DNA of 64,000 bases, from the NCBI RefSeq assembly GCF_009914755.1, contig NC_060935.1; one strand, written 5' to 3'. Numbering within the stretch: position 1 is the first letter of the stretch; every line of letters begins with the position of its first letter. Shown in pieces: positions 1 through 64,000 of the stretch. The position numbers and the translations under genes were made by a program. The notes under the pieces are model-generated. The model made no database searches and was not told the DNA's origin. It worked only from the letters and a program-made list of their open reading frames with translations. Source of the DNA: the human T2T-CHM13v2.0 reference genome, Homo sapiens.

Positions 1-164
1 CTTAAAAACACTCAAGGATAATTCTAAACTCTTTAACTTGTTATGTAAGCATTGCCATAATCTCCCATCAACATGTTTTCCAGATTATTCTCCCAATCTA
101 TCGCTCATCTACTTCCTACCCCTCTTCCTTCCTCTCTTCTTTCCTCTATCCCTCCCTCCCTCTC

Positions 165-166
<2 letters not shown>

Positions 167-203
<37 letters not shown>
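167..203. repeat. (CA)n microsatellite next to a CT-rich tract
   Basis: About 18 AC units read directly. Confidence 0.95.
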
Positions 204-207
<4 letters not shown>

Positions 208-519
208 GTTGCTCCAGGATAATCTCTGAAACACATCATCATTACTGCCCTTGCTTCCCCTTGGTAATGATCTTCCCTCAGCTCAAATGGTAGCTGTGCA
301 TAAAGTATTCCCCAACTTCTTCCAGAGGAACCATTCATAGTTGCCTCAAAATTACACTGTACACTGCACAGCACGTGCTTTATACTGTACCACATCCATT
401 ATTAGTCTATACATCTCCTTCCAGAATCTCCCATCTACATTCCTCAGTCTGAGTTAGAAGTTGTTCTTGTGTGCTCCTGAAGCAACCTGAAATTAACTCG
501 TTTTGCTCTTATCACAATG

Positions 520-640
520 TACAGTAACTGTCTGTTTCTTATACTAGCCTGTGAATTCCATTAAGGCTGGATGTGTGTTTATTCACCATTATATTCCATG
601 TGCCTTGTACCATTAGGTGCTCAATAAATATTTGTTGAAT
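520..640 (+). mobile_element. L2 3' end fragment
   Basis: Ends in ggtgctcaataaatatttgttgaatg, the typical L2 terminus. Confidence 0.7.
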
Positions 641-995
641 GGCAAGCAGAAAAAATCAAAAATATATGTCCTAGTCTGCCTCATCTAGGAAAATGTTATG
701 TACATGTTAGCCATACTGTAAAAGCTTATGAAATATTTGGGTAAAAAGAAATTACAAGATAAGGGTAAGTTTACAAGTTTGTCTTCAGACTTTCTAGTGA
801 ATGTAGAAAGCAGCAATTAGACTCACTTCATTACTGAAAAAGCCCTCCTGCCAATACTATAGTCCTGCTACCAAACTGGGATGAAATCGTGTGGATACTT
901 GCCTATCTTCATCTATGGCCTTTATTTTCAGGAGCAGCACATGATCTCTTACAAAAATTCAATGCAGGTTTGTGGAACTTGGGAATGTGTCTTAC

Positions 996-1152
996 CTCTG
1001 GTTTTACAAACCATTTGCCTGCATTCAGAGTCGATAGGAAATCCCAGTTGAAGAAGGCAGGGTTCTCGCAGGCAGATTCTGGCTGAACTTCCCCAATATT
1101 GGTTGTTCTTTTCAGGTCAAAGTCATGCATGAGGAAAGGCACATGATCATAA
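996..1152 (-). CDS. GDPD4: GDPD4 exon 11 (157 nt): (S)[23 protein letters not shown]...[10 protein letters not shown]; GDPD catalytic domain
   Basis: Acceptor tgcctcag|T and donor GAG|gtaag; phase matches exon 10; contains the HD-x-x-L-x-RTT GDPD motif. Confidence 0.96.
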
Positions 1153-1574
1153 CTGAGGCAGAGGTAGAAAAGAAGGGCAGGGGTAGATAGGCTGAATTTA
1201 GCTACCTTGGTAGACAGGCTCCCCAGACAGTCCTTCAAGGTCACAAGTGTCACTAGGGCTCCTTACTCCCTCTCAAATCTTAGAAAAGGGCTACATATCA
1301 GTCATTTACACTTTGATGTCAATATTTTTCTGCTCTAGGGATCAATCTTTCATGATATATAATCACATTAGTGATCGTGAAAGACTAGCTTCTCTATTCA
1401 GGGGCTTTCTGGCATTAGGAAAACAGCAGGCACAGTAGTGGCCTGAAAATAAAGTGAATGGAGGTAGGGATGATGCAAGGTCCTCAGGTTCCAGGACCAT
1501 ACTAAGCAGGTGTCCACACAGTTTTCCTGTATTATTCTGATCCTTTCCCAGCTAGGCACTGCACTGAGTATTTC

Positions 1575-1941
<367 letters not shown>

Positions 1942-2049
1942 TAAGTTCCTTGTTCTTCTATCTGCAATTTGCTTTGGAGAATCTCTGATTTTATGAAACT
2001 ATCTCTCCCTTTCTCATTAAAATATCTATGAAGAGAACATCTATAATGA

Positions 2050-3640
2050 GGAAGATAAGGCTTAGAACTTACTCTTCTGCTATAAGCCACTAGAAAACTG
2101 GACAAAATAAAGGAAATAACTATTTTCAGTTAATGGACAAAAGGATGCACAATATTACTACAATCTCTGAGAAAAGCAAAAAAAAAAAAAAAATGACATA
2201 AGCAATTCCATCGCCCAGGCTTCTTTCCTGCAGGTGAATACTGAATTTCAGTACAGGGTGGGGGAACCTAAAAGGGACCTAGCTGTCTTGCTGAAATGAG
2301 AAGAAAGAGATTAGAGTAAGGGGGGAGCCAAGACAGCTAGAATTTATGGGCTAGAGTCCCATAAAGGATAGAGTTATGCAAAAACAAACACACAGTTCCA
2401 AGAAAATATGCAAAAGTCCATAAGTGTATGGCTAAATATCAATCTGTATGTGTACAGAGTAAAACTATGAAGCTTGGCAAGAACAACTTCTAAGAAAAGA
2501 AAATATTACCAGACAGTTCTAAGACAATCGGAGCTTGCACAGGGGTATGAATCATTCAAGTTCCATCCAGCGAGAGAGGAGAGTCTTCAGTAATTACATA
2601 GGCTTTCTTTAGAGACTCCAGAAGATCACACCTTAGAAAAGGGGATAATTGGCCAGGCGCGGTGGCTTACGCCTGTAATCCCAACACTTTGGTGGGCGGA
2701 TCATGAGGTCGAGATCAAGACCATCCTGGCCAACATAGTGAAACCCCGTCTCTACTAAAAATACAAAAATTAGCCAGGCATGGTGGTACACGCCTGTAGT
2801 CCCAGCTACTCAAGTGGCTGAGGCAGGAGAATGCTTGAACCTGGGAGGCGGAGGTTGCAGTTAGACAAAATCGCGCCATTGGACTCCAGCCTGGGCAACA
2901 AGAGTGAAACTCCATCTCAGAAAAAAAAATGGTCGGGGGAGGGGGGGGAATAATTTAGAACTACAATGGCCTTAGAGCCACTTTAGATCCTCTAAAAAAG
3001 AGCTTAAAAACAAGCTTCAAAAGAAAAGACCAAACTAGTCTGGAAGTAACAACTATCTGCTAGAAAATGACCAACCTTAAAGGATACAAGATATAGCACC
3101 CAACAATGTAAAACTACAAGTCCAGCATATAATCAAAACTTACTAGAGATATAAACAAGCAGGAAAATGTGACCATATGGAAGAGGAATTACTCAACAGG
3201 GACAAACTCAAAAGTGAAAGAGATGACAGAATTCATAGACAAGGGTGTTAAACAGTGTAGAACAAAATTATAAAGGTGTAAACAAGGTATGTAAAGGAAA
3301 ACATGAACATAATGAAGATACACATACAAGGTATAAAAAACGGAAATTTAGAGATAAGATATAATAACTGAAATGAAAATTTCATTGCATGAAATTTAAA
3401 ACAGATCAGATATTGCAGATCATGCAAAGAACAATGAATTTAAAGATGCAGCATTAGAATCTATCCAGATGAAAGCATAGAAAGAAGACTGAAACAAAAA
3501 AGAATGAGGCATCAGTGACCTGTAAGGCAATGATCAAGCAGTATTATATATATGTAAATGGAGTCCTAAAAAAGAAGGGAGGTGCAGAAAAAAACATTTC
3601 AAAAAGTAAAACTAAAAATTTTTTCAAAATCTGATGAAGA
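2050..3640 (+). mobile_element. Old L1M 5' end/ORF1 remnant (interrupted by Alu; continues at about 5540-6150)
   Basis: actagaaaactggacaaaat 5' motif and A-rich degenerate ORF1-like sequence. Confidence 0.65.
2651..2929 (+). mobile_element. AluS (Sc-like)
   Basis: ggccaggcgcggtggc start through to A-tail. Confidence 0.92.
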
Positions 3641-3649
3641 TTTGAACTG

Positions 3650-4486
<837 letters not shown>

Positions 4487-5490
4487 GTTAGGCATAATGG
4501 TTTAAGCTCTTTGGCCCAGGCAGTTCTGAATAATTAAATTGTATTAGATTTCCTTTTGGCAAAACAAGTGGTATCTGCGCAATAGCTAATACCACTTGTT
4601 GTGAATAGAAAAAATTTCCAAATAAGCTAAATAGTTATGAGAGGTGTGTACCACAGATTCCCCTTAAATGATCTCTTTAGCTGGCTTCCTAAGGGAATGG
4701 GAAACTGGTTTTAGTTCCCCTTACAAACTCTTATTATTGTCATCTTGCTCTTCTTTCTATTCACAACAGACAATGAGGACTAGTAACAAAAGAACTGACA
4801 CTTTTGTCATGCAGAATCAGAACCCTATACCTGGCCCTCAAGAACATTTACAGGCTACTACAAAGCAGTTTCATTCCTCAAATCCTAATTATGGTACCCT
4901 TGACCCCTGTCAGCAGGAAATCAGCCAAAGCAGTCATGGCCCAATTCCTCCTTAATGATCACACTTCAGGACTGAGGGATAAAGAAGATAAGGGGGTACT
5001 GAAGCCATCCTCACAGGGTTAACAAGAATTCTGGACAGAAATATAGCTCTAATTAAGTATTAATCAGGCTTCATTTTGAACCACTTCCTTGTAATGGAAA
5101 ATCATTTGACATTGACCATTTGCATCCCCAGTGTATCTATAGATAGGATTTCTGACATTAGAATCACAAGGCTTTTGTTTAAGAATTGCTTAAGATGTTT
5201 TTCAGATCCCATATTCCGGTAAAACAGCTGATATGAACCAGTTTGAGGACCCCCACAGAGGAACAGAATCAGCATGAGAATATAGTTTCTTCATCTCCCT
5301 GTCCCTTGACTTTACCCTGTACTCTTTGACCAATCAACGATCTGCACACTTCAGCCCACTCCAAAACCATTAAAAACTCTAGCCCCAAACTCCTCAGGGA
5401 GATGGATTTGAGGTTTCCTCCTATTTCCTCATTTGATGACTCTATCACTAAATCTTTCTCTGCTGCAAAAAAAAAAAAAAAAAAAAAAAA
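4487..5490 (+). mobile_element. MER4-group ERV1 3' internal fragment + LTR U3-R (5000-5466) + A24 tail
   Basis: Polypurine tract (aagggggtac), LTR start TGAAGCCATCCTCACAGGG, ACTAAA at 5447, then 24 A. Confidence 0.65.
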
Positions 5491-6159
5491 GGAGCTGGGG
5501 CTAGGGGTGGGCATATGTGGAGGAGAATACAGATAAGCATCCAGAAGATTTCTTATCAAAACATAAGACAGAAAACTAGGAAATAACAATTTTTACATGC
5601 TTGAAGAAAACAACTGTCAACTTAGAATTCTATATGCAGCAAAAATATTCTTCAAAAATGAAGGGAAAATTAAAATATTTCTTACAAACAAAAAGCAGAA
5701 TAATTCATTTCCAGCATACCTTTACTGTAAAAAAGATTAAAATAATTATTAGACAAAAAGGAAATTGATACAATTTGAAACTTGGATCTACACAAAAGAA
5801 TAGTGCCAGAAATGATAAATACGTGAGTAAATATAGAAACTTTTTTCTCATTTTTTAAAAACAGAATTAACTGTTTAAAGCAAAAAGTAATAGCAATGTA
5901 TAATGAGGTTCGTGATAGCACCAGGTCATACTATGAGAGAGATGAAATGTTAGTGTACTGATAAAAGACATATGCTTTACACAAAAATGTATAATACTCA
6001 AAGGGAGAAATAAGTTAAAGATCATATTGTAAACTCTAGCACAACGACTGAAAAAAAAGAAAAGAGGTATAGCTAATAATCCAACAGTAGAGATGAAGTT
6101 CTAAAAAATGCTCCATTAGTCCAAAAGGAGGCAGGAAAGGAGAAAACAACAAAATGATA

Positions 6160-6400
6160 GTGCACTTGCCATGGGTCTAAAATTTAAAGGGGTGCCAAAA
6201 ACTAATAAGCAAGATAAATACTATTTTAATACAATATTTAAAAGACAAAACCAATGCAAAAATCCACTATAAACAAAATATTAAATTTTAAATGAAGATA
6301 AGATAGTATTACTGATTTTTCCTTTTGTCTCAGGTTCTCATATGGCTTGGCATGACACATCTTCATTAAAATTTTTGACATTTTGTTCATCATGGATGCT
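6160..6400 (-). mobile_element. hAT-type non-autonomous DNA transposon remnant (MER96B-like)
   Basis: Resembles the recalled consensus; internal inverted repeat about 6262-6298 vs 6360-6397. Confidence 0.45.
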
Positions 6401-7368
6401 AAAGGGTAGGCAATACCAACAGAAACTAGTTATCACACACATACTTGTTATGTGTGACATTTACATTTATTTCCCTTAAAAAGTTAGGCGGAGACTGCAT
6501 TAGTAGAGAGGGAGTAAGAGCAATAGGCACAAACAAGCTTATTGGGATCTTTCAATCTAACTCAGCTTCCATGGACTTCCAGTGACTGTTGGCAAGATTT
6601 CTCCTATTGGTCCACACGAGGAGGTCAACATTTCTTCAGGATCTGTGTGTTTCTGCAATCCCCAGAAAACTTAATTCAGTGTTCTCCAGAGAGGTGTATG
6701 GCTGGCTGGGCTTTTATGCTAAAAATTTTATAAGAGGACTGGGAATAATAGCAGCCAAAAATTTTGCGTAGATCTTCTCAGAATCTCCCATAGGCTTTCA
6801 CTCAGATGCAAATAACTTGTTTACATTACTTGCTTTTTAGATTTAAAAAATGTCTCTGCCTTTTCAAATGTTTCTCAAAAATATATTCAAATGAAGGTTT
6901 TTTCATATAAACGTGTTTCACATTTAAGAACAACATAGCTGCAATTTTATAAAGTGGGATGAGCACTATCAAATTCACTTTGGGGTGAACTTGGGGTAGG
7001 GATCAAACATCCTTTACAACTATATTATCACAAACCTCAAAAATTCCAACACTTTAAAGGCAAGAAGGGAAGAAGGAGCCAGCAAAAGAAGTCACATAGG
7101 AAACAGCCAGGTAGGAAGAAAATCAGGAGAGTATGGTATTCTAATAGCCAAATAAAGAAAGTCTTTCAAAAATGAAGGACTTCTCAAATGCTGAGAGAGT
7201 AAGATGAAAATGAAAATTTACTATGATGTTTAAGAAGTTTGAGGTCCCTGATAACTTAGTAAGAGCTCTGAGAAGTGGTGTAGAAGAAGCCTGATTGGGA
7301 TAGGCTCAAAAAGGATTAAAAGTTATCCAAAACAAAGGGGAGAACTGAGAGAAGGCAAAGAAAGGCAA

Positions 7369-7905
7369 TGTTGGAGTTCAAGACACTCACCCTAAAATAT
7401 GACGGCAGGAGACCAGAATATGCCACCCCAATATATACCTCTTTGGCATATTGATTATTTTGAGCTGGTTATTTTGAGAAACTGCAGACACAGGAGAAGC
7501 TCTGAAAAGTTGCCCTTTTGTAAAGGAAATTTATATTTATAAAGGAAATTTTCATTAGTAAAAGTATCTGTACCAATAAGAGAGCTGCTCTGAAATCATT
7601 TTATTATCAACAGACTTATATCTGTATAATAAGACAACCTTTATTCACCACACATTTTCTTCCCTCTTCTTACCACAATTTGTCTCTGCCCCCGCACGCC
7701 CCTATTCCTTTCTATAGCTCAGGAAACTATACAAGCTTCAATCATCTGGCCTTTTCCTTGAGTTTCAAATTTTTGTGGGACTCCCATGTGCACATAGGTA
7801 ATTAAAATTATTTTTCTCCTGTTAATCTGTCTTATGTCAATTTAATTTGTAGACTAGCCAAAGAACCTAGAAGGGCAGACCAATAAAACCTTTTGATCCT
7901 CTAGA
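7369..7905 (+). mobile_element. MER34-family ERV1 solo LTR
   Basis: tgttggagttcaagacactcaccctaaaatatg start and gaatatgccacccc motif; U5-like end. Confidence 0.7.
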
Positions 7906-8079
7906 GCAGTACAGACCACTCTTTGGAGGAATGCTGCTTAAAAGAAAGTGAAGACATGGAGCATAAACTGGAGCAGTATATAGGGCCTAGAAAAGTTTTA
8001 AAATGTCAGAATGGATCATCTTCTGATTTTAGAATCACTTTATCTATATCTTTTCTTAAGAAAGCTAACGCAATTCTTT

Positions 8080-10420
8080 TCTTTAAATTCTATTTTGAGA
8101 GGATTGTAGATTCACATGGGTTTGTAAGAAATACAGAGAGATCCTATATACCCTTAGCCCATTTCCCCTAATAGTAACATCTTGCATAACTATACTATAC
8201 TATCACAACAAGGAAACTGACACTGATAAAATCTGTGACCTCATTCAGATTTCATTCGTTTTACATGAACTTATTTGTATATTTAGTTCTATATTTAGTT
8301 TACATGAACTTATTTGTATATTTTGTTAATTTTATCACATGTGCAGACATATCACCACCACCATAGTCAAGATACAGAAAAGTAAATATACAAGAAGAGT
8401 TTTGTGTTACCTTTTAAAGTGGGAGCCACTTCTCTGCCTCCTTCGCCCCTGGAAACCACTGATTTTTCTCCATCCCTTTAATTTTGTCATTTGAATGTGA
8501 TCTTCAAATGGAATCATACAGTATATAACCTTTTGAGACTGGCTTTATTCACTCAAAGTAACTCCCATGAGGTCCATCCAAATAGCAGCATGTTTCAATA
8601 GTTCATTCATTTTTATTGCTGGGTAATATTCCACAGTATGGATGAATACAGTTTATTTAATCATTAAACCTCTTAAAGGACATTTGGGTTGTTTCTAGAT
8701 TTGGGCTATTACAAATAAAACAGCTATGAAAATTAATGTGAAGTTTTTCTCTATATGAACATTGTCTTCTTTTCTGTGGAATAAATGCCCAGGAGTACAA
8801 TTTCTGGGGTGTATGGTAAGTATATAATGTGCCACATAATGACAATTCAGTCAACAACGGACCTCATATATGACAGTGGCCCCATAAGATTATAATGGAG
8901 CTGAAAATTTCCTATCACCTAGTGACTTCGTAGCCGTAATATTGTAGCACAATACATTACTCGTATGTTTATGGTGACACTTCTGTAAACAAACCTGTAC
9001 AGCCAATCATATAAAAGTATAGCACATACAACTACAGATAATACATAATACCTGAGGATGACAATAAACAACTGTTACTGGTTTATATATTTACTACACT
9101 ACACTTTTTATTGTTATTTTAGAGTATATACATTCTATTATATATTTAAAAAATTAAATGTAAAACAGCCTCAGGTAGTCCTTCAGGAGGTATTCTAGAA
9201 GGCATTGTTTTCATAGGAGATGACCGCTCCATGCATGTTATCCCTGCAGACACTGCAGTGGGACAAGATGTGAAGGTAGAAGACAGTGATATGAACGATC
9301 CTGACCCTGTGTAAGCCTAGGCTAATGTGTGTGCTTGTTTCTTAGTTTCTAACAAAAAAGTTAAAAAAAAATTAAAATAGAAAACAGCTTAGAGAATAAG
9401 GTTATAAAGAAAGAAAATATTTTTGTACAGCTGTACAATGTAGTTGTGCTTACACTAAGTGTTATCACAAGAGTCAAAAAGTTACAATAAGCTGGAGTTA
9501 ATTTATTATTGAAGAAAATTTTTTTATGAATTTGGTGCAATCTAAGTGAACAGTGTTTATAAAGTCTTCAGTAGTGTACATAATGTCCTAGGCCTTCCCA
9601 TTCACTTACCACTCACTCACTGACTCACCCAGAGCAACTTCCAGTCCTGCAAGCTCCATTCATGGTAAATGCCCTATACAGGTGTACCATGTTTTATCTT
9701 TTATATTGTTATTTTTACCGTACTTTTCCTATGTTTGGATATATTTAGATACAGAAATACCTACCATTGTTCTGCAATTGCCTACAGTATTCAGTACAGT
9801 AACATGCTGTACAGGCTTGCAGCCGAAGAGTAACAGGTCATACCATATAGCCCAGGTGTGTAGTAGGCTATGCCATCTAGGTTTGTGTAAGTTCACTCTA
9901 TGATATTCACACAGTGATAAAATTGCCTAACAACGCATTTCTCAGAACGTATGCTCATCATTAAGTGAGATATGACTGTATTTAGTTTTTTAAGTAACTG
10001 CCAGACTTACTTGGAGTGGCTATACAATTTTATGTTTCCACCAGGAACATATGAGTGACTCAATTTGTCTGCCAGCATTTACTGTTCTTGCTATTTTTTA
10101 ACTTAGCCATACCGATAGATGAGTAGTATTAGTTTTAATTTGCATTTTCCTAAAGGTTAATGCAGTTGAACATCTTCTCATGTACTTATTTGCTATCTGT
10201 ATATTCTCTTCAGTGACATATCTACACATGTATTTCGTCCATTTTCTAATTGGATTGTTTGGTTTGTATTTGTTTTTGTTTTCATTTTACTGTTGAGTTT
10301 TGAAAGTTTATATATCCTAGACACAAGTCTTTTGCCAGACATGTGTTTTACAAATATTGTCTCCCAGTCTGACACTTGTCTTTTCATTCTCCTCATAGGG
10401 TCTTAGAGCAAAAGCTTTTC
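8080..10420 (-). mobile_element. L1MC-type 3' region, split by Tigger3
   Basis: Antisense L1 3'UTR/ORF2-end motifs at 8080-8825 and 9980-10420. Confidence 0.75.
8826..9978. mobile_element. Tigger3 (Golem)-family TcMar DNA transposon
   Basis: Characteristic ends (gccacataatgac...; ...aacgcatttctcagaacgtat...atgactg|ta), TA flanks. Confidence 0.8.
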
Positions 10421-11069
10421 AGAATGAATTCCCTGGAATTTTCTCCTTCCCCCATCTCTGCTTGGTAAAATGGTATTTTTCCTTCGAGGCTCAACCCAAA
10501 CACAACTTTGAGCACACAAATTTTTTTTCTTTTTTTTCCCACACAACAGGAAGTGACCTTTTCCTCCACTGAGGTTCCATTACACTTATTTTTCTCTGGA
10601 AGGCTCTTGCCACAAATGGCCTTATTCTGTAGTTATCTGTAAACATCCCATGTCTCCTTCACTAGCTGGAACATCTTTTAGGTATGACTACATCTTATTC
10701 ATTTGCATTTCCCAAGCACTCAGAAGAAGGCCTGGAATACAGCAAATGCTCAAGGAATGTTAAATAAATTGCTAAGGTAGTACATAGAGTGAAGTGGTAA
10801 GCACGGTTTGCAATGGGGCCATATGTGAATCATGTGTGAAGACTATATCTAGTGTGTCTGATTTGTAACCCTGTCATTGAAAACATGGAGATGCAGAGGT
10901 GCGGTTTGTGAGATGTGGTTCATTTGTGTAGTACATGCATATATGCCATATGAACACAGGAACAACTCCCCAGGGCTTGCTGTCTCTACAACCTCAGGCC
11001 AGGCTGGTTCTCTTGCATGGCATTGAACTTATCCCCTCCTCCCCTCACCCCAGTTCCCTGCTTTCTTAC

Positions 11070-11152
11070 CTTAAGTGTATATCAGTCTCCAATCCATGGG
11101 CTCCATGTTCAACAGCTTTCTCAAAGGACATCATGGTATTCTCAGGCCCCAA
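11070..11152 (-). CDS. GDPD4: GDPD4 exon 10 (83 nt): [27 protein letters not shown](S)
   Basis: ttctacag|TTG ... TTAAG|gtaag; PENT and E-x-D metal-binding motifs. Confidence 0.96.
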
Positions 11153-11536
11153 CTGTAGAAGAAAAGGACATCAGGCCCTAAGCCTCAGAGTCTCTCCTCC
11201 CAGCATTCCTTTTGTGGTAGGGGTAGAGCCCAGTAGGATTTTGGGGAGCAGAGCTTGGCTCCCTGAGATCTCCTTTCAAAACCTGTATACCCTCCGTCCA
11301 AGCTGATTCTGGGACTCTGCTCATCTGAGACAATGTCACTGGGCACAGTAAAGAGAAATGGACTGGGAGTTAGGTGGCCTGGATTCAAGTCCAGCCTTTA
11401 CAATGAACTCTTTATTCTTGCCATCTTAATGCAATCACTTTTTCTCTCCAGGGGCTCCCATGGTTCTGTTTTCTTCTCTTGACCACATACCCCACACATA
11501 CTTATTTTCACCCATGTTCATCATGCTCAGACCTAC

Positions 11537-11682
11537 CATGGGTGCACCTCTATGTCCAAAGATGGTTGGCTTGGGCCCCAAATTCTCCTTCTCCTGAATG
11601 CAGGGAGAATAAATCCCCAGTGGCATCAAATAGAGACCTAAAAGGATAAGAAGAAAGGGTAATCCAACAGGCACTTGTAGAC
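11537..11682 (-). CDS. GDPD4: GDPD4 exon 9 (146 nt): (G)[48 protein letters not shown]
   Basis: tttttcag|GT ... ATG|gtaggt; TM helix followed by the GHRG catalytic His motif. Confidence 0.97.
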
Positions 11683-12084
11683 CTGAAAAATTTGAAAGGA
11701 AGGGGAAGTGGGGGAAAAAGAGATAAAGAGGGATGGAAAATCATCCCAAGCAAAGCAGCAGTCTGAGTAAACCCACAGTCCATGGGTTTCATTGACTGTG
11801 TACTGGCTAATTTACTTTCTATTTCTGTGACATTTCCACTTACTTCCAGGGATTTGGATATAAAAGTATAGAACTGTACAAATATAGGGCATTATTATTA
11901 AGGCAACTTTACTGGAACTGGAAATTGACAGAGGGCTCAACTGTACAGGGGACAGATGGGGAAGAAAAGGAAGGAGAAGGGATGTCAAGGAGCAGCTTCT
12001 CAGGAGGAGGAGGAGCTTGGCTGATTCTAAGAAAGCCCCAGAGCCTGTAAAGATCATCCTAAAACATCTGTATATTTAAGGCAG

Positions 12085-12290
12085 TACAGTATAGTGGAAA
12101 GGGCACTAATTGGCAGAAATCTGGGTTTAAAGCCAAGTTCTGCCACTTCCTAATTGTGTGACTAAGGACAACTTAACCTCTCTGAATCTTCATTTTCTTC
12201 TGTAAAATGGGGCTGTCCTGCTGCTTATATCAACCTTATAGGTTGTTATGACAGTGTTGACTCATAATAGTTACTCTATAAATATTAATC
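12085..12290 (+). mobile_element. MIR
   Basis: MIR core (ctgtgtgac...acttaacctctctgaatcttcattttc...tgtaaaatggg). Confidence 0.75.
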
Positions 12291-12495
12291 ATTTGCTTCC
12301 CCCTCTTTCCCTCCCTCCCTCTCCCTCTAGTACATACACACACATTCACATACAGAGCCTGTACACAATGCCTGCGATAACCAGCCATTCCCCAAGACTT
12401 ACTATTTTAGACCTCTGGGAATTTTACCCATTTGTACATTTTCAAGTTACCACCTTTGCTTTAGTGACTTTCAAATCTCAGTCTCCAGCTCTAAC

Positions 12496-12573
12496 CTCTT
12501 AACCTTGTGATTACATTACATTGCTTGAGTCTTTTTTTCTCAGAATGTGTCATCCTGTATCTTCTCATTCTAA
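12496..12573 (-). CDS. GDPD4: GDPD4 exon 8 (78 nt): (V)RMRRYRMTHSEKKRLKQCNVITRLR(G)
   Basis: attttag|TT ... AGAG|gttaga; phase 1-1, keeps the frame. Confidence 0.9.
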
Positions 12574-13049
12574 CTAAAATTTAGAAAGTGAAAAAGAAAA
12601 GAGTTCATTATTGTCCCCTTTAAGCCCTTGCCCCAGAAATACTTTCTAAAATTTACCCTCCACACACAAGCATATATATATAAACACACAATGGCAGCAC
12701 TATCTATGCAGTCTTTCTCTTGCCTGCATACCCCCACAGGTCAGAAAGCAAATACCTCTTACTTAAAAAGGAGGAAAAAGGAGACCCAGAGAGAAGAAGG
12801 TCCTATTGGTTTATCCATAGAGTGGTGAAAGATACTTCCATTCTCAAAACAGTTTAGTGTACAGATCCAGTTCTTTTGATTCCATTACACTGGGACAAAC
12901 AATGAAGAGGAAACCAGTGACAGAGACAGACATTTAACCTTCTGCTGTAAGTCCTCAGGTATGACATGGTCTCACAGGGGACTGCTTTGAGTTACTTGGA
13001 TGTAAGCAGAAATCTCTGGACCTAGTATTAGTTGAAACTACTAATATTT

Positions 13050-13356
<307 letters not shown>

Positions 13357-13742
13357 CTACTAATATTTGAATATAAATGGAAAGAACTGTGACTTGTACC
13401 AGCACTTTGGTCAAGTAAAATTAAAACAGCCTCTACTGCGTCACCCACCATCCATCTTCAGACAGTCAATGTATAATAATGTAGAGAAAGATCTTATTTT
13501 TCCAAAAAAAGAATCCCTCTTTAGAAGAAGGTCTGTTTGGCCACAGAAATACTATGACAGGCCATTGGCCACTATAACAGGGTAGTGAGTGAAAGCACAG
13601 GAGCATGCCTGAGTAACAAGCTAAATGAATTTCAACGAGGCATAGGGGTGGCTAGTTCCCAAGCTTCTGTTTTCCTGAGTGGAGTATGCAAGCTAAAGCC
13701 AGAGCTGAAGAAATAGGCAGGGTTCTGCCCTATGTGACATAC

Positions 13743-13836
13743 CTTCTCTTTCCAAACATGCCACGTAGAAGGCCACAGGCCAGAAAAGGATAACCATCAC
13801 AGTTATGCTGACCAGGTGCACGTAGGGAGCAAAGAT
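13743..13836 (-). CDS. GDPD4: GDPD4 exon 7 (94 nt): [31 protein letters not shown](V)
   Basis: ctcacag|ATC ... GAAG|gtatgt; hydrophobic TM segment. Confidence 0.95.
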
Positions 13837-13907
13837 CTGTGAGAAAGCCAAAAGTCAGGCTGGATACATCTAGACAGCTAGTGCTGGAGCTATAGGATGA
13901 TGCTTAC

Positions 13908-14006
13908 CTGCATTGACAGCCCAGCTACCAGCCACCTTTCTTTCCAGAATTTGCATATAATGAACATTAAAATGACACACAGAAGAATCACTAGCAGAAT
14001 CAGGAT
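13908..14006 (-). CDS. GDPD4: GDPD4 exon 6 (99 nt): [33 protein letters not shown]
   Basis: ccctag|ATC ... CAG|gtaagc; TM segment. Confidence 0.95.
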
Positions 14007-15075
14007 CTAGGGAAACAGAAAAAAAATCTCCTGACTTCAAGCACTAGGCTTGGATCAGAACTGTCCTCAGGAATTATATGTGTGTCTTCACAATGTCAGG
14101 GACCTTATCTGCTTCCTCATTCTTTTACCATAATAATGTAGAGAAAGATCTTGTTTTTCCTGCAAATCCCCAGTATTAGATGGAACTAATCATTCACCTT
14201 CTTTGCTTCTAAGTCTTTGCTGTACAGCATGGCTGGAAAAAATTACACAGCTAATTTACCATTACTAATTTACTATCTCCAGCCTCAGCTGGGTCCTCAA
14301 CATTGCTTGGTATCTCTTACTCAGATTCAACAGTTGCCATTAAATTCTTCACCATTTCTTTAGTCCTCAATTGTATACTCAATACAATTATAAGTAAATA
14401 ATACTCTGTAATTGCCTTTTCAACGTCCGTTTTCCCCAACAGACTATAAGCTTCATGAAGTCAAGGTTAATATTGGTATTTTTTATGATTACATCCTCAG
14501 TGTCCTGCAGAATGCCTGGCACATAGTAAGCATCCAATAAGTATTTATTAAACAGATGAAAAAACCTGCCTGCCAGAACACTGTATACTTCATAGAGAAA
14601 GAACATTGAGACCAAGAAGACCTAATTTTCCTAACTTCCTCCCTTTCAAATGTATAGTTTTCCTACATCCGTGCTGCCCTCTAGACAGTACTTAGCTCTC
14701 CTTTCCATAATCTCTACATCTAAAATAACTGAATCCATAATTAAGTCTTTCACAACTCTTTGCTGACTTCAATGATAAATTCTACCAAACATTTAAGGAA
14801 GAAATATTTCCAATCTTTAACAAACTCTTTCAGAGAATAGAAAAAGAGAGAATACTTTATAACATCTTAAGAGTGCAACAAAACATTATACCCAAATTTA
14901 ACAAGGACATTATTACAAGAACAGAAAATACATACATAGATGAAAAAGTTTTAAACAACCTATTAGGAAAAACTAAATGCATCACAACACAAAAGTTGAA
15001 TTGCCAGAGTCATAAGAATCACAGATCTTACCCAACACCAAACTTCACTATGGATTTAAAGGATACAGGCAATCA

Positions 15076-15429
<354 letters not shown>

Positions 15430-15899
15430 TCAAATGCAGTTACTCATATAGGGTCTTTCCTCTCCCGTATTAGTATACATTCTGTTTTTGGACTTAAAAT
15501 GTAAGGTGTGTTTTGAGCAAAATATGAAGAAACATTGCTTCACAGGCGTCATTTTGGTTTTTTATGGAGCATCATTATTTTATATTCCATTAATTATATA
15601 ACTCTAGCCAGTCAATATCTTTTAACACATGAACCTATATATTCCAGGTTTGTTTACAATAAAACCAACCTAAATATATCTAGGTATATCCTGCTAGAAA
15701 TTTTTGCAGATAAGCAGCTGACAAATACATTTCGTGTGTTTACCAGGAGGTCAGGTTATTAGCATGTTTACAAGGAGTTTGGGTTGATGCCATTTGCTTC
15801 TCTCTGGGCATCTGTAGGTAGAAGGGGAAGGGGTTCTAGGCCTCGTGCTAATGCTTTTCTTCCTAAATTTATTCTGAGTACAATAAAATGAAACTCCAA

Positions 15900-16760
15900 G
15901 CCCCACAAAATCTCCCTTGCCAATAAAATCAGTCTCTCCTCACAAGTCTGATAAGCCTGGTCCTTCCTGGTTTGAAGACCTGAAGACTCAACCAAGGTAG
16001 TTAACTTCCAAGGGAATGCCAACTCTTAACAATCACCCTGCACTTTTCATTGCCTTCAGACTCTGTGAACTAGATCCCAGAATGCCTCAGAAGATGAAGG
16101 CTTAGAAAACAAGATTTTACTAACAAATATTGGCAAAAATCCTGTAGAATATGTGTGGGAATGAATTCTAAGGGTGCTAGACAAGGAAAAGAGAACATAA
16201 TTTTAGACCAGACTAAATTTATTGATATGGGTGCACTTACCAGAGATTCTGGATTTAATATCCTAGAATTCAGGTATTAAGCAGTTCAAAGAGGTTCTGA
16301 TTGTTTGGTTATCTGAAGCCTAGGCTCATTGGTAGCCTATGCTCAATGAAATTGGGATGCCAGTAATTTCTTAGTATAATATAGAAGAAATAATAAAAGA
16401 TTTATTAAGAAAAGGTGCTGGAACGGTATCACCTATGATCAGCTAACCTACTCCCTATATCGTGTTCTCTGGGAGGTCTCAGAAGACGCTGGTGAGGAAA
16501 GTGTCAGCATCCTTGAAAAGCACTGTGGTGGCCATCCTGTATGCCTGAAAAAAGGTGAGAGATGCTGCCACTCAAACAGTCTTCCTGATTTCAAAGGGGA
16601 TGATGTGCTTCTGCTGTGGCAGAGGCCAAGTAGCAGTACTTAACTGGCACAGGCAACATAAGCATAGTTTTTATAATAGACACTAACCTGGAATGGTAAT
16701 CAGAATGTTTTCAGGGATTCTTGGTATTGGTTAATTTATCATGGTGTCCCAACTCCAAAA
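15900..16760 (+). mobile_element. ERVL/MLT-type internal (gag-like) remnant
   Basis: Resembles recalled ERVL-int motifs (gaatatgtgtgggaatg...; gaatttattgatatgggtgcact-like). Confidence 0.55.
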
Positions 16761-16910
16761 CAGATGTTGGATATCAATAAGGCCTATTTGTTCAATTTTC
16801 AAATCTATATTCTTTCCCTAGAAAAAATCTCATGGCTTCAAGCTCCATCTATTCTAATAACTCTAAATTTATATTTCCAGTTCATACTTCTCATTTGAAT
16901 AAGAGGATAT

Positions 16911-17325
16911 TGATAAGGCTTGGACCTGTGTTCCCTCCAAATCTTATGTTGAAATGTGACCACCAATACTGGAGGTGGGCATAGTGGGAGGTGTTTGGAT
17001 CATGGGGACAGCTCCCTCATGAATGGCTTAGTGCTGTCCTTGCAGTAATGAGTGGGTTCTCATTCTGTGAGTTCACATGAGATCTGGTTGTTTAAAAGGG
17101 CCTGGCACCTCCTCCTTCTCTCTCTTGCTCCCTTTCTTGCTATGTGATATGCTGGCTCCCCACTTGCCTTCCACCGTGATTGTATGCTTCCTGAGGCCCT
17201 CACCAGGACCAGATGCCAGTGCTATACTTCCTTTACAGCCTGCAGAACCATGAGACAAAATAGACCTCTTTTCTTTATAAATTACCCAATCTCAGGTATT
17301 CCTTTATTAGCAATGCAAATTGACT
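16911..17325 (+). mobile_element. MST (MaLR) solo LTR
   Basis: tgataaggcttgg...ccaaatcttatgttgaaatg start; ataaattacccaatctcaggtattcctttattagcaatgc end. Confidence 0.85.
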
Positions 17326-17414
17326 GATTTAAGACTTAAGGGGACCACTCAAGAGTTTGAAATGTTTCTGGATTTGGGGAAATACAAGAAATACAAGAAA
17401 TGGTATCAACACTA

Positions 17415-17830
17415 TGCCTGATGTTCTCACTCATATTTGGGAGGTAAAAAAGTTGATCTCATGGAAGTAGAGAATAGAGTGATAGTTACCAAGGGCTGGA
17501 AAGGGTGGGTCAGAGTGGGAGAAATGAAGAGGGGTTGGTTAATGAGAACATACCATTAGATAAAGAGTAAGTTCTAATGTTTGACAGTACAGTAAGGTGA
17601 CTACAGTTAGCAATAATTTATAATATAAAATAGCTTCAAAATAGTTCAAAAAATAGTTTCAAAACAGCTAGAAGAGTTGAAATGTTCCTAACATGAAGAA
17701 ATGATAAATGCTTGAGATGATGGATATCCTAAATTCCCTGATTTGAGCATTATGCATTGTAGGCATATATCAAAATCATCACATGGATCCCACAAATATG
17801 TCTAATTACTATGTATCAATTTTTAAAAAC
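17415..17830 (+). mobile_element. L1MA 3' end
   Basis: atgttctcactcata...gatggatatcctaaattccctgattt L1MA 3'UTR motifs. Confidence 0.8.
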
Positions 17831-18773
17831 CATGCCCAAAAAAGTCTATAAAAAAGCAAGAGGCTGTCACTGGAGCTGCTCAAGCCCATGGGAGAACAAA
17901 ACAAGGATGCTATATTGGAAATATGCTGCATGCCTGCAGATGGTGGGGCAAAGCTGACTGTCCTCTGGGGACCAGATATAGACCCTGTGAAAGAAATCAT
18001 GCTGGTGTTATTTTAAAGATATCCAAACCCAAGACGGGGTAAAAAGGACTTCAAAAAAGAAATTTCAGGGGGCTACAGGAAGACAGGCATTGACTCCACC
18101 AAGAGAGTTATAGTCAAGGTTCTCAGTAGGATTTCTGAAAACACACATAGAAAACGTCCACGGGAAAACAAGCAACTGTACATTTACCTAGAAATGAACC
18201 CCTGATTCCCTTTCTCCCCTCTCCTTGTGAGACTGTGCTCGTTTCTCCATCTCCTCTTCCCCTGGACCCCACTCAGGCGGAAAAGAGGTAGAAGGACCAC
18301 CATGCCCTCTCTGCCGCTATGGGCTTCAGGCTTGGATAAGGCCCAAATAGGGGAGGGGAAACATTTTAAGGTTAATAAAGTTGGAGCTTAGGTTATTACA
18401 GTGAACTGAAATTTTTAATCACTGAAATGAGAGTATTCTTGTGACTGAAAAGTACTGGGAAATTAATGGAATGAGTGCCTAAGATTTTACTGGAATGGGA
18501 AGAACAGGGCTACAGATTGAGTTTAATAGGAAGTAGTGAGAACAAATAAGAGTTTGGGTTCAGCTCGGGTTCAGCTCCCTCCATAAATCAGTTGCAACGT
18601 TAGAAATTTAATTATTTCAGTTAATATGGTGTAAGTAAATCTCTTCTCTCCAAGGAGAACAGTAACAGAGAGGGTAACCCCATACACAAAACTGAGTACC
18701 AAGGAGCATGTTCAGGCCTGGTCTAAGGTTCAGTCCTGGTCTAAGGTTTCCTATGTGGACTCAGATGTCCTAC

Positions 18774-18833
18774 CTTATGACACAAGTGCAGGTATAGTTC
18801 AATCCTTTCCCAAAGCAACAAAAATCCAAGTAA
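18774..18833 (-). CDS. GDPD4: GDPD4 exon 5 (60 nt): [20 protein letters not shown]
   Basis: tttgcag|TTA ... AAG|gtagga; phase 0-0. Confidence 0.95.
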
Positions 18834-20002
18834 CTGCAAAAGCAAAGAAGAAAAAGAGAGTTATTTTGAAATCACCAAGTTGCCACCCAAAGCACTGTTC
18901 CTATAGCTCCAAATTCCGTTCACAGTCTAGCAGTACACTCATTTCTTGCTATACCTGTACTTTATTTAGCCTCTGGGAGTTTTCCATGCTGTTTGCCTGA
19001 AAAAGCTCCCTCTCCCTATGCCACTGACTCTTCAAAGCCAGTTCAAATCTCACCTCCTATTTATAACTTTCACCCGCAACCTCAGGAAGAATTCTGTGTT
19101 ATCTCCTCTAAGATTTCATAACAATTACCACACTGATACTCAGTTGAGTTCCTGCCCATTTCTTTTCCCTGTGAGGAACCTTATTCATGGTATTACTTGG
19201 ACTCACTTGTAAGAGAAGAAAGGTCAGGAGGCAGCCCTTCCAAGGACTCTTGTTTTGGGGAACCAGGGCTGTTGTTACAATTGTCAACCACTGTTGTTAA
19301 CACTGGTATAGATTCAACAAATCTTGGATTTTAATCTAAATCTAGCCAGTCACCAAGTCAGTGTAAAGACAGAAATTGAGAACTGGAGTCCTCAGATGCC
19401 TAGGATATTAATGATAATTTGATGTGTAAGGCACTTACCTCTTTATCAAAATAATTTCATGTGTATTTCATTTGTTCTTTACTTAACCCTATATTATACC
19501 ATTTTATTAAATATTATCATTCTTATTTGAAAAAAAAATGAAACTGAGGTCAGAAGAGTTACATGCCTTGACCAAGGTTACATAGTACCTAAAGATAGAA
19601 CTAGAAATAGAATCCAGGTCCCCCTCCTTTTTCACTATTGTTGCCATTGCATGTATCCAAAAAGAAGTAGGGTAGAGTAGAAAGTTTGTTAAAATATATT
19701 GCTTTATTGGACACCTGAATTCATTCCCACCTTAGAACCTAACTATACCATTTCATGTTTATTGTGCATAAAAGTGGTACAATTCAGTGGTCAGAGTTTG
19801 TCCTACAGCACATCCTTCATCTACATTTTCCCCATGTAAAAAAAAAAAAAAAGTTTCTAATTGGTCTCTCTGCCCATAGCCACCCTCCAAACCACAACAT
19901 CAAGAATAATTTTCCTAAAATAGAAAACTGATTTATATCAAATGTCTTAGCCTTTCTTTCCAGGCCTTCCAAAATCTCACAAACCTCTTTTCAGCCATGT
20001 TT

Positions 20003-20873
<871 letters not shown>

Positions 20874-21923
20874 CCCCATTATTCTTCATTATGCCCTACA
20901 TACTAACAGAACTGACCGTTCCCTCTCAGCAAGACAGCCTATATTTTTCTGTCTTGCTTAGTCATGAAGCTCCCTCAGTCCACAATGTTCTTCCTCATTA
21001 CCATATCTATATGTCCAAATCTAACATTCCTTTAAGATCCCACTACAGTGACAAGGAATAGTTATAACTTATATCTCACATCTACCTCTATGAAGTGCAC
21101 TGCATGAAAACAGAAATTGCTTAGCTTTTATTGATCTTCGTATACTCAGCACTTCTCACAACGTTCTGCTCATATAATGATTAATAAGTTTTGTTGAAAG
21201 AAAAAGTTCATGCAAATAGCAACATATTTGGGGGCTAGGTTCTTCTGTATCAGACAAGAATTCAATAGAGAAAGGAATGGTGAAATCAGAGAAAGTTATC
21301 TGCCCTATGTATAAATGGGCACTGCAAAACTCTGTCTAAAGTTATCCTCCCATTTCCAGACTTTTCTCTTACCTGGCATAAATTTCTCACACTAAGTGAC
21401 ACTACTATGTTAGGCAACAGAAGCAAGGTCACACTATTGCCAAAGGCTTTTGCTAAAATGTACTTTGCATCTGGGCTAGGTGACTAGCATTTGTACATTA
21501 GAACAAATTTAACAAGTAAGCAAATTTTTTTAAGACCCAGAAAGACTGATTTTCAGAAGATGGGACATGAGATGAGTAAAGATACTGCTGCTGTGAAGCT
21601 ATGGGTATCTAAAATGACAATATTGAGGGAACCATAGGATAGGGTATGAAACAAGGAAATAGAAAAAGGATGTTGTTACACTTTCAAAGGGCCAAACTGG
21701 CAAGACACATCCTCTAACAGAACAGGCTTTCCTTCCACGTCCTTCCACGTCCTATTCCTTGTGCCTAAAATTCAACTAGCTAATGTAAATCCCAACTCTA
21801 CTAAGACAAGAGTGATCTTAGGTTCTGAGAGTCCCCAGTACCAACTGGATACTATACCACAGGCAGGAACACCTCATCAGGCTACTCAGGAAGGGAGTGG
21901 AAGAAATGAGAAGCATTACTCAC

Positions 21924-22017
21924 CAACAGCAATGAAGAGTAGGCAGTCAGGATCCTAGCTAAACTCAGAATAAAAATAGACCAGAAAAACCAGTATCCTG
22001 TTCCTAGAAAAGTGACC
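21924..22017 (-). CDS. GDPD4: GDPD4 exon 4 (94 nt): (W)[31 protein letters not shown]
   Basis: ttttcag|G ... TTG|gtgagt. Confidence 0.95.
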
Positions 22018-24089
22018 CTGAAAAAAAATGTGTTTCAGTTCTTAAAATAATGCAGAAATCAGTAGCATCTGTGTCAAGGATGGGGACAAAACCAGACTAG
22101 ATAAGGCATAAGCAAATGTAGGGAGATAAAAAGAAGCAGTGTGTGAACAGCAGCTTTTGCGGATAATTATATGAGGAGTTTTAAAGTTGTGTTCTGTAGG
22201 CAATTGGGGATGTTCATGGGGTCTGTAAACGCAGTAGGATCTTAAGTTACTTAGAATACATATTTAAAAATTACGTCCTCTTTTAAAAATTAACATAACA
22301 CAGAAATTTGGGAATACCGGAAGAGAAACAATACATCCCATAAGTTTACTGCCTGAACAAAACTAATACTTTACACTTTGGCAGGCTCCTTGTCCACATG
22401 CATATGTATTTTTGGACATAATTGCAATCACAGCCACCATATTAAAAAAAAAGCCCCAATTTTTCTGTTCCTAATGTAGCATATGAGAGAAAATTGTTAA
22501 TGATTTGTTAGGAGAAACAATGTTATACTTGATCTAGGTATTACACAAAGAAATTTGAATCTTCATCTCAAGAAAACAGAAATTTCCTCCTCTCCGTACA
22601 AAACCTGGAGAAATTAAATTTTTTAAGAATTAAACTATAGGTTAGTGAACATATAACTACACTAGTAAGAATTATAAAGGAAATTCTCTTGGACAAGAGC
22701 TGTGAGATAAACTAGGAAGAAACAAACAGGCAAAGAGCCTTAACTAGCAAAAGGTATCCCAGATCAAGACTGGGAAGAGTGCTCTGTAGAAGATGAGCTC
22801 ACAATCAGGAATCAGAAAATATGTAAGGGATGTCAACAAATGAACCCTATGAGCCAACAAATAGAAAAACTTGGACCCAAAAAAACATAATTAATAGAAT
22901 CAGAAAAGAGCCACAAAATAAATATATTTAAGATCTTCCATGATGTAAAGGAATGATTCACATCCATGAAACAAGAATAGGATGTTTTAACCCAAGCACA
23001 GGTGGTTATTAAACAGAGATCTTGAAAAAAAATTTTCGAAATTAAAAAAAAAAACATGAAATCTGGCCTTAATAGCACTCTAGATGTAGTCAAAGAACTA
23101 ATCAGTTTAACCAAATTGTGATATTGACTTTGCTTTCCAAGTAACAAAGAAAACTTAGTGTTTGTCATTTCATGGTACTCCTCTTTCTTCTAATCATTTT
23201 ACTGGTCACATTGATATTTTATTTTAATCCCTTTCTACCTAAAAGGTTTTCTTTTGGATATCAGATCACATGTAAATATTACTATTAGTTTGCTTTACTT
23301 CAAAGCCCTCTCACCAAACTCAAGTGAAGTTCCCACCCCCCAGCTATGGATTACAGGCAAAAGAAGAACTGTGATTTGGCTTTTTCTCTCTCTCCCTCTA
23401 CTTCTTCCCATCCGGGTAAGTAACTGTACTTACTGTTGGTGATGGTAGTGGCGTGAAAAAAGGGAGTGAAAAGAGCGAGAAGGAGTTTGCTTATGTGACT
23501 GCCTGAACATCAGTGGGAACTGAAAAAGGAAGTCTCCTTTCTTGGCCGTCACTTCTTTAAGCTGAGAATATACAATGCTGATGACTATGCAGAAGTCCTA
23601 CTCTATGTGAATGTGTCCAATTTAGGCTTCTTCTGACTTAGTATTTTTAAGCAGTTTTCTCTCCGCTCTGGACCATTGTGTTACATCCCTCTAGCAGCAT
23701 AATCACACCTCCATTTTGGATGTAGGCCTACTCACTCAACCAAGACAGCTTTACTGGGGCAGCCTAGTCAATGCAACCTACTCATGTAAAATCCATATTT
23801 TCTGTTATCATTATAACAATGTTTAAAGAAACCTTCAAGGACCCCTTCCCTCCTTTCTCACAGCTGTAAGATGCAGCTTTCTTGCACCTTTCCCCAATAC
23901 ATATTGCAATGTTTTATATCAGCATCACCAACTGTCAGCTGACAGTAACTCTAGATGAGAAAAAAAGATACCATCGATGGTGGAGGCCCTAGGAACCCTC
24001 GCACAGTTTGAAATGGAGAAACAACACACACAGAGGGGAAAAGAGAGAGTTACGGTTACCCTACCAAAAAATTCTGCTCTTTCTAGCTA

Positions 24090-25620
24090 AGGGGAACAAC
24101 TAGAAAAGCTAGACAAAATGTTTTGAAAAATCTAAATGAAAGCATCAGATATCTACCAGACAGTGAAGAACTATGAAGCCAAGATCTAAATAAGGAAGGA
24201 AATCCAGTGATAGTGTAGCATTTGGGGTAATTTTTCCCTAGAAGGATTGGCTGAGGTACAGGAAGCTCTTGTAAACTTCACAGGGCTACAGGGGAGAAGG
24301 TAATCTCGTAAACACAACACACTTTGATTTGGAACCTTACAGGGTTACATTCTAGGAGTAAGCACAAACTTTTCCAGTTTGTGACTTGTGGGGGAAGGAA
24401 TCCTAGCTTTGAAGCATCTAAATGTGTGAACAGACGTTATTAGTCTGCTCCCCCTAGGTACTGGCTTGATGGCGTACACAGCTTAGGCCTCTCCCTAACA
24501 GTCCTCTTCTACGGCACACGTAGGGGTTATTTTTTATACAGGGAAAAAAAGATTCTAGATGAAAGATCAGAGGTGCATGATAAAATGAAGAGCAATAAAA
24601 AAAAGTAAATATGTAGGTAAATCTAAAAGAATATTAACTATACAAAACAACAATAATGTCGTATGTGGTTGGAAAAGTATGTAGGATTAAAATATATGAT
24701 GAGAATGGCTTATAACTCAGAAGTTATAAGTGTCTGAAGAAGTTATAAGTATATGAAGTTAAGGTGTTTCAAGATCCTTGTATTATCCAGGAAAAGGTTA
24801 AAATACTAATATAAGACTTCGGTAAGTCAAGATTACATGTTGTAATTTCCAGGGTAGGTACAAAAAAGACAGCAAGAGTGAGTAGGAGAGAAAATATGGG
24901 TATTCCTTCCAATTTAATAGAGGGAAAAAATGAAGTAATAAAAAATACTTAATATAAAATAAGGCAAGAAAAGAGGAAAAAAGAACACAGGGCTGGGTGC
25001 GGTAGCTCACACCTGCAATCCCAGCAATTTGGGAGGTCGAGCGGGCAGATCACTTGAGCTCAGGAGTTTGAGACCAGCCTGGGCAACATGGCGAAACCCT
25101 GTCTCCACAAAAAAATATAAAAATTAGCTAGGTGTGGTGGTTTGTGTCTGTAGTCCTAGCTACTTGGGAGGCTGAAGTGGGAGGATCGGTCAAGCTTGGG
25201 AGGCAGAGGCTGCAATGAGCCAAGCTTGGGAGGCAGAGGCTGCAATGAGCCAAGATCATCATATCACTGCACTCCAGCCTGGGCAACAGAGTGAGACCCT
25301 GCCTCAAAAAACAACAACAACAACAACAACAAAAAAAACACAGAACTGATAGGACAGTAGCATTAGGAAGAATATGGATGTAAGCTCAAATAAAATATAT
25401 TAGTGATATATTAGTACAGAGCTATTTTTTATTTGGAACATAAAGACAAATATTGCCAAACTGGATTTGAGAAACCCAACCATATGCTATTTATAAGAGA
25501 AACTTCCAAAACATGAGCTACAGAAAGGTTAAAAAAATAAAGGATGGAAAAGATAAACCATGCAAAGCTAGTATAGCTATATTAGTTATTATACAAAATA
25601 GTCTTCAAGTTAAAAACATA
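24090..25620 (+). mobile_element. Old L1M fragments
   Basis: L1M 5' motif at about 24098; A-rich inter-ORF/ORF2-start-like sequence. Confidence 0.55.
24991..25337 (+). mobile_element. AluJ with internal 30-bp tandem duplication
   Basis: AluJ diagnostics (cacttgagctcaggagtt); (CAA)n tail. Confidence 0.9.
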
Positions 25621-26441
25621 TGAAGAAAATGAAAGACTATGCTGCAACTTTGCACTAAGATTGAAGACTTGATTGGTACTGAGACTTGTGCCTGATTTAC
25701 AACACTACATCCTGGCAGACGAAGATCACAAATGGGGGATGGCTGCAAGGATGATCATGGAAGCTAGCCAGTAAGCATCTCAGTCTTGGGAACAATGGTT
25801 AGGGTTCCAAGCCATGCCTGTGGTCAGTGCAAAAGCCTGTTGTGAGGGATATTTCTGTAAAATGCCTGGAAGAGCAATTCCAAAAAGTAGCTAGGGACCA
25901 GTGCTTGACTGAGGCACTGTCTAATGAAAGTAATATGACCAGAGTGACCAGTGTCATTTTGATGACCAGAGTTTCTTCTTACCACCACCACGCTATTTTT
26001 GCTGTCTTGTGGTAAGCCCCAGGACTTTGATACCACTCAAGGGATGGGGAGAGAGGCAGAAAGATTTGGATATTAGACTTTGCATAAACCTTATCAACTA
26101 TGGATCTCAGAGCTGGTATTTTAAAATTTATAAATATAAATAAATAAATTATACCATAGCATTTATATTTTAAATTGAAATACAATTCCTGTGGAATAAT
26201 TCAGAACTGGCCCATAAATGAAACTGCAGATGAACCAGTGAGAAGGCTAACTGAAAACCCCCAATGAATAAGTAGGCAAAGGAAAATAAATTTTAAAAGA
26301 AATTAGTTAAATAAACTTGTTCTGAAACTAAATGATTCAAATTAAAACAAAAAATTTCATCAAGAAAAAATTATGCAATATTACAATATTTAATGCTGTC
26401 ATATACCTCTGTTTTAAATAGAAATTGCTATAACCTTTTGA

Positions 26442-26651
<210 letters not shown>

Positions 26652-27703
26652 TAATGAATTTTAACAACGTTTATTCTTCTTGACTCAATAATGCCACTTA
26701 TGGGAATCTATTCTAGGAACATTAGTCAGAATACAAAGATTTATCTGCATTACTAGTTTATAAAAACAAGAAAATTGGACACACATATAATGCCTAACAA
26801 TTAAAAATGGCTAAGTGTATTATAGCATCTGTCATGAAATATTTTTAAACCATTTTAAATGATGTTCATTAGGAGTTTAAAAATTTTGTTAAAATGTTTA
26901 TTATTTTAAGTGAAAAGAGAAAGCAAAATTATGTATACAATATGAGCATAATATAAAAATAAACATAGAAAAATATAACAAGTGATTATCTCTCAAGAGT
27001 GAGACTAGGCAGATACTATATTTTCTAACTTTTTGCATTTTACACATAAAATAACAAACCATGTTTTACTTCTACAAAGAAAACAACAACTGTATTCCAT
27101 TTTTAAAAGCCCCATATCCGAACAGATCCTTCTCCCCCAAATACCAAATAACAAGATTTGCAGGAAGGTTAGAAGACATCAAGCCAGAAAAGGGCTGGGA
27201 ACATTCCAGAGTAGGAGTTTAGCCATGAAAAGGGTACTGGAAAGGGATACCTGTCACTGTGTTCAGAATCGTAGGAAGCCTCCTAAGAACAGCAGGGAGA
27301 GGAAGAGGGTATAGGAGCAGCAGAGAAGGCAGGGTTCAGGGATAGAGATCATGAAGACCAACTAGTGTCAACATCAGTAACTCAAAGAGACTAAAGAAAA
27401 GATACCAGGGAATCATTATCTGAGTAGAAGGACTGTGGATATTGGAAGCATGAAAGCTTCCTACTGAGCCAGATTTAGTCTAAGTATGAGACTGAGCACA
27501 GTGGAAGAAAGTACAATAGGTTAGGGTGCTAAGCATCCTACCCCTGCCCCAGAGGCAGGCCTCTCACCCAAAAGCTGTGGAAAGCCCAGTTTTGTCCGCC
27601 TTCCCTACTATATCACCGGATCTTTTCAGCCTGAGGTAGAATCCAGGTGGCTATCAGACCAAAATACCCTTACACAAATGAAACTACAAAAAGTGAAACT
27701 CAC

Positions 27704-27756
27704 CAGTCAAAGTTAAAGTATTCACTGGATGTTTCTATCCACAGGAACAGCAACAT
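27704..27756 (-). CDS. GDPD4: GDPD4 exon 3 coding part: MLLFLWIETSSEYFNFD(W); whole exon 27704-27806
   Basis: Acceptor ttttcccag|AAAGAG at 27806; ATG at 27756 (context tctctgATGT, weak); donor TG|gtgagt; matches the recalled N-terminus of human GDPD4. Confidence 0.92.
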
Positions 27757-28264
27757 CAGAGACAAGACAAATGAAATTACCAGGCACGGCAAAATAATTG
27801 CTCTTTCTGGGAAAAGAAAAAAGAAATCTAACTTAGCTCCATTTATCCTTGTTACCTCAGCAGTTTCTGTATACACTTGCCAAAGGTCAGCATAGTTGCA
27901 CTGCCATGCATTACCCTCCTGAGGCTGGAGTGATCACTCTCTTCTTTTTACCCCTACCAAATCCTGTATATGCCTATTTACAACCTTTCTTACACTTAAC
28001 TGGAATTATGCATTTATGTTTTATCTGATGCTACACTGTTTCTTCTTTGAGGAAAAGGAACGTCTCTGTATGACCAATACATAGCATTGTTTCTTGAATG
28101 CAGCTGGCTCTCAACAATCATCTGTTGAATTCATCTGCCTCTCCAGCTATCAAATGTTTTGTTCAGTAATTAATTTATTGATTCATTCATCATTAATTGG
28201 TTCATTTAGTCATCAATCTACCCCATTGGAGAAGAAAGGGGGAATCAGAGTTAAAGAATAATTT

Positions 28265-28475
28265 TTTTTAAGTAGCTATTTTGTTCTAGTAAAATGCTAG
28301 GGAATTTCACAAGCTACTTTCATTTGATTTATTTCTCATTAGAGCCATATGAGTTGGGCATCAACCTCATTTTTGCAGAAGAAAGCTCAGAGAGGTAAAA
28401 TAATTGATTCAAGATCACACAGCTAAGAAGTGGCAGGGGCAGGACTAGAACCCAGATCTGTGTAAGCTCAAAGCC
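28265..28475 (-). mobile_element. MIR
   Basis: cattttgcaga...gctcagagaggtaaaataattg...aagatcacacagcta. Confidence 0.75.
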
Positions 28476-29836
28476 AAAATGGAGGTTATCATTATGGAGA
28501 AGGTACTGCTTTCTCTGAAGGCAAAGAAGTCTCCCTGTGTTAGTTTTGTCCTTTTCAATACGTCCTCCACACAATCAAATAATCATTCCAAAACACAGCT
28601 CAGACTACTTCATCAGCTTAAAGTCTTTGGGGATTCTTTATTCCCAACATGGCAGAAGTCAAATTCTTAAAACCACACAACATTGGACCCATCTCCCTCT
28701 CTAGCTTCTTTTCCCCTCACTTCTTCACATTCATATCCTCTCCTTCATCTAAAATAAACCTTGTATCAGTCTCCAAACTCATTATGCCCTTTGACTACTC
28801 CTCCAATACCAATTCTTCCACCATCCCCAATTCTCTACCTATCCAATTCTTAATCACCCATCACCTTCTAAAAGGTGGCCCTCCCCTTGGTATGTGCCTG
28901 TGTACATGCGCATACAGTTACAGCACTTCTCTCACTATATTGAGATTGTGTGTGTACTTATCTTTCCCCACAGTAGACTGAATTCCTTGAGAGCAGGAAC
29001 CATGCCTGAAGCACTTGTATTATCCCCAGTGACTAGCATAGAGGCCGAATATCTGGGCAGGAAAGATACAGTGGGGACAGAAGAACATTCCTTCCTACTG
29101 CAGGGAAACCTCCCATTTCCTACCCCTTTCCTTGTGTTCCCCACCTCAGGTATAAGAAATTAATGACCCAACTGGTCTGATTCTGGGACCCTAGTTGGAC
29201 CATGTTTACAAATAAGTAAAGGTACATGATTTTGCTCTTCTGTTCTCATTTCAGTGTGCTGATCATTTAATCACTTATACCATGTAGCTCACCAAAGGGT
29301 TCCAACATATGGCTTACAAATAGAGGCCCTAAAAAAGGCTAGTCCACGTGCCACCACTCAGCCTTACTAGAGTTCTTCCTCAGGGAAAATCACCACTAGC
29401 TTGACCAATAATAAAGGAGCACCTTGTTTCTCACTTGCTGTTTTTTTCTCCTGCGAAGAGAAATTCACAGAGGAGAGCAAATTACAATTCAGGCATCCCT
29501 GTAATCCGTAACCAAAAATATCTAATTGCACCCAAACATCACTTTTTCTTCAAGATTCACTGAATGAATAAATGCAAAAGTGAATTAATGAATAAACATA
29601 AAAGAGGTAGTAAGGAAAAGTAAAGAATAAAAGTGAAAAATGAAGTGAAGGAAAGAAAATGAAGAAAGCAAGTACATGTTTCAGTAAGTTTAACATTGGT
29701 GCAATACTTTTATGGAAGAAATGGAGCCCTAGCATCCCCAGTCCTGGAGACCATAAAGAGCCCTCATGGGGCCCAGCAGTCAGCCTATGCTCCCCGCATC
29801 TGAGAAAATGTGGTCCAGCTCCTTATCAGTCTGTAC

Positions 29837-30039
29837 CCAAGTGCAGCAACAAAATCCAACTTTAGTTTTTTCCCATTGTCTGAATTTCCAGAGGCAACTA
29901 TAGCAGCCAGTAAGGAAGGTGACAAAGCATTTGTGGTTGAAGATGCGTGGAATCCATGGATTAAGCTTTTTTGGTTTTTCTGTCTTATTCCTCTTGTGCT
30001 CAATCCTGTTGACCTTCTTAAACATGATTCACCCTTTAG
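29837..30039 (-). other. GDPD4: GDPD4 exon 2 (203 nt), nominally 5'UTR; contains an ATG at 30025 opening a uORF that resembles the GDPD N-terminus
   Basis: tctttccag|CT acceptor and TGG|gtacag donor; 63 open codons including FLTGCYSCLWK. Confidence 0.85.
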
Positions 30040-31706
30040 CTGGAAAGACAAATAAAATAATCAGGATCTAGTGTCGCTCCCCTTAATGTACCTTATCCCA
30101 CCATTCTACAGAAAATTTTATCAAAGACAGATGGATTTTTAAAAAACTGTTTATAATCAAAGGTAATATACTGGATTTGGGGCAGAAGAATAGAGTTTCT
30201 TCCTACCTTTCCCTCCCACTAACTTGTTGAGTGTTTACTGTGATCACTGCATCACTCTAGGTTTAGTTTTCTCACCTCTAAAGTGGGACAATATTCCCTG
30301 TCCTCACCAACTAATAAATGCTGAAACAATCAAATTAGATAATATATGCAAACGTGCTTCTCAAATTGCAATATGCTGTTGAAATAACTTGAGACGTTAA
30401 AGGCACGGGTGAGGTACATGAAAATACCATCGTTGACTAATAAGTGACTCAGACACACAGCTGGCTGCTCCTTCCCTTTCTCTCCTCTCCCATATGGAAT
30501 CAGTTAGGGTTAGCTTCAATTATGAATGATGGAATCTTCAAAACAACAATGGCTGAAATGTGACAAGTTTATTTTTCCTTTGCCAACAAAAAATATTTCA
30601 GAGATAGAACAAAATATGTAGCATGTGGCTTCACAATGGCACTAAGAACACAGGCACCTACCACAACCTGCACCTGTGTACATCATCAAGGAGCCTGAGG
30701 ACAGGCCAACATCACCTGGCACTACTACCACCACCAATGCCTACCCACACATGCCAGCTGGGGACCTATAGACTGACCCACCCATCCTATTGCTGTCACT
30801 GCTAGCACCAGTGCATGTTACCTGGGAGACCAAAGATTGGCCCCCTAACACTACTGCCATCGCTGATACCACACATGCTGCCCAGGGCTCCAGGTCCCAC
30901 CCACCTGCCCTGCACACTGCTAACACTGCCAGTACCCAAGCAAGCCACCTAGAGACCTAAAAATTGGCCCACCTCGACCTGCTAACACCAGTGCCTGTGT
31001 ACACTGGCCAGGGGTCCAAGGACAGGAACAATCGGCCTGCCACCACCACCACTGGGGCCTGAGGATTGGCCTGCCTGATTTCCCCATTCCCAGCAAAGTC
31101 TCACCACAGCCTGTGCTAACAACCAGAGCCTAAACCACTGACAAAATCATAGACACCACTGATATTGATTACAGCCAAAGAAATCCCAGGGAGACTATAC
31201 TACTGCATGAACCCAGAATAAAAACTAAAGTGCCCCACCCAACCAACTCTACAGATACATCTACAAGAAAAAAAAATCTTCCCCTATGAAAGCCAACCCA
31301 AAAAATTAGAAAAGGCAACTGTTACAGCAGATGTGCAGATATCAACATAAGGACACAAAAAACATGAAAAAGCAAGGAAACATGACAACTTCGAAGTAAT
31401 GTGATAATTATCCAGCAAGAGATTCCAATGTAAAAGAAATGTGTGAAATGCCTACAAATAATTTAAAATAACAATATTAAATATACTCAATGAGATACAA
31501 GAGAACACAGATAAATAATACAAAGAAATCAGAAAAACAATTCAAAATCCGAATGAGATAATTCAATAAGGAGATATTAGTTCAGAACCTGAAGACAAGT
31601 CATTTGAAATAACCCAGTAAGGTGAAAGAAACAGAAGGAGGGGAGGGGAGGGGAGGGAAGCGGGAGAGAGAAAGAAAGAGAAGGAAAAGTGGAAGGAAGG
31701 AAGCCT

Positions 31707-32646
<940 letters not shown>

Positions 32647-34367
32647 TCAGACATCCAGATAGTGGAAGCTCAAAGATCCCCAAATAGATTTAACCGAAAA
32701 AGGTCTTCTCCAAGGCACTTTATAGTCAAACTGCCAAAAGCCAAAGACAGAGAATTCCAAAAACAGCAAGAGAAAAGCATCAAGTCACACATAAGAGAAA
32801 CCAGTCAGACTAATAGTGGATTTCTCAGTAGAAATCTTACACGATAGGAGAGGATGGCCTGAAAGAAAACAAAGACCAAATGGACCTAACAGATATATAC
32901 AGAACATTTTATCCAACAATTACAGAATACACATTCTTCCCATCGGCACATAAAACATTCTCCAGGATAGACTACATGTTAGGTCACAAAACAAGTCTAA
33001 ACAAATTTGTAAAAATCTAAATCACATTAAGTATCTTTTCTGACCACAATGGAAAAAAAGTAGAAATCAATAACAAGAGAAATTTTTGAAACTGTAAAAA
33101 TACATGGAAATTATTTTAACAACTTGGTCCTGATTGACCATTGGTCAATGAAGAAATTAAGAAGAAAAAAAAATTATTGAAACAAATGAAATTAAAAAAC
33201 ACATACTAAAACCTATGTGATACAGCAAGAGGAATGTTGAGAGGGAAGCTTATACCAATAAACATTTACATCAAAAGTAGAAAGATTTCAAATAAATAAT
33301 TATGCACCTCAAGGAACTGGAAAACCAAGAACAAACCAAAGCCCTTCTATTTCTCAACAGAAGACATACAAATAGCCAACAGGTATATGAAAAAATGTTC
33401 AATATCACTAATAATTAGGGAAATGCAAATCAACACCACAGTGAGACATTATCTTACCCCTGTTAGAAGGGCTATTATCAAAAAGACAAAAAATAAAGAA
33501 GCTGGCAAAGATAGAGGGCACTCTTACACACTGTTGGTGGGAACATAAATTAGTACAGCCCATAAAAAACAATATGGAGATTTCTCAAAAAACTAAAATA
33601 TTGTAGTAACCATATGATCCAGCAATTCCACCACTTGGTAGTTATCCAAAGAAAGGAAATCAGTATATCAAAAGGATACCTGCATCCCTATGTTTATTGC
33701 AGGACTACGCACAATTGCAAAGATAGAGAACCACCCTAAGTGTCCATTAATGGACAAACGGATAAAGAAAATGAGCTTATATATGCAATGCAATACTCTT
33801 CGGCCATAAAAAGAAAATGAAATTCTGTCATTTGCAGCAGTATGGATGGTACTGGTGGTCATTATGTTCAGTGAAATAAGTCAGGCACAAAAAGACAAAT
33901 ATTGTGTGTTCTCACTCATGTGGGAGCTTAAAAAGTTGATCTCATGGAGGTAATGAGTAGAATGATAATTACCGGAGGCTGGGAAGGACATGGGGTTGCA
34001 GGGGGATGAAGAAAGGTAGGTTAATAAGTACAAACATACAGTTAGAGAGAAGGAACAAGTTCTAGTGTTTGATAGCATAGTAGGGTGACTACAGGTAACA
34101 ATATACTCTGTATTTTAAAATAGCTAGAAGATTTGAAATGTCCCTAGTACAAAGAAATGATAAATTTTCAAAGCGATAGATATCCTAAATACCCTGATTT
34201 TACCATTACACATTCTATGCATGTATCAAAATATCACATGTATACAATAAATAAGTACAAACATTATGTACTGATAAAAATTTTTAGAAACTCTAATGTT
34301 TCCTTTTGTTTCTTCCATCAGCATAGACATTTACATATTTGAGAGTTAATATATAATTATTCATACT

Positions 34368-34698
<331 letters not shown>

Positions 34699-35930
34699 TC
34701 ATACACATTTTCAATTTTATTAATAAATCTGCAAAATGACAAAAAAAAACCCTCAAGTAACATAAATCAAAATTCATTGACCTTCCAATGAGAAACAGAC
34801 AAATCCAAAATTATAGTCAGAGATTTCAATACCCCTTTCTCAATAACAGTAAGCAGGATAGAGTAGACTTAAAAAACACTAGAATTGGAAAACAGAATTG
34901 AAAATACTAGAATTAAATTAGAAATTAATGAGAGTTGGAAAACTCCTAAATATTTTAAATAGCAACTTCTAAGTAACTCTGAGTTAAAAAAAATCAAAAG
35001 GGAAATTAAAACCTTTTGAACTGAATAGAAATGAAAACACAATATAGAAACATTTGTAAGGTATAGTTAAAGCAATACTTAGATTGATATTTATAATGCT
35101 AAATGCCCGTACTAGAAAAGAACAAAGATCTCAAAATCAATAACCTCAATTTCCATCTTTAGACAATCAGTAAAAGTGGAGCAAATTAAACACAAAGTTA
35201 ACAGAAGATTAGGAATAATAACAATGGATAATTAAATAGAAAAAATAGGAAAAAAAATCAATGAAATCAAAAGTTGGTTCTTTGAGAAGACCAACAAAAC
35301 TGATAAATTTCCAACCAGGATCATTAAGGAGATTAAACAAGAGAGAAATCACAAATTATCAATATCAGGAATAAGAGGGAACCATCACCACAGACCCTAG
35401 AGACATCAAAAGAGTAGCAATAAAGAATTTGGTACAACTTCATTCCCATAAATTCTATAGATACATGAAATGGGCAAATTCCTTGAAAGACAAAAACTAC
35501 TGAAGCTCACTCAAGAAGGAATAGAAAACTTGAATAGCCCTTTATCTATCAAGTAAATTGAATTTTACTTAAATTAAAAATAAAAAGCCTTGTTAAAAAG
35601 CCTTGTTAAACAAGCCTTCCCATCAAGAAAAAGAAAAAAAACAACAACAACGGGTTCACTGGTGAATTCTACCAAACATCTATGGAAGAAATAATACCAA
35701 TTCTATAGAAACTCTTACATTAGAAGAGAATGGAAGACTTTCCAAATCATTTCATATGACCAGTATCCTGACACCAAAACCAGACAAAGATATCCTGAAA
35801 AAAGTACAAACCAATATCCCTTACGAATCCAAATGCAAAAATTCTTAACATACATCAATACATACTGACCAAGTGTAGTTTTCCTAAGGACTGCAAAGAT
35901 TATTCAACATTCAAAAATCAATCAACTTGG

Positions 35931-36223
35931 GGCCAGGCATGGTCACTCACTTCTGTAATCCTACAACTTTGGGAGGCTGAGGCAGGCAGACTGCTTGAGC
36001 CCAAAAGTTCAAGACCAGCATGGGCAACATGGCCAAATCCTGTATCCACAAAAAAATACAAAAATTAGCTGGGTGTGGTGGCACATCCCTGTAGTCCCAG
36101 CTTCTTGGGAGGCTGAGGCAGGAGGATTGCTTGAGCCTGGAGATGGAGGTTACAGTAAGCCAAGATCACACCACTGCACTCCAGCCTGGGCAACAGAGAC
36201 CTTGTCTCAAAAAAAAAAAAAAA
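35931..36223 (+). mobile_element. AluJ
   Basis: Diverged Alu dimer with TSD-like aaaatcaat flanks. Confidence 0.9.
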
Positions 36224-37577
36224 TCAATAAACTTAACCATACTATCAAACTAAAACTATATGGCCATCTAAATAGATACATAAAATACTTCTGAGCAAAT
36301 TCAAACTCCATTCCTGACAAAAACCCTCAGCACACTAGGAATAGAATGGCGAATATTATGCCTTTATATGGAGAATATATTAAAAGCCAATAGCTAACTT
36401 CAAACTTAATAGTGAAAGATTGATTGCTTTCTAAAGACTAAATGATTTTTTTCTAAGATCAGAAACAAAGCAAGGATGTCTGTTATCACCAACCTTGTTC
36501 AACATTGTACTGGCAGTCCTAGCCAGTGCAATAAGGCTAGAAAAAGAAATAAAAGGCATAAAGAATAGAAACTCTATTTGCAGACAACAATATTATCTAT
36601 GTAGAAAATCTCCAAAATTCTACAAAAAACTTAGAATTAATAAGTGAGTTTGGCAAGGTAGAACTAGATGCAAAAATCAAAAATTTTTATAGACTAGAAA
36701 TGAACAAATAGAAGGTAAAAATTTTAAATCACTATTTACATCACGAAACAGCAAAACATGAATGGGAAAACTGGTGAAATCTGAATGATATCTGAAGTTT
36801 AGTTACCAGTAATGTACTAACGTTATCTTAGTTTTAACGAATGAACCACAGTGAAAGGATAATGCTGGGGGAAACTGAAACTGGGTAAGAGTATACAAGA
36901 ACTGTCTGTACTATCTTTGTAACTTTTCTGTAAATCTAAAATTATTCCAAGATGAAACATTTATTTAAAAATTAAATTTAAATGATGATTTACAATAGTA
37001 ACAAACACATACTTAGGTATAAATCTAACAAAATATGTGCAGGATCTGCATGCTGAAAACTATAAGATACTTGATGAAAGAAATCAAAGAAGACTCAAGT
37101 AAAGACTCATAACAATACTGAGTCTTCTAATCTAAGTACCACTTTCTTGGATTAGAAGACTCAATATTGTTATAATCTCAATTCTCCCCAAACAGATCTA
37201 CAGGTTCAACATGATTCCAATCAAAATCTCTGAGGACTTTTTTTGTAGAAATCAATAAGCTGATTCTAAGATTTATAAGGAAAGGCAAAGGAAATAGACT
37301 AGCCAAAACAATTTTGAAAAAAAATGTATTTTGACTCAAACTACCTGAGTTCAAGACTTAATATAAAGCTACAGTTACCAAGATAGCGTGGAATCAGCAA
37401 AAAGACAGACATAGAGATCAATGAAACAGAATATGGGTTCCAGAAAAAGGCCCATATATATATGGTCTATTCATGTTTGACAGAAGTATGAAGGATGGAG
37501 AAAGGACAGGTTTTTTGACAAATGGTTCTGGAACAACTGGATATTCACCTAAAATGAACCTCAATCTACAACTTTGC

Positions 37578-37903
37578 TTTTTTTTTTTTTTTTTTTTTTT
37601 GAGACAGAGTCTCCCTCTGTCACCCAGGTTGGAGTGCAGTGGAAGGCGATCTCAGCTCACTACAACCTCTGCCTCCCAGGAGCAATTATCTTGCCTCAGC
37701 CTCTTGAGTAGCGGGGACTACAGGCGCATGCCAACACATCCAGCTAATTTTGTTGTTGTTGTTGTTTTTGTTTTTGTATTTTTAGTAGAGATGGGGTTTC
37801 ACTGTGTTAGCCAAGCTGGTCTGGATCTCCTGACCTCAAAGGATCTGCCCGCCTCAGCCTCCCAAAGTGCTGGGATTACAGGCATGAGCCACCACACCCA
37901 GCC
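37578..37903 (-). mobile_element. AluS
   Basis: Antisense dimer with TSD acaactttgc. Confidence 0.9.
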
Positions 37904-37965
37904 CACAACTTTGCATTCTTTGTAAAAATTAAATGGATCACAGACTTAAATATAAATCTAAAGCT

Positions 37966-38262
37966 GGCCAGGTGTGGCAGGTCATGCCTGTAATCCCAGC
38001 ACTTTGGGAGGCTGAGGCTAGAGGATCACTTGAGCCCAGGAGTTTGAGACCAGCCTGGGCAACATAGTGGGAGCCCATCTCTACAGAAAATACAAAAATT
38101 AGACAGATGTGGTGGCGCACACCTGTAGTCCCAGCTACTCAGGAGGCTGAGGCAAGAGGATCACTTGAGCTGGGAGGTTGACGCTGCAGCAAGCCATGAT
38201 GGGGCCACTATACTCCATTCTGGGTGACAGAATGAGACCTTGTCTCTAAATGAATAAATAAA
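37966..38262 (+). mobile_element. AluJ
   Basis: Dimer with TSD ctaaagct. Confidence 0.9.
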
Positions 38263-38585
38263 ACCTAAAGCTATAAAACTTACAGAAGAAAACATAGACG
38301 AAATCTGTGTCCCTGCTTTAGGCAAAGATTTGTTAGGTATAACACCAAAAGCATGATCCATAATAGAAAAAACATATAAGTTGTACTTCATCAATATTAA
38401 TAACTTCTAGTCTTCAAAAGACATTCCTAAGAAGTAAAAAGGCAGGCCACAGATTGGGAGAAAAACTGTCCTATATTTTGATGGTACTTACACAATTATA
38501 TGCATTTGTCAAAACTTGCAGAATTATACACTAAATAAGGGTGAATTTTAGTGTATGCAAATTTTATCTTAATTAGAAATTTCTT

Positions 38586-38931
<346 letters not shown>

Positions 38932-38939
38932 TTAATTAA

Positions 38940-39233
38940 TTTTTTTTTTTTAGACTGAGTTTCACTCTTGTTGCTCAAGCTGAAGTGGAATGGCGTGCTC
39001 TCGGCTCACTGCAACCTCCACCTCCCGGGTTCAAGCAATTCTCCTACCTCAGCCTCCTGAGTAGCTGGCATTACAAGCACGCACCACTATGCTCGGATAA
39101 TTTTTTGTATTTTTAGTAGAAACAGGGTTTCACCAAGTTAGCCAGGCCGGTCTTGAACTCCTGACCTCAAGTAACTGCCCGCCTTGGCCTCCCAAAGTGC
39201 TGGGATTACAGGTGTGAGCTACTGCACCCGGCC
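38940..39233 (-). mobile_element. AluS
   Basis: Antisense dimer. Confidence 0.9.
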
Positions 39234-39390
39234 AGATGTATAGATCTTGATTGGAACCTGTGAAAAGACTTTCTGGAGGAAATTGGTAGAAATTTGGTTA
39301 TTAACTGATTTACATTCAGTTGGTTTAGTAAATTACTAATTTTAGGTGTGAAAATGATGATATGGCTGTGTAAAAAAAAATTCCTTTTTT

Positions 39391-39708
<318 letters not shown>

Positions 39709-39878
39709 TCACACAAAGTATTTACAGGTAAAATGTATGGTGTCTGCAATTCACTTTCAAATACTTCATCTAAAAGAAGAGAAAGCAAATATTGGAAGAT
39801 GTTAACAATTATAAATATATGGGGTTATATTTTCCTGTATATTTTAAATAGTTCATAATTTAAAAAGTAGATGCTCTG

Positions 39879-40221
<343 letters not shown>

Positions 40222-40764
40222 TTAGCTGTGCAACTTTAGGCAAGTTATGTAAGTATTCTGTACCTCAGTTTTCTCATCTTTAAATGTGGATGATAATGGT
40301 ACATATCCATATAGTTTGTGGGGATTATTGAGTGAATCAATAGACGTGAAGAACTTAGTTCTGGAAATATTGTAAACTGAATGTTGGCTTTCAATATAAT
40401 AATTGTTATCCATTCAGCACACTTTGAGCACTCAAATGACCAAGCATTAGGTTATGCGTCAAGGGCAAAGTGATAAGTCAAAGCTATCATTGATAAGATT
40501 TAAATATAGTGGAAGAAATGTATATTAGCAATTAAGTATAATATAATGTAATAACTTCTAGAATAAACATCTATACAATACACTAGGCAGCATGGAGAAT
40601 AGAGTGATTAACCCAGCCTCAGAGCATAAATGAAGACATTTTGGAAGTTCAGGAGGGAGCTGAAAAAGACAGGGAAAATAAAGACTACCTACAGTTTTTT
40701 GTTGTTGTTTCGTTTTTTAAAAAAAAAAAAGATTGAAATAAAAAGATCTTGGAGATTCAGTTTA

Positions 40765-41675
<911 letters not shown>

Positions 41676-42615
41676 CACTGGCCTCATATGAAAACCAGGT
41701 AATCCCTCTCACCCAGAGTATCACACATTCCCATCCTGGACCCTCTTTATGAGACAGGGGCCGGAGGTAGCAGTTGCTAGGCAACACCAACCACCCCACA
41801 GCTTCTCACCAGCCCCATAGAATACCATCAGCATCCCGATTATAAGAATTAGGTATTCTGTCCCATTAATTTGCCCAAAGATGGAAGAAATCCTAAATGA
41901 CTATCTCACCCTCAAAAGTAGTAGTTACCTCACTTCCTTCAATTCCTTGCTCAAATGTCACCTTCTCAACAAGGTCAACCCTAACCACTTTATTTAATAC
42001 TGCAATCTGCTCCCTCCTTCTAACTCCTCTATTGCACTCTACTTTTTTTCTATAGAAAATAAAACATTATATAATGTATTTATTTAGGAAGTTTACTGTT
42101 TATTGTCTGTCTTTACCTCCTAGAGCGTATGTTCCACATTTAACAGTAAGAGTTTATTGCTCACACATCTGAGCTAATGGGCTATCTGTTCTGCTGATCT
42201 GTTCTGCCTCAGCTAGAATGACTGGGATGACTTGGCTTTCCTTCATGTGTCACTCAACCAGGTTGGCCTGGGTATGTTCTCATGGTGTTGGAAGTTGTCC
42301 AAGAGAGTAAGTCCCAAATGCAAGCCCATTTCAAGCCTCTGCCTCACCGGATGTCTGTTCATATGGTTGAGCCCAAAGTCAACAATCAGCGCAGGTCACC
42401 TCATGGTGGTTGGTCACAGTAAAGTTACACAGAAAAAGGTGTGAACACAAAGAATGTAACTAAGGGAAGGGTGAACAGTTGGAGTCAAATAATACAATCT
42501 ACCTCTCTATATGACCAGCAAAGTAAACTATGAGGCATAAAAGCAATACTAGAGACAAAGAGGGACATTTCATAATGTGAAAAAACAAAAATTTTAATTT
42601 GCAATTTGTAAGTAC

Positions 42616-43073
42616 TATTAGATATGAGTTCTAAATTTCTCTTCAAAGAATCAATATGTCAGTATGTTCAATTCTTTGCCTTCTACTTTTAAACTTCCTC
42701 GTAAAGCAACCTTTTTTGATCACCTGCTCCATCCTGACTCATTCTGATTACCAGCTCTGCCCTGACTCATCCTGATCACCTGCTCCACCCTCACTCCCGC
42801 CAAACCACTCACCCCGTCACTCTCTCTAAATTAGCCAATTGGAATTAGTTTAGCCTGTGCGGTCTAACACTAGCCAATAGGGGAACGACACAGCAGCAGG
42901 GGCCACGTGTGTCAGGAATAAGAACCCCTTCCCCTCCCTTGTCCAAGTGTGTGCTCACCATTGCTCCATATGTAAGGGTGCACCCTTCTATAGAAGTATA
43001 TTGCCTTGCTAAGAATTAAAAAGAAAATTTTATATTTGAGTGCTATTTCTTTTGCAGCACCGAAACTATAACA
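42616..43073 (+). mobile_element. LTR10 (LTR10A/F-like) solo LTR
   Basis: t(a)ttagatatgagttctaaatttctcttcaaagaatc start, ...taaca end, 4-bp TSD GTAC on both sides, 28-bp repeats containing TGACTCA. Confidence 0.85.
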
Positions 43074-43749
43074 GTACCCAATCACCTAGTCTCTAAGGGA
43101 GAAATGGACAAATGCATAATCATGGTAGGAGATTTAACACACCTCTTAAAAAAAAAACAGAATAAGCAGAAAAAAAGTCTGTAAGGATATAGACGACTGT
43201 AAAAGTTGATTAACTAGTCTTAACATTTATAGAACACTGTACTCAACAAATGCAGAGTGTACTTTAAAATGGACATGGAATATTTATCAAAAATCACAAT
43301 TGGTTTTAATAAACCTTGACATCTTAAGAATATATCTTCTGACTACAGTGCAATTTAACTGGAAATCAGTAAGAAAAACAAATTGCACATTTGGGAATTA
43401 AACACACAGAAACCTATGCATGGTCAAAGAAAAATCACAATGGAAATGAGAAAAAAACTTTCAGTTGGTTAATGATGAAACTACTGCATATATATAGAAC
43501 TTGGTGTGACTAATTGCAAATACTGGGGTGTCCAAGGGCAGACGTTATGAACAAAAAGCTCTATGGGAGGATGGTAAGCTGCTTGGATATCGAATAAAAG
43601 GCAGCTTTTTAACCAGAATAATTACCACCACCATTGTCTACACACCTGCAGATACTTTGTGTCTAAGCACCAGCCAGCGTAGCCACGTTTACATGAAAAT
43701 TCCTAATATTTAAGGGGAGATCAAGAAACACTGTTTCCTTCCCAGAGCT

Positions 43750-43950
43750 CTTCTCTGAATTCTACACTCATATATCCGACAGGCTACTGAAATCTCCATT
43801 TGGATTTCTCACAGGCACCTCAAAAGTAATATGTCCAAAACTGAACCCCTGATGTTTTTTCCCTCTAAAATCTATTCCTCCTGCAATCTGTCCCATCTCA
43901 GTAAAGGTCACCGCCATTCCCCAGCTCATGAGATCAAAACCCAAGGGTTG
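43750..43950 (+). mobile_element. L2 fragment
   Basis: actcatatatccgacaggctact...aggcacctcaaaagtaatatgtccaaaactgaa. Confidence 0.75.
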
Positions 43951-44218
43951 CCGCCCAGGATTGGCATAGTCGAAGCTGATTTTTATCCCCTTCGCCATTA
44001 ACAACTAGAAAACTAGAAAATACACGAAGCCGCTACTGTCAGATACTGAACAGGAGGTCCAGGCCCGTAATCCTCGAGAGGGGACACAAACGACCCGACA
44101 GAGTGAGCGAACAACGTCAAAGGGCCTCAAGTTTGGCCGCCGACTAATAATACTAATAGAACTTCCTGCTTCTGGTGCTGCTTAGGGAAGAAGCACGGAA
44201 CTGGGCACATTTACTTAC

Positions 44219-44300
44219 CGAGACTTCCCAGTCCCAACCCAAATCCAATCTTCACGCCTGAGGAGACCAGCGTCTCTTAAGATGGACGCCTGGCTGGAAG
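44219..44300 (-). other. GDPD4: GDPD4 non-coding exon 1 (5' end approximate)
   Basis: Consensus donor TCG|gtaagt at 44218, just downstream of a GC-box cluster. Confidence 0.75.
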
Positions 44301-44400
44301 GGCAGCCCGAGGGAGGCGGGGCGGGAGGGGGCGGCCTGGCGGGGCTGTGGGCGTGGTCAAGGACACCCCGTGCCAGAGCAAGGCTGAAGCTAAGGCCAGA
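44300..44400. promoter_or_regulatory. GDPD4: TATA-less GC-box (Sp/KLF) promoter in a small CpG-enriched region
   Basis: GGGGCGGG, GGGGGCGG, GGCGGGG and GGGCGTGG clustered at 44318-44356; CpGs retained across about 43950-44440. Confidence 0.75.
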
Positions 44401-44759
44401 CCCCCAGCCTTGGCTCAGAGCCCCACCTTTTAAATGTCCGGTAAGGTATGCTCTCTTTGTTTTTGGTTTGGTTTGGTTCTTACAAAAAGAACTTGACTGT
44501 TTAAGTTTAGTCCTTGTTAATAACTTAGTTCAAGCATTACCAATTTTTTGTATCCCAGTTATTCATAAAATTGCCATATATATATATACATCTATCTATA
44601 TATTTATATATTTTTTAAGAGACGGGGTCTTGTCGCCCAGTCTGGGCCTCAAACTTGGGCTCAAGCAGCCTCCTGCCTCAGCCTGAAGAGTAGCTGGGAC
44701 TACAGCCCTGTGCCCCCCAGCCACCACGCCCAGGCTACCTCTTTATTTTATTTTATTTT

Positions 44760-45410
<651 letters not shown>

Positions 45411-45489
45411 TTTTAAACCAGTTTCAACCACTCAAAGGGCCACAAATGGGCCTGTTTTCGCTTTTGTTTGTTTAATCTTTGATTCCTCT

Positions 45490-46500
45490 AGCCATTTCTC
45501 TGACTCTGACCTCGTTCCTGAGCTCTAGACCTTTATCTCCAACTGCCAGCCACTGGCCTTCAATCTGGCCGTCCTGCTGCAGACACCTCAAACTCAGTAA
45601 ATCCTAACTTAAATTCATTATCTTTCCCTTCATGTCTGCTCCATCTTCTATGGCTCTAAATCACTAAATGACAAGATGTGAAACAGATGTCTCATCCTCA
45701 ACTCCTCCTATTCCTTTGCAACCCCCCAACCCTCCACCTTACACAGAGTGACCAAATTCTGCTTATTAGGATACTTCCTATTTCGCCTAGTCATTATCTT
45801 ATTGCATTTCAATGCCCACTAGGCCCTAATCATCTCAGTACATGCCAACCCAGCTTAATACCGCTACGTTAAGGTAGACTGCAGCAGACTCCCAAAGCGC
45901 CTCACTGTTTCCAGTTTACCTCTCCCAAAATCTAAGACCAACTGTTGATCTTTTAAAAATGCAAATCTGACTATGCCTAAAACACATTCCAAAAATTAAA
46001 GCTCCTTAAATTGGATCTCACCTTTCTCTCCAGCCTCAACTTGCCCCCAACTCTCCTCCATCACCACTTACATTGAAGCTTCAGCAAAGCAAACCTCTTG
46101 TTCTACTCCCCTACACCATTCTGTATGTTTATTCACGCTGTCCCTACTGGCAGGCTTATACACTCCCAAAGTTGACCGGGCTAACACTCCTTCTCTTAGT
46201 GTGAGGCTCAATTCAGGAAGCCTTCTTTGTTCAGCCTCACCCCTATTTCTCACCACCAGATTTGATTAACTACCTTCTCCTGTGTGTTCTATATATCCCT
46301 CCAAATAAACTTCTTATTACTATCCTAGCCACATTGAATATAATTACCTATTTTGTTTTGCTAATGTTTTAGTTTCTGCTTCCCCCTTCTAATTGTAATC
46401 TACCTGCGGGAGAGACAATATCTAACTGATCTCTTTATTCCCAATGCCTTCTACAATGCTTGGCACATGTCAGTCAATTGGTTGGTTACATAAATAGCCA
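45490..46500 (+). mobile_element. L2 fragments
   Basis: Degenerate L2 motifs (acacctcaaactcag; acaatgcttggcacat). Confidence 0.6.
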
Positions 46501-47608
46501 GAAGCTACAGACCCATCAACCCTTAAAGGGAATTAGGCAGTTAGGCTGCATCTTTTCTGACCCAGCTGAATTCTCTGGAGCGTGCCTCCCAGTAACCAGT
46601 TAGAAGGATCTGGCAGTATCCTGAAGAGAGATTGTTAGCTTGGATGATGGGTCAGTGATAGTGTAGAGGGAGAGATGTCGATTGAAACTTGAGATATTTA
46701 CCCTCTCCCTCCTAACTTCCATTCTGGACCCTAGCTTAACGCTTGACAGAACAGTAGTAAACTGTTGGCACCCACTGAGTGCCACAAAAACAATCTTTGT
46801 GATATGAAGATTTTTTGAAACTCCATTTTGACTGCTTCTTGAGAGAGTTTCCCTGTTTCCCTCCTCTCTTATCAACAGACAATGAAATAAGCTCTGGTGG
46901 TTGGTCCCAAGTTTGAGCATATACAGGCCTGATGCTGTTACTCCTGCTTTTAAAGGTACATCAAAAAGCAAGACAAACAAAACTAAAGCAGGTAAAACAG
47001 AATATAAAAAATGGTACCAAAGAGTTTATCAAATAAGTGAAATTGTAACATTCTTATTTCAAAGTATATAAATATTCAATTAATCTCTGTAGGAGGCTTC
47101 AACCCTGGCTGTTAAAATCAGTAATGAAGGTAGACTTGATGACCTGATGTGGTTTCTTAAAAACCACAGGTTCCCACTAATATCTGGGAAAGATTTTCTC
47201 CCAGCTGTATTGTCCCAACAGCCAACAGAACTGACTCAATTTTGTAGGCTCATTATTTAGCTAATTAAATGATCCTTTTCCAGTAAATATTGTTTAAAGT
47301 CTGGTGGGTTTTGTCTAATCCTAGGCAAAAAGTGTAATAAACTCAAATAAGATTGTGTTAAGACTCAGTTTTAAAAAAAATCCTCTTTCAAAACTGCAAA
47401 CTGTATGCTAGTCATTTCTTCAAAACTCCAGCTTTATTCTGGAGAGTAGTCTCTTAGTCTAATAGTTTCCATGAGGAGCAAACCAACTTCAGATAAAGTT
47501 TTTTTTTTTAGTAATCATTGTTGCATTATCATCTTTTGGAGAATTCTGCTAAAAATAACAATTCGCTGTAGTCCATAAGGCCCTATTTCAAATATTTTGC
47601 AAACGTGT

Positions 47609-47611
<3 letters not shown>

Positions 47612-47644
<33 letters not shown>
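47612..47644. repeat. (CA)n microsatellite
   Basis: Read directly. Confidence 0.95.
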
Positions 47645-47645
<1 letters not shown>

Positions 47646-47797
47646 ATTCGCTCTTTAAACATCTAAAATGGCACATGTTCACCTAGGCCTTCGTGTATAG
47701 GAAAGGTTTCTCAGCTAGTAATGTTATAAAAACACAGCCAATTTCCAACTTTCTCTGCTGCCTGAAGCCTAGGCAATAGTCATCCAACCCTTTGTAG

Positions 47798-48191
<394 letters not shown>

Positions 48192-48436
48192 TAAGAGGCT
48201 ACTGCGCCCGGCCTAGTCAAGGGTTGTTTTAAGAGGCAGTAATTTAAATCTACACAATGATAAAAGTGACATAAAGAAAGGGATAAACTCAGGACCTGTG
48301 GAAGCATATGGCACCTCGCTGTTGAGTGCCAGCTTCTGATTTCTCTTTCTTGGCAGCATGCTGAGGCTTGCCAGACCCTAGTCAACAGGGCAGCAGCAGT
48401 GTATCAAACCCAAAGTTTGGACATTATATTTGCTAA

Positions 48437-48815
<379 letters not shown>

Positions 48816-49334
48816 TGGTTATATATGTTGTAGTTCTTGTTGGAAGGCCATCCTCCCTCATGAATCTCCTATTAAGTGAAAGGTCATTGAAATTAATACA
48901 TTTGCTTTTAACACACTCATGATGAAGAAAAGTTGAACTACAAGTTGAAAGAGATACTAAATAGTAATATTAGGTGCTTAATCCCTCAGCAGCTTAACAG
49001 GAAAACAAAAAGAGGCCCAGGTTTTCGAACAAAGTACCCTCAAGCAACTTCAAATGGATACAAGTTTTTAAAAATCAGTGTTTGATTGACATTTGATTCT
49101 ATGGCCAGAGACTAGTTACTGGCTAAGATGCTTAAGCACAACTCAGACTCCCAGTTATTGATTCTTCTGTAAAACCTCCCTTTTAGTGCCAGTGAAAGAG
49201 AGTTGTCGTAGTCTCCTAACAAACCAGGTAATTTCGAGCATTATAAAATAGAACTGTATTTGCCATGTGCCAGGGATTGTATTAAATGCTTTACATACAT
49301 TACTCTTTCCTCAGAACCACAAAAGTAGGTACTG

Positions 49335-49457
49335 TTTTGTTTTGAGACAGGGTCCTGCTATGTGGCCTAGGCTGGTCTTGAACTCCTGAGCATAAGCAAT
49401 CCTCCTGCCTCAGCCTCCCAGTAGCTGGAATTACAGGTGCTTGTCACCATGTCTGGC
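49335..49457 (-). mobile_element. FLAM/Alu monomer inside a MIR (about 49260-49590)
   Basis: Single Alu arm flanked by MIR core sequence. Confidence 0.75.
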
Positions 49458-49611
49458 TCTGGTTCTATTATTATACTCAGTTTCTGGATCTGGAAACTGA
49501 AGCTCAGAAGGGTTAAGTAGCTTCTCCAAGGTCACAAACACTGTGACAGAGCCAAAATTTAAACACAGCACACTTGATTCCAATTACACTGTACTGCGTT
49601 GTTTCCTTTAG

Positions 49612-49830
49612 GCCTTTGCTATCCGGTAATGTAGCTACCAGCCACATAATGAACCAGTAATATAGCTACTAGTCCAGTAATGTAGCTACTAGCTATTTAA
49701 ATGTAAATTAATACAAAGTAAATAAAATTTAATATTCAATTCCTTACTGACTAGCCACAATTCAAGTGCTTAATAGCCACATGTGGCTAGTGGCTTCCAT
49801 ACTGGACAATGCAGATATAGAATCCATTAT
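49612..49830. mobile_element. MER3/MER33-like hAT-Charlie element
   Basis: agccacaattcaagtgcttaatagccacatgtggctagtggc...actggaca. Confidence 0.75.
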
Positions 49831-50184
49831 TGCAGAAAGTATATTTAGAATCATAAGTAACTGGGATATTCTCTCTTTCTCTGTCCTGATAATGCAAATA
49901 ACACAAATTACCTTGGCACTTTGTCAGAAAGTTCAATTTCAAATTTAAGCTTAAGTATGGCAATACCTTAGCCCTTGTGATCAACATATTCATGCCCATC
50001 TTTTTCTTGGTCCTGACTTTCTACCTGTATTTACTTATTATTGTTTCATTGTAGATATTCATGTTATAGGTTTTCTCCAATCCTTGTGGGAAAAGGCAGA
50101 ATATAAATATAAATAAATAAAAATCAGGACACATGGTCTGATTTTTGTGTGACTTCTTAGGATAAGATACAGACTAGGACTCAT

Positions 50185-51335
50185 GAGCTATCTATATGCT
50201 GTCCATAGGAAACTCACTTCATGGATAACAATATAGGCAGGTTGAAAGTAAATGGATGAAGAAAGTTATACATGCAAACATGAATCAAAGGAAAGCAGAA
50301 GAGGTAACATTAATCTCAGATAAATTGGACTTCAGAGCAAAGAAAATTATAAGAAACATAGAAGGACATCATATAATGATAAAAAGGTCAGTCCACCAAG
50401 AAGATGCAGCAACCCTAAATGTGTGTGCAGTGGACAACAAAATTGCAAAATACATGAACAAAAAACTTATAGGACTGAAAGAAGAAATAGACAAATCCAC
50501 AGTAATAGTTCAAGTCTTGAACACTCATCTCTCAACAGTTGATAGAACAAGGAAACAGAAAATCGGGAAATACATAGAAAAACAGAACATCAACCAACAA
50601 GCTCTAATTAATAGTCATAGAACATTCTTTTCAACAACATCAGTGTGTAGTTTTTTTTTTAAGTGCTAATGGAACATATAGAGGTATAGCATATTCTGGG
50701 CCTTCAAATGAGCTTCAACAAATTTAAAGGATTTAAATCATACAGTCTATTTTCTGACCATAGAATCAAACTAGAAATCATGACAGGAAGAAAATAGAAA
50801 AATCTACAAACATTAGGAAACTAAAAAGCATAGTTCCAATAATACAGAGGTCAAAGGACAAGTCTCAGTGTAAACTTTAAAAATATATGGAACTGAATGA
50901 AAGTGAATACCACATATAAAATTTGTGGGACACACCTAAGGCTATGTTGAGAGTGAATTTTATAGGATTAAATGCATAAACTAGAAAAGAAGAAAATCTC
51001 AAATCAATAATATGTTTCTACCTCAAGAACCTAGAAAAAGAAGAGCAAAATAAAGCTAAAGCAAGTAGAAGGAAAGAAATAAGGAGGGAGTGGGGGAAGC
51101 AGGGGCAGTGGGTATGGCTATAAAAGGGCAAGATGAGGGATCCTCATGGTGATGCAGAGGTTCTGCATCTTGACTGTATCTTAAGATATTCTACTATGGT
51201 TTTGCAAGGTCCTACCATTGGAGGAAACTGATAAAGTGTTACCATTGGAGAAACTACCACTGGTGGAAGCTCTCTCTGTTATTTCTTACAACTGCATGTG
51301 AATCTACAAGTTATCGAAAAATAAAAAGTTTAATT
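50185..51335 (+). mobile_element. L1M ORF2 endonuclease region plus L1MC-type 3' end
   Basis: ORF 50256-50669 translates as degenerate L1 EN (LISDKLDFRAKKI...GHHIMIK). Confidence 0.85.
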
Positions 51336-51706
51336 TAGCAAACAACAGAGTAGACTTTACGACACATAAGTGAAAATGATAATTATCCAAAATATATAAA
51401 GAATTTTAACCAAAAAATACACAAAAAAGGTAACAATAGAAACAATGAGGAAAAGATTTGAAATGATACTTTACAAATGGGTAAAAGTACAATGAAATAC
51501 TATTAATATTACACACACACTAGATTGGTTATAATGAAACAATTTAACAGTATCAAGTGTTAGCAAGGTTGTTGAGCAAAGTATCCTTCCATACTAGTGA
51601 CACCTGTAAATTGGTACAACCCCTTTGGGAAACTCTTAGACATTACCTTAAAAATTGGAGAGCTATATGCCCTGTGATGATTCAGTAATTCCACACCTAA
51701 GGTATC

Positions 51707-52145
51707 TGTCTTAGTCAGATTTTCTGTTGCTGTCAAGGAATATCTGAGGCTGGGTAATTTCTAAAGAAAAAAAAAAGTGTATTTGGCCCTTGGTTCTGCA
51801 GGCTGTACCAGAAGCATGGCACCAGCATCTGCTTCTGTGGAGGGCTTCAGGCTGCCTCCACTCACAGTGGAAGGGAAAAGGGAGAAGACGCACACAGAGA
51901 TCAAACGCGACAAGAGCCAGAAAGCAAGAGAGAGAGGAAGAAAGTGCCAGGCTTTTTTAAACAACCAGCTCCCACGGGAACTAAAAGTGAGAATTCATTT
52001 ACTCCCACCAAAATGAGACCAAGCCATTCACGAAGGATGTACCCCCATGATCGAAACACCTCCCACCAGGCCCCACCTCCAACACTGGGATCACATTTCA
52101 ACATGAGACTTGTTGGGGCCAAACAAACAATATCCAAACCATAGC
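51707..52145 (-). mobile_element. MST (MaLR) solo LTR
   Basis: tgtcttagtc...ctgaggctgggtaattt...ggccccacctccaacactggg...ccaaaccatagca. Confidence 0.85.
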
Positions 52146-52361
52146 AATCTCCTAGATATAAATTTGTGTTTATGATACATCAGGATAAATATATAACAAC
52201 ATTCATAGCACCATTGTTCGTCATAGCCTCAAACAGGAAACAACCCAAATGTTTATTAACAGAAGAATGGAAAATATCAGCATATTCATATAATTGAATA
52301 ACATGGAGCAAACAAAGCCAAAAGATGAGACAGCACACATACTAGGCTTTCTAGAATAGCA

Positions 52362-53182
52362 TTGAAGAAAACCAACATATTTCTCCCCCAAATATTGAGA
52401 ATTGTTAAGTCAAAGTCACTGAAAACACAGAGGAACACTCTGTCTCAGCTTCTACTCGCCTGATGGCAGAACGTAAGTCCTTCCTTACTACAAACAGCAC
52501 TTGCTTATCCACCTAGAGAAGGCACTAGCAGGCACAGAGAAATCTGGGAACATTTTCCCAGAAACAGATTTCCCAGAAATCTTCCCACATTTTCACACCT
52601 CTTAAAAGACAGCTGTGCTCTTCTCTGTCTTGCCATTATGGGATTTATTACTCTTTGTTAAAATGCTATTTAAACAAGGCTCCTAAACCACTGCTTTGAG
52701 AAAGATACTTTTGAACTGAGCCCCCTCCCATATAATGTCAACGTATGTCAAACTTCTGATGATTTTTCTCTTGTAAATCTGACTTTGGTTTTGTTTTTTG
52801 TTTTTGTTTTGTTTTGTTTATTTGAGACGGAGTTTTGCTCTTGTTGCCCAGGCTGGAGTGCAATGGTGCTATCTGGGCTCACCACAACCTCCGCCTCCCA
52901 GGTTGAAGTGATTCTCATGCCTCAGCCTCCTCAGTAGCTGGGATTACAGGCATGCACCACCACGCCTGGCTAATTTTGTATTTTTAGTAGAGATGGGGTT
53001 TCTCCATGTTGGTCAGGCTCATCTCGAACTTCCAACCTCAGGTGATCCGCCTGCCTAGGCCTCCCGAAGTGCTGGGATTACAGGTGTAAGCCACCATGCC
53101 CGGCCCTGACTTTGGTCTTAAGGAGAGTGTCTCAACTAAGAATTTATATGGGTCAAAAAAAGAATTATATTATCTTCCCTTC
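52362..53182 (+). mobile_element. ERV1-type solo LTR interrupted by an AluS (52788-53105, minus; TSD ctgactttggt)
   Basis: LTR-like start (tgaagaaaaccaacatatttctcccccaaatat) and U5-like end on either side of the Alu. Confidence 0.6.
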
Positions 53183-53184
53183 AG

Positions 53185-55905
<2,721 letters not shown>

Positions 55906-56690
55906 TGACCCACCAACATTCCCAGCCATTGGTGTACACATACCTTCTCCCAGTTATTCAATCTAGGTACTGTGGTGAAGGGGTTTGCAGATGTAATTAA
56001 GTTCTCCAATCAATTGACCTAGAAATAGGGATTATTTAGGCAAGCCTGATCTAATCACATGAACACTTTAAAAGTTTTCTCAGGCTTTCCGAGTCCTGGC
56101 CCACGGGCGTTGGGTATGAGCAGCGCCCTCCGCCCTCCGCCCTAAGGGTTCGTGGCCCACCGCTCCTTCGCAGTCCCTGCCGCCACCGTCCACGCTCTGC
56201 GTTGTAGAGAAGACAGTGGGTCGGAAGAGCGCCATCGCCGCCAGTGTATGTGGGGCCCTTTTTATCAGGTACTGCATCTACTTTTACCACAAAAGACGAA
56301 GTGACCCCAATTTCAAGAACAGGCTTCGAGAACGAAGAAAGAAACAGAAGCTTCCCAAGGAGAGAGCTGGGTTTTCCAAGTTACCTGACCTTAAAGATGC
56401 TGACGCTGTTCAGAAATTCTTCCTTGAAGAAACACAGCTTGGTGAAGAGTTACTAGCTCAAGGTAAATATGAGAAGGGTGTAGACCATCTGACAAATGCA
56501 ATTGCTGTGTGTGGACAGCCACAGCAGTTACTGCAGGTCTTACAGCAAACTCTTCCACCACCAGTGTTCCAGATGCCTCTGACTAAGCTCCCAACAATTA
56601 GAGAATTGTAAGTGCTTAGAGCTTGGCTGAAGATGATGTGGAATGAGAAACAAATGTCAACATAATAAAATCTCAGTTAAAAATATTTAA

Positions 56691-57090
<400 letters not shown>

Positions 57091-57851
57091 TTACTTTGTG
57101 TAGATCCATTTGTCTATTTTTTTCCCAGTGAAAAGTATATTTTGATAGAGAACTTTTCATTTTATAAATACACTATGAGTTACTGAAATATTATGGATTT
57201 TGTTTATTCCAGAAACATAGTTAAACTTTACATATGACATGGCTTATGTTAAAAATACCCAGTGGTCAGTTTTGAAAATAGGCAAAAAAAAAAAAAAAAA
57301 GTATAGGAGAAACTGAAGAATGCACACTTTTTTAGCTCATACATTTTGCTGTAAATCCGGAAATTTGGTAAACTTGGTTGTGTTTGTGAAAACTAGCATT
57401 AAAATTTTTGAGCGATCATTTATTTCCATTTAATCTCTTAGACATAAATATGTGAGGTATGCTGCTGTCCTGTGTTAACAACTTCATTCACTTTCTGTAT
57501 ATCGGTCTTGAAATGTTTTGTTTAAATCAGTGGGCTTAATGTGTTCTAGGTATTTACCTCCTTGGATTTTAAATACATGTAGTTGCAAATAGCACCAGGA
57601 ATTAGAGCTATGTACACCCCTAATCTAGCCTTGTAAGATTCACCAGTTCCTGTGTGCTCACTTTCCCTCCATTTTTTACATGAGAGAATGCGTCCACTGA
57701 TCACCAAAGTGTCCCTTTCAGCTTCTGATTCACTGGGTTCTGATGAGCATCTTTAAATCCACCTTAACCTAAGGAATGTGTGTGGGCAACCAGGCTTTGC
57801 GTTTTTTTATATTCTGAATTTTGCATGCTTGCCTTAGTATTTCCGAATTGA

Positions 57852-58183
<332 letters not shown>

Positions 58184-59974
58184 TGATCTTTTTTTAATGG
58201 TATAACTATCTTGTTGATTTTCACTGAAATTATATGGTTCTGTCACTTCTCTGTAAATTAATCTGAAACTTTTAAGGTAACTGGGATGATCTGCTTGTAA
58301 AAATGTTTGTTGACTTTTGCTTTTATCATCGGTGTACCAAATCCTACTTCAGCTTGATTAATTTATCTTGTTAAACGATGAGAGTAAGTTACAACCTTGT
58401 GACTGAAAACTTGAAAATAATGGAGCAGGTGGGACCTCTTATTCTCAAATAGTGACATATTCTCCGTAGTCACAGATTCCATTTCAGAATTGAGTAAGGA
58501 TCCTTGGTATTTGGTGGCATCTGTTGAACTGAGTAGCATTTCTCATTGTAAAGACTGCCTTTATTCTGTCTAAAAGTCTGTGGAGAGATCCCAAAGACTT
58601 TTCCTGTGTACTAGGCATTTTATTTTGGTTTACTTACAAACTCTTCTTAATCGTTATTAACCTTGGGTTTTTGTGGTATAGTGGAAGGAGAAATCGTTCT
58701 AGTTTCTGCCTCTGATTAGCCGCACAGCCTTGAGCAAGTCACATTTCATCTCTGATCTTACCTCTACTATTAGACTAGGTGACTCACATTTGAGGACCTT
58801 TCTCAGGTATCTTGAGGGTGTGTGATCTTGAACCCTTAAACAGTGCCTTTTTGGTGACATAGGATGCTTTTGGCAGGGGGGATGACCAGTGCAAACATGC
58901 CAGTTAGTTTTACTAGTGGGATCCCAAATCCAAAGCAGTGTAGTGGTGATTGGTCAGTGATTAACCAGTCAGCTAAAAAGTCTTAGGCACCAGCCCAGAT
59001 GTATATAGAGGGGCAGTTAGAGAGAAAACAGGGGTGGGAAAGGGAGCAACGGGCAGACAGCTCAGCATGGAAAAAAGGGGCTCAGAAAAAGGAGGGCTGG
59101 CTGGAGGAGTGAAGAGCAGCTTAGGTCTGGGGAGGGTAGAAACACCATTTCCTTGGGAACTGGAGTGCAGCATGAGCTGAGTATCACTTGGCTCTAAACA
59201 TACTGGCTTTGCTGTAATCCTTGAAAAGACAGTGATATCTTCATTTTACAGCTCATTAAGCCAAGTACATGTTCTTATTTAAATGACAACTTTGGTGCTT
59301 TAAAATGAGGTACTGCTTTTTTTAAAGCCAGCTGTGTCAAGTTAAAGAAAAAAGATCAGCACTTTTTTCTCCCAGAAATGTAATCACCAAACACTATCCG
59401 TTCCCATCTTGAGTTTTACAAGGTGATAGAATCAGGTCGTTGTAGTGATGCTGGCCAAATGGTGCTCAGCAAGTGAGAACGAAAAAACCCCAAATTTCAG
59501 TGGAGTAATAAACAGCTTGAATGTTTCCATGTGCTAATGTGGCACACTTACTAAAAACAAAAACTTTGGAAATGGGAAATAATGTATTAGTGCAACAGTT
59601 GACATGCTTCTTTGGGCAAAGATCCATTGTTTTGGTCCACAATTTGTACTTAGGGTGAAAGAACATTTAAAACATAGACTTACTGGCTGTAGCAATGCTG
59701 GGCCTGTTAACTGATAACTAGAACTTAGGTTCACATTTATGTAACGTGTGTAAAACCTAGTGGAACGTGCATAATAGGCAGTCAGTAAATGTTTGGTTCC
59801 TTTTGCCTCTCAGTAAGTTTATTTTACCAACTTCCTGCCTGCCATTCTGACTTTATTAAATCAACCTGTGGACCAGAGTGTTAATGAAATGTTACTGCAG
59901 AAGAGATTAGAAAATTGGTATATCATGCACATATCATAGACAATCTTTTTGTAATGTAAAAAATGCAGTTTTAG

Positions 59975-60287
<313 letters not shown>

Positions 60288-61303
60288 TTATTATTGCTTG
60301 TGCCTCAACTGTTTAAGTGAATATTAAGGGGCTTGGAGAAAAAAAAAAGTTTTCTCTGGCTAGTTGCAGAAGCAAAGTCAGAGAGATATGTTCTAGCTGA
60401 CCTGGAAGAAAACAAACATGCATTTTGTGAGTTGCCTATGGGAGTCATGTGGCAAGAAACTGCAGGCATCCTTTAGGAGCTGACAGCTAGCATGAAAATA
60501 AGATCTTAGTCCTACATCTATAAGGAAATGAATTCTACAAATAACCAGTGAGCCTGGAAGGAGGCTCCCAGCCCCACGTGAACCACAGCCTGAACCAACA
60601 CCTGGGGGATTTCATTCAGCCTGATGAGGCCCTGAGCAGAAAATTCAGCCATGCTGTGCAGACTTCTGACCTATAGAAACTATGAGATAATTTGTGTTGT
60701 TTTAAGCCACAAAGTTTATGGTAATTTGTTATGTAGCAATAGAAAACTAACGCAGGTAATAAATGTATTCAGGACATATAGAATTAGACAAGCTGCAAGT
60801 ATCTATGAATAGAGAGTTTCAGGGTTCTCTTGCCTTCATACTCTGCAGGCAGTAAAAGATATAGGAATGTGTTGTGTTAAGATGCCTGGGCATGAGGAAT
60901 GTTCCACTGTCTGAATGGGTACCTAGATATCCTAGTAGTAAGCAGTCATTCCTACAGAGTCTAAATTGTGTTGGAAAGTTCACAGGACAACCAATGCTTC
61001 TGTCTTAACACCTAATGAATCAGACAACTCTAAGAATCCAGAGGGGTGATCATTAATGATTCCTCAGTCCTCATCAGACTTACCAGTTTACCATCACTGT
61101 CTTAAAATCAGGGTACAGTCTTTGGGTTCTCATCACTCCTGTCTCCTGGATGGGCTATACCATCATCTAGCATTCTCTATATCTCACCCGTAAACTGTCC
61201 TTTCAGCAACTGCATGGAGGCACTCCTGTACCTTTGGGGTTTTTTCCCCCAATAAAACAACATTGGGGGTCACCAATCTCATCACTTTTGACCCCTTGAT
61301 CTA

Positions 61304-61671
<368 letters not shown>

Positions 61672-61698
61672 GCTGTCAACTTAGTTGGTCTCCCTTAA

Positions 61699-62042
<344 letters not shown>

Positions 62043-62049
62043 CCGAGGG

Positions 62050-62470
62050 GTGACAATTTTATGAGTCAACTTGACTGGGACATGGGATGCCCAGATGGCT
62101 GGTTAACTGTTACTTCTGGCTGTGTCTGTGAGGGTGAGTTCAGAAGAGGGGCACATTTGATTTGGTGGACTGAAGAAAGCTGGTGGCACGCCCCAGCATG
62201 AAAGGGCATCATCCCTTCTGCTGATGGACTGAATGGAACAGAAAGGCAAAGGACGGTTGAATTTGCTTTCTGCCTGTTTTGAGTTGAGACATTGATCTTC
62301 TTCTGCCCTCAGAGCTCCTGTCCTCAGTCCTTCAGACTCAGACTGGAATCTACTCCATGGGCTCCCTGGCTCTCCAGCCTTCAAACTATGCCACCAACTT
62401 TGCTGGGTCTCAAGCTTGTGGAGCAGATCCCAAGAGTTAGCCTCCATAATCACATGAGCCAATACCTTAT
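62050..62470 (+). mobile_element. MLT2 (ERVL) LTR
   Basis: aattttatgagtcaacttgactggg...ggatgcccagat...cagcctccataatcacatgagccaatacctta. Confidence 0.85.
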
Positions 62471-62471
62471 A

Positions 62472-62764
62472 CAGTAGTCCCCGCTTATCTGCAGGAGATA
62501 TGTTCAAGACCTCCAATGGGTGTCTAAAACCATGGATAGTACCAAACCCTGTATACACTGTTTTTTTTTTTCCTACACATATAGACCTATAATAAAGGTT
62601 AACATATTAGGCACAGTAAGAGATTAACAACAGTAATAAAATAGAACAGTTATAACAATACATTATAATAAAACATGTGAATGTGGTCTCTCTCAAAATA
62701 TCTTATTGTTCTGTGGGTTACTAAAACCACGGAAAGTGAAGCAGTGGATAAGTGGGGCCTACTG
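62472..62764. mobile_element. MER44A-like (Tigger7-derived) element
   Basis: TIRs cagtagtccccgcttatc / gataagtggggcctactg with TA duplication. Confidence 0.85.
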
Positions 62765-64000
62765 TACTAGATATCTTTTTTGCATCTCACATAGACCACC
62801 TCTTTAGGCCTTCCTAATCTTTGCTTTTTAGGAAAGAGCAACACCTTAGTAACACTGACATCTCAAGCTGCTCCTCACTCACAGCCAAGGGAGGAACATC
62901 AGGGAAGGGTCCCATTTGATTGGCTCTGCTCAGGTAAGGTCATATGCCATTCTTTACACAAGGGGCATGTCATCGGGGGACATATTCCACATTTTAGTTT
63001 AAAATTCATCCAGTACTGATTCAGCCTTACTCTCAACAAACCCCTCCTGGGAGACAGCTTCCTCCAAGGTCATTAGTAACCACAGAATTCTGTCCCTGAA
63101 GAGATCATCACTTAAGTTCTACCTCAAGTCTCTGGTTCACAGTGAATCTAAGATTCTCAGGAACTTAATCAGAGCTAGTAGTCCAGCCTTGCTGCAGTGA
63201 AAGTCTCCTCAAAGGTGACTCTAAGGTTCTTAAAAACAATCTTGGAATACCATCCTGGGTGACATCCCCCACCCCTAGATCTCCATTCTCAGGAATATAA
63301 CTCTTAAATTCCTTGGCTTGGCAGGTTTTGTTCCTGCAACCAGTCAGTGACCCACAATCCCAGTCTTTGAATATGGCTGGCCAGCTCCTGTGCCAAGAGG
63401 GCATTTTCTCACCCAAGGTGAATCTTGGTTCTCTAATTCCTTGGTTGGTTTCCATAATACACAGTTACTGCTGCCATTATGAAGTGTGCAGCTGATGAGG
63501 CAGTATCCACTCCAGACCTTTTGGAGCCTGCTTTATTGGTGGAAACGTGTGGTTATAGGAACATTATCCAGAGTGTGGAAACTCTAATGCCCATCACCTT
63601 CTGGGGCAAAGAAATGTAGTAGGGCCCAGATATCATACTCCGGAGAAGGACTACAGGCATTGAGCCATGGGGATTATATTTTGCACACCTAAGAAGCACT
63701 ACATCTTCTCTAGTAGTATTAGGTGCTGGGATCCAATAGTAAAACCACACGACAGAACACTGGCCTCTAGCTCTGTTGTGCCATCTTTGAGAAGCATTTT
63801 CTCTGGTGTGATCAGAGCTGGGGCTCAAGCCTTATGGTTGTAGCTGTAGGATGTGATAGACCCATGGCCTAATTAGCCACCTGAGAATTCTACCAGGTAT
63901 GACTGCCTTGAGCAGTTGGCTGTAGTCCATTATGATAGAGTTCTGCAGAAAACCAAATCCTTTGGGAGGCCAGTCCTCAGGGAATTCATCTTGGACAAGT

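What the first reader, a model, noticed from the sequence alone, without database searches (positions are those of the whole stretch)
27756..30025. GDPD4 N-terminus is split off by a 1-nt frameshift, leaving a 72-aa homologous uORF
Seen in the sequence: exon 2 has an ATG at 30025 (gaatcATG, A at -3) and 63 open codons (MFKK...FNHKCFVTFLTGCYSCLWKFRQWEKTKVGFCCCTW). It splices in phase 0 to exon 3, reads KEQLFCRAW and stops at TAA 27779-27777. Exon 3 has 50 nt before the main ATG, and the main frame is open and hydrophobic upstream of it (PCLVISFVLSL-MLLFLW). Adding one base near TTATTTTGCCG (about 27790) would fuse both parts and add about 80 aa. From recall, TGCYSCLWK resembles the GDE2/GDPD5 (TGIYGCRWK) and GDE3/GDPD2 (LYSCHWR) N-termini, and mouse Gdpd4 reads through as FLTGCYSCQW...CCCSRKEQF. 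Inference: a lineage-specific or polymorphic deletion removed the Cys-rich cytosolic N-terminus and half of the first TM helix, possibly an incipient gene loss.
Basis: partly seen in the sequence, partly recalled or inferred. Interest (0 to 1): 0.85.

Follow-up and report, generated by a model that had tools for sequence, protein, structure and literature searches.

The report
Human GDPD4 start stranded by frameshift
In the human GDPD4 (GDE6) gene one missing base separates the original start of the protein from the enzyme, so the first start codon now makes only a 72-residue fragment and the annotated enzyme begins inside its first membrane helix.

Summary
ATG 30025 is the first AUG of NM_182833.3. 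It opens 63 codons in exon 2, crosses the junction in phase 0, reads KEQLFCRAW and stops at TAA 27779-27777. That stop lies 20 nt before the annotated ATG (27756), which sits in another frame.

The paralogue comparison supports a net 1-nt loss. GDPD5 and GDPD2 both have a first coding exon ending in phase 0, followed by a 104-nt exon. GDPD4 exon 3 is 103 nt. Alignment places the single gap in the T-run 27791-27794 (codon 5).

The exon-2 peptide carries the GDE2 N-tail motif (LTGCYSCLWKFRQ against LTGIYGCRWKRYQ, E 7e-4). The annotated protein keeps 5 of the family's 6 hydrophobic segments, and the catalytic core is intact.

The likely consequence is that most ribosomes make the 72-aa basic, Cys-rich peptide and stop 73 nt before an exon junction, which makes the mRNA NMD-prone. 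The enzyme would then depend on leaky scanning to a weak AUG or on an alternative donor (Gnomon model).

I could not reach orthologues or population data. I found no paper describing the split.

The parts
29837..30039 (-). Exon 2 of NM_182833.3 (203 nt). It is annotated as 5' UTR but contains the ancestral first coding exon.
   Evidence: Annotation table; sequence; translation.
30023..30025 (-). Ancestral start codon. It is the first AUG of the mRNA, context tgaatcATGt (A at -3, T at +4).
   Evidence: One search lists all ATGs of exons 1-3; exon 1 has none.
29837..30025 (-). Exon-2 part of the uORF: 63 codons ending in phase 0 at the donor TGG|gtacag. The product has 15 K+R, 3 D+E and 6 Cys.
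   Evidence: The only significant match in the human genome is itself (E 7.5e-40; the 5 other matches have E of 0.2 or more).
29876..29914 (-). Residues 38-50 (LTGCYSCLWKFRQ), the conserved juxtamembrane Cys motif shared with the GDPD5 N-tail (LTGIYGCRWKRYQ).
   Evidence: BLASTP 8 of 13 identical, E 7e-4. L38, Y42, C44 and W46 are invariant across GDPD4, GDPD5 and GDPD2.
29843..29851 (-). CCC triplet (residues 59-61) just before the exon junction. It is cysteine-rich juxtamembrane sequence specific to GDPD4.
   Evidence: Reading it as a possible acylation cluster is inference only.
27704..27806 (-). Exon 3, 103 nt. The homologous exon is 104 nt in both GDPD5 and GDPD2.
27777..27806 (-). Exon-3 part of the uORF: KEQLFCRAW plus TAA (27779-27777). 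The stop lies 20 nt before the annotated ATG and 73 nt upstream of the exon 3-4 junction.
27791..27794 (-). T-run where the reading frames switch (codon 5 of the exon). The paralogue alignment places the single 1-nt gap here.
   Evidence: DNA alignment puts the gap at column 14. The protein alignment needs a one-residue gap at position 5.
27757..27804 (-). Main-frame codons upstream of the annotated ATG (RAIILPCLVISFVLSL). From about codon 6 on, this is the front half of ancestral TM1.
27754..27756 (-). Annotated start codon of the enzyme ORF, context tctctgATGt (C at -3, T at +4, weak). It falls inside TM1 at a position that is T in GDPD5 and S in GDPD2.
   Evidence: The next in-frame ATG is codon 83.
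29862..29957 (-). Three further upstream ATGs (29957, 29930, 29876) in the main frame, with ORFs of 19, 10 and 4 codons. The last is in a strong context (acaATGg).
29708..29836 (-). Exon-2 extension used by Gnomon model XM_054368018.1. It has an alternative donor AAA|gtattg at 29708 and a new ATG at 29735-29733. Nine codons and one base continue into the main frame of exon 3 and give a complete TM1.
   Evidence: This is a predicted model; I did not see its transcript support.

Best explanation
Human GDPD4 (GDE6) still carries the family's original first coding exon and start codon. A net loss of one nucleotide in codon 5 of the next exon (T-run 27791-27794) has put them out of frame with the enzyme.

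Shown:
- The first AUG of the mRNA opens a 72-codon ORF. It encodes the cytosolic N-tail, including the Cys motif shared with GDE2, and stops 20 nt before the annotated start.
- The enzyme ORF begins at a weak-context AUG in the middle of TM1. It encodes a protein with 5 of the 6 family hydrophobic segments and an intact GDPD core.

Inferred from established rules of scanning, reinitiation and the 50-55-nt NMD rule:
- Most ribosomes start at the first AUG, make a basic, Cys-rich 72-aa peptide with no membrane helix, and terminate 73 nt upstream of an exon junction. That should expose the mRNA to NMD.
- Only ribosomes that leak past four upstream AUGs, or reinitiate after the short ones, reach the enzyme ORF.
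- The resulting protein lacks the N-tail and half of TM1. In GDE2 the N-tail forms a regulatory disulfide with the C-tail. The truncated protein is therefore likely to fold or traffic poorly.

The human gene is thus most likely a strong hypomorph, or on its way to loss. A minor isoform using the donor at 29708 may supply a 6-TM protein with a new short N-terminus. When the base was lost is not established here.
For: - Coordinates, frames and ATG contexts.
- Exon chain: GDPD5 runs 117(cds)/104/94/60/99/94 and GDPD4 runs 189(orf)/103/94/60/99/94. GDPD2 runs 105/104 and continues in frame into its next exon.
- Gap placement at the T-run: (37 of 104 columns invariant).
- N-tail homology: (E 7e-4).
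- Hydropathy: GDPD5 has 6 segments, GDPD4 NM has 5, and the upstream-extended main frame has 6.
- Intact enzyme: 199 of 522 identical to GDPD5, E 7e-124, HRGAP and PFLMHD kept. PF03009 matches exon 11072-11152 at E 3.4e-7, 31.1 bits, over the cut-off.
- NMD and spacer geometry.
- The 72-aa product has 17 K+R, 4 D+E, 7 Cys and a maximum 19-residue hydropathy of 0.88, so no membrane helix.
- Literature passages:
  - GDE2 is gated by an intracellular disulfide between Cys residues in its N- and C-terminal domains (PMC4432624).
  - GDPD4 is listed among genes with homozygous LoF variants (PMC3868571).
Against: - I could obtain no orthologue sequence, so the ancestral state rests on two human paralogues only. 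The loss could be old and shared widely.
- From recall only, the catalogued mouse (632 aa) and human (623 aa) proteins are similar in length. That fits the same architecture in both species as well as it fits a full N-terminus with a shorter C-tail in mouse.
- The rest of the human ORF shows no decay. This fits either a very recent event or continued function.
- The construct in PMC5576486 was XM_011544834.1. I do not know its N-terminus, so its intracellular location may have another cause.
- Translation, NMD and topology are inferred, not measured.
- The GDPD2 N-tail match is not significant on its own.
Confidence: 0.7

Rival explanations
1. Functional rescue by alternative splicing. The working human mRNA uses the donor at 29708 (as in XM_054368018.1). 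Translation from ATG 29735 then gives a six-TM enzyme with a new 10-residue N-terminus. The gene would be re-modelled, losing only the Cys-rich tail, rather than disabled.
For: - The model is in the RefSeq annotation.
- Its translation is open for 649 aa and regains a strong first hydrophobic segment, IILPCLVISFVLSLMLLFL, score 2.91.
- Both donors are weak by eye: TGG|gtacag and AAA|gtattg.
- The enzyme core is intact.
Against: - It is a Gnomon prediction, and the curated 'select' transcript uses the 29837 donor.
- In this isoform ATG 30025 still comes first and opens an 81-codon ORF ending at 29780, so the enzyme ORF is again downstream of a long uORF.
- I did not see transcript support.
Confidence: 0.2
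2. Old, shared architecture. The 1-nt loss predates mammals or primates, and GDE6 in many species normally starts downstream, so nothing is special about human. The exon-2 ORF is then kept as a regulatory uORF.
For: - No orthologue was examined.
- Recalled protein lengths for mouse and human are similar.
- The exon-2 ORF being still open could reflect selection on a uORF.
Against: - The literature treats GDE6 as a six-TM protein with an intracellular N-terminus (passages in PMC10070723, PMC5576486 and PMC7033719). The human annotated ORF has only 5 hydrophobic segments.
- The 63-codon ORF has 33 of 567 possible substitutions that would create a stop, and it has no frame-breaking indel between the ATG, the motif and the donor. 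By my rough estimate from general neutral rates, this is unlikely to survive about 90 My of neutrality.
Confidence: 0.15
3. Recoding. Ribosomal frameshifting or transcriptional slippage at the T-run joins the two frames and makes the full-length protein.
For: - The two frames overlap at a short T-run.
- Exon 3 folds slightly better than shuffles (z -1.84).
Against: - TTA TTT TGC is not an X XXY YYZ heptamer.
- A -1 slip of the tRNA on TTT would re-pair with ATT. A +1 slip leads to the third frame, not the enzyme frame (read).
- Four T are, from general knowledge, too few for transcriptional slippage.
- 10 of 200 shuffles fold at least as well.
Confidence: 0.02
4. Chance ORF or assembly artefact. 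The 72-codon ORF is a coincidence in a 5' UTR, or the missing base is an error or private variant of this assembly.
For: ORFs of this length are not very rare: 26 of 1108 ATGs, and 265 of 20000 shuffles.
Against: - Homology to the GDPD5 N-tail sits in the right exon, order and phase.
- The curated transcript's CDS starts at the internal ATG, which implies the same frame relation in the transcript record.
- A 4-nt T-run is not error-prone.
- No masked repeat overlaps 27000-30500.
Confidence: 0.03

Closest known systems
GDE2 / GDPD5 (human paralogue, 1.8 Mb away on chr11)
   Same: - Same exon chain and phases.
- 38% identity over 522 columns, with the catalytic HRGAP and PFLMHD motifs.
- Shared N-tail motif L-T-G-x-Y-x-C-x-W-K.
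- Six hydrophobic segments when the GDPD4 main frame is read from upstream.
   Different: - In GDPD5 the N-tail, TM1 and enzyme are one ORF (117-nt plus 104-nt exons). In GDPD4 the 103-nt exon breaks the frame.
- The GDPD4 N-tail is 24 residues longer, very basic, and has a CCC cluster.
- GDPD4 has an extra 78-nt exon coding a basic loop.
GDE3 / GDPD2 (chrX paralogue)
   Same: - First coding exon of 105 nt ending in phase 0, then a 104-nt exon encoding TM1.
- Y-x-C-x-W columns shared.
   Different: - Pairwise similarity of the N-tails is not significant (E 4.0).
- GDPD2 has one continuous ORF.
Human unitary or polymorphic pseudogenes made by a single frameshift (MYH16 and CASP12 are recalled examples, not checked here)
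   Same: A single small lesion separates a once-continuous ORF, and no second copy of the gene exists in the genome.
   Different: - The lesion is near the 5' end, and a downstream in-frame AUG keeps most of the protein annotatable.
- The rest of the ORF is intact.
- The gene is still annotated as protein-coding, and I found no paper calling it a pseudogene.
Regulatory uORFs
   Same: An AUG upstream of the annotated CDS in the same mRNA, terminating 20 nt before the main AUG.
   Different: - It is a relic of the protein's own N-terminus and not a dedicated regulatory ORF.
- It is long (72 codons) and spans a splice junction.
- Its translation is not shown.

Membership tests
Six-transmembrane GDE subfamily (GDE2/GDE3/GDE6) | GDPD catalytic domain (Pfam PF03009) with the catalytic His of the HRG motif | tested here: met
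   - PF03009 matches exon 11072-11152 at E 3.4e-7, 31.1 bits, against a cut-off of 23.6.
- Exon 996-1151 gives E 0.004, below the cut-off.
- GHRGAPM and PFLMHD align with GDPD5; His233 of GDPD5 aligns with His203 of the annotated GDPD4.
- That His233 is the catalytic residue is recalled; PMC5576486 mentions a catalytic His.
Six-transmembrane GDE subfamily (GDE2/GDE3/GDE6) | Six hydrophobic membrane segments in one polypeptide | tested here: not met
   Kyte-Doolittle scan (19-residue window, threshold 1.6): GDPD5 has 6 segments, annotated GDPD4 (NM) has 5, and the Gnomon upstream-extended form has 6. This is a simple hydropathy scan, not a topology predictor.
Six-transmembrane GDE subfamily (GDE2/GDE3/GDE6) | Intracellular N-terminal tail contiguous with TM1 | tested here: not met
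   The tail is encoded, but in a separate ORF that stops at 27779-27777.
Six-transmembrane GDE subfamily (GDE2/GDE3/GDE6) | Shared exon structure and intron phases | tested here: met
   Exon lengths 94/60/99/94, 146, 83, 148 and 83 are identical to GDPD5. The second coding exon is 103 nt against 104 nt in both paralogues.
Upstream ORF (uORF) | AUG and in-frame stop upstream of the annotated CDS in the same mature mRNA | tested here: met
Upstream ORF (uORF) | Evidence of translation (ribosome footprints or peptide) | not testable with these tools
   No Ribo-seq or proteomics data were available. No named database protein of 45-142 aa shares words with it.
Unitary pseudogene / lineage-specific gene loss | Disabling lesion absent from functional orthologues | not testable with these tools
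   - No mammalian genomes are in the collections.
- The length filter of the search for homologous proteins (0.55-1.75 times the query) keeps 520-700 aa orthologues out of reach of any stop-free reference.
- Only the paralogues show the 104-nt state.
Unitary pseudogene / lineage-specific gene loss | Further decay (stops, frameshifts) in the rest of the gene | tested here: not met
   The NM ORF of 520 aa is open and aligns end to end with GDPD5. The only oddity is the stop supplied by a (GATA)5 repeat in the last exon.
Programmed ribosomal frameshift site | Slippery heptamer plus a stable downstream structure | tested here: not met
   There is no X XXY YYZ heptamer at the frame switch. The exon 3 fold has z -1.84, and 10 of 200 shuffles fold as well.

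The most novel reading that the evidence does not exclude
The base was lost recently, in apes or humans only. Human GDE6 would then be an unrecognised gene loss in progress: the mRNA's first AUG makes a free, basic, Cys-rich 72-aa cytosolic peptide that still carries the GDE2-type redox cysteine motif, and the GPI-anchor-cleaving enzyme is made rarely and mis-traffics. This would explain why human GDE6 stays inside cells. It would also mean that chick and mouse GDE6 biology does not carry over to humans.
Probability: 0.3. Interest if true: 0.6.

Novelty: new member of a known kind. Interest (0 to 1): 0.45.

Why it matters
GDE2, GDE3 and GDE6 are the cell-surface enzymes that shed GPI-anchored proteins, and GDE6 is the least studied of the three. 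If the human gene encodes only an N-terminally cut, five-helix protein behind a long uORF, three things follow.

1. Human GDE6 may be largely inactive. This would explain its reported intracellular location.
2. Results from chick and mouse GDE6 may not apply to humans.
3. Reference protein sets carry a start codon inside a membrane helix.

It would also be a clean, datable example of an ancestral coding exon becoming a uORF. The limits are that the gene appears dispensable in mice (no overt developmental or fertility defect in mutants) and that the kind of event is well known.

Tried and rejected
Orthologues
- The search for homologous proteins with the 81-aa genomic ORF (region 1-63) found no candidate. 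That search sees only proteins of 45-142 aa.
- No stop-free reference long enough to reach proteins of 520-700 aa exists around these exons, and a spliced protein may not be typed. I therefore left the other two searches unused.
- PDB and the Atlas gave nothing.
- Scans of microbial and viral contigs for stray mammalian DNA gave nothing useful. There was one Bacteroidales MAG match (L019, 40% over residues 3-32 of a lysine-rich stretch), which I take for chance, and no viral match.
- The control genomes of the genome search are all prokaryotes.

Literature
- Nine searches were run.
- One search was mis-set (min_terms 2 of 6) and returned unrelated papers.
- None of the papers I opened describes the split N-terminus.
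- Two LoF or pseudogene surveys do not mention GDPD4 in their main text.
- Three papers were not held: PMC2748999, PMC9038680 and PMC3644959. The exact GDE2 cysteines (C25 and C576, recalled) and the species of the GDE6 constructs that cleave GPI anchors therefore stay unchecked.
- Supplements are closed. Three could bear on the claims: SI Figs S7-S8 of PMC6744855, Figure 1-figure supplement 1A of PMC5576486, and the variant tables of PMC3868571.

Alternative splice sites
- I read for splice sites that would keep the frame.
- No AG gives an acceptor in the needed phase.
- The one GT in phase 1 in exon 2 would create TAA at the junction.

Other
- Recoding was rejected (and the reading).
- In one search the fifth protein (L015 exon) was sent without checking its frame, so its weak unrelated hit means nothing.
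Full report
WHAT IS THERE

The window holds the 5' two-thirds of GDPD4 (GDE6) on the minus strand. In the curated transcript NM_182833.3, exon 2 is 29837-30039 and exon 3 is 27704-27806, and the CDS starts at 27756. Reading the sequence and translating it confirms each point of the finding.

- ATG 30025 (tgaatcATGt) is the first ATG of the mRNA.
- It opens 63 codons that end exactly at the donor TGG|gtacag, so the junction is phase 0.
- Exon 3 then reads KEQLFCRAW and TAA (27779-27777).
- The annotated ATG lies 20 nt further on, in another frame and in a weak context (tctctgATGt).
- That frame is open upstream through exon 3 (RAIILPCLVISFVLSL) and for 25 codons in the spliced mRNA.
- Three more ATGs in exon 2 open ORFs of 19, 10 and 4 codons.

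IS IT MORE THAN CHANCE

Length alone is weak evidence. 265 of 20000 shuffles of the ORF body stay open, and 26 of 1108 ATGs on this strand of the window have at least 72 open codons. The case rests on homology and gene structure.

Gene structure:
- GDPD5, 1.8 Mb away, has a first coding exon whose 117 coding nt end in phase 0, followed by a 104-nt exon, then exons of 94, 60, 99 and 94 nt.
- GDPD4 has 189 ORF nt, then 103, 94, 60, 99 and 94 nt.
- GDPD2 on chrX has 105 coding nt ending in phase 0, then a 104-nt exon that continues in frame into the next exon.
- Both paralogues therefore have 104 nt where GDPD4 has 103.

Position of the missing base:
- A DNA alignment of the three exons (37 of 104 columns invariant) needs one gap. 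It falls at column 14, inside the T-run 27791-27794.
- The protein alignment of the GDPD4 main frame with the paralogues needs a one-residue gap at position 5.
- Before that point the 30025 frame (K-E-Q-L-F) fits the paralogues (W-E-R-L-W and C-D-C-I-W) better. After it, the main frame (LPCLVISFVLSL...) fits their TM1 (and my reading of it).

Homology of the N-tail:
- The exon-2 peptide matches the GDPD5 N-tail: LTGCYSCLWKFRQ against LTGIYGCRWKRYQ, 8 of 13 identical, E 7e-4 for the single comparison.
- Against GDPD2 the pairwise match is not significant (E 4.0). A three-way alignment keeps L38, Y42, C44 and W46 invariant.
- Elsewhere in the human genome the peptide matches only itself; 5 other matches have E of 0.2 or more.
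- No masked repeat or annotated element overlaps 27000-30500.

WHAT THE ANNOTATED PROTEIN LOOKS LIKE

- In this assembly the NM CDS gives 520 aa.
- It aligns with GDPD5 from residue 3 to 518: 199 of 522 identical, E 7e-124.
- GHRGAPM, the E-T-D motif and PFLMHD are conserved, and one exon passes the Pfam GDPD cut-off on its own.
- Its Met1 aligns with GDPD5 residue 57, inside TM1.
- A simple hydropathy scan finds 6 segments in GDPD5, 5 in the annotated GDPD4, and 6 again when the main frame is read from upstream, as in the Gnomon model.
- The next in-frame Met is codon 83.
- The 72-aa product of the first AUG has 17 K+R, 4 D+E, 7 Cys and no membrane-length hydrophobic stretch.

HOW IT MOST LIKELY WORKS

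The anatomy above is shown. The following is inferred from the scanning model, from what is known about reinitiation after long uORFs with short spacers, and from the 50-55-nt rule for NMD.

- Ribosomes mostly start at the first AUG, which has A at -3. They make the 72-aa tail peptide and stop 73 nt upstream of the exon 3-4 junction, which marks the mRNA for NMD.
- The enzyme ORF needs leaky scanning past four AUGs, one of them in a strong context (acaATGg), or reinitiation after the short ORFs. It then has to use a weak AUG.
- The product lacks the cytosolic tail and half of TM1.
- Loss of TM1 leaves an odd number of helices. Either the short acidic N-terminal stub is translocated, or the topology fails.
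- This agrees with a report that human GDE6 expressed in HEK293 was mainly intracellular, unlike GDE2 and GDE3. It does not prove the point. The construct was XM_011544834.1, whose N-terminus I could not see (passages of PMC5576486).

EVIDENCE ON DISPENSABILITY

- GDPD4 appears in a list of genes with homozygous LoF variants (passage of PMC3868571; the variant itself is in tables I could not open).
- GDE6 is reported to cleave GPI anchors at the cell surface. I have this only as cited in PMC10070723 and PMC11314389. The primary papers are not held, so the species of the constructs is unknown to me.

RIVALS

1. Alternative donor. The donor at 29708 with a new ATG at 29735 (XM_054368018.1) gives nine new codons plus a junction codon and then the main frame, restoring a complete TM1. 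It is a prediction, and the first AUG still opens an 81-codon ORF ahead of it.
2. Old, shared loss. I cannot exclude it, because I obtained no orthologue. My recalled lengths for the mouse and human proteins are compatible with either architecture. Against it, the literature describes GDE6 as six-TM with an intracellular N-terminus. In addition, the exon-2 ORF is intact although 33 of 567 substitutions would create a stop.
3. Recoding at the T-run. There is no slippery heptamer, and the exon folds only slightly better than shuffles (z -1.84; 10 of 200 shuffles fold as well).
4. Chance or artefact. This does not fit the exon-by-exon homology.

COMPARISON WITH WHAT IS KNOWN, AND NOVELTY

The gene is a member of the six-TM GDE subfamily by catalytic domain and exon structure. 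The annotated human protein fails two subfamily features: six helices, and an N-tail contiguous with TM1.

The event is of a well-known kind, a small frameshift that strands an ancestral coding exon as a uORF and truncates the protein. Searches for GDPD4 or GDE6 together with loss-of-function, pseudogene, frameshift, testis or truncation terms, and for three peptide strings, found no paper describing it. I rate it a new member of a known kind, of moderate interest. Interest would rise if the loss proves specific to humans or apes.

LIMITS

- No orthologue sequences, population variants, RNA-seq, Ribo-seq or proteomics were available.
- Supplements were closed.

Noticed in passing
Outside the window: L010 778-797 (chr11:77149877-77149896), last coding exon of GDPD4: A (GATA)5 microsatellite lies in the last coding exon and supplies the TAG that ends the NM_182833.3 CDS in this assembly (520 aa). 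Gnomon model XM_054368018.1 jumps it with a 31-nt GT..AG gap (77149879-77149909) and adds 103 residues. The C-terminus of the human protein is therefore also uncertain.
   Followed up: partly
window 12496-12573 (-): A 78-nt exon with no counterpart in the GDPD5 exon chain encodes a very basic insert ([25 protein letters not shown]) in the loop between the fourth and fifth family helices. It shows as a 26-residue gap in the GDPD5 alignment.
   Followed up: no
G000:C7:57392466-57392615 (-): A match to the start of the Pfam GDPD domain (E 1.6e-11) sits inside a 281-aa open frame on chr7, outside the seven GDPD-family genes listed. It is possibly a retrocopy of a GDPD-family gene.
   Followed up: no
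window 27704-30039 and 21924-22017: Gnomon models XM_054368016.1 and XM_054368017.1 retain intron 2 as one 2336-nt exon, skip the 94-nt exon 4, and start their CDS far downstream at window 13967. This suggests heterogeneous processing of the 5' part of the gene.
   Followed up: no
window 29837 and 29708 (donors): Both donors of exon 2 are poor matches to the consensus (TGG|gtacag and AAA|gtattg). The homologous donors of GDPD5 (CCG|gtgagc) and GDPD2 (AAG|gtggag) look stronger. I judged this by eye only.
   Followed up: no
L019 5001-5105 (Bacteroidales MAG JAGQVE010000018.1): A 40% match to residues 3-32 of the exon-2 peptide, which is a lysine-rich stretch. Its E-value is relative to 118 candidate stretches only, and I take it for chance.
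   Followed up: no
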